Assembly: GCA_965235115.1 (NCBI GenBank)
Contig: OZ249436.1
Location: forward strand, 17,734,001 to 17,798,000
Length of the DNA: 64,000 nucleotides
Source: Laetmonice hystrix
Lineage: Eukaryota
Direction of reading: 5' to 3'
Both the position numbers and the translations under genes were made by a program. The notes under the pieces are model-generated. The model did not search any database. It was given only the letters and a program-made list of their open reading frames with translations, and was not told the origin of the DNA. Positions 1 to 64,000 of this stretch are shown piece by piece. Numbering within the stretch: the stretch's first letter is position 1; each line of letters starts with the position of its first letter.

Positions 1-436
1 CCTCCATTCTCCACATCCAGGCAGCGCCTCGTGCAGTCCTACTATCGTCTTCAGATCATGACTACCCAATATTTATAATAAAGAAATTACATTATGGAAA
101 ATTGAAACAAATACAGTGGTGGTGGCCTTCATGACAGCAGACACAGTGCAGACCAAACCATTTTACTGACCAATCCTGCCGCCTGTCGGGACAGCCGGCC
201 GTGAATTATCTCTCCCGGCATGCCTTGGGTTGGCCGACAAAGATTCATCAGAAGGTTTTTTTTAGAAGCGCCCTTTAGCCAAGCAAGGCATGCGAGAAGG
301 CATTGCAGTTTTTTTTCCAGGTGCCATAAATCGTTATTTAAATAAAGGGCATTATGATTTAAAACTCTCTCCGTCTGATTAGCTTTGGTTTAAAACATTG
401 AAAAACACTTCTGGTGGTGAGTGGAAAACTCTCTGA

Positions 437-510
437 GGAAGTCGGTAACAGTGCTTAACGTCCGCTTACCTCGGAAGTCGGTAACAGTGCTTAACGTCCG
501 CTTACCTCGG
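437..510. repeat. 36-bp tandem duplication
   Basis: GGAAGTCGGTAACAGTGCTTAACGTCCGCTTACCTC x2. Confidence 0.85.
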
Positions 511-1584
511 ACGGGAGACTTGCTTGCCAGGTTCAGCATATCAAGATCTATAGTTTCCGCACTATATTGGAATTTAGAGTCCAGAAAGTATTGTTGTGTA
601 ATTAATTAAGTATGGGGATAAACTTTCCAAATCAGGCCTTCCATGCAGGCCACTAGATAGCGCCCTCTCGCGGGTATACATGGTACCAGGTAACGATTGG
701 TGATTGGGCACCCGGTCATAAGATAGAACATGCCACTCCTTTCGTCTCTGTACAAAATACCGGGTCGGAGGGAAGGGGGGCTGCTTGATAGACAGCCCCC
801 GTCCTCCCCGCGGGAAAGGCCAATCGAAGACAACTGGGCTGTATTGAACGTTGTCCAATCGTCACCTCAGAAGTCAAAATAGGGAAATCATCGGGAAGAA
901 ATAGTTGCTGGGCCCAGGGCAGGTCGGTCGTGATGGGTCGGGTGGTACTGAAATTGATGGGGTACGAACTGCCCACCCCCAGATACGGCGTCTCTCAGTC
1001 GGCTCACTGTACCGTCGTCCTTGTGGCTGGCGTCCCGGGTCTGGTCACAGATGACCGTGGCTGTTCGTTCATACGAAACAAAAATATATAAATAGGTTAA
1101 CTAATGGGAAACTTAATGTTTCGCTAAAAGTTCGAAACGGGCGTAAAACTAAGAGCTATAGCAGGCAGTCAGGCAATTCCCATTGCGTTCCCCTCCTGAC
1201 TGTACTGCAATGTCGGGAGTTGGGTATCACTTGTTAGATTGTGTTGTATAGCACTGAAACTTAACGTATAACTAGCCTCGAGTTTTATATTTCAAACAAG
1301 AGTTTCAGTTTGTGAGATCTGAACCCATTAGAGGAAGTAGAAATATGTGGATGGTGCCGGGGGAGTCAGGGAGGGGGAAGACACTAGGCCTATATCGGCG
1401 AGCAGGGGCGGGGGGGGGGAGACACTAGGCCTATATCGGCGAGCAGGGGGGGGGGGGGGAGACCAACACGCTTACAGAAAATGTACCTTCCTCATTATAC
1501 ATGCGTCTTGATGAGCTGGAGCATGGAATGATTCAATCGCCGAGAGTTTATTGATTTCCATCATTTCCTGCTCACTGACCTCGA

Positions 1585-1735
1585 GACGGCGGGAGCGTCG
1601 CCGCTGGCCGCCACTAGAGGCCGCTGGTGTCGGGCGGGGGAGAAGGCGCGAGGCGGGGCCGAGGGCCGCCGACCTATTAGACACTCTCTGATTGAGTCAT
1701 GTCGCCCACTGTTTATGATTTATGCGCATGCGCGG
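1585..1735. promoter_or_regulatory. CpG-rich promoter-like segment
   Basis: GC boxes GGGCGGGG (about 1632) and GGCGGGG (about 1652), perfect NRF1-type palindrome TGCGCATGCGC (about 1723-1733), CTCF-like CCACTAGAGGCCGC (1611). Confidence 0.4.
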
Positions 1736-2652
1736 AGCTGAGGTGCGAATTGTCTTGATTCACTGGACAGGAGAGATAGCGCAGCCTCGCTTCCATTACC
1801 AGCATTTTCGAAATTGACAAACGGAAATAGTTGTTGGGAAATTGAGTCTGGAGTGAATGTGATCGTGGAGCCCGCCATGTTGGCGGTGGGCCGGCGTGGG
1901 GCAGGGCCGGCGGGCCGCTCTTAACGTCCGGGTTAGGGGCAATCTGACCCTGCCTGACGGGGGACGCTTCCTGGGGGTCCCCGGCCTGGAGCAGGCCAGG
2001 AGTCGGTCCGAAACGTGTACGATGAATACATAAAGCCGCTAAATGAAGCAAATGGTTCATCAGAGGATCTTCCCGGGTAGATGCCACCATCGTTTTACCC
2101 CTAATCCTTGGCGGGAATTAGGCTCAGTATGACCGCTCGCTAGGTGGCGTGGCTCGTTCCGCCACGACGAGCATACACTCAGCGAATACTACACGTGGAT
2201 GATCACTTAGAGCATACACGTACCGACCCAGCCGACATAACTCACTGTATATAACTCTGTAACCATACGTCAAACAGGGCAGAGAACGAAGAGGTCACCA
2301 TTATCAGCCCAGTGAACGCAAGTTCTATTATCGCAGGGTGTGGTCAACTGCTTGGTCATGTAACACTCCTGTTAAAGTTTAATATGTAAAATAAACTAAA
2401 CAAGCCCGTAAAAAGTTTGTAGTTTTCTAAAAAAAAGTAAATGTCCGAGACATTGTTAGAACATTTCTTTCCTGCTATCTGGTGAAACTGGCAAAGCAGA
2501 ATAAAATCCTAGTCTTGGCGTGCAGTACAGGGATCTGGTGGGGTGGTGTCATTTCAAAATAAAAGCCCGGCGAGTTGGGAATCGGGATTTTTAAACAGTG
2601 CCAGGTGTTTACAAGCCTGGGGAAACACGTATCATTTTGATGTCCGTATCAA

Positions 2653-3086
2653 TCGATTATTCCAGGAGTTTCGGGTGACGGAAAGGTTGTGAAATATGTG
2701 CGATGATTGCGGGTGCTCCGGGTGACGGGTGGAATATGTGCGATTATTCATGGAGTTCCGGGTGACGGGTGGAAAGGTTGGGAGAATATGTGCGATTATT
2801 CATGGGGTTCCGGGTGACGGGTGGAAAGGTTAGGAGAATATGTGCGAATATTCCTGGAGTTCCGGGTGACGGGTGGAAAGGTTGGGAGAATATGTGCAAT
2901 TATTCCAGGAGTTTCGGGTGACGGAAAGGTTGTGAAATATGTGCGATGATTGCGGGTGCTCCGGGTGACGGGTGGAATGATTGGGAGAATATGTGCGATT
3001 ATTCCTGGAGTTCCGGGTGACGGATGGAAAGATTGGGAGAATATGTGCGATTATTCCCGGAGTTCTGGGTGACGGGTGGAAAGTTG
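2653..3086. repeat. Minisatellite, about 52-bp unit with shorter variants
   Basis: CGATTATTCCTGGAGTTCCGGGTGACGGGTGGAAAGGTTGGGAGAATATGTG-like units, about 9 copies. Confidence 0.9.
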
Positions 3087-5573
3087 CAGGACACAGGCGC
3101 TTGATGAGGCGTCCCTGATCGGGTGAAGATGAACAGCTGCATGGCGGGAGATGGCTTTCTTCTCATCTCAGCCAAGGTGAAGGTCAGTAGGCTCACACAG
3201 GGGCGGCACTGACGTTATGCAAATGTGTGTCTGCAGCAATCGTGCCAAACCTAGTATGATTGGATGATAATCTCAAGATGGAGCCATGATGTAGTACCTT
3301 TTTATCCGTGGACGTGGAGGTGATGGCATGATACTCTCAAGTCGTGACACAGCAAGTGTAATACAGGTGCTTACAATAGATGACCCTTGACCTGGCCGTG
3401 AAGGTCATTGTAGCAGGAAAGATCACGGGATTTAACCAAAGCCTATCGACACGACATTCTACATGCTTTAGATCCGGAAAATGATCTTATCAAAAATAAT
3501 GAATCAAATTCTTCAACGCATTCTCAATATCGTCTCTGCTTTTTTAATCATATTTCTAATTCCCTTTCAGCGTTCTAATCTTCCAATAGGAGATAACAGA
3601 CCCATAGATTGCCATATTCGGAGTCTGGGCCGGGCAGCCTGCTCCTGGGTCTTATCGGAGGTGGTGCCAGAATTGCCTCCTCTTTCTGTACGTCATTTGG
3701 CTGAGAGCTTTGGCCAATGTCCCAGCAATTTGTGCCCTGCTGTGGGCCGGTCTTGATAACATCACTGATATTAGCCCATCATAAATCATATCGTCGGATA
3801 CGCCAGAGCCGAACCCGAGTCGGACTTGTAGGGGCCCGGACCGCCGCCGGCTGCAGATCCGTGGAACAATTTTAGCCTGGCCAATTCAGATTAATGAGTC
3901 GAGATAATAATATGCACACAGAACCATATTCTCCAGCTAATCCCGGAAATCAATGACACACGTTGAGTCATCTTGCAGTAACTTTGAGGGAGAACAAAAA
4001 TCATTTGTAATTTCGTAAACTATCGTCTCCAGGCTGGACTCGTTGGCCGCTGAGATGTCAATGTTTTCACGCAGCGTCAATAGCGCATGGTTGCCGGAAG
4101 TAATTCTGCCAATTGGATTCACTCCTTTTTTTTAACAATAACGGTATTCATCGTTTGGTACAGGGCGTGCCAGGCAGGGTGGGTTGACGTCGGCAAAGCC
4201 CTAATAATTGTAATCCTTAATTGTATATTTTAATCTGTATGGGGGTATATGAGATAAATTTATGGACAATTCAATATATCCGAGAAGAATACCCATTGGC
4301 ACTGAAGGCGTGGGGGGGGGGGGGGGGGGGAGGGGGGGGGGGGCTTGGCCCCCGGACCAACTTTTTGTGGATTTATTACATTACATTGGTATCACATTTC
4401 GGGAGGGAGAGGGCTGTTGATTTTTAATTGCAATCCCCTTCGAAAATCCTCGGTCCGTCCCTACACCCTAAGATAGAATTGGCGTCGAGAGTAATTTGAC
4501 GTAGTTTTAGCTTCGTGGTTGGTTGATTGAGGCAGGAATGTGAATATGTTGACCTCCACGGGATGTCACCATCACACAGCTGCTTCGCCTACACTGTCCG
4601 GCCGGTGTCTCAGTAAATATGAAGGAAAGGCGATTTGTCACTTCCGGTTTGGGGTCTAAGATCGGGATCATAATAGGACCTATAAGAAAAGCAAGCCTTA
4701 TTAAAATAAAGTAACATTTGCTCATCAATGTCCCTAATTAGTATCTCTTATATACTATCTGATAAACCAGTCTGTGTCCACAGCGCCACTCGCAGTCAGA
4801 CAAGGACAATTTTCCGTTCATACACGGGGCTGTTACAAGAACTGTACACATGTAGGCCTACATGTAGCGCTCCACCGATTATCTTTGAATGAGTCATCGA
4901 AATTCTACAACGATTATTCTAACGTTATACACTGCCACGCATTTTTCCTATCGGCTTCGTGTAGTATGACTAGTATAATTTTATATTTATCATTTGACCT
5001 TTCCAACAATAATGAATAGATTAATCTGACCGCGAAAGCACTTAGATCGCCATGGTAACTGAGCATCGTAGGCATTCCATAATACAGTACTTGGCAGTTT
5101 CCGTCCGGGAAGCCTCGTTTTATGATATCGGATTATCGGCCAATTACAACCGCTGACAGAGACACCTTGTGGTGACTTCAAACACACGAGCGTGACGTCT
5201 TCAATGTACGTGATATACGGCCGGGCACGCGCAAGGAGGCGTAGGGTTGTGATGGCTTCCGGTGCGGGCCGCGCGTCTGATCGAGACGCTGACCCGCATG
5301 TGTTTCCGGTGGCGGGGCCTCCCGGCCGAGGTTGGCATTGGCTGGGAGTAACTAACGGAATTCTAGGAGTTCTAGGAATATCAGGTTGGGTAGGACGGAG
5401 GTGGTGTTTTATCGGCAGGGGGTGGGGAACACTGATACGACGGCTGTAGACGCGGGACTCCGAGGGCTGAGGTGGGTGAGGTGGGGGTTCTGGGTGTCAG
5501 TTGGTATATTGTTGGATTGTAAATTACTTTGAACCATGATAAACTAAACTGGAACCTGCTTCTAATTCATAAA

Positions 5574-5782
5574 GGACCGTTTCCACGAAGGCGATTGTCC
5601 TTGCGAGGACCATGCGATTTTGGCATCATCCTTTTATTTTACTGTTTTACTTTACTTAAAGGATGAAACCCATTTCCAAAAACAGGGAAGCCTGCCAGGA
5701 TAAAATTACAGAGTGAAATTTCACCATTAATTCAAAAATCGCATGGACGTCGCAAGGAAAATCGCCTCAGTGGAAACAGTCC
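5574..5782. mobile_element. 209-bp MITE, Harbinger-like ends
   Basis: About 50-bp imperfect TIR GGACCGTTTCCACGAAGGCGATTGTCCTTGCGA... / ...TCGCAAGGAAAATCGCCTCAGTGGAAACAGTCC; TSD not clean. Confidence 0.7.
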
Positions 5783-7097
5783 AATTACCCAGCGTTTTCA
5801 AGAAACTTATAGGACAAACTTTATTGGTTTTTATTTCGGTGCGGATTGCGGAGTACTCATCGCCATCGTGGATGAAGATGGTCTCTGGTAGAGCCTGTAA
5901 AATATCAACCTGTCAACTTTTGGTGATATGAGTAGGTGTGACCAGGATGGATACATGTCAATGTTGACATCTCGATATGTAAAGCACCCGCGGCCACCAT
6001 TCTGTTTGTTGGTCGATACCAGGCGGAACTGAGTCATTATAAAACTAGCCATATTTCATCGCGCTGTTATGGCAACACACGTTTCTATTAGCAGGGCGAA
6101 TATGACGTCCAATCCACTAAGCCATGCATGCAACTTCTACCGGAAGGTACTATTCGCTTTTCTTGAGCGGCGCCATCTTACCGTTGCGGGGTGTTAATAT
6201 TTTCTCGATTGTGATTGGTCGAATAAATGTCAATTAGTCTAATTGGAAACTCGCGAACAAGGTTGCACAGGCCTAGCAAAAAGACCAATGATTAGGCCTA
6301 CCAGATGTACACGCTGCGAGCTCCGATATGTCCCTGACATTTTACATGTCACAGTATTATATATTATTGTGTACTATTTTCTACTTCAAAAACATCCGTG
6401 GAATTTGAAATACCACAAGCTATCGATATAGGCTACCGGTATCCTAACCATCCTCCTTAATTTAGACAGATCGGCACCTCGTGGCAAGGCAGCCGTTCAG
6501 CTCGTCTCAAGTCGACTCTAAGTTTAGGTCGACACTTGCCACGGATAATGTGAACCGGCCTGGTTTTGAGAAGAGAGCGATAATAGACCGACCACCTCAG
6601 ATCGGCCGTCTGATCCGGTGAGGTGCATGCCGGGAATGTGGTCAGAAGGCCGTCTGTCGGTGGTATCGGCTCGCCGCCGCCAGGGGGCCTGGTGTGATGG
6701 CAGGTGGGCTGAGAGAAGATCACGTGGTCATCATGAGTTATGACGACACGTCAGGTGTACACATGTAACCGGCGACCGTCGAAAGACGCCTGCCACCACC
6801 TGGTGTAATATCTCATCGCTAGGTGGCGCCTTGAAATCCAGGCCATTCCAACCCCGACATCGAGTCGTGAGTTACTTCCAGCTCGGCCACAACCAAAGTA
6901 TCACACGTTTCCGGTTCTCTTAGCCTGACTAAAAATATGACTGTGGTTGTCAACCAAGTCAGTCACCTACATACTGTCATACTTGTCTTCTCACAAACTT
7001 GGAGCTGGAACAACTATCCTGGGAAATGAATGCATAGAACCTATTTATCATACCTTATTTATCGTTCAATCTCTTATCGAAAATATTTTTTAAAGAT

Positions 7098-7538
7098 CAA
7101 TCCTTACATTTGTCTGACATTTATTGTTGAGGGAGAGTCAGAGAACCATTTGTCTGACATTTATTGTTGGGGGAGAGTCAGAGAACCAATCTTTACATTA
7201 TGTCTGACATTTATTGTTGGGGGGAGTGTCAGAGAACGAATCTTTACATTTGTCTGACATTTATTGTTGGGGGAGAGTCAGAGAACCAATCTTTACATTA
7301 TGTCTGACATTTATTGTTGGGGGAGAGTCAGAGAACCAATCTTTACATCATGTCTGACATTTATTGTTGGGGGGAGTGTCAGAGAACGAATCTTTACATT
7401 TGTCTGACATTTATTGTTGGGGGAGAGTCAGAGAACCAATCTTTACATTATGTCTGACATTTATTGTTGGGGGGAGTGTCAGAGAACCAATCTTTACATT
7501 ATGTCTGACATTTATTGTTGGGGGGAGTGTCAGAGAAC
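7098..7538. repeat. Minisatellite, about 49-51-bp unit
   Basis: TGTCTGACATTTATTGTTGGGGGAGAGTCAGAGAACCAATCTTTACATTA-like units, about 9 copies. Confidence 0.92.
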
Positions 7539-8694
7539 ATGTGAGCACATGTATGCTGATTTATTTAATAATCTTGCATCAGTGGCCGACATGGCAGAGT
7601 CTTGACTCTGTCTCATTGACTGCCTCATTTACTCACTAACTTGTTATACTCACTAACTGGCTCGACCTGGACATGAATCCACTTAGAAAACGTAGATGGT
7701 CTCGAATTGAACTTATACCTAACTATGTCACTTTGTTCAGCTCCCGAATCATATCAAACAGTTCCAACATGTATAATGTGAGGGTATTATGCCAAATGTA
7801 TTGTATTAATGTATAATGTAAGTATATCATGTATAATGTACTGTAATTTCATGTATAATGTGATTGTATTATGTTTGATGTGATTGTATCCTATCTAAAG
7901 TATTGTATAATGTATAATGTAATTATCCTGTATAATGTATTGTGTAATGCCACTGATTACTATCTGACCACAGAGGTAATGTGAGGCCAAACTTGACATG
8001 ATAGCCTTGGATTAGTCAGACACAGCGAGCCGACGTAACCTGCTCCTCTGTGACTCATTGAGTCGCCACGAGTAGACTTGTACACAGTCTCTGACTTCAG
8101 CGAAGTCTAGCGATCAAAGGAACCATGATGTATTTAAAGATGCAGGGAAACTAAAGAATCGGAGATATAATGTTTGTCGGACAACGTCAGTCTGGGACCA
8201 CAAATCATGGATCACAGCGGAGGATAAATCCAGCAATAAATCAAACACCACCTTCACATCTCCCGGCGAGTGGCATTCACAACCCAGCTAAAACTACTAC
8301 GAAAAATCGACGTAAAAATGACAGCAGAACTTCCTTTAAAATTGTACAAGTGTAGTTCATACTTCACCTGATTTCTCGACAAGTGGGCATATTCCACTTA
8401 CATGATATCCACCTTAGTGAGAGCCATAGGAAGGTCAGGATTGTGTCATCCATTCTTGGTGGCCTGACTTTGGTGAAGGTCGTTCATTATTATGTCAAGG
8501 TCAAGGACCCGTACGGCCGGTAAGTGGCGTGTCTATCCTGTCTATCCTTACTACACAGGTGTAGTAATAGAACTTGGCACGATCGGTCGACGTTATCAGT
8601 AGAATAACCTGATGTGATATCTAAGGTATCACTGAATACTATGCAGATACCAGCTGTAAGTAGGCAAGATGAGATGCGTAACTTAAATAATGCG

Positions 8695-8975
8695 GGTGCA
8701 TCAACTGAATGGCTGCTTCAGGTGTATCAGTTAAATATTGGCTGCATCAGGTGCACTGGTTAAATATTGGCTGCATAAGGTGCACTAGTTGAATATTCAC
8801 AGCATCAAGGGCACTAGTTGAGAATTAGCAGGAAAAGGTGCATTAAGTATTTCAGTTGAATATGTTCAGTTCTAGTGTTTTACCTGAATATTGGCAGGAT
8901 AAGTTACATGGATTGTATAATGGGAACATCAGGTGCATCAGTTGAATATTTTCAGCATCAGGTGCATCAGTCGAA
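8695..8975. repeat. Degenerate about 29-bp tandem repeat
   Basis: Recurrent AGGTGCATCAGTTGAATATTGGCTGCATC-like units. Confidence 0.6.
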
Positions 8976-9965
8976 TGAAAGCACCGAGAACCTGATGCCT
9001 GAAACCACTGTCTCCAAACCCATCAATGCCGGAAAATAATCAAGTTCCCACTTGGGTAATTGCATTATTTTACCTCCATGGTTTTAATTAAGTTACGTTA
9101 ATGGCAATTACTTGCCTAATTAGACATACTAGACAATTACGTTAAGTTACCATGAAATTGGCAGGTTTCTTCCTCAGCTCGGCCTTGGCTGAGGCGTTTC
9201 GAGAAAACTGACATAGAATACATAATCTTCAACATCTGTACATTAATACTTGGTTGGTTGATGTAGATTAAGTGTAGGTAAAAGATAATTTAGTATCTCC
9301 CAACCTTGTCTGTAGAACCTAATGTTGGACAGAGGGCTCAATCTTCTCACATTAGGGTGTAATGTAGTTATCAACGACACATAATTCCTAGCAAATCAAC
9401 TCTACCTCAATTGGTTAATCCAATCCCGATTGAAAGCCTGTGTCGGATTATGGCAGGTTGTGTGGCCGGATGTTTGGGGCTCTGAACCCGCTCAAAATAA
9501 CGCCGTCTTCTTTATGACGTCATCAAAGGACCCACAATACCTGGCGTCAAAATATGAGAATGACCCTGAACAAACAGGTGGATATATTTATTGAAATTAC
9601 TGTGCCGTGCGTTTTTAAACATTTCTCTTAATTGTCGGGTGCATGGTATATCTGACCTGGCAAATGAAAGTGTAAGAACGTGCTCTAACCTGAAACTCCC
9701 CCACAAATCACTGCCCTCCCCTTATATTTGTCTAAGATCACTTTAAGAACAATCAGGAATTGTTCTGGTTTTACCAAATCAACGTATCAATGTATTTCAA
9801 TGGATCAGATTTGGACACAATGTCCTCGGAAATCTATCTATGTTAAAAACCAGGCTAATCAGCCTCCGCCTCCTCACCCCCACACACCATCACTACTCAC
9901 AGTCCTCCAGCTATTGTAGCTTCCTTATATAGTTGGTTATAGACGTGTACATGAATAATGATACT

Positions 9966-10137
9966 CAGTGACGTAGCCAGGAATTAGTGAAAGGTGGGGC
10001 GTAAAGGGGGGCGTATTTTTTTAAAGGAAAATCTGACAAGCAAAAAAAAAAGAAGGTCTCCAACAATGCAAAAAAACCCGAAGCCAAACGGGGGAGGGGG
10101 CGTACGCCAGGTACGCCCTATAGTGGCTACGTCACTG
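9966..10137. mobile_element. 172-bp MITE with CAG termini and 5-bp TSD
   Basis: 14-bp TIR CAGTGACGTAGCCA / TGGCTACGTCACTG; TSD ATACT (9961-9965, 10138-10142). Confidence 0.85.
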
Positions 10138-11217
10138 ATACTGACGCGTTTTTCGGGGGACCAATTACTTCTACAAGTATCAAATTATCAAACAAATGAA
10201 CGAACTAAAAACTCTCACGGAAATCCCGACAAGGTTATGTATGAAGGCCGCTTATGTTTACGGAAAAAATCGTTCACGTTTCCTTCTTCTCGTTATTTAT
10301 AGATTACATATAAATGTCCTGTCGTGAAGTTTAGCTGAGGTTGTTTGGCATACAGATCGATTGGGAGGTTGTGGCGAAATGGTACGGCCAAAAACACTTA
10401 TTGATTTAGGATAAAGTCGAAGGTTGGTTGTCATCTCGCTGTGGCTTGTTGACATATCGACACAATTACTGTAATGTTGCTTAGAGCATAACGTACAAAA
10501 CAAAGCACGGCCGTCTGTCCGCTGACGGTCACCCCTTTCTTACCTTATCGTATGTGTGTTTTTCGTTAACAGGATTGTGAATAATCACTTAGGGCAGAAT
10601 AATTCATAACAAGTCGTTAGGAAGCCAATCTACGACCCCTACCATTGGACAACCACGGAAATGAAGCTATGGTCTTTAGCGAGCAAGGAAATTAAGAAGG
10701 CCCACAAATGAAAACCCGCGTGATCTAAGGGCTTGCCCTTCCATATTCAAGCAATCAGCTTTAATAACTAATTATCCCGATTCTGGAACTAAGAGATTTC
10801 TCGTAGGATGGGGTAATTTTCTAAAATTGCAACAGGGAGTGGCCTCGGGTAAAGCGGCTTCATGTGACCAAAAGAAAGAGTGGCTTCACATAGGTACGAG
10901 AAGTAATAACGTATTTAGCCATATGGAATTAATAAATGGCTTCTTTTAACAATATCAGAAATGAGTTCATATTGTCAGAGGTACCTTCGTGGAAGCCATG
11001 CAGTCGACCCAGTGGCTTCTAACATGATCATATAGTAAACTGACCCGCTGACCCCTAGTCCTGACCTTTTCTTTGATGGAGGCCTATATTGTTCTTACTA
11101 AGATATTGGTAACAAGCGAGCATAACAGCAGTGCTCGCGATAGCTGGTCAGGGTATGGAGTTTGACGAGGCTTTGCTCAACTCAAATATGGCGGGTGTTA
11201 TTACAAAATGAGATGTG

Positions 11218-12046
11218 CCTATGGCTGATGTTCAGGGAGCAGACTGTGCAGGGTGGCTGCGTGCAGACTATGGTCGATCTTCAGGGAGCAGACTGTGCAG
11301 GGTGTCTGCGTGCAGACTATGGCCGATCTTCAGGGAGCAGACTGTGCAGGGTGTCTGCGTGCAGACTATGGCCGATCTTCAGGGAGCAGACTGTGCAGGG
11401 TGTCTGCGTGCAGACGATGGCCGATCTTCAGGGAGCAGACTGTGCAGGGTGTCTGCGTGCAGACTATGGCCGATCTTCAGGGAGCAGACTGTGCAAGGTG
11501 TCTGCGTGCAGACTATGGCCGATCTTCAGGGAGCAGACTGTGCAGGGTGTCTGCGTGCAGACTATGACCGATCTTCAGGGAGCAGACTGTGCAGGGTGTC
11601 TGCGTGCAGACTATGACCGATCTTCAGGGAGCAGACTGTGCAGGGTGTCTGCGTGCAGACTATGGCCGATCTTCAGGGAGCAGACTGTGCAGGGTGTCTG
11701 TGTTCAGACTATGGCCGATCTTCAGGGAGCAGACTGTGCAGAGTGTCTGCGTGCAGACTATGGCCGATCTTCAGGGAGCAGACTGTGCAGGGTGTCTGCG
11801 TGCAGACTATGGCCGATCTTCAGGGAGCAGACTGTGCAGGGTGTCTGTGTTCAGACTATGGCCGATCTTCAGGGAGCAGACTGTGCAGAGTGTCTGCGTG
11901 CAGACTATGGCCGATCTTCAGGGAGCAGGGTGGCTGCGTGCAGACTATGGCCGATGTTCAGGGAGCAGACTGTGCAGGGTGGCTGCGTGCAGACGATGGC
12001 CGATGTTCAGGGAGCAGACTTTGCAGGGTGTCTGCGTTCAGACTAT
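11218..12046. repeat. Minisatellite, 49-bp unit, about 17 copies
   Basis: CAGACTATGGCCGATCTTCAGGGAGCAGACTGTGCAGGGTGTCTGCGTG repeated. Confidence 0.95.
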
Positions 12047-12840
12047 GTATGTGTACCTACATACATCCTCTCTGTCAGCCTAAACTAATTCATTACTTTA
12101 TGTTCAATGATAAACATTACTTACATTGGCGGTTAACGAATAGCCTGTCATAAAGTCTATGTCGGGTCTGTGATATATGAAGTGTTATGTCAGGCAGACG
12201 GCATGTTTTATTGTTTGACTCTGCCGTAATCATTCAATTTGCTGTATAGACCATGCAAAGATTGCATAGACTTTACATCGCCCCGTTGACAAATGGCACA
12301 AATAGCAGATACATTATAAGAAAGATTTGTAATTGGAATATGAATTCAGTAAAAACTACTTTGGCAACCTGGATGCTTGTTTAAGAAATCAATACTGCCA
12401 GAATGTTTCTCGCTTCACCTCGACCCCCCCCCCAACTCCTAACTGAGGCAGTGAGGGCATCGGGTTTGTTCTAGCCCCCCCCCCCCCTAACTGTGGATAT
12501 TGGCTGACGTACCCCCCACCCTCATTGGGGTGGGAGGGGAGGGAGTGACTCTTGCCCCCTCTCCAACTAAAACTTTCTCCTGGAGTCTATGATTTATTAT
12601 CGTCAGATTACAGTTATTGTACCCAGCCCGCAGCTTTCTGAGCACAGTGCTCAGATCCGACCACGAGGTGGTGGCATGAAGTCAGACACTTTGAACCCAC
12701 AATTATTGAAGGTCACACTTTGGACCTATCCGTTCGCAACATTGTGTTGGCGGTCGGTGAAACAATAGACTAAAGTAATGACAAAACCAAGGCCCACGGA
12801 CAGTTTAACTTACCAGTCATGTTGGGGGTCCCAGTGGTAA

Positions 12841-13340
12841 CGATACTGGGGGAGAGGTTAGGGTTTGGGACAAGGTTAGAGATTGGGAAACGTTTTCACG
12901 ATATTGGGGGAGAGGTTAGGGTATGGGACAAGGTTAGAGATTGGGAAACGTATTCACGATATTGGGGGAGAGGTTAGGGTCTGGGACAAGGTTAGAGATT
13001 GGGAAACGTTTTCACGATATTGGGGCAGAGGTTAGGGTTTGGGACAAGGTTAGAGATTGGGAAACGTTTTCACGATATTGGGGGAGAGGTTAGGGTATGG
13101 GACAAGGTTAGAGATTGGGAAACGTATTCACGATATTGGGGGAGAGGTTAGGGTCTGGGACAAGGTTAGAGATTGGGAAACGTATTCACGATATTGGGGG
13201 AGAGGTTAGGGTTTGGGACAAGGTTAGAGATTGGGAAACGTTTTCACGATATTGGGGGAGAGGTTAGGGTATGGGACAAGGTTAGAGATTGGGAAACGTT
13301 TTCACGATATTGGGGGAGAGGTTAGGGTATGGGACAAGGT
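12841..13340. repeat. Minisatellite, 58-bp unit, about 8.6 copies, containing GGTTAGGG
   Basis: CGATATTGGGGGAGAGGTTAGGGTATGGGACAAGGTTAGAGATTGGGAAACGTTTTCA repeated. Confidence 0.95.
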
Positions 13341-15620
13341 GAGGGGAGGGGGTGAGTGAGGGGGGAGGGACGATGGTGGGGGAGGGGCTGAGTGAGGGGG
13401 AGGGAGGACGGTGAGGAGAGGGGGTGAGTGAGGGGGAGGGAGGACGGTGAGGGGAGGGGGTGAGTGAGGGGGAGGGAGGACGGTGAGGGGAGGGGGTGAG
13501 TGAGGGGGGAGGACGGTGAGGGGAGGGGGTGTGTGAGGGGGAGGGAGGATGGTGAGGAGAGGGGGTGAGTGAGGGGGGATGGTGAGGAGAGGGGTTGAGT
13601 GAGGGGGGAGGATGGTGAGGAGAGGGGGTGAGTGAGGGGGGAGGATGGTGAGGAGAGGGGTTGAGTGAGGGGGGAGGATGGTGAGGAGAGGGGGTGAGTG
13701 AGGGGGGAGGATGGTGAGGAGAGGGGGTGAGTGAGGGGGGAGGATGGTGAGGGGAGGGGGTGAGTGAGGGGGGATGGTGAGGGGAGGGGGTGAGTGAGGG
13801 GGGGATGGTGAGGGGAGGGGGTGAGTGAGGGGGAGGGAGGACGGTGAGGGGAGGGGGTGAGTGAGGGGGAAGGAGGACGGTAAGGGGAGGGGGTGAGTGA
13901 GGGTGAGGGGACGGGGTGTGTGAGGGGGGGAGGACGGTGAGGGGAGGGGGTGAGTGAGGGGGGATGGTGAGGGGAGGGGGTGAGTGAGGGGGGGATGGTG
14001 AGGAGAGGGGGTGAGTGAGGGGGGAGGATGGTGAGGGGAGGGGGTGAGTGAGGGGGGATGGTGAGGGGAGGGGGTGAGTGAGGGGGGATGGTGAGGGGAG
14101 GGGGTGAGTGAGGGGGGGATGGTGAGGGGAGGGGGTGAGTGAGGGGGGAGGATGGTGAGGGGAGGGGGTGAGTGAGGGGGGATGGTGAGGGGAGGGGGTG
14201 AGTGAGGGGGGGATGGTGAGGGGAGGATGGTGAGGGGAGGGGGTGAGTGAGGGGGGATGGTGAGGGGAGGGGGTGAGTGAGGGGGGGATGGTGAGGGGAG
14301 GGGGTGAGTGAGGGGGATGGTGAGGGGAGGGGGTGAGTGAGGGGGAAGGAGGACGGTAAGGGGAGGGGGTGAGTGAGGGTGAGGGGAGGGGGTGTGTGAG
14401 GGGGAGGGAGGACGGTGAGGAGAGGGGGTGAGTGAGGGGGAAGGAGGACGGTAAGGGGAGGGGGTGAGTGAGGGTGAGGGGAGGGGGTGTGTGAGGGGGA
14501 GGGAGGACGGTGAGGGGAGGGGGTGAGTGAGGGGGGAGGGAGGATGGTGAGGGGAGGGGGTGAGTGAGGGGGAAGGAGGACGGTAAGGGGAGGGGGTGAG
14601 TGAGGGTGAGGGGAGGGGGTGTGTGAGGGGGAGGGAGGACGGTGAGCGGAGGGGGTGAGTGAGGGGGGAGGATGGTGGGTGAGGGGGTGAGTGAGGGGGG
14701 AGGATGGTGGGTGAGGGGGTGGGTGAGGGGGAGGGAGGACGGTGAGGGGAGGGGGTGAGTGAGGGGGATGGTGAGGGGAGGGGGTGAGTGAGGGGGAGGG
14801 AGGGAGGACGGTGAGGAGAGGGGGTGAGTGAGGGGGAGGATGGTGGGTGAGGGGGTGGGTGAGGGGGAGGGAGGACGGTGAGGGGAGGGGGTGAGTGAGG
14901 GGGGATGGTGAGGAGAGGGGTGAGTGAGGGGGAGGGAGGACGGTGAGGAGAGGGGTGAGTAAGGGGGAGGGAGGATGGTGGGGGAGGGGGTGGGTGAGGA
15001 GGAGGGAGGACGGTGAGGGGAGGGGGTGAGTGAGGGGGGATGGTGAGGGGAGGGGGTGAGTGAGGGGGAGGGAGGGAGGACGGTGAGGGGAGGGGGTAAG
15101 TGAAGGGGAGGGAGGACGGTGAGGGGATGGGGTGAGTGAGGGGGAGGGAGGACGGTGAGGGGAGGGGGTGAGTAAGGGGGGATGGGGAGGAGAGGGGTGA
15201 GTGAGGGGGAGGGAGGACGGTGAGGAGAGGGGTGAGTGAGGGGGAGGGAGGATGGTGGGTGAGGGGAGGGGTGAGGGAGGGGGGACGGTGAGGGGAGGGG
15301 GTGGGTGAGGGGGGAGGATGGTGGGTGAGAGGGTGGGTGAGGGTGAGGATGGTGGGTGAGGGGGTGAGTGAGGGGGAGGGAGGACGGTGAGGGGAGGGGT
15401 GAGTGAGGGTGAGTGAGGACGGTGAGGAGAGGGGGTGAGTGAGGGGGAGGGTGGACGGTGAGGGGAGGGGGTGAGTGAGGGGGAGGATGGTGGGCGAGGG
15501 GGTGAGCGAGGGGGAGGGTGGACGGTGGGGGGAGGGGGTGAGTGAGGGGGAGGGAGGACGGTGAGGGGAGGGGGTGAGTGAGGGGGGAGGATGGTGGGTG
15601 AGGGGGTGGGTGAGGGGGGA
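13339..15620. repeat. 2.3-kb G-rich low-complexity satellite
   Basis: Variants of GGTGAGTGAGGGGG(A)GGA(C/T)GGTGAGGGGAGGGG with very few C on the + strand; source of the Pro/His/Ser/Leu/Thr pseudo-ORFs on the minus strand. Confidence 0.95.
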
Positions 15621-16340
15621 GCAATGCAACCTCTGGATCATTGTTATTAGGACTAGGCTGGGGCAAGTTCACATTACGGAGGCCAGAGGTCGCTGAGGTC
15701 ACGGTACGTCCCCACCCCCACCTCCTGTCGATATGACTCAATCATATCCTTTCTCTGCCCTGGTCACGTCACCCCTCCTACATGTTCAACAACCCCTCGA
15801 CGTTTAGAATATATTCTACATCTGTATGCAATCCAAGATGCTACTGGAAACATGCTCGGAAGTTTGAGTGTTTGTACTTTTGTCACACTACAGTAATTTA
15901 GAAAACTCTCTTTTAAAACTTGTGAAGAAGAGTCGGTGCGTTCGGAATACAAAATATTGGAATATTATTTTAATCTACACCTTTTAATGAACTGTTTTTT
16001 TTCACATTCTGTCTTTATAAACTTATATCCCGCTGATTCTAAAACAGGATTTTATCCGTGTATTGCTTCAGAAGACGACTTACTTACTCTATGGGATAGA
16101 TGCCCCTCCAAATTCCTTTCTATGCCTGTTTTTACTGTTCAAACGTGGACTTCGAATGAAGACGCAACCGTCTGTTCACCCAGGGCTGAACTTCACTCCG
16201 CCATTCTAGAAATTTGAGGGGAAATAACTCCTCACAAACAGGACAAGAAATATGTCACATTACCGGAGATCTCCAATTGTTATGTTCATTACATTCTCAT
16301 ACGCAATCATTAGTCCGGATTACAAGATATGTAGCAATAA

Positions 16341-16639
16341 CAACAACGCTCCAGGTGGGCGTGATTGTCAGTGCATCCATGCAGGCTCTGTCAGACCCAA
16401 CAACGCTCCAGGTGGGCGTGATTGTCAGTGCATCCATGCAGGCTCTGTCAGACCCAACAACGCTCCAGGTGGGCGTGATTGTCAGTGCATCCATGCAGGC
16501 TCTGTCAGACCCAACAACGCTCCAGGTGGGCGTGATTGTCAGTGCATCCATGCAGGCTCTGTCAGACCCAACAACGCTCCAGTTAGGCGTGATTGTCAGT
16601 GCATCCATGCAGGCTCTGTCAGACCCAACAACGCTCCAG
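16341..16639. repeat. Minisatellite, 57-bp unit, about 5 copies; last unit resumes at 18551-18600 after the transposon
   Basis: CAACAACGCTCCAGGTGGGCGTGATTGTCAGTGCATCCATGCAGGCTCTGTCAGACC repeated. Confidence 0.93.
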
Positions 16640-17010
16640 CTGGGGCCCGTTTCATAACTAAGTTGGTGCGCTCGCTAAGGTCTAAAACGCGGTTAATCGA
16701 CCAAAAACGCGTTAAACCGTTGCATAACTAGTAAAGCGGGCGTTTACTTGCGAAATTTTGCGTTATTTCCGCGTTAAATGGATTTTTTTAGCGCGGATGA
16801 AAAAGGTGCGGATTAAGTCTTCGCTAACTGATTTATCGCTAATTAACGAGAGTATCGTTAATTAACACATTATTTACACTGAGCACATCAACAAATATGG
16901 CGGCTAGGTCAGTGCAATACCAACGTAATGCCATCCAAAATCCTGATATTGTGGATAATGAAGATTGTATGTCATATATTATATGACATGAAATATTTGT
17001 CATTATTCAC

Positions 17011-17252
17011 AGATGTCTTGATGGCAGTGCATGGGGGTACCAGAGTGACCCGGGGACATCTAGTATAGGATTGTATTGGCAATAACATGTCTTCACAATT
17101 TTGCAATTAATCGCGGGATACCAATAATTATACATGCCTCCTCCTCTCTATCTAGCCGTCATTTAGCAGAGGCTCAACAAGGAGACAGGGGGCAGACAAT
17201 GAATCATCGCGGTTTGCATATCAGAGAACCTGTCATTCAAACATTTAGATAA
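17011..17252 (+). pseudogene. Harbinger (HARBI1-like DDE) transposase C-terminal remnant, frameshifted
   Basis: My translation gives RCLDGSAWGYQSDPGTSS / 2-nt frameshift near 17065 / RIVLAITCLHNFAINRGIP...GLHIREPVIQTFR*, matching the Harbinger/HARBI1 C-terminal RCLDGS...SS.IILAC.vLHN motif. Preceded by acceptor-like TTATTCACAG; possible original start MAARSVQY at 16897. Confidence 0.8.
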
Positions 17253-17370
17253 TAGCCCCCCCCCTATATTTTCTTGCAATGAACACACTACATACAGTTC
17301 GTGTCACCAACACATATATTGTATTTAAATTTTAGCAACGCTTGGTTCGTTTCCTTGTAGGATAGGGACC

Positions 17371-17966
17371 ATAGGCGTGGGAACCATATTTTCATTGGAG
17401 GGGGGGGGGGGACTTGGGCATGGCCCGGCAAAGCGCCCGAGGGGGGGGTTCCAAAGCCCCCTTGTCAACCAATGTCTCTTTTTCCCCGATAGAAACCTGA
17501 ATTGACCGTGCTGACCCCTCCCCCTTAGCAAATTTTACCTCTGAACCCCCCCCCCCCTTACAAAATCCTGGACCCCCCCCCCCCCGCATCACTGCAGTGC
17601 CTTTATCAAATATGCACCAACAAGTAAACTTTGTCTCCTTACTGCTGCCACTGAATAGGACATCAAAATATTGTGATGCTCGGAATCCATTTTTGGTTTC
17701 CTGGCAGTGCGGCATATCTCTGTTATTAAAATATAACTGGCAAATAATAGGGAGGGGGCGAAACTCAATCTAATTAAAATGAGAGCTTAGTTATATCACA
17801 TGTGTTCCATACTATATAGGTATGGAGCGGAGACAGCACTGGCACAACCGATGACGCGGAATACCACTAACTAATTTTAATTAGATTGGGGCGAAACAAT
17901 ATTATTCCCGCCAATACAAAGTTGGGGAATCGCCACCTTGCCCCCACCCCTCGGTTCCAACACCTG
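17371..17966. mobile_element. Degenerate poly-G/poly-C MITE(s) nested inside the Harbinger element
   Basis: TAGGCGTGGGAACC at about 17372 pairs imperfectly with GGTTCCAACACCTG near 17953-17966; homopolymer G/C runs as in the other CAG-type MITEs; TSD not identified. Confidence 0.35.
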
Positions 17967-20230
17967 GCACAACGGAGGTGAGCCCTAGCTGTGTTTGTGA
18001 ATCCTCTGCCACCAAAACTTGGCCCGTAAGCGTTGGCGCTACAAAATAACAGTAATCATAATATTATGATAACACAGATTCCGAGATGACTATTGGGGGC
18101 GCATGACTAAAACCTGATGACAATATATTATTCTGGAAAGAACGTTCCTCTCCTTTCACATCCGCGTCCTCTGACGAAATGTACGAGATTGCACTACTAA
18201 GCATTATACTCACCTCTTCACACTAGAACATTTTGGGGATGATTGGGGCCTCCTTAAGCTGATAATCTTCTACTAAATCTTGTAGTACGCAATCGAACCG
18301 CAAGGTGGTGATTGGTGGCGCAGCCCTGGTATGATCTCTAAATTTAATATTTTTCGCAAGCACAAGCGGCCTTTTCAGCGTTAAATCACGAATGCGTATA
18401 TTAACGAACCCAACGTACATCTTTTTACGCGCGATCATTTTACGAGTTATGAAACGGCGTTACGCAAAATGCGTTAAACTTCGCGCTAGTATATAAACGA
18501 GCGCGTACTAATTAACGCATTTTCTTAACGAGTTATGAAACGGGCCCCAGGTGGGCGTGATTGTCAGTGCATCCATGCAGGCTCTGTCAGACCCAACAAC
18601 CCCTAGTTTATTTTACTTTCAAACGTCACCGCTCACTACGTTTCCTATGTGTTACAGGTTGATACCACAATAATGGTGTACTCGGGTATGAAAGATTCCG
18701 TCTCATTGTCTGACTCTATCAGTAAAAACTAAATTATATTTGACAATGAGAAAATGGCAGGGTTGGTCAACGTCCTCGAGCGGACGGTGTAAACACGTCG
18801 TATGCAAATTATAGGGTATTGGCTTCATTAGGGCCCTGCTTTCTTTGGTAAAGGTGTTATTGTTCTGGCTATTGTTTCATTTTCTCCCGCCTTTACAGAG
18901 AAATACACAGGGGCATTGATCGAAACATGCGTGTAGGATTATGTAGAAAGTTTTTGGTTTGAATCTGAGAAACGAATTGTCGCTCATACACAAATCTGTT
19001 GAAGGGTGGTTAGGGCCTGAGATCGCAAAGTGAGGCCTCGTGTTGTCTATGAAGAAAGTGCCGACGTGTGAATAACTTTCCATCGTGTAACATGAATGCG
19101 TGTGTAAGATATTGGCTGATAGCGTGTTAAACATGCAGGTCATAGCTGTAATAGTTCACGTCAAGTTCAGTTGGAATCTCACCTGTTCAACTGTATCACT
19201 TGGCGCAGGTCAAGGTTCAGATGGGTATTCAAGTGTCTTTAAGCAAAATATGTCTGCTTAAAAATTCTGGCATGCTAATATTGTCCAATACCGTATTCCA
19301 GATAAAACTCCGCGTTGATTACGATAAAAGTGCATAACATAATCATAGAAGATTACCAGACTGGCGTCTATAATTGAATTGTGACGTGTGGACGTCCTGG
19401 TGACCTCATGCAAGTTGTATCTGTTTTTGCACCAAGTGTTGTTTTAGTCTTTAGACCCAAGATATTGCCAGTCATTATAGGCGTGGTGATTGTGAGACCT
19501 TGACCATGTCACGCGGACTGTGTTAATCATGTTAATTTCAGTCATTATGTGTCATTAACGGTTTTACAAAGCTGAATCTGGCCAGAGTCAGACGGGGGCG
19601 CCAATTGTGGCTATAAACTGCCCATTGACGCCATCATAAGCCGTCAAATGGCGGCATTGTCACGAGTCGCGCTACACCCATTGGGATCGTGACCGGACTG
19701 ACCTTACACAGAAATTACCCAGTGGTCAACTGGCGGGTGCTGACCTCCTGACCCCTGGTCAATATGCTGAATCATAACGGATGTTGTGTCACGAGGTCAG
19801 CTCCATGGTAACATGGCGTTTCTCGTGAAATAATTGCCAAACGCTGTTCGTATGGAGAGCAGTGAATGGGTCGAAATGACCCTGCACTTAGACCGTCGAA
19901 CTCAACCCTCCCAGGATTAACCAAATGACCCCCCGCCTACCGTGGGCTGATCTCCTGGCCAGTTACATCTCACTGATGGTGACACGACCTGGGTCACGTC
20001 ATGAGGTCATGTGAGCAGGAGCTGCGTGCGGTTTGAGAGTAGTATAATCCAGGAGTTGGTGGGGGGGGGGGGGGGGTGTCATGTTGAGGGGTGGAGTATC
20101 GACTCCCAACACGTTCAGATACATCACCTTCAGCTTGGGACGGACTCTATATACTTCCTGTAGAATGTGGGCGGATTCATCCCGAGTTTAGGCAGAGATG
20201 TTCCTTCCGGACTGCCACCCCACCCTCCTG

Positions 20231-20836
20231 CCCTATCACCCCGGTCATAGCAAGCTGATCCCTCCTGCCCGGCGGACCGTCCCTATCACCCCGGTCATAG
20301 CAAGCTGATCCCTCCTGCCCGGCGGACCGCCCCTATCACCCCGGTCATAGCAAGCTGATCCCTCCTGCCCGGCGGACCGCCCCTATCACCCCGGTCATAG
20401 CAAGCTGATCCCTCCTGCCCGGCGGAGTGTCCCTATCACCCCGGTCATAGCAAGCTGATCCCTCCTGCCCGGCGGACCGTCCCTATCACCCCGGTCATAG
20501 CAAGCTGATCCCTCCTGCCCGGCGGACCGCCCCTATCACCCCGGTCATAGCAAGCTGATCCCTCCTGCCCGGCGGACCGTCCCTATCACCCCGGTCATAG
20601 CAAGCTGATCCCTCCTGCCCGGCGGACCGTCCCTATCACCCCGGTCATAGCAAGCTGATCCCTCCTGCCCGGCGGAGCGTCCCTATCACCCCGGTCATAG
20701 CAAGCTGATCCCTCCTGCCCGGCGGACCGTCCCTATCACCCCGGTCATAGCAAGCTGATCCCTCCTGCCCGGCGGACCGTCCCTATCACCCCGGTCATAG
20801 CAAGCTGATCCCTCCTGCCCGGCGGACCGTCCCTAT
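20231..20836. repeat. Minisatellite, 50-bp unit, about 12 near-identical copies
   Basis: CCCTATCACCCCGGTCATAGCAAGCTGATCCCTCCTGCCCGGCGGACCGT repeated. Confidence 0.95.
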
Positions 20837-22959
20837 TAAGCAAGCTGATCGGAGGACAGCACAACTATATAATTGCACAACTATATAGTTCACTGGCTAT
20901 AAAAGATGGAAGGGGTTTTCTTTACCAAAAGGCGAGGAGGGGAGTATATTTTATTAATATATTTTATTAATAAAGAGCTGGATTCTCCTTATCTCACAAT
21001 AGGTCTAACGAAACATCACTACATGTTTGATTAATGAGACAGATATATTTTTCGGAAGTTCAGTTAAGTGGCACTCAAACTTGAGACCCTAATTATGCAT
21101 CAGTTGGTTTTATGTGGAAGGAACCCCATTAAAATCCATACCCAATGATCCCAGAAACCGGTTGGAATGAAGCTTTAAGTTAGTATAGGCCTTTGTATGT
21201 ATAAAGGTCTCTAGTTTCTATGCCCTGTGTTTTATTGAAAGTACATAGGCCATATAACTGAAACTAACTATTCCCAAGAACCTTTCAGTGCTTACTGTGC
21301 CGTCGTTTTGACCAAGAAGTTGTAGAAGGCGAGCAGAAAGTTATGATGAAGTATACAGTGGCATGGGTAGCCTGCTTACTGACGACGACAGCCTGCTTCT
21401 ACCCTTCTTATCTTCATCCCCAGCTACCAATCCCAAAGTTTTATAGTCCATATTTTGCTGCTCTAGGTGTTCAAATGCATACGATCTCCGCGTATCCATC
21501 ACTGGGACTGAACGAGAGTACTTTCCAATTACAGCTGTCGGTCGGTTGTTGGTCTGCTAGGATTGCTTGACGACAGCGGGAGTTATTGATGTCCTGGGCG
21601 TGATGACTACAGACCCCCACCCCCGTCCCCCCTACCACACACACATAATCAGTGTCATATTGAAGCGCCCTCTATGGCTAAAGTAGCCTGTGGCCCAGCC
21701 GAGAAGTGACCCTTCATATCCACGCCAAGGTTTCTGACATGCGACTGGCGAGAAATGAAAAATATGCTTCCGTGCACTCCATCAGTGATCAGAGAAAGCT
21801 GTACGACCACCGCCTCACCAACCTAACAATTTGTGCTGCAGATTCTTGAGAAGTATGCCATTTAAAAAACTACTCCATTATATGTTTGCTTTTTGTCGTG
21901 TAGGTAAAAGAAAAACCATGCTGGCATGAACCTAGGAGAACAACTCCGTCGTTTTCTCAGCCCCCCACCCCCGGCTGTCCCGTTGTGAAGCTCTCAGTGT
22001 TATGACAACTTGGACCTGCAATCGCTACCTTCCAATCAAGGAGCGCAGGACGACAGGTAGGCGCTCTTTCTTCGCATTTTCAAAAGATTAGTTTCTACCC
22101 CATGCGCTGCGAGTGTTTTTACACACGGTATGAAAGTATTAATATATTACTTATTATTCTCATTGTCCGTTAGAGGTCAGATCAACAGGCTCGACCTTAT
22201 CACGTGTAGGTATATTTTAATAATATTTTTTTTAACAAATAAACATCGCCAATCTCTTTAATTGCATGGAGCTTGATTTACATATTTTGGGTTCCACGAG
22301 GGACAGAGGGTGGGAGAGGGACAGTGGAGTCTCCGCCAGATCCGAAAAATTGACTTAATAAAATATAGGTCTCTAGCCATAATGATGGTATCCGTTAGCT
22401 GTCCATAATGTCCCATCCATTGGAATACCTCGTGTTCCGTGTACTATAGGCCTCACCTTATGTGTACATCTCTGTGCCTCCTCACCCTTCACCCCCCCCC
22501 CGGTAACCCCCTGACAACCCCCCACCCCCGACCAACCCCGCTCTCTGTAGCCCGTCCGCCTTCCTCCACTGAAGTCGTATGCATCACCTGTGATTATCTG
22601 CCCTGGCAAGTCGTGGATTAACATGTCTGCTCTTAATCCACCGTACAATTAATCTGGATTATGTCTCCTCACCCCTCCTGGCCTGATCTCGAGCTTTTCC
22701 AAATCCGAATGACCTTGAATTAGTGGGAGGTTAAGCCAGACTTTAGGCAAGGTCGGAACAGTCTTATTGAGGTCGAAAGGTTGGGAAAAGTCTGACAGCC
22801 ACCGGCATGTTGTGTCACAGATACTTTTTTGAGCGACTGCCTCGGTTAGTTCTCTGGGCGAGTGTTACATACTCTTGTTTTTTTGGGTTGTTATATAGCT
22901 CTCCTGGTGAATCTTGCGGAATAGTTCCATATGTGAACTGTCATCAGATCTTCTACCAG

Positions 22960-23218
22960 AGAATCACCCCTGACGTCAGACACGACGTCATGCTCACACT
23001 ACCTACCTCCGACTGCCCGATGATGATGATCAGTGAAAAGTCTGACACTGTCAGACTTTCCTCAGACTCACCGACCCTCCGATATTGCTGCGACCATCGT
23101 ATCGTAAATGTGATCACACTACACGACCTTGTGCTCACACGGCCCGATATTTGGTCCGATATGTCTCCGATGTCGGGCGGTCGGAGGATCGGAACGAAAT
23201 ATCGTTCCGTGTGACACC
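22960..23218. mobile_element. Possible MITE fragment with repeated CACAC/CCGA motifs
   Basis: Local palindrome CACACGGCCCGATATTTGGTCCGAT...ATCGGAACGAAATATCGTTCCGTGTG; left end unclear. Confidence 0.35.
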
Positions 23219-23935
23219 GAGATAGGACGGAGAAGGTGGGTCCGGGAGAGAGTCGGCCTACATGAGTGAGTGAGGATGTGAGTGAGTGGGGGAATGAGTG
23301 CGTGGGGAGTGAATGAGTGAGTGGGGGAGTGAGTAAATGGGGGAGTGAGGAGTTTGCACGCCATGATGTCACGACCAAACCGGAAGTCAATAAGGAGAAA
23401 ACAAAAATACTTCGTTCAGCCGGGTTAAAGGTTAAAGGTTAAAGGTGACACGTGACTTTATTATATAGTTGACCTCAACACATGGGTCAGTTGTGTTGTT
23501 GAGGGCTGGAGTCGGAGAGGTTGGGGAGGGTGTGTGAGGGCAATGAGGGGGTGCTGGCAGAGTAAGAAAATGGTGAGTTTTGATAGAATCGTACATCCAG
23601 CGAGAACAGTTTTCTATAAGAAGGTATATTTTAATGACCCACAACAGACCTGCCACCATGTAAAATCCAGTCATCCTGACGCAGATTCAGAGGACATTCC
23701 TCCAGAAACAACCTAAACCATTTTATTTTATTTTTAATTATTCATCAAAGTCGTGTCCCGTGGATAGAAGCTACGGGCCCCTAATGCATACACATGTAGG
23801 TGGGGGAAATTATGTTATTTCGTTCCCACAAAATGATTTCGAGGGAACGAAATAATGTATATTTTTTACACTCATGCCCCCTTAGAGGCTCTGTCAGAAG
23901 CTGGGCGATGGTCTCAGATACCATGGGGACTTACA

Positions 23936-24659
23936 GAAGACTGCCCATGGCACCACACCCGACCACGTGAAGACTGTCCATGGCACCACACCCGACCACG
24001 TGAAGACTGTCCATGGCACCACACCCGACCACGTGAAGACTGTCCATGGCACCACACCCGACCAGGTGAAGACTGTTCATGGCACCACACCCGACCACGT
24101 GAAGACTGTCCATGGCACCACACCCGACCACGTGAAGACTGTCCATGGCACCACACCCGACCATGTGAAGACTGTCCATGGCACCACACCCGACCACGTG
24201 AAGACTGCCCATGGCACCACACCCGACCAGGTGAAGACTGTTCATGGCACCACAACCGACCACGTGAAGACTGTCCATGGCACCACACCCGACCACGTGA
24301 AGACTGTCAAAGGCACCACACCCGACCAGGTGAAGACTGTCCATGGCACCACACCCGACCACGTGAAGACTGCCCATGGCACCACGCCCGACCAGGTGAA
24401 GACTGCCCATGCACCACACCCGACCACGTGAAGACTGTCCATGGCACCACACCCGACCACGTGAAGACTGTCCATGGCACCACACCCGACCACGTGAAGA
24501 CTGTCCATGGCACCACACCCGACCACGTGAAGACTGTCCATGGCACCACGCCCGACCACGTGAAGACTGCCCATGCACCACACCCGACCACGTGAAGACT
24601 GTCCATGGCACCACACCCGACCACGTGAAGACTGTCCATGGCACCACGCCCCACCACGT
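23936..24659. repeat. Minisatellite, 33-bp unit, about 22 copies
   Basis: GAAGACTGTCCATGGCACCACACCCGACCACGT repeated, with two 32-bp variants. Confidence 0.95.
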
Positions 24660-25118
24660 CACATCACCAAACACTGAGTACAATTCTGTATACCCTCTAT
24701 ACCTTAATTCCAGGACTAGAATTAAAGATGTTAGAAACTCACTTTTGCCGACCTTGGCCTAAATGTCTTCTGGTTGGACCCAGTGCCATATCAAAGCGAG
24801 CCACCCGGGTCCCTCTCATTACATCTACTGAAGCCTCGGATCTCATTCAAATTAGATGCTGGACGGTGACTTTATTCTACTTCAAAGCGTGAGAACGTTT
24901 GATTTGACAAACATGAGTTTACGTTGGCCGAGTGTGACGACCGACTCGGCTCGGACTACGACCGCTTTGTTTATCTAGGTCACCAACTCTTAGCCTCATT
25001 CTGGACGCGGTGCCGTCTGATTGAAGGGCGGCGGACACCGACCAGCGGATATCGTGATTGGCTGATCCGCCAAGCTGGACTGCGCCTGCGCGGGGACCGG
25101 ATGATCTACGCGGGGACG

Positions 25119-25132
25119 CCACTAGAGGGCGC
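25119..25132 (+). promoter_or_regulatory. Consensus CTCF motif
   Basis: CCACTAGAGGGCGC matches the CTCF core consensus; lies in a CpG-rich patch with an inverted CCAAT (ATTGG) near 25057. Confidence 0.5.
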
Positions 25133-26069
25133 GACAGGCTGAGATTAACCATGTACGTCAGAGCCTCACTGCCGGCCAGTCGGAGCTCTCTTCATCTCTG
25201 TCAGACATATGAAACAACAAACCTGGTCAGAATCACCACGGAAAACACCGCAAATAATCCAGGAAACCAGTGATTGATACAGTCCGGTTTTAAAAACAGC
25301 AGTCACATGAAGTCGACAAGTCGGGTTTATGGGTAGGTTTTACCCGGGTACTGTTGGCGTTGGCCTCAAGGTCGAGGAATCCCTCGAGTTATGACTGGCT
25401 CACAGATACGGCCTCGGCTTGTAATCTCCATGATGAAGTGCTCACGGATGACGTTCTTGACTACTCACTGAATCACAAACGTCATTTGCAATTTTAGCAA
25501 ATATTTTGCGGTAATGATCGATCAGAATTCTTACAAAACAAAGAAAGCCTTTACTGATAAGGGCAACCTATTACTCCATATCGGGGAAATATCAGGAAAA
25601 GAGGTTTTTAATTTAGAAAAACGTATATAATCACATAACTTTATGGCGGAAGTAATGGTTAAAATTAAATTAGATTCTGTAAAGTAGAGGTAAGCCTAAT
25701 GAGGGGAACTGAAGAAGAGTTTGTATACTAAAGGCAATGATGGGAATCTAAGCAGTGCCCGTATGGTTATGTGAGCCTAATGATAACAATAAAACCAGGA
25801 TCAGCATTCGTGAGATATCAATACGAGTACTCTGTGGGTCATAAGGTCCGGATTATATCGTCTCTGAACTAATCCTCCACTCTAAATGTATAATCCGAGG
25901 GGATAATCTACCAAGGTGACTGCTTGTTGCCGATAGATGGCGTTGACTGTAGCGTGACTGTGGGCCAGCGTACTGCGCTTAGCTCAGCCTCCGTAACCGG
26001 CGGACAGACAATCCTGTCCACATGATTGGTGATTTATATTTGCTTTGTTTAATGGTTTCAGTGTACTTT

Positions 26070-26770
26070 TGAAACCGCGGGATTTTCAAAATGTGTGAAA
26101 ATTTCACGGCGGTTCTAAAGACCGTGGATCACCGACTTAATTGCTGCCTCGTTGCTGCCTTGTTGTCACCTTTCACACCCCTTTAGAACCGCTTAAAGGG
26201 GGATTTTATGAGAAACGTGAAAAATCGGTATTTAAAAGAACTTTTGCTATTTTTATAAAGATATCCTTCATTAAAATTGCTTGCTAAACAAAGACAGACT
26301 TATCAGTTTTATTTTGCGTGAGAAATCAACTTTTATGAAGCTCCCTTGCCCGCTTCTCTGCCAATTTCGTAAAATATTTTTTGGGTGCCATTCTGATGCC
26401 GGACGATCGAGTGCAACTGCTGCACTCAACCTTGCTTCACCCGACTGAACCGCAACACAACTCCCTCTGAACCGTTGTCACAGTGTTGTCACCTTGTTGC
26501 CACCTTTGCTAGCCATTTTAAGCGGTTCTGCCGGGGTGTGAAAGATGAAAACAAGGCAGCAACGAGGAAGCAAGTCGGTGATGCACGGTTTTGAGAACCG
26601 CCGTGAAATTTCATTTTGGAAATCCCGCGGTTTCACGGTGTCTGGGCGATGTCATTGAGGTTCACCACGGGTTTGAGCCGTGCTGAACCGCCCTCAGAAC
26701 CGCCCCCGTGTGAGGCCTGCTCATGGCTAATATAGTGAAGGTGGAAGTAGGTGGCAACAAGGTGACAACT
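26070..26770. mobile_element. Older degenerate palindromic element
   Basis: Imperfect inverted repeat 26070-26197 / 26517-26635; repeated GTTGTCACCTTGTTGCC and GAACCGC motifs continue up to the fold-back insertion site. Confidence 0.55.
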
Positions 26771-26951
26771 AGGTAGCTAGTTATGGAATACCGGTGACGA
26801 AATTCGACTTTCACTTCAACTTACACATACACTTGCACTTCAACTTTCACTTTCACTTCAACTTAGACAAACACTTGCACTTCAACTTTCACTTACACTT
26901 CGGTTTCATCTTTCACTTGCACTTTTACTTAGCCCTTCATCATGTGACTTC

Positions 26952-27060
26952 GGGCCGTATTTTAGAACTATCCTTAAGTTAAAGGATCTCCTTTAGTCTA
27001 TTGCAATTCAATAGACAAAAGGAAATCCTTTGCCTTATGGATGGTTCTAAAATACGGCCC
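26952..27060. mobile_element. 109-bp hairpin MITE (Harbinger/Tourist-type), copy in left arm
   Basis: TIR GGGCCGTATTTTAGAAC...GTTCTAAAATACGGCCC; 3-bp TSD TTC on both sides. Confidence 0.8.
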
Positions 27061-27260
27061 TTCGACTTCGGCATTTACGGAAATGGCCGAGGGCTTCCGA
27101 TGTATTTCTTGCACGCATGCGTACAATATTAAAAGGACAGTTTTGTGACCTAAACTGTCCTTTTAATATTGTACGCATGCGTGCAAGAAATACATCGGAA
27201 GCCCTCGGCCATTTCCGTAAATGCCGAAGTCGAAGGGCCGTATTTTAGAACCATCCTTAA

Positions 27261-29056
27261 GGAGGTATGATCGTCAGAAATGAAAGTATTGCAAAACCTC
27301 TGAAAAGCTTCCTAATTCAACTACTCTAATAGGATAGTCGAAATATGGAAAAAAATATATGTGTCACCATCCTAATTTGGTTTCCATGGCAACATTTATA
27401 TATTCAGGAGTGTAAAAAATGGCAAAATATACATATTTTCGACTTTTCTCATTTCGACACCCAAATATATTTTATTTACATGTTTCTTCTGTCACAAAGT
27501 CATCTAGACACATCAAACTTTAAGACAATATCGATTTGGAGTAGTTTCTACCTGTTTTTATATTTTTCTTGGACCTTTTAAAATTTAAAAATATTAAAAA
27601 ATACGTATTTGTTATGTTAATTTTACATTTTAACAATGTTCTCATATTGTAATATCCCCTATTTTCTTCCTGTGTATAGCCAGGGCTATATTTAAGCAGA
27701 TCGTGAAAAAAAATCACATGGCTACCATGCTAATTTTTGGTATATCACCCTTTTATGTACACACTACCGGGTACCCAAAACAGTAAATTTGGCTCGACTC
27801 TTAATTTATGTATGTAGAGTATTCATTATTTCTTTGAGAGAGCGTTCCAAATGACATATCAAATCAAAGTGAAACGTCTTCCAGTGATTTATAAGCAATT
27901 CCAGTGACGAATAGGCCTATAACTTAGTTAAAAAAAGGTAAAAATATTAAAAATTACAAAATATTTTTAAAATATTAAAAAATGCGATCAGATTTTAATT
28001 TCAGGAGGGATGAGCATCAAAAATATTGTCAAACTTCTAGAAAAAGCTTCCTAAGTTAAGAACTCCAATAATAGAGTCGAAATAAACAAGCATACAACAT
28101 AAGAAATTCTGGACAACGTAGGTGGGGTGTAGGCAGGGCTGTAACCTGCCAAGTGGCCGGGGGGGGGGGCCGGGGGGGGGGGGGGGTTACAAAGTCTTCG
28201 ACCGCATTCGGCACCCTTTGTGTGGCTCCAATAAAGGTCAGATAGGCCTATATAAAAAAAAGTCTATAATTTATTTTTAAGGCTGGGCCCAAGGAGGGTT
28301 ACAGACACCCTGCATTCGGCACCCTTTGTGTGGCTCCAATAAAGGTTAGATAGGCCTATATAAAAAAAAGTCTATAATTTATTTTTAAGGCTGGGCCCAA
28401 GGAGGGTTACAGACACCCTGTAACCACCCCCCCCCCCCGCCTTGGTAGGCCCTCCAGAAGGTCGCCCTATATCTCCCGCCCTCCGAGGCAGAGTGGGAGC
28501 AGAGCGGAGCGGAGGCCGCCACCCGCCCGGCCAGTTGGCCGGTCCTCCCGCTGAGCACCTCCCTGCCTGACACCGTTCCCCCTGACACTCGTGAGTCAGC
28601 CGCGTGTTCCCTCTCGATCGCGTTGTCGTAATCGGATTCAATGCACACTTATGACAAGTTGTATTTGTATATATACCTATAGGCCTATAGTGCATAAAAT
28701 GGCGTTTAAGAGAGAGTGGTGTTCAAATAATGTGATAATCTTCTAATTTTATGGATTTTGCAACCAGTCTTACATGCACTGTCGTAAACTAGCTGTCCGA
28801 ACTGACTGACGGTGCGCAAACATTGCGCAGTGGCCCAAACTACGTGACGATCATACCTCGAAATGAGAAATGTCGAAAATATGTATATTTTGCCATTTTT
28901 TACACTCCTGAATATATAAATGTTGCCATGGAAACCAAATTAGGATGGTGACACATATATTTTTTTCCATATTTCGACTATCCTATTAGAGTAGTTGAAT
29001 TAGGAAGCTTTTCAGAGGTTTTGCAATTTACTTTCATTTCTGACGATCATACCTCC
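27261..29056. mobile_element. Non-autonomous Kolobok-like DNA transposon (1.8 kb)
   Basis: TTAA TSD (27257-27260, 29057-29060). GG...CC termini (RR..YY is Kolobok-type rather than piggyBac). Near-perfect inverted repeats of about 197 bp (27261-27457 / 28858-29056). AT-rich interior with no transposase ORF. Confidence 0.85.
28204..28420. repeat. About 108-bp tandem duplication inside the Kolobok-like element
   Basis: GCATTCGGCACCCTTTGTGTGG...GTTACAGACACCCT x2. Confidence 0.85.
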
Positions 29057-29161
29057 TTAAGGCAAAGGATTTCCTTTTGTCTATTGAATTGCAATAGACT
29101 AAAGGAAATCCTTTAACTTAAGGATAGTTCTAAAATACGGCCCGAAGTCACATGATGAAGG

Positions 29162-29327
29162 CAGGGCCGTAGCCTGGCCCAAATGCGAGGGGGGGGGGGC
29201 AGTAGGCCTGCCAAGTAATAGCGCGTCATTGCGCCGGTCGAGCTGGCCCGGGGTGTGGGTTAAAAAACACAAAAAACTGGAAATCCCAGGGGGGGCAGCT
29301 GCCCCCCCCCCGGAGGCTACGGCCCTG
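29162..29327. mobile_element. 166-bp MITE with CAG termini and 5-bp TSD
   Basis: 14-bp TIR CAGGGCCGTAGCCT / AGGCTACGGCCCTG; TSD GAAGG. The empty site GATGAAGGGCTAAG is preserved in the opposite arm of the host element. Confidence 0.88.
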
Positions 29328-30169
29328 GAAGGGCTAAGTGAAAGTGCAAGTGAAAGGTAAAACCGAAGACAGCGAAGTGTAAGTGAAAGTTGAAGTGCAG
29401 GTGTAGACCTATGTCTAAGTTGAAGTGAAAGTGAAAGTTGAAGTGCAAGTGTATGTGTAAGTTGAAGTGAAAGTCGAATTTCGTCACCGGTATTCCATAG
29501 CTAGTAGATGATACGGAAAAGCACGCATGCTCGTACTCTGGAGACTACGACCCTGCTGGTTAGGAATTGTGGGAAGTCAAATCGACTTGTGCAATCGTAT
29601 CTGAATAGTTCAGCAAAGTAGGTTGCATTTGAACTGTTTCAACTCAAATTTAAATCTTTAAATCTGCCGGCCATGGCAGATGTCCCTATAGTGTCACACG
29701 CCATTAAAGATATTGAGCAGCAGGTATTAATGTGGTATTTTATGTGGGGTACACATCAATAAATAAAATAACAAGAAAATGAAAACTTGTCAGCCGAGCC
29801 CTGTATCCTAACTGTCCCTAATAGAGAGGTTAAACTGTATGACTGGGTTAGACGAACTGTACGAATCCTCTCTCACATACACCGGGGGGTTCCCCCGTCA
29901 GTCGCCTACTGAAAGCCAGAACGATATATTTTAGAGCTCCCATCGCTATGAGACATTCTAGGACTCCTCATCTTATTCGATGTACGGGCCAAGAAGGAAC
30001 AGATCGAGGGGCCCGTTTCACTAACGGTGACATCCCCGCGTGCCACTAAAATGTCCCTCCCCGGCCCATCCAGTGATGAGGGATTTGTCGCCAGGATGTC
30101 CCTAGAACGAGATTGTCGCCGCTCTGGAGCATCTCCCGTTAGTGAAATGGGCCCCTGTGACATAATCAG

Positions 30170-30320
30170 GGCCCAGTTTCAGAAAGATTAGGATCGTAAT
30201 TAAAGTTAAGCTCTGCTAAGGGCCTTTCATTGGCTGGTTGAAGCTGAGCAGCAGAGGACCAGCCAATCAGGGTTCCTAAGCATAGCTTAAGTTAAGATGC
30301 TAACCTTTCTGAAACGGGCC
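30170..30320. mobile_element. 151-bp hairpin MITE, Harbinger-type
   Basis: Ends GGCCC(A)GTTTCAGAAAG ... CTTTCTGAAACGGGCC; TSD CAG; almost wholly palindromic. Terminus resembles that of the 16643 element. Confidence 0.82.
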
Positions 30321-33300
30321 CAGATCTTAAAATTAATCTTAAAGGAATGGAGAGCATTCAATATCTGAGGATCAGGCTCAGTGTGCATCACATCTATCTC
30401 TATACCAGGGGTGGGGGTGAGAGTAGGGTGGGGGTTAGGGTGAGGGTGGGATGGGATAAGAGTGGCTCCAGAAGCTGTTGCCAGGTAGCCGGGCCGTCCA
30501 GTATCGTCGCCCCTGAACCACGCATGCGCTGACGTTATGACTTCCCCTCCCATGGTGACGCTCGAGTTGAAGCGGGGACTGACACAAAATACCCCCATCA
30601 CACCCATGTCATCTCCATGGCAACGGCAGCGTCTATGAATCCGTTCCCACATCATTGATCATGAAGCAATCGTTAGGATTCACCAGCCAACATGGATGAG
30701 CTTCTCCTGGCTTTACTCCGTTTTTCCCGTCCTTTTCAACAAGTGAAATCTTCGTGCCCGGTGTAGGACCTACACCGTCGATTGATCACACCATTATTCC
30801 AGCTGGATGCCCTTTATGAAAACGTACTTTTTCAGTCGACAAAATCTGAATTGCGCGTTTCCCGGCCACTGCTCGGCGTGAGAATCTGTCGTCTCTCGGA
30901 CCAATCAATGATCACCCATTCCAACATCTTTCAATCATCATACCGGTGAGGAATCCCAACGTTTGTCTTGTCTATAACGTCTACTCATCCCCAGTAAACA
31001 GGGGGTCAGGGCAGCCATGTTTCCGTCATCCCTCGCGCTCAGCTGGCCTTAACGTATCATCTGCCAGAAACCGGCCAGAGGTGAAAAAAAGTTAGAGGGG
31101 GGGGGGGGGGGGGAGGAGCCCGAGAACAGCCGGGTTTGGTCCTAACCTGGTCATAATCTCGTCACTTTAGCATTGCGAATCTCATATGAGCCGGCAACTC
31201 TCAACTTCTCAATATTATTATTTCATGGTTAGGACGCTTTCATTTTTGTACCGTACAAAACAACCTGCTTCACGTATGAAAGAATACTTTTCATTTTTTT
31301 ACATGTCAAAATTGACACAAACTTGGTCGACGAAAGTGTGTTTTCTCATCACTATGTTAAACCAATGGAGAAATTGTGACGTAACAATGATTTAAGGACC
31401 AAAGTGCCGCGTTTCGAGGCTAGTTCTGCTCATTTACATGTCAATGACACGTAACTTGCACTTCCTGGGAGAATAATAAAGAGAATGAAAAGGAGATAAT
31501 CGGGGCCTATAGGAAGTGACGTCGTCCTGTGGGGCGATAATTGGTAGACCAGAGCCACTTTCGGGGAATGGCGCACAGTTGTAAACATAGGGGAATCGCG
31601 GCATGTGACGATACAAGCAGAGTTAAAAATATTTTGAGACTAAATTTAGACTTATCATCCAGAGACAGAAATCATCTGTGTAAAATTGGAAATTAATAAT
31701 TGCAGTAGGCTTGGTGGGGAATCTCGTAAGGTTTGGTCCATTTCTTTAACCACTGCCGCCAAGCGGCGTATTCCCCAGAATTGGTAAATTCCCACAAGAT
31801 TTTGACGGAACTTTCACTCCCTATTTAAGACAAATCAGGTAGAATATGCCTCCTCCTCTCGAGGAGAGCAAGAAGTGGAGAAGGGCCCTCCTAGTCGCCC
31901 GATCAAGGGTATAGTGGGGTATGACGTGTACTCCCGTATAGGCCTTGGATCCGACTACCTGAAGATGTTGTAATTATATCTGTGAATTGTGTCGTAACAC
32001 GATCTACCGTGTCCCACCCAGGTCGGTCGGCGGAAAATTCGCAGCTTCTCGGCGTTCTTACCTCACTTCCGGTCACATGACCCCCACTCGCACTCCGTAC
32101 CCACCTACACCCCCGCCCCTTGTCCTGACTGAACCCGACACCGAGCCGTCCTCTCGAAGCCACTCGCCTGCCCACCCCTCGAAGGGCGATACCTTGATAT
32201 GATTTGTCGACATGCGTCTCCATCAATACGACATGGATTCTGGCGCCGCTCATGACATGCGCAGTCGGTCCTGCCCACCGCGTCACGTGTTTCCGCCAGA
32301 CCACGAACACGAGGCCCGAGTTTTGTCAATCATGTAATCTAGCGTGAGGTGTCATACGTAAACTAGATTGTCACGTCAACTGTCAGTGGTAAGTGGGAAG
32401 CACTCCTGACATTACCCCACGGCCTCGAGGGGAGGATGTGAGACTGGAGGCCTGGTCTGAGGACTGGAGAACACTACTGGAGGAGAGCTGGCAACAGGAC
32501 AGTGACCTGGTCAGGGGCAGACCAGTAAACACATCGGTATAACCCTGATTTAATAAAGGTGGATATCGAATCAAATGTACAATATTCATTAACGCACGCT
32601 GTTTGTTCCCAACGCTTAAAAGAGAAGAAAAGAAAATGTGGCAACGAATATAAATCTAAAGGAAGTTGATGGCCACGAAGTCCTTCTCTCGGGACCACGG
32701 GGAAGTTGATGGTCTCCATACCTGTCTCAGGACCCCCCACGCTCCACCCCCTCCACCCCCACTCCCCCCCACCCAACACCACCCCCTTCCGCCTCGCTTC
32801 GCCATCCCCGGGCCGACGGGCGCGCCGTCTGGTGGTCTAGCTTTGCGCGACGTCATGACGGTCGTGAGTTATGGCCGCGATCACCGGACGTGGCCGGACG
32901 CTGTCGTCCGTCCTACATCGTCTCGGCACACGGACCGACTAATTTAATGGTCACTAATGCACAATTTGCCGAAGATGTTATTACAAATTCACCACATTTG
33001 TCGTCGTGCGCGCGCCGGTCGATGCTGATTGGCGGAGCCGGTCCCTTAACCGGAAGTGTCCGCACGACACGCCAGATTCTATCACAGCCTCGTTCTGATT
33101 GAGGAAACCTTCTGGATGAGGACTTTTGTGGCGGAGACAGGGATATGGAGGGGGTGATCCTTTGTAGAGCAAGACAAATCTGCTCAAAAATGATCGAGAT
33201 CGAGGCTACTTTCGGATCACATGACATTATCATGTACAGGTCGAGGAAACATGACGGCGAGAAAAGTGAAGACCGAGGGAGGAACCAAGGCCCATGTAAC

Positions 33301-35011
33301 GTGAACGTACGTGATCAAGGTTAATTGACCGTTCTCCGCCAAGCAGACGATTGTGGCGCCACCTACGTCCGGTCTAAGAACGGAGGATGGTACCCGACCT
33401 GCAGCTCGGCCGGGGTGGGGGGTGACGATAACGAGGTGGCCAGGTAATACGACTGGGCTAAAAGGGATCCCGGGGTGGATTAGTACCAGGGGTGTCGGCC
33501 TGGATGATGGCTGGGATTAGTGTGGTTCCAAGCCGGGAGGAGGCATTGGTCCCGCGTCCCGCCGAGGACGGGCCGGCCGGCGGGACGAACTGGAGGGGAC
33601 GAGTCAGGGGAGGACGGGCCGGCGGGACGGGCTGGGGGAGGACATGTCCAACCAACCAAATCCCTCGGCCTTATCTCGGGGGGGGGGGGGGGGCAGACCG
33701 ACAGACAGACAATCAGAAAACAGAAAATCCTTGGCCGGGTCTGATCATACTTCTCGTCAAATAAATACGCCCACTCACATTTCACTCTAAATATTTGGGT
33801 GATTTCCTGTTTCACGTGAAATACGCTGGACGTATATTCATGAACACTGTTTGACCAGTGTTTGAACCGAATCACCCCAGTAATAAGCCAGCAGTCCCGT
33901 GTTGTAGTTCGGTGTACTGTGTCTGCTGGCCGTCACACCAGACCAGTATGTATGCGATTACTTTGACATCAGAAGCAGACACTATTAATCGTATTATTTA
34001 TGGTCAGTATATGTTTGTCATTCGGAGCGGGCTCCACCATCCGAGGTTGTATGAGGGATGAAGGGCCTGCATCAGCCACGGAGGTCGGGGAGGGGGGGGA
34101 CGCCCCCACCCCCTCCGTCCCTGACAGGCGCCGTTTTAACTAAACCTCTCCACCGGTTATCGGAGGTACGGAGTGGGGCCCCGGGCCGGGCGGGTTGTTA
34201 CACACAAACAGCGCCCCCTGTCTCCGGTTGATGGATCTATCCCGGTGCTCTATGATATCCGGGTCTTATGGCTACAACATATCACAAATTGGAAGCGATG
34301 ATAAGATCTGGGCCGCGTCCACCAAGTATTCTGATGTTACTGCTTGAGTTAAGGACTTGGTATTCGTGACTTTAGTACCGAGCTCCTAGGTCACGTGACA
34401 AACGTCAAACATACTCGGCTACAACTGTCACTTACAGAGCCGTGTAATCTGCTCAGCCTTTCTCTCTGTTTTTATATTTTTATATTTTATACTGTGACTC
34501 CCTTTTCACGGATGGGACTTTGCGACCACTCTCTGACTCTGTACTGGCATGCCGAATGGCAGTGTCCGGTCGTATATAATGAGAACTCCCCGCTGCCTCA
34601 GGGATGGAATTTCTGTCGGAAATCCACGGTAAGGTTTGTAGACCTACTCAAGGTGAGAGGAACCTGAATTCACTGTGACGATACGTATGTCCATAGTTTG
34701 AAATGGTTGCCCCTAGCATTACGTTTTTATATATTTGACCTGAAAGTCCTTTCCTCCTATATAAGTAGGTTCAATGCAGAATTTTTGACTGAATCCGTTT
34801 GCAGCCATGCATGAGAATAAAAAGAAAATGAACTATGGTCCCAGAATGACGACATCATACCGTTACAAATGACTCTCCGTTCACCGTGTGTTCTGGAGAT
34901 CTGCCTACATGACTTTGTATATAACAGTCAACCCGCATAGACGCCCACTTGTCATCCCTCTTTGAAAAGGCCGCAAGGAATATTTTAAAACTAATGCGAT
35001 CATTTTCAACA

Positions 35012-35135
<124 letters not shown>

Positions 35136-36764
35136 AACTCATCGTAACAAACTCACTGCGTTGTCTGATTGCAGTATTACGTGAATTCATGGACTATTAA
35201 TGTTACGTTATCCTGTCTGACCTCAATAAGTGTCGCTGTACCTCTCAACCAATCACAGGACGACACGTGTCAACACGGAGTAATCCCATTGCATGTTGAC
35301 GTCACAAGTCCATCGTCCTTTGAATCCTGCTCTGATGCCTCAATGACTGCTGACTAACCGATATGATGTGACAGGAAAGGCATTATCTAATGCTGACAAG
35401 CAGCAACTGGATTCATCATAATAATTGCAAATTATGGGGCATTGCTGAAGGCATATCCCATTAGTTTAGCTTAGTGGTTTAGCCCCTCATCATAACTCCT
35501 TTAAGACAACGGAATCGAACCTATACGTAATTGAATCTTTTTATTATTGCTTTGATTTGACTTACTTTGACATGTTTACGAACAGTATACTTCTAACATA
35601 AAGTAAAGCTTCACGCGTATGCGCATATATACACAGGGACGTAGATATGTGATTACAAAAGCCCCCCCCCCCCCCTCCATCCTCACGCAAACAGCTGGAA
35701 AGTGCCTATAGTTGTAGCTCTCACTTGGAGGCGAATACAACACCACAAAGGGAGTGTTGGCGAGGACAGCGGATATGAAGTCTAGAGGTGAAAGGTCACA
35801 ATTAAGTGTTGCATTTCAGGATTGACTGCAGCAGAAATGCGGTGGAAAATTACTTGGTCGTCTCGTAACGATCGCCACGCCGTTTGAGCCCCTAGCGGCT
35901 AAGGCAGGACACCGGCCTGTGTGTTTTCCCTCTCTAAATGGTACTCGACTCAAGAGGTTCAATCAGCAAATTGGCACATTGTCCTGTGTATCAATTCGGA
36001 GTGATCGCGTCGCCAAGGGCGGTGCCTTCCTCACGCCTCACGTGACGTGACGTGACGCTGCGTCCAGCTGGTGGCTCCCCCTAGTTGCAGCGTCCCCTCG
36101 GCTCCGTGGTCCACCGACAGACTACATATCAGCATTGATCCTAGGCGAGAGTCTGCCGCCCTCGGCTTCGATAATCCCTGACATGATTGGGTGTGGCGCC
36201 GAATCCCCCGCTCACCATTCGTACATATTCGCAATCAGTGTCCGAAAGGCAATCGCCGTTTGCAGTGTGTGTAGTAATTTGGCCTATTTTGTGTCTCATT
36301 AGGGCCCTTTAGGACCAATTTGTTGATATCGTCTGAACTACAGCATAATCTCCAAAGTGCAGATTCCTAACGCAAAGTCGACGATGTAAATGGGACAAAG
36401 CCATGTTGAAAAGAAGCTGACCCTGTGCAGCTCAGAGATAATGGTCCACCATTAAAACTGTGGGTTTACGCTACATTACAGGATGTGGTGGTGCTTGGTA
36501 TGTGAGAGGGATGTTTGGATGAGTCTTATTCAGTCATCGTGCTGTGAAAGATAGTGGTGCAGCCACGAAATCCGACAGAGCGTATATACTCGCTTAAAAA
36601 CACTCCAATATGTAAAGACGGCTGGCCAGTTTGAAGGTATTTTTGTGATGTAGTGGCGTTTTCCTTGCTAAGGAGCCACGTGATTCCACGAGCTGCATCG
36701 AAAAATAAAAATAGGAAACGGTGGATTCTGTACGGACCTCAGTGTATGGTTCAGTAAAGTGTTT

Positions 36765-37092
36765 CCGCCATTTGTGGTTTGCACCATCTGTGGTTTGTGC
36801 CACGAGTGGTTTATGCCATGAGTGGTTTGCGCCATGAGTCGTTGATGCCATGACAGTAAGATGTTTGGTTTGTGCCATGACATTAAGATGTGTGGTTTAC
36901 GCCATGACAGTAATATGTGTATAGAATATAACAGTATATATAATGTTTGGTTTGTGCCATGACATTAAGATGTGCGGTTTACGCCATGACAGTAATATGT
37001 GTATAGAATATAACAGTATATATAATGTTTGGTTTGTGCCATGATAGTAAGATGTTTGGTTTACGACAGTAAGACGTGTGACGCCATGACAC
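36765..37092. repeat. Degenerate GCCATGAC.../TGGTTTG repeat with an 82-bp duplication
   Basis: Recurrent TGGTTTGTGCCATGACA(G/T)TAAGATG; block from about 36863 repeated at about 36945. Confidence 0.75.
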
Positions 37093-37872
37093 AAAGGTAT
37101 ACGCCATACGTATGTAGTTTATTATACAGTTCAGAGGAAATGGTGTCAATGCATCAGTAAATGATGTCGACCTCGCAGTCTCTATTTGTCACATGCCACC
37201 ATCACCATCGCCACCACCATGCACCCACTATCTTGGTGATGAAAGGGCGCGGTAAGGGAGAGGGATCTTACTCTTTCAGTAAATAATACATTTAATGTAT
37301 TCGATTGTCGAAGCAGATACAGTAGTATAAGGAGCGGTGTGTATATTATGGTGTTTTCGTTTTGCATGTCGAGAGTAACGGGACCGCATTCCTTCTCCTT
37401 GCAGGCGCTTGGTATTCTATAGATATACATAATAAAAGAAAATAAAGCGATTCCTTGGGTGTCGACATTTTGTTATGAATATTAGGGATGCGAACCACTG
37501 ACATGCACATAACGTGTGGAACGGGGAGAAACTCAGGCTTGAAGAAAACATTTCGCTGACGGTAATAAGGCTTCATGTCCCAGGGGTAAGATCGTATCAG
37601 GGTTGCTGACCGCAAGGGACTGCTCTGAAGGAAACATTTAAGCGTAACTGACTTATAAACCCCTGTGGATCCCAGGAAGGACGACACTTTGAGCATTGCT
37701 GGCGTAGTTTTCCAAGAAGACTGTCGGCTCTATCAGGCCTCTGGGCCCGCGCTCTCATTCATGGATTCTAATAGTGCCTTTGTTGGGCCATCCGTACCCA
37801 GCCGATCTCTCCCGAGTCTTCCCGACCGATACCGAGCGTCTCTCTCGGTGGCGGCGAAGGCCAGCCGCCCGC

Positions 37873-38182
37873 TGACCGTCCAGAGGGACTGATCCGTGCC
37901 GTGCCGTGCCGTGCCGTGCCGTGCCGTGCCGTGCCGTGCCGTGCCGTGCCGTGCCGTGCCGTGCCGTGCCGTGCTGTGCTGTGCTGTGCTGTGCTAGGGC
38001 TGGGCGATCGGTAGAGTCTCACCCTCCCGGTGACCCGGCCCGGGCCGGCCATACCCGGTGACCGTCCAGAGGGACTGAGCCGTGCCGTGCCGTGCCGTGC
38101 CGTGCCGTGCCGTGCTGTGGCTGGGCGATCGGTAGTCTCACCCTCCCGGTGACCCGGCCCGGGCCGGCTATACCCGGTGACC
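37873..38182. repeat. Two-unit tandem duplication, each unit carrying a (GCCGT)n pentanucleotide tract
   Basis: TGACCGTCCAGAGGGACTGA-(CCGTG)n-...GGCTGGGCGATCGGTAG...ATACCCGG x2; the microsatellite is longer in the first copy. Confidence 0.88.
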
Positions 38183-38360
38183 TCTCACGCCGGTCTGTTT
38201 GAATGTATTGTTTCTTGGATGGGTTGCTGGGATACGCAGGATCAAGGGTGATCCATCAGCCCTGGACCGGACCGTCCGGGGGGAGGGTGGATATTAATAC
38301 GTGCGGTAATAACTCCCTCGCGCCGTGTCGGACGCTGAAATCGGCGGCTTCTGCTGGCAT

Positions 38361-39065
38361 TACAGGCCGGCTGACGCCTGTCAATACAGGCCAGCTGACG
38401 CCTGTCAATACAGGCCGGCTGACGCCTGTCAATACACGCCGGCTGACGCCTGTCAATACAGGCCGGCTGACGCCTGTCAATACAGGCCGGCTGACGCCTG
38501 TCAATACACGCCGGCTGACGCCTGTCAATACAGGCCAGCTGACGCCTGTCAATACAGGCCGGCTGACGCCTGTCAATACAGGCCGGCTGACGCCTGGCAA
38601 TACACGCCGGCTGACGCCTGGCAATACACGCCGCCTGACGCCTGGCAATACAGGCTGGCTCACGCCTGTCAATACACGCCGGTTGACGCCTGTCAATACA
38701 GACCGGCTGATGCCTGTCAATACACGCCGGCTGACGCCTGGCAATACACGCCGGCTGACGCCTGTCAATACACGCCGCCTGACGCCTGGCAATACACGCC
38801 GGCTGACGCCTGGCAATACACGCCGGCTGACGCCTGGCAATACACGCCGGCTGACGCCTGGCAATACACGCCGGCTGACGCCTGGCAATACACGCCTGGC
38901 AATACACGCCGACTGACGCCTGTCAATACAGGCTGGCTCACGCCTGTCAATACACGCCGGCTCACGCCTGACAATACACGCCGGCTCACGCCTGACAATA
39001 CACGCCGGCTCACGCCTGACAATACACGCCGGCTCACGCTGACAATACACGCCGGCTCATGCCTG
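38361..39065. repeat. Minisatellite, 24-bp unit, about 29 copies
   Basis: AATACA(G/C)GCCGGCT(G/C)ACGCCTG(T/G/A)C repeated. Confidence 0.95.
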
Positions 39066-39091
39066 AAATAGGTCTAGACCAATAATACAGT

Positions 39092-40125
39092 TCCCTTGGA
39101 GTGTAAAACCCTGGGTCAAACAGAAACTTTGGTCCCCTGGAGTGTAAAATCCTGGGTCATACAGAAACTTTGGTCCCCTTGGAGTGTGAAATCCTTGGTC
39201 GTACAGAAAGTTTAAACTTTGGTCCCCTGGAGTGTAAAACCCTGGGTCATATACAGAAACTGTGGTCCCCTTGGAGTGTAAAACCCTGGGTCATACAAAA
39301 ACTTTGGTCCCCTTGGAGTGTAAAATCCTGGGTCATACAGAAACTTTGGTCCCCTTGGAGTGTAAAATCCTGGGTCATACAGAAACTGTGGTCCCCTTGG
39401 AGTGTGAAATCCTTGGTCGTACAGAAAGTTTAAACTTTGGTCCCCTGGAGTGTAAAACCCTGGGTCATGCAGAAACTTTGGCCCCCTTGGAGTGTAAAAC
39501 CCTGGGTCACAAAGAGACTATGGTCCCCTGGAGTGTAAAACCCTGGGCCATACAGAAACGGTGGTCCCCTTAGAATGTAAAACCCTGGGTCATATACAGA
39601 AACTTTGGTCCCCTTGAAATGTAAAATCCTGGGTCATACAGAAACTTTGGTTCCCTTGGAGTGTAAAACCCTGGGTCATACAGAAACTTTGGTTCCCTTG
39701 GAGTGTAAAACCCTGGGCCATACAGAAACTGTGGTCCCCTTAGAATGTAAAACCCTGGGTCATATACAGAAACTTTGGTCCCCTTGGAGTGTAAAATCCT
39801 GGGTCATACAGAAACTGTGGTCCCCTTGGAGTGTAAACCCTGGGTCATTATACAGAAACGTTTGTCCCCTTGGAGTGTAAAACCCTGGGTCATACAGAAA
39901 CTTTGGTTCCCTTGGAGTGTAAACCCTGGGCCATACAGAAACTGTGGTCCCCTTGGAGTGTAAAACCCTGGGTCATATACAGAAACTTTGGTCCCCTTGA
40001 TATGTAAAACCCTGGGTCATATACAGAAACTTTGGTCCCCTTGAAATGTAAAACCCTGGGTCATATGCAAAAACTTTGGTCCCCTTGGAGTGTAAACCCT
40101 GGGTCATACAGAAACTGTGGTCCCT
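39092..40125. repeat. Minisatellite, about 42-bp unit, about 24 copies
   Basis: GGTCCCCTTGGAGTGTAAAACCCTGGGTCATACAGAAACTTT repeated. Confidence 0.95.
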
Positions 40126-41282
40126 GTGTGGACTCTGTTTACACAATATGTATGATATTATCCGTAAAATGTCAGTAGCCTTGATGATTTATATAGCGTG
40201 TGCCTGTGTACGATCACCGTCGTTCATGCCGGGTTATTAGGAAGTACTCTTGTAATTATTTTCATTTGTCGGCTGGCCTCCGACGTCGTTAGGATGTGGT
40301 CGATTGTTCCAATTAAGGGATTGTTTCTCTCGGATTGCCTCCGTCCCAGCCACCTTCGATTGCTGCCACAAGAACCGCGGCCGTCGCCAGTCACTGCCCA
40401 TACGAATCGGTCAAATCCAATTTGGTTGCACAACGTTTTCCGGTCAGTTGGCCGCCATTGCCACCGAAACCGACCCGATTTAGTGACATTTTCCTAACCT
40501 TGCAGCCGCAGGGCCCGGGTTATAGGAAACGGCCATATTAGCCGGTGTTCATTTTTGTAACATTCTCCGGACAAAACATAATATTTGTCTTGCCATCAGC
40601 CTCGGTGTGGAGAGCGCGGATAGAGGGCGCTGCGGGCAGCCGAGGGCCGTCGGTGTTTGTTCAGGGCGAACGCCACAAGCACGGAACGTGAAAGTCGCCG
40701 ACGTAGCGTCTACAAATGACTACTACACACATGGCCGTCAATGAGGGACGCGGGGTACGTCGACTTGTGTGTGCGCTTGCCTGCGTTCGGCAGGATTCGG
40801 TTTGAGCGCATCCTGAAGGTTTCCATTCTAAAACAGTCGGACCTTGATTAAAGTATACGGATGTGTACTGAAGACATTAGTACTCATTCAGGCGTGGTCG
40901 GTAGGATTAGAGAAGATCTATAGATACTGGAGGAGGCGTACCGACGTCGAGGTCTCGTTCACAGGGGAGGGGAACTGTTGGCGTGAAGCCAGACCGCTTC
41001 AAGGATGGAGGAGCCTTAAAGAGGCCATTTCACGTTGTACAACCTTCTCTTAACGGCCACCATTGTAACTCGGCTCAGATGAGAACTTCAAGCACGAGCA
41101 GCCAGCACGCACAGCAGTGCCGCAAATATTTGACAACGTAGGAAAGGCAGGGAGGGTGAGAGGGCGGCAGAGAGTGTCCAAAAATAGGGTTTTCTCACAA
41201 AACATGGCTTAATTCTAAGCCACTTGTAGATCGCCTAATCTCTGGCAGAACAGTCGACCCCACCGAGCCCTAACTCCGAAAA

Positions 41283-41690
41283 GCCCTACTACTGACTAAC
41301 ACGCAGGCCCTACTAACACTGGCAGGCCCTACTACTGACTAACACGCAGGCCCTACTAACACTGGCAGGCCCTACTACTGACTAACACTGGTAGGCCCTA
41401 CTACTGACTAACACTAGCAGGCCCTACTACTGACTAACACTGGTGGCCCTACTACTGACTAACACTGGCAGGCCCTACTACTGACTAACACTGGCAGGCC
41501 CTACTACTGACTAACACTGGCAGGCCATATTATTCACTAACACTGGCAGGCCCTACTACTGACTAACACTGGCAGGCCCTATTATTCACTAACACTAGCA
41601 GGCCCTACTACTGACTAACACTGGTAGGCCCTACTACTGACTAACACTGGCAGGCCCTATACTAATGACTAACACTGGTAGGCCCGACTA
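41283..41690. repeat. Minisatellite, about 26-bp unit
   Basis: GGCCCTACTACTGACTAACACTGGCA repeated. Confidence 0.92.
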
Positions 41691-41791
41691 TACTTAATAT
41701 CTACAGTACATACTAAGAAAGTTTGAAACAAGGTTTCTCGTTGCTTCTCTTTGAACTGCTCTAAACTATGGCGTTGCCTGGGTTGCGGCAC

Positions 41792-42282
41792 CCGATACGC
41801 ATCTTGTCTCCTTCTTCAAGAAGAGATAAATATTTTGGTCTCTCCTTCTTCAAGAAGAGAGTTTTCACCCAGCATGCCTAGTGGTGGGCGCAATAGGTGA
41901 AGAATTCCTTTTTCAAATAAAGGCCACCTTTACAACATGTCCATGCCCTGGTACGACGCAGTGGTTATTTTGCCGGCATTCTGGCAAAACCATAGACCTA
42001 CACTGAATATCTACGTCTATGGGCAAAATATTAGTAAGTAAACTAATTATCGACACGAAACAGATATATGTTTGGGTTAGGGTTAAAGTTAGGCCTAGGG
42101 TTAGTGTTAGTTTAGTCTCAAATTGGTTGTTAAAGCTAATTATAGATAACCCGCTATTTTGCTGAAAGCCATCATCCAATAGGAATCCAGTATTGCAGTC
42201 ACATGACTGGTGGGTCTCAATTGAAGAAGGAATTCTCCACCTAAGGTTCTCTTCTTGAAGAAGGGGGAAACATGCGTATCGG
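41792..42282. mobile_element. About 490-bp non-autonomous element with about 35-bp imperfect inverted repeats and an internal GGTTAG tract
   Basis: CCGATACGCATCTTGTCTCCTTCTTCAAGAAGAGA at 41792 versus TCTCTTCTTGAAGAAGGGGGAAACATGCGTATCGG ending 42282; telomere-like GGGTTAGGGTTA at about 42074-42112. Confidence 0.65.
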
Positions 42283-43443
42283 CTGGTTCCCACATAATAC
42301 GCCCCCCCCCCCAATACAGTTGTGACGTCACAAAACGTCGGTTCATGGCTGCGTTCGGAGAGCAAGACGTTATCAAACGTGCCTCACGGTCGCACGGTCC
42401 ACCATTCTAAACGATGCGCGTTCTGTTGCTTCCCCTTACTTTCTACCTAGGCCCCTATGTAGACCGAACCTTTGCATGACATGCAGAACTGTCAAACGTC
42501 AAGGTGTCGTTCCCGGACCTTGCATGCAGCAGGGCGCTGAACAAACACAGTTATGACTATGTTACGGTCCAATGACGACGTCCTTTGAGTGGATATTAAC
42601 TCGTTATTGATATTCGACTATCCATATCCAAATACCAGGGCATGGCCGTGTCATGTCCGCCTTTAATGGCTTTCCTCTGTGTCCATTTGGCTGCTCGAAG
42701 ATTGGGGTTCGCCCACTTGTTCAAACTCTGCCAGCCGCCGCTCCGAGTCGGCGGCCACTTTCAAGTGGCCCTCAGGGTTGAGGCCCTGTGTCTTTGAACC
42801 GCGTCCGGAAGCCGTTATCGCCGGTTCCCACAGATCCAAGGGTCAATTTGTCTTGGCTACTCGGGCTTGGATCCCGCCGACCGGGTTAATTGAGGATGTA
42901 TTATTGCAAGGCTAACTAGGACGGTGGGCCTGTCATTTGGAGAAACGTCTCCTCCGGGCCTCGTGGGTCTCCTGCATGTAAAGGAATCGAGGCACATGAT
43001 CAAGTAATATATAATACGGATCAAATCTATGGTACCAAATGGGGGCGTTTGGTTGTAACGTCATTGGGCTTAAAGAGGTTTACTGTGCCTAGTCATCCTG
43101 CCTCACTAAATAATGGTGACGAGTTGAGTTGGCAGACCTACCTTTCTATCACATGTGTGTGTTATATAGGGTAGAGTTATAAACTGAAGCGAAATGAACC
43201 TCCCTTGAATAAAGCAAAATTTCATAAATTAAACACAGACTTTCAGTCTGACACCTCTCATGGGCAGCTCAGTGACGATCTTGTGGAAACCCGAGGAGAG
43301 ACTCAGGCAGACAGATAGACAGACAGACGGACAGAGAGAGACTGAGACAGCGCTAGACGGATGGACAGAGAGACTGAGACAAACAAATGGACACAGAGGC
43401 AGAGAACTGGATTCAAAAGTATGGCAGGGCTCTGACTTTTGTT

Positions 43444-44530
43444 TGTATCAGGTACCCGTGCCGTGTATCAGGCACCCGTGCCGTGTATCAGGCAGGCACC
43501 CCGTGCCGTGTATCAGGCAGGCACCCCGTGCCGTGTATCAGGCAGGCACCCCGTGCCGTGTATCAGGCAGGCACCCCGTGCCGTGTATCAGGCAGGCACC
43601 CCGTGCCGTGTATCAGACACCCGGTGCCGTGTATCAGGCACCCCGTGCCGTGTATCAGGTACCCGTGCCGTGTATCAGGTACCCGTGCCGTGTATCAGGT
43701 ACCCGTGCCGTGTATCAGGCACCCGTGCCGTGTATCAGACACCCCGTGCCGTGTATCAGGCACCCCGTGCCGTGTATCGGGCACCCCGTGCCGTGTATCA
43801 GGCAGGCACCCGGTGCCGTGTATCAGACACCCCGTGCCGTGTATCAGGCACCCCGTGCCGTGTATCGGGCACCCCGTGCCGTGTATCAGGCACCCCGTGC
43901 CGTGTATCAGGCACCCCGTGCCGTGTATCAGGCAGGAACCCCGTGCCGTGTATCAGGCAGGAACCCCGTGCCGTGTATCAGGCAGGAACCCCGTGCCGTG
44001 TATCAGGCAGGCACCCCGTGCCGTGTATCAGGCAGGCACCCCGTGCCGTGTATCAGGCACCCCGTGCCGTGTATCAGGCACCCGGTGCCGTGTATCAGGC
44101 ACCCCGTGCCGTGTATCAGGCACCCCGTGCCGTGTATCAGACACCCGGTGCCGTGTATCAGGCAGGCACCCCGTGCCGTGTATCAGACACCCCGTGCCGT
44201 GTATCAGGCAGGCACCCCGTGCCGTGTATCGGGCACCCCGTGCCGTGTATCAGGCAGGCACCCCGTGCCGTGTATCAGACACCCCGTGCCGTGTATCAGG
44301 CAGGCACCCCGTGCCGTGTATCAGGCAGGCACCCCGTGCCGTGTATCAGGCACCCGGTGCCGTGTATCAGGTACCCGTGCCGTGTATCAGGTACCCGTGC
44401 CGTGTATCAGGTACCCGTGCCGTGTATCAGGTACCCGTGCCGTGTATGCAGGCAGACACCCCGTGCCGTGTATCAGGCACCCCGTGCCGTGTATCAGGCA
44501 CCCCGTGCCGTGTATCAGGTACCCGTACCG
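43444..44530. repeat. Minisatellite with interspersed 20/21/25-bp variants
   Basis: CCCGTGCCGTGTATCAGG(CAGG)CAC repeated about 48 times. Confidence 0.95.
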
Positions 44531-44884
44531 TCCACAGGCCGGCAGTCCCCGTGAGGACAGACCGTGGTATAAAAGGCCGTATCGAGCCGTGGCCAAACTC
44601 CCAGGAGCCGCTCTCACATGATAAATGATATTCATACGCTACTTTGATTCTCCAGCATGCCGGAGTCGGTGGCCGTCGGCAGTGCCGGCCTGGTCCCAGC
44701 CCCTATCTCTGCCCGTCTCGTATTCATCCCCCAAATCCTCAGATTACGTCCTCCGTCAGAGGATTTCTGTGTGCGCCCTGCCTGCTATTGAACCGGTTTC
44801 GGCAGCTTACGTACTCTTATTGGCCATGACGTGTTTGAGAGTTGTTTTTATCCTCCATCTTAGTGTGTGCGGCCCGGCCCTCTA

Positions 44885-44978
44885 CCGGCCACTGGTCCGG
44901 TGCTGGCCGGCCACTGGCCCGGTGCTGGCCGGCCACTGGTCCGGTGCTGGCCCGGCGCTGGCCCGGCGCTGGTCCACT
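44885..44978. repeat. GC-rich 11/22-bp tandem repeat
   Basis: CCGGCCACTGGTCCGGTGCTGG repeated. Confidence 0.8.
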
Positions 44979-47900
44979 GATGGCGTCCTGAGCATGCTGA
45001 TGTCCGACCTCCGCTCCCAAGGCCGTAGTAATTGTGCCGACCAATTTTTGACACAGGACCCCATCGAACAGGCTTGGTTGGCTCAGCACACAATCATCTC
45101 AGATCGCCTGTATAAACTTCCCACGAGCAAGCCCCTTCCAATCCTGCCATTCTGCATAGAGTTTATTGAAGGACAGAATGTACGTGTATATTCGCATTAC
45201 TTCGGTCATCCTCTGATCCCCCTCTCTCAGCCCAGGCCATGCAGTGTAATGATGTCAGATGCTATCACAACGCCCCAGATAACTGTAGGCCCTGTAAACG
45301 GGGGATTAACCTTACCCAGTGGTACGTTTTCCGATATACGACATAATGAAAGCTATATACAAGAACTCGTATACAGAGAGCAGAGTTTATAAACGTGATC
45401 CCAAACTTCTCCCCGACTTTGCTCTTTGACTGAAGTGCAGTTCTCACTTGATGTACTTGAAGTGCGAGGTGATTCACACGGTACTATCGACTGGTAGAAC
45501 CTTTGCTGTGACCTTCCTGCACCTAAAACACGCAGTGCTGGTTATTTCACGTTTGATGAATCTGGTGAACCATGGTCTGTTTATCAAACACACACCCGTG
45601 ATGTAGGCAAGCAAGTAGTACATGAAAACAACGGTTTGTAGCAGACTGTCTGCAGAATGCCATTACAAACCAAAGGAACAACGGTTGGTATCTCTGTCTC
45701 TGTCTACATTATAAACGAAAAGAACACATTAGCGAGACTCGGTCTCTGAGTGCGACATGCGGGCCCGGTTGTGGATGAAAGACGAGAAGTTTTGTTACAA
45801 GAAGAATAACCAACAGCAATGAGGCTGATGGTCCGGTGTCGTAATTTACGTCGACAAAACCCTGCCCAGACATCACATTGGACGAGCGTCGCTCGAGGCG
45901 CGCAGACGACATCATTCTCCACGCAAGTGTACTAACACGGTGCATTGTTTTACAGTCAACCGTCCTGCTCGACTTCCGGCAAGTATTTGTGAACTACTGG
46001 ATTCATACTTCAGAACCTCAGCCGTTAGATCCGCTGCTGCCATGACAGTTCTCCTCGAATAACGTGACAATTTTGTTTGTCTGTCACTGACAGAACCATA
46101 ATTCTCTTTTCCTGGAGTCATTGAAGCGTGAAGGGTCCGTTCGATAGGACCTGGCTCTGACCGACATCCTAGTGTTGGCGTGCCGCAAGGAGGGACAGTT
46201 CATTTACTGCCGGCCTGTCAATCGTTACTCGACACCGAGGTCAGCCATTTCATTGACAGTTTGTCAACCACGACGGATGGGAGAAACGCGAGAGATCACT
46301 GAAAACTGTGACATAAAAAATAGTACCACATGTTCTAACTGACCGTCCGACTGACCGCGGTCAGGAGCTGGGGGGGGGAGAGAAAGGAGAACGCGTAGTT
46401 TACATCGCGACCACGGGAATCAGGGACCAGCATCCTTCCATGAGTACAGCCAGCATACGGTCCCAAACACCTCGGGGGGGTGGGGGGTGGGGGGTGGCGG
46501 GTGAGCGTGTGAAACCATGGTAACAGGGGATGTAGGCTATATAATACAGGCGGAGGCATAGGAGGCAAAAACAAATCACATGACTGAAAATGTACCATGC
46601 ATTATTATTAATCGGCCCAAGAGGTTAATATTGGGGCGGGTCAAAACATAATCTACCTCCCCCCCTTACTCTTTAAATTTATTGGGGAGCAATGCCCCCC
46701 CCCCCTCTTCCCTACGTCACTGACTGATTATTGCACCAGACTGAATGAAGTCACCATTCACGGTGATTGTATGGGTATTAAGGGAGTGTTTGAAGAAGGA
46801 ACGACTCGTACGTTTGAAATGCAGACCGTACATCAAGATCTGATAATCTGTGGTTCTCTCATGCACAATGTAACATTTACAGACATTACAGACAGATTAC
46901 AGACAGTTTACAGACGGTGATCGTTTCTACACCCTGCTAGCCCCCCCCCCCCCCCCATCATCCCGGCGAGCTGTCACGGCGCCCGAGCACATCTTGTTGC
47001 CTCATCCCGCGTCGTCTGGACTCTAATTGGCTCCTTACAGCAGACGACATCAGACTCACGACCCGTGGTCGCCCGCCAAACAGAGCTGGCGACGTAAAAC
47101 CCAATAAACACATATCTTCATTACCGCTGACACGATGTTTACACAAGCCACCTGGGGGCGGGGGGTGTCCCGAATCATGGATTGCAGGAACACGATTGAT
47201 ATCCACCTTGTTTAGTGTTGGAGGGCGCGGCCATTGCCGGCCAGACGACCAGGGGCGAGACGCCATTGATCAGAGCGCCACCTAACGGTTACTCCTCACG
47301 GTCCGTCTCTCCTTCTCATTGCTCACTCGACCATGACGCCTCACTCTCCTGTCTGTCTCGCCTGGCTGGCCAGTTTACGCTTTATTTTCGCCGTATTTGA
47401 AGAAGATTGCTTCAAAATTTACACGAACTGGCTCGGAATGTGACAAGCCAGCGAGCCGTCGATGCTATCACGGCCGTGGACGCCGACTTCCAGGGACGCT
47501 GCCCACCCGCGCGTTCCTGCGACGCTTGACCCGCTCCTTGGGCGTTCCTCAACCAGGCGTTTTGCCACACAAGAGGGGACAAATTCATATTGCCGTGCCA
47601 TTAATGTAGTCGTTACCACTCTGTGCATGGCGTCCACGCCAGACGGAACGAACGCGTCTTAATGTGAGGCCATAGCTCCAACCAGTGGATCAGTGGGGGG
47701 GGGGGGGGGGGGTAGGAGGGGGGGGGGTCAATTCTTGGACCAGACCAATCATGTCTAAGTAACAACTAACCCTGCTCTAGCAGCACACACGTCTCGGTCA
47801 GTGGCTCGTGGAGCACAAAGCCTGTGCAGTCGGGGCCATAACCTTATATTTAGTAGCGGTGTAAGATTAGCGTGTTGAACTGGCGCCAAATTAAGGACTT

Positions 47901-48179
47901 TGTTAATTGATTAGTATGGCACTCTGCCGGCTCGTCTGTTATATGACATAGCTGCAGTCGGGGGGGGGGGGGCATCAGCCATCTGATGCGGTAACAAAGG
48001 GCATTCATGAGTTGTATACGGATGGCACAGAGAGGTGTACATGTATATATGGGGGTATACAGGGGTGATTGTTTGAAGGGGAGAGGGTGTTGATGGGGTA
48101 AAGGCAAATACCCTGGAACAGTAGGGAAGTTTTGGGATGTATACAGGGTTATTTACAGGCGTATAGACGGTCTATATTG

Positions 48180-48620
48180 GATGGAGGGGTGGTTACTGGG
48201 GTGGTGGGTCTTTATGTGGTGGAGGGATGGTTACTGGACAGGGGGTATTTATGCGATAGAAGATGGTTACTGGGTGGATGGTGTTTATGTGATGGAGGAT
48301 GGTTAATTGGGTAGAGGGTATTTATGCGGTGGAGAAATGGTTACTGGTGTAGAGAGTATTTATGTTGTAGGCCTATAGAGGGATGGTTACTGGATATAGG
48401 GTATAAATGTGGTGGAGGATGGTTACTGGATAGAGCATTTCTGTGGTGGAGGATGGTTACTGGGTATAGGGTATTATGTGGTGGAGGATGGTTACTGGGT
48501 ATAGGGTATTTATGTGGTGGAGGATGGTTACTGGATAGAGGATATTTATGTGGTGGATGGTTACTGGATAGAGGGTATTTATGGGGTGGAGGGATGGTTA
48601 CTGGATTGAGGGTATCTATA
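48180..48620. repeat. Degenerate minisatellite, about 36-bp unit
   Basis: GGATGGTTACTGGATAGAGGGTATTTATGTGGTGGA-like units. Confidence 0.88.
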
Positions 48621-50512
48621 ATATTGGGTGGTATACTGGTGTCGATCAATGCGGTGGAGGAGCGGCCATGCAGTTGGTTAGAGGGGGTTTCTATAGGTTG
48701 GATGGGTGTTTAGTTCGCCTATAACCACTCAGACTTTGGTCATTACTTATTAAATAAACACCCGCCAGCCCACTCTACATTTAAAAGTGTTTACGCGCTT
48801 ACCTATATAGGCCTGAATGACCTGGCTGGAACCCGGCCTAAATGTAGACTACATCTCATACTTAGGCCTACTCCACTCCCTCTAGACTTATGTCCCGGCC
48901 AGGATACGCCTTAATATACTCCCACCCTCTCGTCTAGGGCCGTACCCAGCGGGGGGGGGGGGGGGCGCCCCCAGCACCCCCCAGCAGGTGCCCTTTTAAT
49001 GTTTCTCTAGGGCTTATTGCATGCATGCCTACACAGGCCTAGGCCATATAGGGTAGATCTATTTTTATTAAACCTGTGCCTTTTCTTTTATAGCCACTTT
49101 TCCTCCCATCACTGACACTCTCTAGACCCCCCCCCCCCCCCGGCCTTCCTGCTTTACCCCTCCCTCGTCTCACCCTTGATCAGGGTGAGATGGACGTGTA
49201 GGAAGGCCGGCCTGTCTATATGAAACTCGCTACTATCATTCGTGTTTTACGACCGGGTACCATGTTAAGTTAGTGTGTCCCATAGACGACAGATGGCGTA
49301 CGTGTATGAGGCTGGTGCTGTGGCCAACGGCTCACGGTGTGGACACGGACTGGTGTTCCAGAGATGCCTCCAGTGGCGGATCCAATGGGGGTTTGGGGGG
49401 TGGGGGGTCCCCCCCCCCGGCAAAATTGCGAACCCCCTTCATATTTCCCACGAAATTTGGTCTCCGACGGTTGCCCAGGACTGGTCAGCCCCCTCTATAT
49501 AACGGACCTAGCCTAAGAAGGTTAACAGGCGAGGCAGGGGTCTTAATTTTCATCGCCGTAGCGTAGGCCTAGATCTATTCTAGATTTATCTGTTGGACAT
49601 CAGGTCATTCAACAGATTGAAGACCAAATGACGTTGTTTAATCCACCCGGCCATTAGGCCCCCTATATCCGAGCCAAAGACTATAACCGTGAGAAAGATA
49701 ATTAGGCCTAGCCTAATCGTGGATGTGGGTAGGCCATAGTAGGCCTAAACATCGAACCCTAGATAGGCCTAACATTTTCAGACCTAGAGCTGGGGGGGGG
49801 GGGGTGTCGGGGGTTGAGCCTCCTGCTCAGAACCCTCTCTCTAAAGTCTCTTTTTATTAGGCCTAGGCCTAGGCCTATAGGCAAAGCCTAATCTTGATGC
49901 ACGCCTGAACAGGGCTGATGTGGGGCTTTGACTGCCACGTGCGTCGCCCCCCCCCCCCTTGCCCCTGCAAAAATCCCGCACACGCGCCTGCATGGGATTC
50001 ACGAGGGCTAGAGTCGAGGTCTATACTCTACCCTCGGTCCTCCAGATGCGGACCCAAATGACAGAAAATAGAACATTAAAAAAAGAAAGAAACCCCCAAA
50101 AAACAACAAACAAAAACTGTCCTTGCCTTGGACACAACGATCTGATCAAGAGATCAGTTTGCTCGAGCTATTGGTTTGCATTACGGCCAGCCGAGCGCCA
50201 GTCATAACAAAGCTATGTTCTATTTATAGTACATTGAAATCAATCGCCCATGTGAATCGGCACGCTGTCAGGGCTGCATTTCGATGTCTGGCTCGATCGT
50301 GAATATATCCAGCTACCTAGGTTTAGTCTGGTTATCGACCTAATACAACATTGCTGGATTATCTCTGTGGGTCAGGAAGCTTGTGGTTACCGACGAAATG
50401 TGGAGAAATACAGCGACGGTGTGATCAGACGAATAGACGCCCTGTGTGTGCGTCTGTTTAGGTTTTTGAATTCATGCCTTTGGTCGCGCACCTGTCTGTC
50501 TCTTGTGTTTGA

Positions 50513-50617
50513 CCCCGCCCATTCCCCGCGTCGACCAATCAGTCGCCGAGTCTCTGCATAAATTACGGGCGCCGTGATGCATTGTGGGTATAAATGACGT
50601 CACCCGGGCCATATTGG
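50513..50617 (+). promoter_or_regulatory. Putative mex3 core/proximal promoter
   Basis: GC box CCCCGCCC 50513-50520, CCAAT 50535-50539, TATAAA 50589-50594 directly followed by palindromic CRE TGACGTCA 50595-50602, inverted CCAAT (ATTGG) 50613-50617; all 145-250 bp upstream of the ATG. Confidence 0.6.
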
Positions 50618-50761
50618 ACAAACTATTGTGGGTCGAGGCACAGTTGAGCTGCAGCGCTGTGAGGTGCAGCAAGGCTGTATGCCAACGAAAGTCTAAACAG
50701 CGACATATTCTGCTTTATTTTTATATTGCGTATGATTTTGTAGTCTTCAACGTCCCTTGTG

Positions 50762-51002
50762 ATGCCAGCTAGTCTGCTCGAGGATATGAACTCGCACAGT
50801 GGGGGTCTAGAGGACCAGCGAGCGCTGCAGATAGCCCTGGAACTCTCGATGCTGGGGTTAAATCCAGAGGAGGAAGGCAGCTCTCCGCCCGCCCTAAATC
50901 CAAGCTTTGAAGATGGCCACAAACTGAAGAGGAGTGCAAATATGACGGAATGTGTTCCAGTGCCGAGTTCGGAACATGTAGCCGAGATCGTGGGAAGACA
51001 AG
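50762..51002 (+). CDS. mex3: mex3 coding exon 1 (N-terminus with leucine-rich NES-like segment and start of KH domain 1)
   Basis: ATG at 50762 opens [10 protein letters not shown]...[16 protein letters not shown]...[22 protein letters not shown]. The [20 protein letters not shown] motif is the hallmark start of MEX3 KH1. Donor CAAG|GTGGGT at 51002/51003 (phase 1). Confidence 0.95.
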
Positions 51003-51240
51003 GTGGGTGTTGTTAGTGTAAGCATTTCCGCAGAGCTGTCAGTGGCGTATTCCTACTCGACACTACGGCGCAGTTGGATTTCAAAATGGTGGGGATGTTG
51101 GGTTAACCAACGTTAGGCACTTGTCAAAACGTCAAACGCATTTCTTGCAAAATATTCAGATTGCTCACCGCAATAGATGCAATTCTTAGACTAGCCTATG
51201 TGCCATGCAGTGTCCTGATATAATGGTTTTGATGTTGCAG
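51003..51240 (+). other. mex3 intron (238 bp, GT-AG, phase 1)
   Basis: GTGGGT start and TTGCAG end; removal joins the two halves of KH1 in frame at GRQG|CKIK. Confidence 0.93.
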
Positions 51241-52742
51241 GGTGTAAAATCAAGGCATTGAGGGCGAAAACCAACACGTACATCAAGACGCCCGTACGAG
51301 GCGAAGAGCCGGTGTTTGTTGTGACGGGGCGTAAAGAAGACGTGGGGGCCGCCAAACGGGAGATTCTGTCGGCCGCCGAGCATTTCAGCCAGATACGGGC
51401 CAGTCGCCGTAATAACAACACCAACGGGTCTGCTGGTTCGCTAGCCCCCGGCCCGCCTAGCCCCAACGCCCCGGGCCAGGTGACCATTCAGGTGCGGGTA
51501 CCGTACCGCGTGGTCGGGCTGGTTGTCGGTCCCAAGGGCGCCACAATCAAACGAATCCAACAACAGACGCGCACCTACATCGTGACACCGAGTCGGGACA
51601 AGGAGCCTGTGTTTGAAGTTACGGGCACGCCGGAAAATGTGGAGAAGGCACGTCAAGAAATTGAAAGTCACATTGCGTTGCGGACAGGGGGCATGGTGGA
51701 GGCCAACAATGGGATGGCCGGGGGGTCAGTGCCCCCTACCCCCGGACCGCACACCCCAGCGGATGACGACTTTCACAATAATGGGGTGGAGTCTGGGTTT
51801 CACGATTTAAGCAACGACATGATGGCATCAATGTACAAGCCTCCAAGTTCTAACTCCGCCTTTACCTCCTATAACAGTGCACTCAACACAAGCAATAACC
51901 TATTGTCTCACGCACACCATGGAAACCACCACAATCGTACACAGCATGCAGACAGCCACACCCCAAATATCTTCAACTTCCCAGCCATAGCACCCAATGC
52001 CAATACAAATGGATCAGCCAAAATCTCAGACTATGCGCCAACACTCACTAATGGCTTCAGCAATGGCTTCGGATTGTACGACAACGATGAAGGTATCGCC
52101 TCGCCAAGTTTTGATGCCGGTCACATGTCTGTATGGCAGGATATGGGTTCGGGTGACCATTGCAAGATGGGAAATGGCAGTCAAATTTTGTTTAATCCAG
52201 CTCACTCCAGTGTGGTGGCCACGTCTGGTGGTTGTGCTCCACGACGATGCAGCAGCATCAGTAGCAGTACCACGCCCAGGTTGTCGCCAACTCTCACTGA
52301 TTCCTCTAGCAATGCTCCGGTAGGTTCCCCGGGCAGCGGGGCGGTCACTCCTGGAAGTGACCATTCAACAGTACGTCGCATTAGGAGTGATCCCCTGTCC
52401 GGCGGACTTTCAGCAATGACCTTTGCACCCCTTTCGAATGGTGTACTGGGAAACAACCCTGGCTCTGCGTTTACCATCACTACTACCTCGAGTGGCAGTC
52501 TCTCTAGCAGCAACAACAGTACTTCCAGTAGTCCGACCGACTCAACCGGATCTGCGAACGCCAACCGAAGACGGCATTGCCTGATGTGCAACGACAGTGG
52601 CGTGGTGGCAGCTCTGGTACCCTGTGGCCACAACTTGTTCTGTATGGATTGTGCCAATCTGATTGTGGACAAGCCTGAAGCTGACCGCCGCTGCCCTGTC
52701 TGCCAGCAAACCCCGACTCAGGCAATCCGTATATTTTCTTAA
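51241..52742 (+). CDS. mex3: mex3 coding exon 2 (rest of KH1, KH2, low-complexity linker, C-terminal C3HC4 RING)
   Basis: Acceptor GTTGCAG| at 51240. Splicing restores G-C-K-I-K-A-L-R-A-K-T-N-T-Y-I-K-T-P. KH2 reads VTIQVRVPYRVVGLVVGPKGATIKRIQQ; RING reads CLMC...PCGHNLFCMDC...CPVC; stop TAA at 52740-52742. Spliced CDS is 1743 nt, 580 aa. Confidence 0.97.
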
Positions 52743-54400
52743 TTTTACACTGCGACCTTCACACTACAGTTGATGAATCTGTGCGACCAGAACTGCGATT
52801 GGTGCAAGCAAAAGAAGCCAGTGAGACGACGAGCCATTGACCACATTCATGATTCATGGATAGAAGATGGCCATTGAGGTGTTGTCTGGGTCATTCATCA
52901 TTGTGAGACCTTGATGTGGTCATGATGAAGTGACGCCATGCTACGAATTGGATACATACACAGAAGCATACCCTACTGTTGCTGCATTCAAGTGGCATGC
53001 ATTGCATTACCAAGATATCTCATGAGATTATTATTCATACTTAGCTACTACTACTGCGGTACGTACAACTGTTTCACAGTTTCTCTAGCAGGATTGATAC
53101 TGGTTGCTCGATTATGTAGTGACATTTCCCGTTGGAGATTGTTCTGCAATCGTTAACGTTGCTCGCAAGGATTTGGATTTGATTCTAATGTAATCAATCC
53201 AGGTTTACGAATGGACAGCCCTGATCAGTGGTGATCCTGATATCATCGAAACTTAAAAGTATTATATGACATTTACAGAAGTATTTTATTCTTTGAATTG
53301 CAAAGTTTAATGTTTAAATAAGAGAGTCTATTTCGTACTACAGAGAATGTTATATGATTCAATGATTAATTTAATTTGAATATACTATACATATATATGT
53401 GGCCTACTTGGGCCTCATCAGCTTTATTGCAATGATCTATAGACTGGCCTCATTTGCCCAAAAGTCTATAAATAATACATAGAGATGCAAATTCTTAATC
53501 ATCTATGAATATGTCAATGTAATAATGTATTAAGTTTGGGATATGAATATCAGAATATTATATTATTATAATATAAAATGAGATTTGGTTTTAAAAAAAA
53601 AATTTATATTTTACCCAGCCAAATATTTTATAGTCCATAAAGAGAGGATAGACTTTATTTTATTGTATATTGTGAAAGATGGCCCTGAAGGGCGTTTATA
53701 TGTGATCAAAGATGCAGTTTATGCTTTCTAAAATAATATTATTTGTATAAATAGCAAACTGACAACAATGATGATTTGTTGCACAAACCATAGTTTAGTA
53801 TTTTCTATTTTAATATTATTATTTACGACAGTTCTGTGTATATGTGGGTGTGGAGAGAAAATATGACGTGGGAGATGTAAAACAAAGCAAACAAAAAAAA
53901 ATACAGAGATATTTTTATTTTGTGGCCCAAAGGAAAAAAAAGAAAAAAAAAGAAAAAAAAAGAAAGCGGCCTGATACTAATATTATTATATTTGCTGAGA
54001 CTGAGGATTATAACATTGTAAGAGTTTTATTTTTCTGCCATTAAAAGGAAGTTCTATGACAATATAAAAGCGTATACAGAGTATTGATTTTTATAAGATG
54101 AACCAATTCCAATTGCCAAGTGGAAGATTATGCAGTGTAATTGGCTAACCAATTCTAACTCAGTGTAGGCCCATCAATTGGTGACAAGTCAGTTCTCAGG
54201 AATCGAGAAGAAGGTTGGGCAGTGACAAGACGTTGGCAAAGCTGGCTGTTCTCAAAGTGCTGCCCCAGGTTTCTGATACTCGGTAAAGAGCTTCACAGTT
54301 GTGGTTACCGTGCTTCCACTTGGCTCTCATTTAAAAAGTAAACCAAAAAAGATGAGATATAACAAGCCATGTGCTCATTGGTAAATTAAAAAAAAGTATT
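52743..54400 (+). promoter_or_regulatory. Probable long AU-rich mex3 3' UTR (end uncertain)
   Basis: Composition becomes strongly AT-rich after about 53250, with ATTTA and TTTTAT motifs. Variant poly(A) signal ATTAAA at 54040 and about 54385; no canonical AATAAA noticed. Confidence 0.5.
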
Positions 54401-55053
54401 TTAGAATTGATATAAATTAATAGCAATGATAGGAAATAAGGAATTTGTATGTGAAAAGTCAAAAGGGCCAGTATTTTCTGCTACTCCCTTTGCCTGAGGT
54501 AGAAGTTGTAAGCTGATAATTTTATGGTAAAACAATGACACATCTCTATTTCAAAAGTAACCCTCAGAATTCAATTGGTCACGGAAATTGACTTGAATAC
54601 GACGTCTAACTAGTGCTAAATGTAAGACTAGCTGATCAATGGTGATGGCTTGACGGTGCCAGGTTACCAAAATGTTCTCCATCCGTTTGATGCTATACAT
54701 CTACCCGGTTGAGTGAAAAATGTGTTTCATGAAGGCTGTATAGTATGTTGGTATACATGTGATAAAACAGTCTATACGTAATATGGTGTACTACTAGGAG
54801 TGACTTAGATGGGTGTTAACAATTCTGATTATATTCTGATCAATTACAAAGTGGAAGTGTGTGCAGTGAGGCAGAAACGTTGGATCAGGTTTCACGCAGG
54901 TCAGAACATGGCATAATCTAGGCAATGCTAGATGCATGGCTGGACAGTCTTCCCCCCCCCCCCTCCCCCCATTCCCCAACTCTCTACCTCTACTCGGCCA
55001 TATGTGCCTGGTATTCCTTGTCTTCGGCTGGCCCACATGATCCGCCTGGCCTT

Positions 55054-55651
55054 CTGTCTGCCAGGTGGGCTGTCAGTGAGAGTGTTGTCTGCCAGGTGGG
55101 CTGTCAGTGTTGTGTGTCAGTGCTGTGACCTGCCAGGTGGGCTCCCAGTGCTGTCTGTCAGTGCTGTCTGCCAGGTGGGCTGTCAGTGAGAGTGTTGTCT
55201 GCCAGGTGGGCTGTCAGTGGCAGTGTTGTCTGCCATGTGGGCTGTCAGTGGCAGTGTTGTCTGCCAGGTGGGCTGTCAGTGGCAGTGTTGTCTGCCAGGT
55301 GGGCTGTCAGTGAGAGTGTTGTCTGCCAGGTGGGCTGTCAGTGGCAGTGTTGTCTGCCAGGTGGGCTGTCAGTGGCAGTGTTGTCTGCCAGGTGGGCTGT
55401 CAGTGGCAGTGTTGTCTGCCATGTGGGCTGTCAGTGGCAGTGTTGTCTGCCAGGTGGGCTGTCACTAGTGTCAGTGGCAGTGTTGTCTGCCAGGTGGGTT
55501 GTCAGTGTTGTGTGGCAGTGTTGTCTGCCAGGTGGGTTGTCAGTGTTGTGTGGCAGTGTTGTCTGCCAGGTGGGTTGTCAGTGTTGTGTGTCAGTGCTGT
55601 GACCTGCCAGATGGGCTCCCAGTGCTGTCTGTCAGTGCTGTCAGCCAGGTG
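55054..55651. repeat. Minisatellite, about 31-bp unit
   Basis: TGTCTGCCAGGTGGGCTGTCAGTGGCAGTGT repeated; related degenerate TATCTGTCAGGTTCC units at about 56666-56832. Confidence 0.92.
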
Positions 55652-57224
55652 ACCTGGCAATGCTACTAACAGTAACACTGGCAATTCTAAGGTGGTTGGG
55701 GACCTGGATGTAGCTGAATGACCAAGTCCCAGGTGATTCCACAGGCACTGTTCTATGCCCCACTGTGCACCCACAGTCGGAGAGAGTGGGTCCGAGTGAC
55801 CTCAGTGCCAAAGTCACACTAAGCCATGTTTGTTGGTACACCGGGCCACTGGGAAACTTGTGTGAAGGGGATATTGCATGATGGCGCAAGGTCGATATGG
55901 TGTTATGTGATGATAATTAATAGAGCCTAGAGCATGGCATTACACCGCCAAGACCTCGTGCTGCCATGCCCCATTCCCTTGAGCTGAAAACAGCGTCAAT
56001 ATATTATTTGAACCCGGTCGTGTAGCTAGTGCATTATGGATGATAATCACTTCGTCACATCCAGGAACCACAATTAGGACCGTTGTTTTCTGAAATCAAC
56101 CCTGGGGTGGAAGAGTCAGAAAATGTCAATTGTCAGATTGAAACGAATACTTTCATTAGGAAGGCATTATCTGTCAAAACTTTGTGTTCATTAATATGAA
56201 TTGCTGATCTAGCACTGGGTGTGCACCAATACAAACAGTTACGGTCCTGATTTAACTCTCAATTAAGCTTTTGAATATAACTAAGTGCTTGATAAAATAA
56301 TAAGGACTGAATATTGGGTATGAAATTGAAATGCCTGAAGACGACTTGGAAAATGGGTTAACATGGCCAGAACTTCAGTTGTCAAAAATTCGGATTGGTT
56401 TAAGGTTGATTTCAGTAGATCATGGCTCCAATTGAAATTTATTATCTCTGAAGTAGATTTGGTTTCCAGTTAAGGTCGTACACATGTTGTCTTCCTGGCC
56501 AGTCTCGCCGTCGGTAATAAATTTATCGGACCAGTTTCTTGGTGAACACTTTTTAATCTGTTAGGTTTGTTTCTTGGTAAACAAATCTGTCGGGACTGTA
56601 GCAGGTATTTAAACAGAAATATGTCGTATTTGTCATGTTTGTCGGTGAACAGATAGTTCATGTAGTATCTGTCAGGTTCCTGAATGAACGGATAATGTAA
56701 ATTATCTGTCAGGTTCCTCGGTGAACTGATAATTATATTTAAATTAGATCTGTCAGGTTCGTCGGTGAAGAGAAAAAAACATAGTCATATTATCTGTCAG
56801 GTTCCTCAAATTGTTGTGTATTGTCTGCCAGGTAGTTATAGATCTATAGGTCGGGTTCCCAACTATACACAGTCTGTGTGCTGGTTCTGCCATGGTAGAT
56901 GATCATAATCTCTGGATGGTCATTGGTCGTGCTATCTGCCAAGGTACAGTCTGATGTCGTAAAATCTACTTTCCTGCTGGTTTATGGTGTGATTGGTAGT
57001 CAGGGTGGCCGGGTTGGTTCCCTTCTACAATATTAACCACCTCTGCTTGGTGTAATGTGATGGATAGGGTAAGATATTGTTCCTAGGTAATTCATTATCT
57101 AGATCTAGGCCATGGGTAAATTATCTGTCTGGGTTTAGGAATTCTCAGAGTCGTATACATATTTCACAATCCACAGTAATTATGAGCTGTGTTCCTCCAG
57201 GGTTTCAGGATCATGCTGCACGGT

Positions 57225-57586
57225 TTATCTCAGAGGTTGATGGGTAATGACATGGTGATGTCAGAGGTTGGTGGGTAATGGTGTGGAACCTTATTTCAGA
57301 GGTTGGTGGGTAATGGTGTGGTTATCTCAGAGGTTGGTGGGTAATGGTGTGGTTATCTCAGAGGTTGGTGAGAAATGGTGTGGTTATCTCAGAGGTTGGT
57401 GGGTAATGGTGTGGTTATCTCAGAGGTTGATGGGTAATGACGTGGTGATGTCAGAGGTTGGTGGGTAATGGTGTGGTTATCTCAGAGGTTGGTGGGTAAT
57501 GGTGTGGTTATCTCAGAGGTTGGTGAGAAATGGTGTGGTTATCTCAGAGGTTGGTGGGAAATGGTGTGGTTATCTCACAGGTTGGT
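57225..57586. repeat. Minisatellite, 31-bp unit
   Basis: TTATCTCAGAGGTTGGTGGGTAATGGTGTGG repeated about 11 times. Confidence 0.92.
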
Positions 57587-59420
57587 TGAAGTCTTTATTT
57601 AGATGACATTATTAGGTAATAATGAAGTTTATCGGTGTGGTATCGTGTAATGGTGTGTTATGTTGATGTGGTGCCATGGTAATGATGTGGTGCTACTATC
57701 TGTCTACCTCTCCGGTAATTCCATCTCCTGGGGTGGGGGTGGGGAGAGAGAAAGGGGGTAACGTAGTTTTAGGTTTCTGGGGTAGGTTCCGACCAAGGCG
57801 AGGTTCTGCGGTAGTTCCCGTATCGGTGATATCCAAAGGTGCACCCGGTAACTGAGTTTTAGATGTAATCTATAGACACTGGCTGTGGATCATGTAGCCA
57901 GTCAAACTGACATGGTTTAATATGGTATATAAACCGCCAGCCCAGCGGTTCTGGGTGTGAGCCACGAGTACTGCCGATCAGTCCGGTCCCACCACGCCGG
58001 CCGCTCGACAGGCTAAGTCAGGCCGCAGAGCTGTACAGTGTATTGGGAACTAAGCCAGGCTTCCACTGGCCAGCTGGTGGTCAGACAGTCCTTTGTGACC
58101 CTCAGCTGGTCAGCAAAGTGATTTCATGGCTCCCAGCCAAGGCCAGCGCCACCAATACAAATTGGGTTTGAGCCGGACCGAGGCGAGAGGGAGAGGACGC
58201 CCCCCGCCGGCCAAACGGCCAGTATTGACAGTGAAGTCATCCCACCGACTGCAGCGCCAAGAACTGGGCCGAATTGCTTTTGTCAGCAGCCTTGAGAGAT
58301 GTCAACAAAATCGAGATCCGAATTGCGAGAAGTATTGCATTGTATGGCCAGTTGTAATTATTGATTTCCTTTACCGAGTAGGGACAAAAACCAATCCAGG
58401 CTGAGGGAAAGCACGCGCAGAAAACCATTGACAGAGTGTGACCAGTTGGAGTGTGAAATTTTCATAAGACTGGTTGTCAAGGGAACGGGGCTGGGGCAGG
58501 GGGTTGGAGTGCCGAGTTATAATTAATTGTGGCAAGCTTTAATTATGAAGAGGTTGTGGGTAGAAGTGGTGGATGGTGAGATAGAGGGTCTGTCGTCCAC
58601 AGGGGGCTGGCAATGGTCGGGGGGGTGGGGGTGGATGGACGCCGGTACAGCTCCTCCAGCCACGCTCCTTCAGCCACCTTGAAACAACCTTCACCGACTC
58701 CTCCAGCAAGGAGACTGCGGCGTGGACTCCTGTGCCCGCCATAATGATGCGTACACTCACCCACAGAATGGGCCGGGCGGGCGGGCGGGCGCTCCGGGCA
58801 GTCGGGGCCGCTCGCCCCCCCCCCCCCCCCCCCCCCGGCCGGGCCGTACCCCCGGGAGGCCCGAGCGGGTGACCGGCCGCCCCAGTGTCGGCCCGGCTAG
58901 AGGTAGCATTTGGTTAGATTGGTGGTTGATGCCCTGCCTATTGACCGGCCTTTGTGTGAATGTGTCTGGCAGTGGCTGCTGGCTGTGTGCACCACGTGGG
59001 TCGGCAGCGTCTGTGGCGGCCGTAGTAAAGTAGGTCAGAGCTGTGAGGGTGAGTCAGTCGGCGTGCACGGCACGTCAAAACGGCACGCCGCACGGCACTC
59101 CGGCTCGTAAACAACACGCGCTCAGCCCGTGCTGGCTGGTAGATCATTCACCGCGCCCGGGATAAGGTCTGAGACAGTCTGAGCGAGAGGTCACGAGGTC
59201 AAGTTAGTACCCGTGTCCTCGGTGGATATCAACCTCAGCGTTATCAGAGAGACTTGGAGACTCGGGAGGTCACCCGGCAGATGGTGAAATACCCCACCCT
59301 CCTCCACCCCACCTAACACCCCCAGGGTACCATGCATGACTGGCCAAGAAAAAGCGAGTTGTTTGTTGTTGTGTATGGGGAGGAGAACGGTAGTAAAAGG
59401 TGTGTGTTTGCTGGCCATGG

Positions 59421-59926
59421 TTCGGGTGATGTGTCCTGGTGGGTGGCCCTGAGTATCGCCCAGAGATGGCAATGGTTGGATCCTCCGACTGACATGGACT
59501 GAGGTGCGCAGGTACTTGGTGGTAATTGTGATGGTGGAGGAGTCAGCACAGTGGCTGCTAGCCTGAGTAACGCCCAGAGATGGCAATGGTTGGATCCTCC
59601 AACTGACAGGGACTGAGGTGTGCACGTACTTGGTAGTAATTGTGATGGTGGAGGAGTCAGCACAGTGGCTGCTAGGGGCCGACCGTAGTGTCAGCCACAC
59701 CAAACCTCACAATACATAAGGCATGTGTATTCGGGTGATGTGTCCTGGTGGGTGGCCCTGAATAACGCCCAGAGATGGCAATGGTTGGATCCTCCGACTG
59801 ACAGGGACTGAGGTGTGCAGGTAGTAGTAATTGTGATGGTGGAGGAGTCAGCACAGTGGCTGCTAGGGGCCGACCGTAGTGTCAGCCACACCAAACCTCA
59901 CAATACATAAGGCATGTGTATTCGGG
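59421..59926. repeat. Irregular tandem triplication (about 115-190-bp units)
   Basis: CGCCCAGAGATGGCAATGGTTGGATCCTCC...AGTCAGCACAGTGGCTGCTAG occurs three times; the GGGCCGACCG...GTGTATTCGGG block occurs twice. Confidence 0.88.
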
Positions 59927-62900
59927 CGATGGATGATTCATGGTCCCTCACCCACAGGGCGGCCACAGACCTAGCCCCCCCCCCCACACACACACACACC
60001 TGGCCCCAGACCTGCCCCCCTACCCACACTCGCCCCCCAGGGCCTGCCAGGTGTGCACAGGTAGGTTTTTTATGACTGATTGGCCATCATTTATAGATAG
60101 TCCATTCTGAGTCACACCTAGGAGAAAGTGGGTCAGCAGCCAGAAGTCGCAACACAGATAGTTCGGCTTGGTGGGGTAGGGTGGGAGAGGGGGTACACCT
60201 AGCCACCCCCAGCCTCTAGCTGTGCTCTTTCTCCGTCATAATCTTAAACATGGCAGAGCCAGGAAGCTGACTTCACATCTATTCTCTCCTCAACAAATAG
60301 TGGCATCCTCCAACTTATTTACACAACACACACTCCGCCACTGCCTCCCGCCTAGCCGTTCAATATTCACAGATCTATATATTTTTCACGGAGGGACGAG
60401 TTGAGACTCGGTTGGTAACAGCCCGTCAAGATTATTGCACGGGTGAAGTAGACCTACTGAAATCTACAGTAATAATTTGACAGGAGGGAATCCTTATTTT
60501 TGTATCTGAGAGTCATCATGAGGTAGGAGCAAATGTAGTCTTCCATGTGGAGTGTTGGGGTCTAATGGCGGGAGAGGGGTTAGATTGTGGTCACTGGTGG
60601 GGTTTGTTTTATAGCGTCCTTGGTTGGCATCCTTCACATATTGAGAGATGGTGGGTGGGGGTTGTGGAGGGGGGATGGGGATGTGTCCCGCTGTCGGTCT
60701 GGTCATGTGTGTGATCATGAGCAGCATTGTCCAGGGCTGGCAATGACTTGTATTCCTCATTGAATTACAGCACAAATAGAGGGGTAAGTTGACTGCACTC
60801 ACTGTCTAGTATAACGGGTTGGTTGTGTGCGGTGAGTGGGCCGATTGGTGGTGTGTCGAGGAGGTGGTAGTCGGTCGGTATTTGGTTCAGTTTGTATCGG
60901 TCTACCTACAATCTTTCGGTCAGTCCGGGCCCCAGAGAACGACAGATGGCCGTGGACGGTGTGTGAGCTAACAGATGGCGGGAAGGGCGCCACCTGTCGG
61001 TGTTAGGTGGAATTTGTCTAATTGTGGCGTCAGTTTGTGACGTCATATCTTGGTGGCGTCTCTGTCGACGTCAGTTTCCGCCGTTTGCAGTGACAAAGTC
61101 TCTCAATCTAGTAGGCCTATTTCGCTCATTGTGTATGAGCTCTGTAGCCCTAAGTAATGTTGTTACCATGGTTTCATGTTTTCACCCCACCCCCACCCTC
61201 GTCCTCTCAGCCTTGAGGTGCCGCCTGTACTGACTGTATGAAATGCTGATCCAACAAAACTGCACTATGTGTACAGTAATATGTATTGTATACATCAATG
61301 AAGTAAGCTCAGTATCTTACCCTGATAGCCATGCCGAGTTTATGCTGCCACTCTAGACAAATTTCCCTTTTAACCCCAAGACTTGATTCTATGCAAACTC
61401 TGAAACCATAGAAAAATAGAGGGTGGGAATGGGTGGCCCTGCGGCTGTGGGCCGCTCAGCTGGAAGGTGTGGGCCACGGCCCATCAGACAAACATATCGT
61501 TTTGTGTACACTCACAACACACAGACACCAAAACACACACACATCAACACACCAACACACATTAATGGGCCCCTATGGCTGCAGATAAGTTTGTATTGAC
61601 TTGTGCTACTTCAATTTGCGCGCAGTGTCATTAAATTTCCGTCTTTGGCATACCATGAAAATTGTTCATCACAAAGAACAAATAGAAAAAAAACCCCGTG
61701 AACTGGTGAACGTTTTGTATGTGAATCTAATTGTTGCCTTACATGTGCTATAATGATAGTAATATTATAATAACAGGATACCAGTTCTCTGCGTGGGTCG
61801 CCTCTGTCGGGAGATTCAGGTCATCGACGCCTCCTCTCTGCTGGAGAGTGTTCTGAGGAGGGGTCACGTGAGGGTTGGTGTGAGGGACACGGCCCCAGGT
61901 TAGGAACATCTCGAGTGGTCCGAACCTGGAGGGGGATAGAGACCCCCCCTGCCCGCCAGGATAGACAGGTGACTGACAGGTGTCAATGCTTTGTCACTGC
62001 CACTGGTCTTGATGAGATAAAACAAGATGGGCTCAAAATGACCGCAGTGTATTGGTATGTGTGTACTATGACGTCAGTCACTCCCCACCGGGCTGCGCAG
62101 CAGTCAATGTACCTAGAGAAATATATTATATATGACTTGTCGAGTTCAAACCAGAGAAATTCTTCACATTATTCATAGCATACACAGGTCTGCTTGAAAT
62201 GCTAAGAAGCGGTTCTGCCTAGCAGGTGAACGTGATTGCTCTAACTTTCATGTTATGTAATGTTTGACATGTTTGTTCTTTACATTCAGCCTAGAGTGCA
62301 TATCATATGTTTCTAATTTATGCTGTTGTGCTATCTGTATGTTCATAATTTGTCAGTGGAAATGACTTATTTATATTTGCCCCGAAAATGCGCTAAAATA
62401 AGGAATGACATCAAGACAATACTGTTCTTTGGCAGTGCATTATTTATTGATATTTTAGTGGTATACCTTCAATTGCCTGCATGAATTTAATATCAGTATG
62501 TGGAAAGAAATGTTGAGAAATAAGAAGATGGTAAATTTTTGGAAGTACCTCACTTGAAATGCGTAAAACCATGAGCATGGTGTTGTAGTGGTGAGTGAGG
62601 GTTGGTTGGGTGGCTGTGCACCATTTTAGTTTGTGTGACCTGTACGCATAGAGCATATTGAACCGTGGCTCAGTAAGGGAAGGTGTGGAGTAGGCTCACC
62701 TGCCCTTCACTGGGCCTCCTGGAACCTAGGTTGTCATGCCAACAAGGTCAGCTAGGTTTGTGTGAGAAATGCGCGTAGAATGCCGGCCATCGTGTGACCC
62801 GGGCCGTGCGTGTGATGACGAGTAGTGTTTGAATCGTGGCCCACCTGCTTCTTGTCGCCACACTCAGCAACACCTGTCTAAAACACGTGCACAGCGCGGT

Positions 62901-63388
62901 GGACCGGAGCGGGGGGGGGGGGGGGGGCGCTGTGAATCCACGCTCGTATCTTCACGATTGATTGAATCTCTATCGTGGGGTCGATATGTAAAGTTCACAA
63001 TGGGCGCCTTGCTGACGCTTGGAGGGGTACGTCTGTGTGGGGCGAGTAATGCAGACGAACATTTCTATACAGCAGGTATTTATCCTTCACACGCAAACGC
63101 ACACATTCAACCTCTGCGCCCGTTCAGACTGGGCCCTAATTTCGGCGGTGTGCATTGTTCACTTATAAACCAGATCACTCCTCCCCACCTGTCTGGTGCC
63201 TGGGTGAACGTCGGCTGAAATGCAAGGCCGTGTGGCCTGCCTGTTTGAACGGGCCATCGTGGTGTGGTCACCTGTAAGGGTTGTCATTTCTGGTGTTTTA
63301 CAAATAGCAGTCGTACCGCAAGGCCAGTGGCGTTGTAACGAAAACGGTTTTAACAGATTACAGAGTTAACGAAGGCGCCGTGAGCTGA

Positions 63389-63473
63389 TGTTCCCTAGGC
63401 GCCCGCCTGTGTTGTTCCCTAGGCGCCCGCCTGTGTTGTTCCCCAGGCGCCCGCCTGTGTTGTTCCCCAGGCC
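63389..63473. repeat. 24-bp tandem repeat, about 3.5 copies
   Basis: TGTTCCC(T/C)AGGCGCCCGCCTGTGT repeated. Confidence 0.85.
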
Positions 63474-64000
63474 CCACTGGGAGGTGTTGTCGGCCTCAGC
63501 GTCCACCAAATGCCCTTGGCCGTGGGACGACGAGGGAGAGGAGGGGGCACTGAGTGACCTGCCGGGTGTACGGAGACGATGGAGGCAGTGAACAATATAT
63601 ACGCCCACCCATGTAAGCCGCCAAACGACCACTCGATTTCACCGAAAATAGTTCTAAAGTCGAAAGTCTGAGCTCAGCGTACCCTATAGCTGTGTTAAGT
63701 AACTCTCATGTGAATTGGAAAGCATGTTTTTTGTGAGTGATCGAAGCAGTTCCTATGTTGGTATTGAGATATTCTGGTCATTTATTATCCATGAGCGTTT
63801 TAAAACCAATTTGGATGCTAATAAAATTTTGCATGTTTTTTACAGAATCTACCTGAGTTTGGTGCTAGATTTGTTTTTCAGTTTCAGTCGGCTGGGCTGG
63901 TATGTGCTGCTTATCTATAGTCATTTAGCACGGTAGAATTCAATCCAAAGAACGGCTACACTTTAATATGATGCCATGCAGGGCAAGATCCTCCGAGAAA

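Follow-up and report, generated by a model that had tools for sequence, protein, structure and literature searches.

Accounts of mariner MITEs in Drosophila describe seven sublineages, Dromar7ere and Dromar11eug among them, where one of the element's ends replaces the other and long TIRs result, and they term the route of this rearrangement elusive (PMC4161770); two further end-replacement sublineages, Rpmar49 and Rpmar17, are described from Rhodnius (PMC4678618). TIR extension is also reported for Galileo of Drosophila mojavensis (PMC3573991). Outside transposons, human fold-back junctions are described as retaining a native spacer of at least 766 bp, mostly with inverted homology, and fusions of sister chromatids (U-type) as spacer-less (PMC3907307). 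Among the literature matches listed, none is a direct precedent for an insertion present in both TIRs of one element, and such a case may still have been reported.

We analysed an element of this form in a 64,000-nucleotide stretch of the Laetmonice hystrix genome (the window, to which all coordinates refer), where a palindromic transposon carries the same 109-bp MITE in both arms. As far as the mariner accounts go, it resembles the end-replacement MITEs in being a non-autonomous derivative in which one end would have replaced the other, with unusually long TIRs made from non-TIR sequence. It differs from them in its TA..TA ends and 6-bp duplication, which belong to another superfamily, in arms that meet at an 8-nt spacer, and in its passenger MITE; the mariner MITEs are, moreover, described as amplified sublineages, whereas no copies of the window element's form were seen in contigs, which show presence and not absence. 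With Galileo, as described, it shares the inverted repetition at one end of sequence from inside the other TIR, as well as subterminal repeat arrays, but Galileo is a member of the P superfamily and its family TIRs are already long, whereas the shared TIR here is probably about 41 bp. To a fold-back or U-type sister fusion, in turn, it would be akin in that one broken end was copied and joined head-to-head; unlike the human fold-back junctions described, it has a short, non-native spacer, which places it closer to the U-type, and its product is bounded by transposon ends. We consider it the best reading, with a probability of roughly 0.6, that a transposon end with the MITE already in it was duplicated head-to-head in a one-off event and gave rise to both arms.

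Results

Layout of the palindromic element

The outer element (26782–29499) starts with TATGG and ends with CCATA, giving TA..TA termini, and is non-coding, the longest stop-to-stop frame over 26700–29600 being 133 aa. A 6-bp direct duplication, GCTAGT, lies on both sides of it (26776–26781 and 29500–29505, forward strand), as read at one insertion site only, and the flanking DNA has no mirror symmetry. The left arm (26782–27143, forward strand) consists of the TATGG terminus, an ACTT hexamer array (26807–26930), the MITE and an 83-bp inner part, and corresponds to an end of a transposon family, end A, as represented by high-depth contigs over 26782–27002 and 27033–27144. Its outermost 41 bp (26782–26822) are common to a second, different terminus in the contigs and are likely the true TIR of the parent family. 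Beyond a central spacer of 8 nt (27144–27151), the right arm lies on the reverse strand, its inner part (27152–27234) identical to the left arm at 83 of 83 positions and its outer part (29333–29499) carrying two small inserts (29364–29377 and 29404–29411) and the CCATA terminus. A long inverted arm of 362 bp holding an internal hexamer array is a foldback-type feature.

Elements of this sort are classed by their ends and target-site duplication (PMC4455052), and TA..TA termini with a 6-bp duplication are given for IS3EU/GingerRoot (PMC10045372). Both features are present in the outer element, which is IS3EU-like as a label by ends alone, with no transposase here. There are also hAT elements with 6-bp duplications, and the outer element may be a hAT instead. 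No further copies of its terminus or of the MITE were seen elsewhere in the 64-kb window, and Rfam gave 0 matches over 26000–29700; matches to the 18-nt terminus at 11 metagenome loci were all dropped as chance, none of them aligning over more than 28 bases to the element.

The window is repeat-rich animal DNA with a CpG observed/expected ratio of 0.71 and many minisatellites; one among its many tandem arrays is a purine-rich minisatellite of 2.3 kb with strong G skew (13331–15619). A 507-aa open frame at 51219–52739 has two KH-type matches and a C3HC4 RING in the order KH-KH-RING, and we take it to be MEX-3-like. The left neighbour of the outer element (26070–26777) is a repeat with nested inverted parts, 26070–26197 pairing with 26517–26635 (85%) and 26485–26505 with 26749–26769; contigs have loose ends behind 26774, so that the palindromic element appears to have inserted right at this repeat's edge.

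The MITE and its mirrored copy

The left MITE copy (26952–27060, forward strand) is a 109-bp hairpin with GGGCC termini, bordered by TTC at 26949–26951 and 27061–27063. The right copy, on the reverse strand, is bordered by GAA at 27232–27234 and 29144–29146 and is split into two pieces (27235–27260 and 29061–29143) by a TTAA-flanked element, so that the stretch 26952–27260 takes in only 26 bp of it. The sequence-only reading had placed the MITE and its TTC duplication at mirror positions in the two arms, and its coordinates are correct, both 27060+27235 and 27143+27152 being 54295. The MITE lies 83 bp from the centre in each arm. Its distance to the terminus is 170 bp in the left arm and 185 bp in the right, where the two small inserts account for the extra 15 bp. 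When the right copy is rejoined and compared without gaps, it matches the left at 107/109 positions in mirror orientation versus 96/109 in direct orientation; of the 15 positions that distinguish the MITE from its own reverse complement, 13 have the left copy's base when the right copy is mirrored and 2 when it is read directly.

The 109-bp element is short and non-coding and has TIRs and a target-site duplication, as a MITE should; the window has 4 occurrences of its 17-nt terminus (0.14 expected), and its fold has a predicted energy of -40.7 kcal/mol (z = -12.75), with none of 200 shuffles as stable. Its short hairpin, GG..CC ends and 3-bp duplication are like those of PIF/Harbinger-type (Tourist-like) MITEs. 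The PIF/Harbinger duplication is usually TWA. The TTC found here departs from this, no partner transposase was seen, and Zator fits equally; target duplications are given as 3 bp for Zator and as none or 1–4 bp for the PHIS group (PMC10045372).

Later insertions in the right arm

The element that splits the right MITE copy (27261–29056, 1.8 kb) is non-coding, with TIRs of ~197 bp and GG..CC ends, and is Kolobok-like in having both the TTAA duplication and the RR..YY termini described for that group (PMC9587614), with no transposase seen. Inside it lie a third, degenerate copy of its end (28000–28084, 72%), a 15-nt end-like copy (28845–28859) and, between G and C runs, a 108-bp tandem pair (28204–28420) that is probably another nested insertion. 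A second element, of 166 bp (29162–29327), has CAG..CTG ends and the 5-bp duplication GAAGG and is presumably hAT-like. The 6-nt insert at 29404–29411 sits at a TA site of the arm, giving TA-GACC-TA, one letter off the TAGGCCTA palindrome, which has 18 occurrences in the window; the 9-nt insert at 29364–29377, in which a 5-mer is repeated with 4 letters between, may be a scar left by an element that makes 5-bp duplications. The right arm took all four of these later hits and the left arm none, numbers too few for significance. The mirror, the target-site duplications and this nesting order can all be read directly from the window.

The MITE is mobile elsewhere and part of a family end here

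Contigs were taken from three public runs (X1, X2 and X3) of one sample in one study, which are not mutually independent and may be the window's own source. Contigs collapse variants, and a hairpin centre may drop out in assembly; they show presence, not absence. At 82% likeness to 26640–27170, the three runs gave 181, 161 and 142 records, from which 24 pieces (of 24 + 467) and 18 loose ends (of 18 + 139) were listed.

The MITE had been taken for an insertion independent of the palindromic family, and it does occur outside it. Among the 24 pieces listed, at least 11, of at least four distinct kinds by their ends and differences, place it at unrelated sites; these pieces end at 26952 or 27061–27062 and continue with 61–883 unlike letters, at depths of 14–57 and with 86–94% identity to the window copy. 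As to the 3-bp duplication of these other copies, several alignments reach one or two T past the MITE end; that of the window copy is TTC. An empty site is present in one diverged contig (~80% identity) found in all three runs (depth 62, 36 and 45), which reads from the letters upstream of the site through a single TTC into the inner arm, its short side comprising only 22 letters.

In the family itself, a contig at depth 1705 in X2 and 886 in X3 has its first base precisely at terminus 26782 and extends through the junction with the MITE to 27002, with four letters other than the window's; the inner junction (27033–27144) is bridged by a contig of depth 1574. In X1 the counterparts, at depth 2031 and 2022, leave both junctions unbridged, the one ending at 26953 and the other beginning at 27064. 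Low-depth contigs among those listed have depths of 14–62, and the arm contigs reach 30–40 times their median, which is rough only. On this evidence the MITE belongs to the end that the family shares, roughly in some tens of copies, and its insertion is old and family-wide. The X1 family contig also has a 10-nt deletion at 26868 (26868–26877), absent from X2 and X3, which suggests two common alleles of end A at this place.

With the MITE already present in the high-depth family contig, the mirror follows from whatever event duplicates that end, and alone it says little. The mirrored MITE had been offered as direct evidence on how the arms of such elements form or homogenise, a claim that these contigs do not support.

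A probable second end and a centre that is not the family's

The high-depth family contig runs 22 letters beyond 27144; these letters have no occurrence in the window, and depth over 27144–27161 is about what one base of the family contig would give. A family contig that continues past 27144, together with this low depth, indicates that the centre of the window copy is not the family's. The contigs leave 27162–27170 without cover, contain no spacer and leave the centre junction bare in all three runs, which is a hole and no proof of absence. The native spacer expected of a fold-back duplication was not found: beyond its first base the 8-nt spacer departs from the family contig, although later trimming is possible. 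Snap-back synthesis with a native loop, one of the proposed origins, thus finds no match here, the spacer not being the family's continuation. A scar at TA, like that of the right-arm insert, was rejected as a source of the spacer, the family having no TA at this position.

In all three runs a loose end behind 26822 leads from the same 41 bp into a different version of the hexamer array, and so represents another terminus. In the three runs the first terminal bin has a summed depth 4.27, 4.11 and 4.04 times that of the arm. A single type of end predicts 2 times, about half of what is observed, if junction contigs overlap each end by 30 bases (an assumption taken from 31-letter words). A post hoc model with a second end, end B, gives depth ratios of 1.09, 1.02 and 1.03 (about 1:1) and reproduces the next two bins, where summed contig depth is no copy number and the same overlap is assumed. 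The basis of the fit is one sample in three runs, and an equally abundant sister family would yield an identical pattern; among these contigs neither a second whole copy nor an end B joined to end A was seen. The simplest account would be that normal copies are A-B and the window copy A-A, and the depth favours a short shared TIR (~41 bp) over long TIRs as the likely normal form of the family.

The strongest competitor, which we nevertheless hold only tentatively, is a true foldback family with long TIRs, in which the founder's MITE was copied to both TIRs by arm-to-arm conversion and the window copy lost its centre by symmetric deletion. Two long identical TIRs would indeed give one contig path through the whole arm and past 27144, as seen, and stem-loop trimming could yield symmetric ends. 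For such a family, however, the terminus should be about 2 times as deep as the arm, against the 4.0–4.3 times seen, so that an equally abundant sister family would be required by chance; a second copying event is also needed to place the derived base described below in both arms.

Shared and private changes in the arms

Removal of the later insertions leaves 7 substitutions and two inserts (6 and 9 nt) between the arms: the outer 170 bp hold 5 substitutions and both inserts, the MITE 2 substitutions, and the inner 83 bp none. At 26979 (forward strand; mirror base 29116) both arms have T, where G is found in all contigs that cover it (16, 15 and 13 in the three runs), with zero depth left for T. 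This G pairs with C27033 in the hairpin, and together with the contigs this makes T26979 derived; a derived base common to both arms implies that they came from one template younger than the family consensus. T26979 could itself be a hidden or minority subfamily allele, since contigs collapse variants, as the 10-nt deletion seen in X1 and not in X2 or X3 illustrates.

Compared with the family contig over 26782–27002, the left arm has three private substitutions (26870, 26926 and 26988), the right arm three (26875, 26907 and 26909) and two inserts, and one substitution is shared; the difference at 27038 is probably left-derived, judging from hairpin symmetry. Homogenisation after the duplication was not seen, and the arms appear to have retained their private changes. 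Short conversion tracts may lie in the stretches in which the arms are free of differences, 26782–26869 and 27039–27143 (P about 0.13 for the latter).

Of the two origins suggested by the sequence-only reading, construction from a single transposon end fits better; ongoing arm-to-arm conversion is not seen, 7 substitutions and 2 small inserts having been kept. Its view that one insertion was later copied, rather than two made, holds up, given arm copies that are 98% alike, the shared derived base and a family contig with the MITE.

Proposed origin of the mirror

Under the one-end duplication that we prefer, the MITE would have entered an IS3EU-like element a single time, at a TTC lying ~170 bp inside its end A; the element would then have multiplied to some tens of copies, normal copies having end A and a different end B with only ~41 bp in common. 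One copy would have broken ~363 bp inside end A and become linked to a replica of itself, a few filler bases between, through either a replicated hairpin or a fusion of sister chromatids. The transposase may then have taken the two A termini as one unit and inserted it, generating the 6-bp duplication; such a move accounts for both the unmirrored flanks and the direct duplication. The arms would since have aged separately, the right one gaining two insertions and two small scars.

About two thirds of the probability that we give to one-end duplication falls on this joining of a broken end, the rest on repair in place. The broken-end join is favoured because the arm ends agree within one base relative to the family contig and because the spacer does not continue the native sequence; ectopic repair, or a deletion between neighbouring copies, involves break points that are independent and would seldom coincide so closely (by our estimate ~1 in 100 or less). 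The same agreement of the arm ends, the non-native 8-nt filler, the shared derived base and the nested MITE as marker also point, as a possibility that we rate well below even, to a palindromic element that arose within a transposon, through true replication of a hairpin or fusion of sister chromatids, and was rescued by the transposase.

Repair in place, a variant within the one-end duplication and not an addition to it, is unlikely. It supposes that end B of an inserted A-B copy was replaced by repair that was primed in the shared 41-bp TIR and copied end A, the old 6-bp duplication being kept. A mechanism of this kind is proposed for Galileo, where it gives TIR1-F1-F1-TIR2, in the account of that element (PMC3573991); it needs no second transposition and leaves the flanks unmirrored. 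Its break points would be independent, however, yet the arm ends are no more than 1 base apart and none of the family's next 22 letters are in the spacer, a coincidence with estimated odds near 1 in 100 or less for a range of 300–1000 bp, unless the centre was trimmed later.

That two MITEs independently chose the same site in each arm is scarcely credible even for an independent mobile family with strict target choice, given 20 TTC/GAA sites in the 250 bp of the empty arm, independent copies that are 86–94% like the window copy versus 98% between the arm copies with their shared derived base, other copies in unlike flanks and a family contig that already has the MITE. Equally improbable is an artefact of assembly or library (a fold-back read or chimera), to which the centre junction without contig cover might point, but against which stand the 7 substitutions and 2 small inserts that separate the arms, two transposon insertions, each flanked by a target duplication of its own, a direct 6-bp duplication that bounds the whole element, and unmirrored flanks.

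Discussion

In its layers the locus records nested transpositions and a probable single end duplication. One old MITE insertion followed by a one-off duplication of the end is the likely history, and the duplication itself is a rearrangement already known from mariner and Galileo. An insertion common to both arms is not by itself a sign of gene conversion. Wider weight could come to the locus only from its symmetric joint, if that joint represents a recurring route to palindromic elements. Should the proposed origin be true, and should symmetric A-A or B-B joints recur in this and other families of the genome, they would open to counting one route by which hairpin MITEs and foldback elements form.

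What the first reader, a model, noticed from the sequence alone, without database searches (positions are those of the whole stretch)
49564..49877. TAGGCCTA palindrome is strongly over-represented and behaves like a micro-insertion at TA sites
Seen: at least 19 exact TAGGCCTA by hand count (1385, 1426, 4853, 6293, 27912, 28243, 28351, 28680, 42090, 48368, 48863, 49564, 49703, 49740, 49764, a triple concatemer at 49858-49877, 61112), versus about 1 expected for a given 8-mer in 64 kb of uniform sequence. Two pairs come from local duplications. Seven lie within 320 bp about 0.9-1.2 kb upstream of mex3. Where an internal comparison exists the motif looks inserted: GTTAGGGTTAG becomes GTTA-GGCCTA-GGGTTAG at 42087-42103; one unit of the 36-bp array has an extra GGCCTATA at about 48370; and the fold-back right arm has extra GACCTA at 29404-29411. 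Inner-base variants TAGACCTA/TAGGTCTA (21000, 29404, 34639, 39069, 41993, 60449) and TAGATCTA (49054, 49570, 56839, 57099) also recur. Inference: TA+GGCC+TA is what a TA-targeting element with GG...CC ends would leave on excision, or the product of an unrecognised site-specific micro-insertion process. Concatemers would be repeated hits at a hot spot.
Basis: partly seen in the sequence, partly recalled or inferred. Interest (0 to 1): 0.8.

Follow-up and report, generated by a model that had tools for sequence, protein, structure and literature searches.

The report
GG-ended pogo transposon excision scars
The eight-letter palindrome TAGGCCTA, clustered upstream of the mex3 gene and present about 169,000 times in this animal genome, is in several compared repeat copies a six-base addition to a plain TA, and is likely the scar left when pogo-type jumping genes with GG ends, intact copies of which sit in the same genome, cut themselves out.

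Summary
Confirmed: 19 TAGGCCTA against 0.6-1 expected, and 168,757 genome-wide (85 against 3.5 in 364 kb of non-redundant sample). It is an indel at TA. Paralogous repeat copies show plain TA, and a contig from a run holding this locus lacks one GGCCTA unit and the TAGGCCCCCTA insert. I found the likely makers: about 18 families of pogo-superfamily (DD35/36D, Fot-like) transposons with TA duplications and GG or GA ends, some young and intact. Of 16 possible TA-XY-X'Y'-TA palindromes, only GG, CA, GA and CC are strongly enriched, and these match the end types of TA-targeting elements found here. Scars and elements share a purine/G preference before TA. Mixed concatemers are about as common as pure ones, which points to repeated hits rather than slippage. 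One intact element sits in a scar's TA. Not shown: one site both filled and scarred, or excision in an assay. Scars outnumber surviving elements at least 20-fold, and about 40% of sampled copies lie in repeats. Footprints are a known mechanism; I found no paper on this motif or scale. The scan noted this before, in this genome and in others.

The parts
49509..49877 (.). Scar hot spot upstream of mex3: 11 scar-like words (7 TAGGCCTA, 1 TAGATCTA, 1 TAGGCCCCCTA, 2 TAGCCTA)
   Evidence: Poisson p about 2e-12 for 7 in 314 bp at the genome density (chosen post hoc)
49564..49577 (.). Mixed concatemer TAGGCCTAGATCTA: a GG-type and a GA-type scar sharing one TA
   Evidence: the same word is common genome-wide
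49655..49665 (.). TAGGCCCCCTA (2+5 type), polymorphic: the other contig has plain TA
   Evidence: 9 bases left out at 49655 in run X1, record 1
49703..49715 (.). TAGGCCTA followed by TAGCCTA (2+2 and 2+1 types sharing a TA)
49740..49747 (.). TAGGCCTA
49764..49771 (.). TAGGCCTA
49858..49877 (.). Triple concatemer, polymorphic: the other contig has two units
   Evidence: 1+5 bases left out at 49857-49863 in X1; 129 such triples genome-wide against 0 in the control
48368..48377 (.). TAGGCCTATA in one unit of the 36-bp array (8 extra bases)
   Evidence: 1 of 12 units
48863..48870 (.). TAGGCCTA
49054..49061 (.). TAGATCTA (GA-type)
29404..29411 (.). TAGACCTA, 6 bases extra in the right fold-back arm
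42090..42097 (.). TAGGCCTA in a degenerate GGGTTA run
   Evidence: no clean empty homologue
1385..1433 (.). Two TAGGCCTA copied by a 41-bp tandem duplication (one event)
4853..4866 (.). Mixed concatemer of TAGGCCTA and TACATGTA (GG-type plus CA-type)
6293..6300 (.). TAGGCCTA
27912..28687 (.). Four TAGGCCTA inside the fold-back element (28243 and 28351 from one 108-bp duplication)
61112..61119 (.). TAGGCCTA
50762..52742 (+). mex3 (context only): exon 1 CDS 50762-51002, intron about 51003-51240, exon 2 to the stop at 52742; no scar word in the coding sequence
   Evidence: Pfam KH_1 (2 stretches) and zf-C3HC4_3; intron skipped in a contig of related organism B

Best explanation
TAGGCCTA is likely the end-joining scar left when a pogo-superfamily (Fot-like, DD35/36D) cut-and-paste transposon with GG...CC ends excises from its duplicated TA target. 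Shown: the word is a 6-base addition to TA in compared copies, and such elements exist here, duplicate TA and carry intact transposases. Inferred: the transposase cuts the non-transferred strand about 2 nt inside each end; the two GG overhangs cannot anneal and are filled in and joined, giving TA-GG-CC-TA. GA-, CC- and CA-ended families would leave TAGATCTA, TACCGGTA and TACATGTA the same way, and 2+1, 2+3 and 2+4 variants would come from shifted cuts or trimming. Scars are small and persist while elements move or decay, so about 100,000 independent scars have likely built up; repeats copied roughly 60,000 more. The cluster above mex3 is likely a repeatedly targeted hot spot.
For: (1) Indels: TAGGCCTA is the most recurrent 6-base indel core among homologous copies (7 of 134 indel families, next 2). 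TA-bounded inserts number 37 against 14 for the next dinucleotide. Contig X1 lacks two inserts in the hot spot. (2) Makers: 25 GG- or GA-ended elements (about 18 families) among 43 loci examined, 24 with TA on both sides. Single-TA empty paralogues were found for L222, L248, L250, L254, L257 and L270. L227 and L229 are 99.9% identical with 927/928-aa ORFs. [quoted passage not shown] (3) Spectrum: 4 of 16 palindromes are strongly enriched, GG 83/8.4, CA 50/16.4, GA 21/5.3, CC 12/3.3, and they match the end types found. The top three of 512 nine-mers are TAGACTCTA, TAGGCCCTA and TAGACCCTA. L243 has one GG and one GA end, which would give TAGACCTA. (4) Target bias: G before TA in 0.41 of scar sides and 25 of 48 element sides against 0.22 background; scars and elements do not differ (p 0.55). 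(5) 7 of 24 element sites have a scar within 150 bp against 9.6% background (p 0.006). GA-ended L235 sits in the first TA of a TAGGCCTA. (6) In the first 100 listed rows there are 31 pure against 27 GGCC/GATC mixed concatemer sites; independent hits predict 2.5:1 and slippage far more.
Against: No site was seen in both the filled and the scarred state. Surviving elements are few: a degenerate end pattern gives 2762 against 2100 control matches, and 500 kb held two decayed GG/GA non-autonomous relatives and two or three transposase fragments, so scars outnumber elements at least 20-fold. No such element or remnant was found in the window. Published cell assays of related elements give variable 0-4 bp footprints rather than one dominant form (PMC9976928, PMC7913693, passages). 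The 5-C insert at 49655 matches no end found (the longest is GGGG). TAGGACTA (18/5.8) and TAAGCCTA (17/5.1) are not explained by the ends found and may be decay. The loss of one unit from the triple could be slippage. Indel direction rests on which state is the minority, not on outgroups. The AWT-duplicating family L116-L145 also has scars near 5 of 30 sites, so part of the co-location may be generic open DNA.
Confidence: 0.85

Rival explanations
1. The same transposases make most scars by hit-and-run (insertion and rapid re-excision, or abortive integration), so most scars never marked a long-lived element.
For: Scar-to-element ratio of 20 or more; dense hot spots and concatemers several times above uniform targeting.
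Against: A rough budget needs no special process: 100,000 scars at 7-11% mean decay, with an assumed neutral rate of 0.5-1e-8 per site per year and about 1,000 mobile copies, implies about 1e-5 excisions per copy per year (inference; the rate is assumed).
Confidence: 0.07
2. A host repair activity adds GG to both TA ends of a break without any transposon (telomerase-like TTAGG(G) extension or non-templated G addition), giving TAGG plus CCTA.
For: TAGG is part of the telomere word (recalled); G-run variants exist (TAGGCCCTA 12/1.5, TAGGGGCCTA 4/0.5).
Against: It does not explain the parallel GA, CC and CA words or their match to element ends. TAGGGCCCTA was absent (0). It still needs an enzyme that cuts and duplicates TA.
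Confidence: 0.04
3. The word is a fixed part of one repeat, or a selected transcription-factor site.
For: About 40% of sampled copies lie in satellites or repeats. TACATGTA was read as a factor site in Phytophthora (PMC3520976, passages). The cluster lies above a promoter.
Against: 83 distinct contexts in 50 random loci; present as an indel in unrelated repeats, including inside other transposons; polymorphic at the mex3 cluster.
Confidence: 0.02
4. PIF/Harbinger-group elements (ISL2EU- or Pangu-like, AGG...CCT ends) or Zator-like elements (GGCC ends) are the makers.
For: They are abundant and young here and look like TA|GG...CC|TA at first sight.
Against: Empty sites show that they duplicate AT or AWT, and the Zator-like insert has a TTA duplication, so their scars would add 7-9 bases, not 6. 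Scars are T-poor and G-rich before TA. Harbinger-type elements generally excise precisely (PMC4561436, passages).
Confidence: 0.02

Closest known systems
Tc1 excision footprint TACATGTA of C. elegans (PMC3520976 passage) and Tc1/mariner/Stowaway NHEJ footprints (PMC2874221, PMC4561436 passages)
   Same: TA duplication kept on both sides, inner bases taken from the element's two ends; the CA-type word is enriched here too.
   Different: Inner bases are GG+CC. Tc1 footprints are described as rare, whereas here the word is the top dispersed 8-mer with about 100,000 independent copies and hot spots.
pogo superfamily, Fot/Fot-like family (PMC7386202 passages; oyster members of the Fot1 subfamily in PMC7325037 passage)
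   Same: [quoted passage not shown]
   Different: That survey lists Fot in fungi and Fot-like elements in protists and algae, nearly all DD35D. Here 13 of 21 intact triads are DD36D, the host is an animal, and L227 ends in a cysteine/histidine-rich, PHD-like tail (label recalled; no Pfam hit). Placement against reference Fot sequences was not tested.
Passer and ZB footprints (PMC9976928, PMC7913693 passages); Emigrant/Lemi1 natural footprints (PMC1636448 passage)
   Same: pogo or Tc1 elements leave 0-4 terminal bases at TA sites.
   Different: Assay footprints are variable and the natural cases are few; here one 2+2 product dominates genome-wide.

Membership tests
IS630-Tc1-mariner/pogo excision footprint | Addition to a single TA, with TA on both sides | tested here: met
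IS630-Tc1-mariner/pogo excision footprint | Inner bases equal the terminal bases of a resident TA-duplicating element | tested here: met
   GG, GA, CC and CA ends found; only these 4 of 16 palindromes strongly enriched
IS630-Tc1-mariner/pogo excision footprint | Same target preference as the element | tested here: met
   base before TA
IS630-Tc1-mariner/pogo excision footprint | The same site seen with the element and with the scar | tested here: inconclusive
   paralogues of element sites in 1.7 Mb were empty, none scarred in the rows shown; L235 sits inside an older scar
IS630-Tc1-mariner/pogo excision footprint | Produced by transposase-driven excision | not testable with these tools
   needs an excision assay
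pogo superfamily (candidate makers) | DDE_1 DDD transposase with pogo-type HTH, between TIRs, TA duplication | tested here: met
Fot/Fot-like family | DD35D spacing | tested here: inconclusive
   8 DD35D and 13 DD36D of 24 aligned GG/GA rows; 3 truncated or unaligned
Fot/Fot-like family | HTH_psq and/or HTH_Tnp_Tc5 binding domain | tested here: met
   3 of 5 GG/GA proteins scanned (L227, L210, L235); none detected in L234 or L239
Fot/Fot-like family | Groups with reference Fot/Fot-like transposases in a tree | not tested
   no reference sequences held; the own quick tree separates most GG/GA elements from Tigger-type ones with weak support (81), L238 falling outside
ISL2EU / Pangu / Zator as makers | Target duplication of TA alone | tested here: not met
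   AT, AWT and TTA duplications (group definitions in PMC4482050 passages; Zator label recalled)
hAT-type hairpin footprint | Palindrome copied from flanking DNA | tested here: not met
   empty sites have no GG next to the TA

The most novel reading that the evidence does not exclude
A little-described animal clade of GG/GA-ended pogo transposons leaves a near-stereotyped 2+2 scar so often that it writes the commonest dispersed 8-mer of the genome. The TA-XY-X'Y'-TA spectrum is then a family-resolved fossil record of excision, and its hot spots map germline-accessible DNA such as the region above mex3, which is being rewritten between haplotypes. The same logic would reinterpret TACATGTA-, TAGATCTA- and TAGGCCTA-type 'motifs' in other eukaryote genomes.
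Probability: 0.45. Interest if true: 0.7.

Novelty: new variant of a known kind. Interest (0 to 1): 0.52.

Why it matters
Cut-and-paste activity is normally inferred from surviving copies, which here would undercount past jumps at least 20-fold. A scar word per end type makes excision history countable. It warns that strongly enriched upstream palindromes may be scars rather than factor sites. It is also a recurrent source of small indels in regulatory DNA, and it points to young, intact transposases (L227 family) that can be assayed.

Tried and rejected
TIR scans of the first 560 kb found no convincing maker; two look-alike families proved to duplicate AT or AWT. DDE_3 hits gave CAG-ended Tc1 and DD82E elements, not GG ends. 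DDE_Tnp_4 loci were too short to show ends and were not followed. L237 and L245 first looked CC-ended, but their inverted repeats run on past the TA, so I dropped them as end evidence; they remain in the tree and in the CC row. The pattern was badly chosen and gave nothing. Local CpG observed/expected around scars did not differ from random TA (0.750 against 0.744, p 0.24). Clustering in random loci is only mild (8 close pairs against 3.8, p 0.03). The reversed control for the genome count (3,469) contains a CpG and flatters the ratio, so I rely on the Markov figure. No RNA holder was listed. Run X4 laid nothing, and only 12 of 67 indel rows were shown for the 9.5-kb lay. The careful tree did not finish. 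Literature searches: TAGGCCTA (283 papers, 40 listed, no relevant title); TACATGTA+footprint+transposon; GGCCTA+transposon+footprint (31 papers, 20 listed); TACATGTA+genome+oyster; excision footprints genome-wide (79 papers, 25 listed); pogo and Fot1 searches. None of the listings showed this motif described as a footprint. The library lacks most subscription journals and Repbase Reports; no supplements were read, and TIR logos in figures could not be seen.

Full report
Observation. The window holds 19 TAGGCCTA at the coordinates given, against 0.55-1.06 expected. Two pairs are tandem copies. The cluster at 49509-49877 holds 11 scar-like words and lies 0.9-1.2 kb above the ATG of a KH-KH-RING gene, mex3. 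The array unit at 48368 has 8 extra bases (1 of 12 units) and the fold-back arm has 6; the 42090 case has no clean comparison.

Genome-wide. G000 (627 Mb) holds 168,757 copies and 129 triples against 0 for the reversed control. In 50 evenly placed 10-kb loci it was the most enriched dispersed 8-mer, present in 37 of 50 loci after masking. Raw copies number 137 per 500 kb. After removing repeated copies, 85 remain in 364 kb against 3.5 expected. That extrapolates to about 100,000 independent sites and about 60,000 repeat-amplified copies.

It is an indel at TA. A contig of run X1 spanning 49430-49935 differs from the window by one substitution and five indel events. One removes the 9-base insert at 49655 and one removes a unit of the triple. 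X1 may be the other haplotype of the assembled sample; it is one contig from one study. Among homologous copies in 1.7 Mb of fetched DNA, TAGGCCTA is the most recurrent 6-base indel core (7 of 134; 10 when longer ambiguous readings are included), and TA-bounded inserts lead all dinucleotides (37 against 14). The other inserts include TAGCCTA, TAGGCCCTA, TAGGCCCCTA, TAGACTCTA, TAGACCTA, TACCCGGTA and TACATGTA. That sample is enriched for transposon loci and is not random. Empty sites have no GG beside the TA, which rules out flank-derived hairpin palindromes.

The makers. Families that looked like TA|GG...CC|TA in the first scan duplicate AT or AWT, and a Zator-like insert duplicates TTA. A DDE_1 search and 9-kb stretches around the weaker hits revealed 25 elements with GG or GA ends among 43 loci, in about 18 families: 13 GG, 4 GA and 1 mixed. 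Twenty-four have TA on both sides. Paralogous empty sites with one TA confirm the duplication for six GG- or GA-ended insertions. Five copies of the L227 family are 97-99.9% alike, two with 927/928-residue frames. [quoted passage not shown] Relatives occur in chiton, sea slug, aphid, crab, tunicate, Hydra, nemertean and scorpion records. CC-ended elements (L231, L247, L260, L029) and CA-ended Tigger-type and Tc1 elements also occur. I reuse its label; the elements and tests here are my own.

Linking scar to maker. Of 16 palindromes TA-XY-X'Y'-TA, GG (83/8.4), CA (50/16.4), GA (21/5.3) and CC (12/3.3) are enriched, and the other 12 reach at most 2.2-fold (p 0.02 or weaker). The top three of 512 nine-mers are the 2+3 products expected of GAG and GGG ends. 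Scars and GG/GA elements share a G-rich, C/T-poor base before TA. Seven of 24 element sites have a scar within 150 bp, against 9.6% background, 2 of 24 for the AT-duplicating family and 5 of 30 for the AWT family. GA-ended L235 occupies the first TA of a TAGGCCTA, so its excision would give the mixed word seen at 49564-49577, and L234 sits among five scars. Of the first 100 listed rows for double words, all from the start of contig 1, 31 sites are pure, 27 GGCC/GATC, 9 GGCC/GGTC and 2 GGCC/GACC. Slippage cannot make mixed words.

Mechanism. By analogy with Tc1/mariner and Stowaway (PMC2874221, PMC4561436, passages), the staggered cut leaves element-derived overhangs on the duplicated TAs. Two GG overhangs cannot pair, so fill-in and ligation would give TA-GG-CC-TA, the counterpart of Tc1's TACATGTA (PMC3520976, passage). 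These steps are inferred. Single-substitution neighbours suggest 7-11% mean decay. With an assumed mutation rate, the required excision rate is about 1e-5 per copy per year, which is ordinary.

Against. No site was seen both filled and scarred. Surviving elements are at least 20 times rarer than scars, and none lies in the window. Assayed relatives leave variable footprints (PMC9976928, PMC7913693, passages). TAGGACTA, TAAGCCTA and the 5-C insert fit no end found. No relation to CpG level was seen, and enrichment near promoters was not tested beyond this one locus.

Comparison and novelty. It works like a Tc1/pogo footprint and meets three of five defining features, with one inconclusive and one untestable. 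The makers belong to the pogo superfamily; Fot-like is likely but untested by tree (PMC7386202, PMC7325037, passages). Searches listed no description of this motif as a footprint; I saw listings for those and passages only for the papers cited. The scan noted the same thing in this genome at least eight times, mostly without finding the element, and in other genomes; those notes are not support. Verdict: real, a new variant of a known kind, interest 0.52, confidence 0.85.

Noticed in passing
L116-L145 (e.g. G000:C5:3000308-3001041): 734-bp non-autonomous family with AGG...CCT ends at C-AWT-G targets. The middle base of the 3-bp duplication differs between the two sides in 7 of 18 clean copies, which is odd for a true duplication.
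   Followed up: partly
L146-L170 (e.g. G000:C7:13009568-13009955): Young 386-bp MITE family (98% identical, 804 candidates) with an AT duplication, ISL2EU-like.
   Followed up: partly
L093-L106: Young DD82E elements (Sailor type, label recalled) with 490-aa frames and a TA duplication, and a young 1.7-kb DD34E Tc1 family at L086-L091.
   Followed up: partly
L062:705-1093: Short insert with GGCC ends, A/T runs and a TTA duplication (Zator-like, label recalled) inside a Harbinger-group transposase.
   Followed up: no
window 26777-29504: Nested fold-back structure with several long inverted arms and internal Harbinger-type MITEs; its outer ends resemble those around L237.
   Followed up: no
window 54531: A contig of run X3 carries a 10-base insert containing ACATGTA, a probable polymorphic CA-type scar.
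   Followed up: no
G000:C1:19565-90398; L034, L038, L040, L054: An 835-865-bp satellite in which some arrays carry one or two scars in every unit and others none; a major source of amplified copies.
   Followed up: partly
L227:2587-5370: The transposase contains a long, length-variable Pro/Ala/Ser-rich repeat between the catalytic domain and a Cys/His-rich tail; family members range from 637 to 928 aa.
   Followed up: no
window 49430-49935: Five indel events but only one substitution between the window and the X1 contig.
   Followed up: partly
G000:C12:27.56-27.93 Mb and C1:26.03-26.10 Mb: Tandem arrays of Harbinger-group transposase genes with about 13-kb and 7-kb periods.
   Followed up: no
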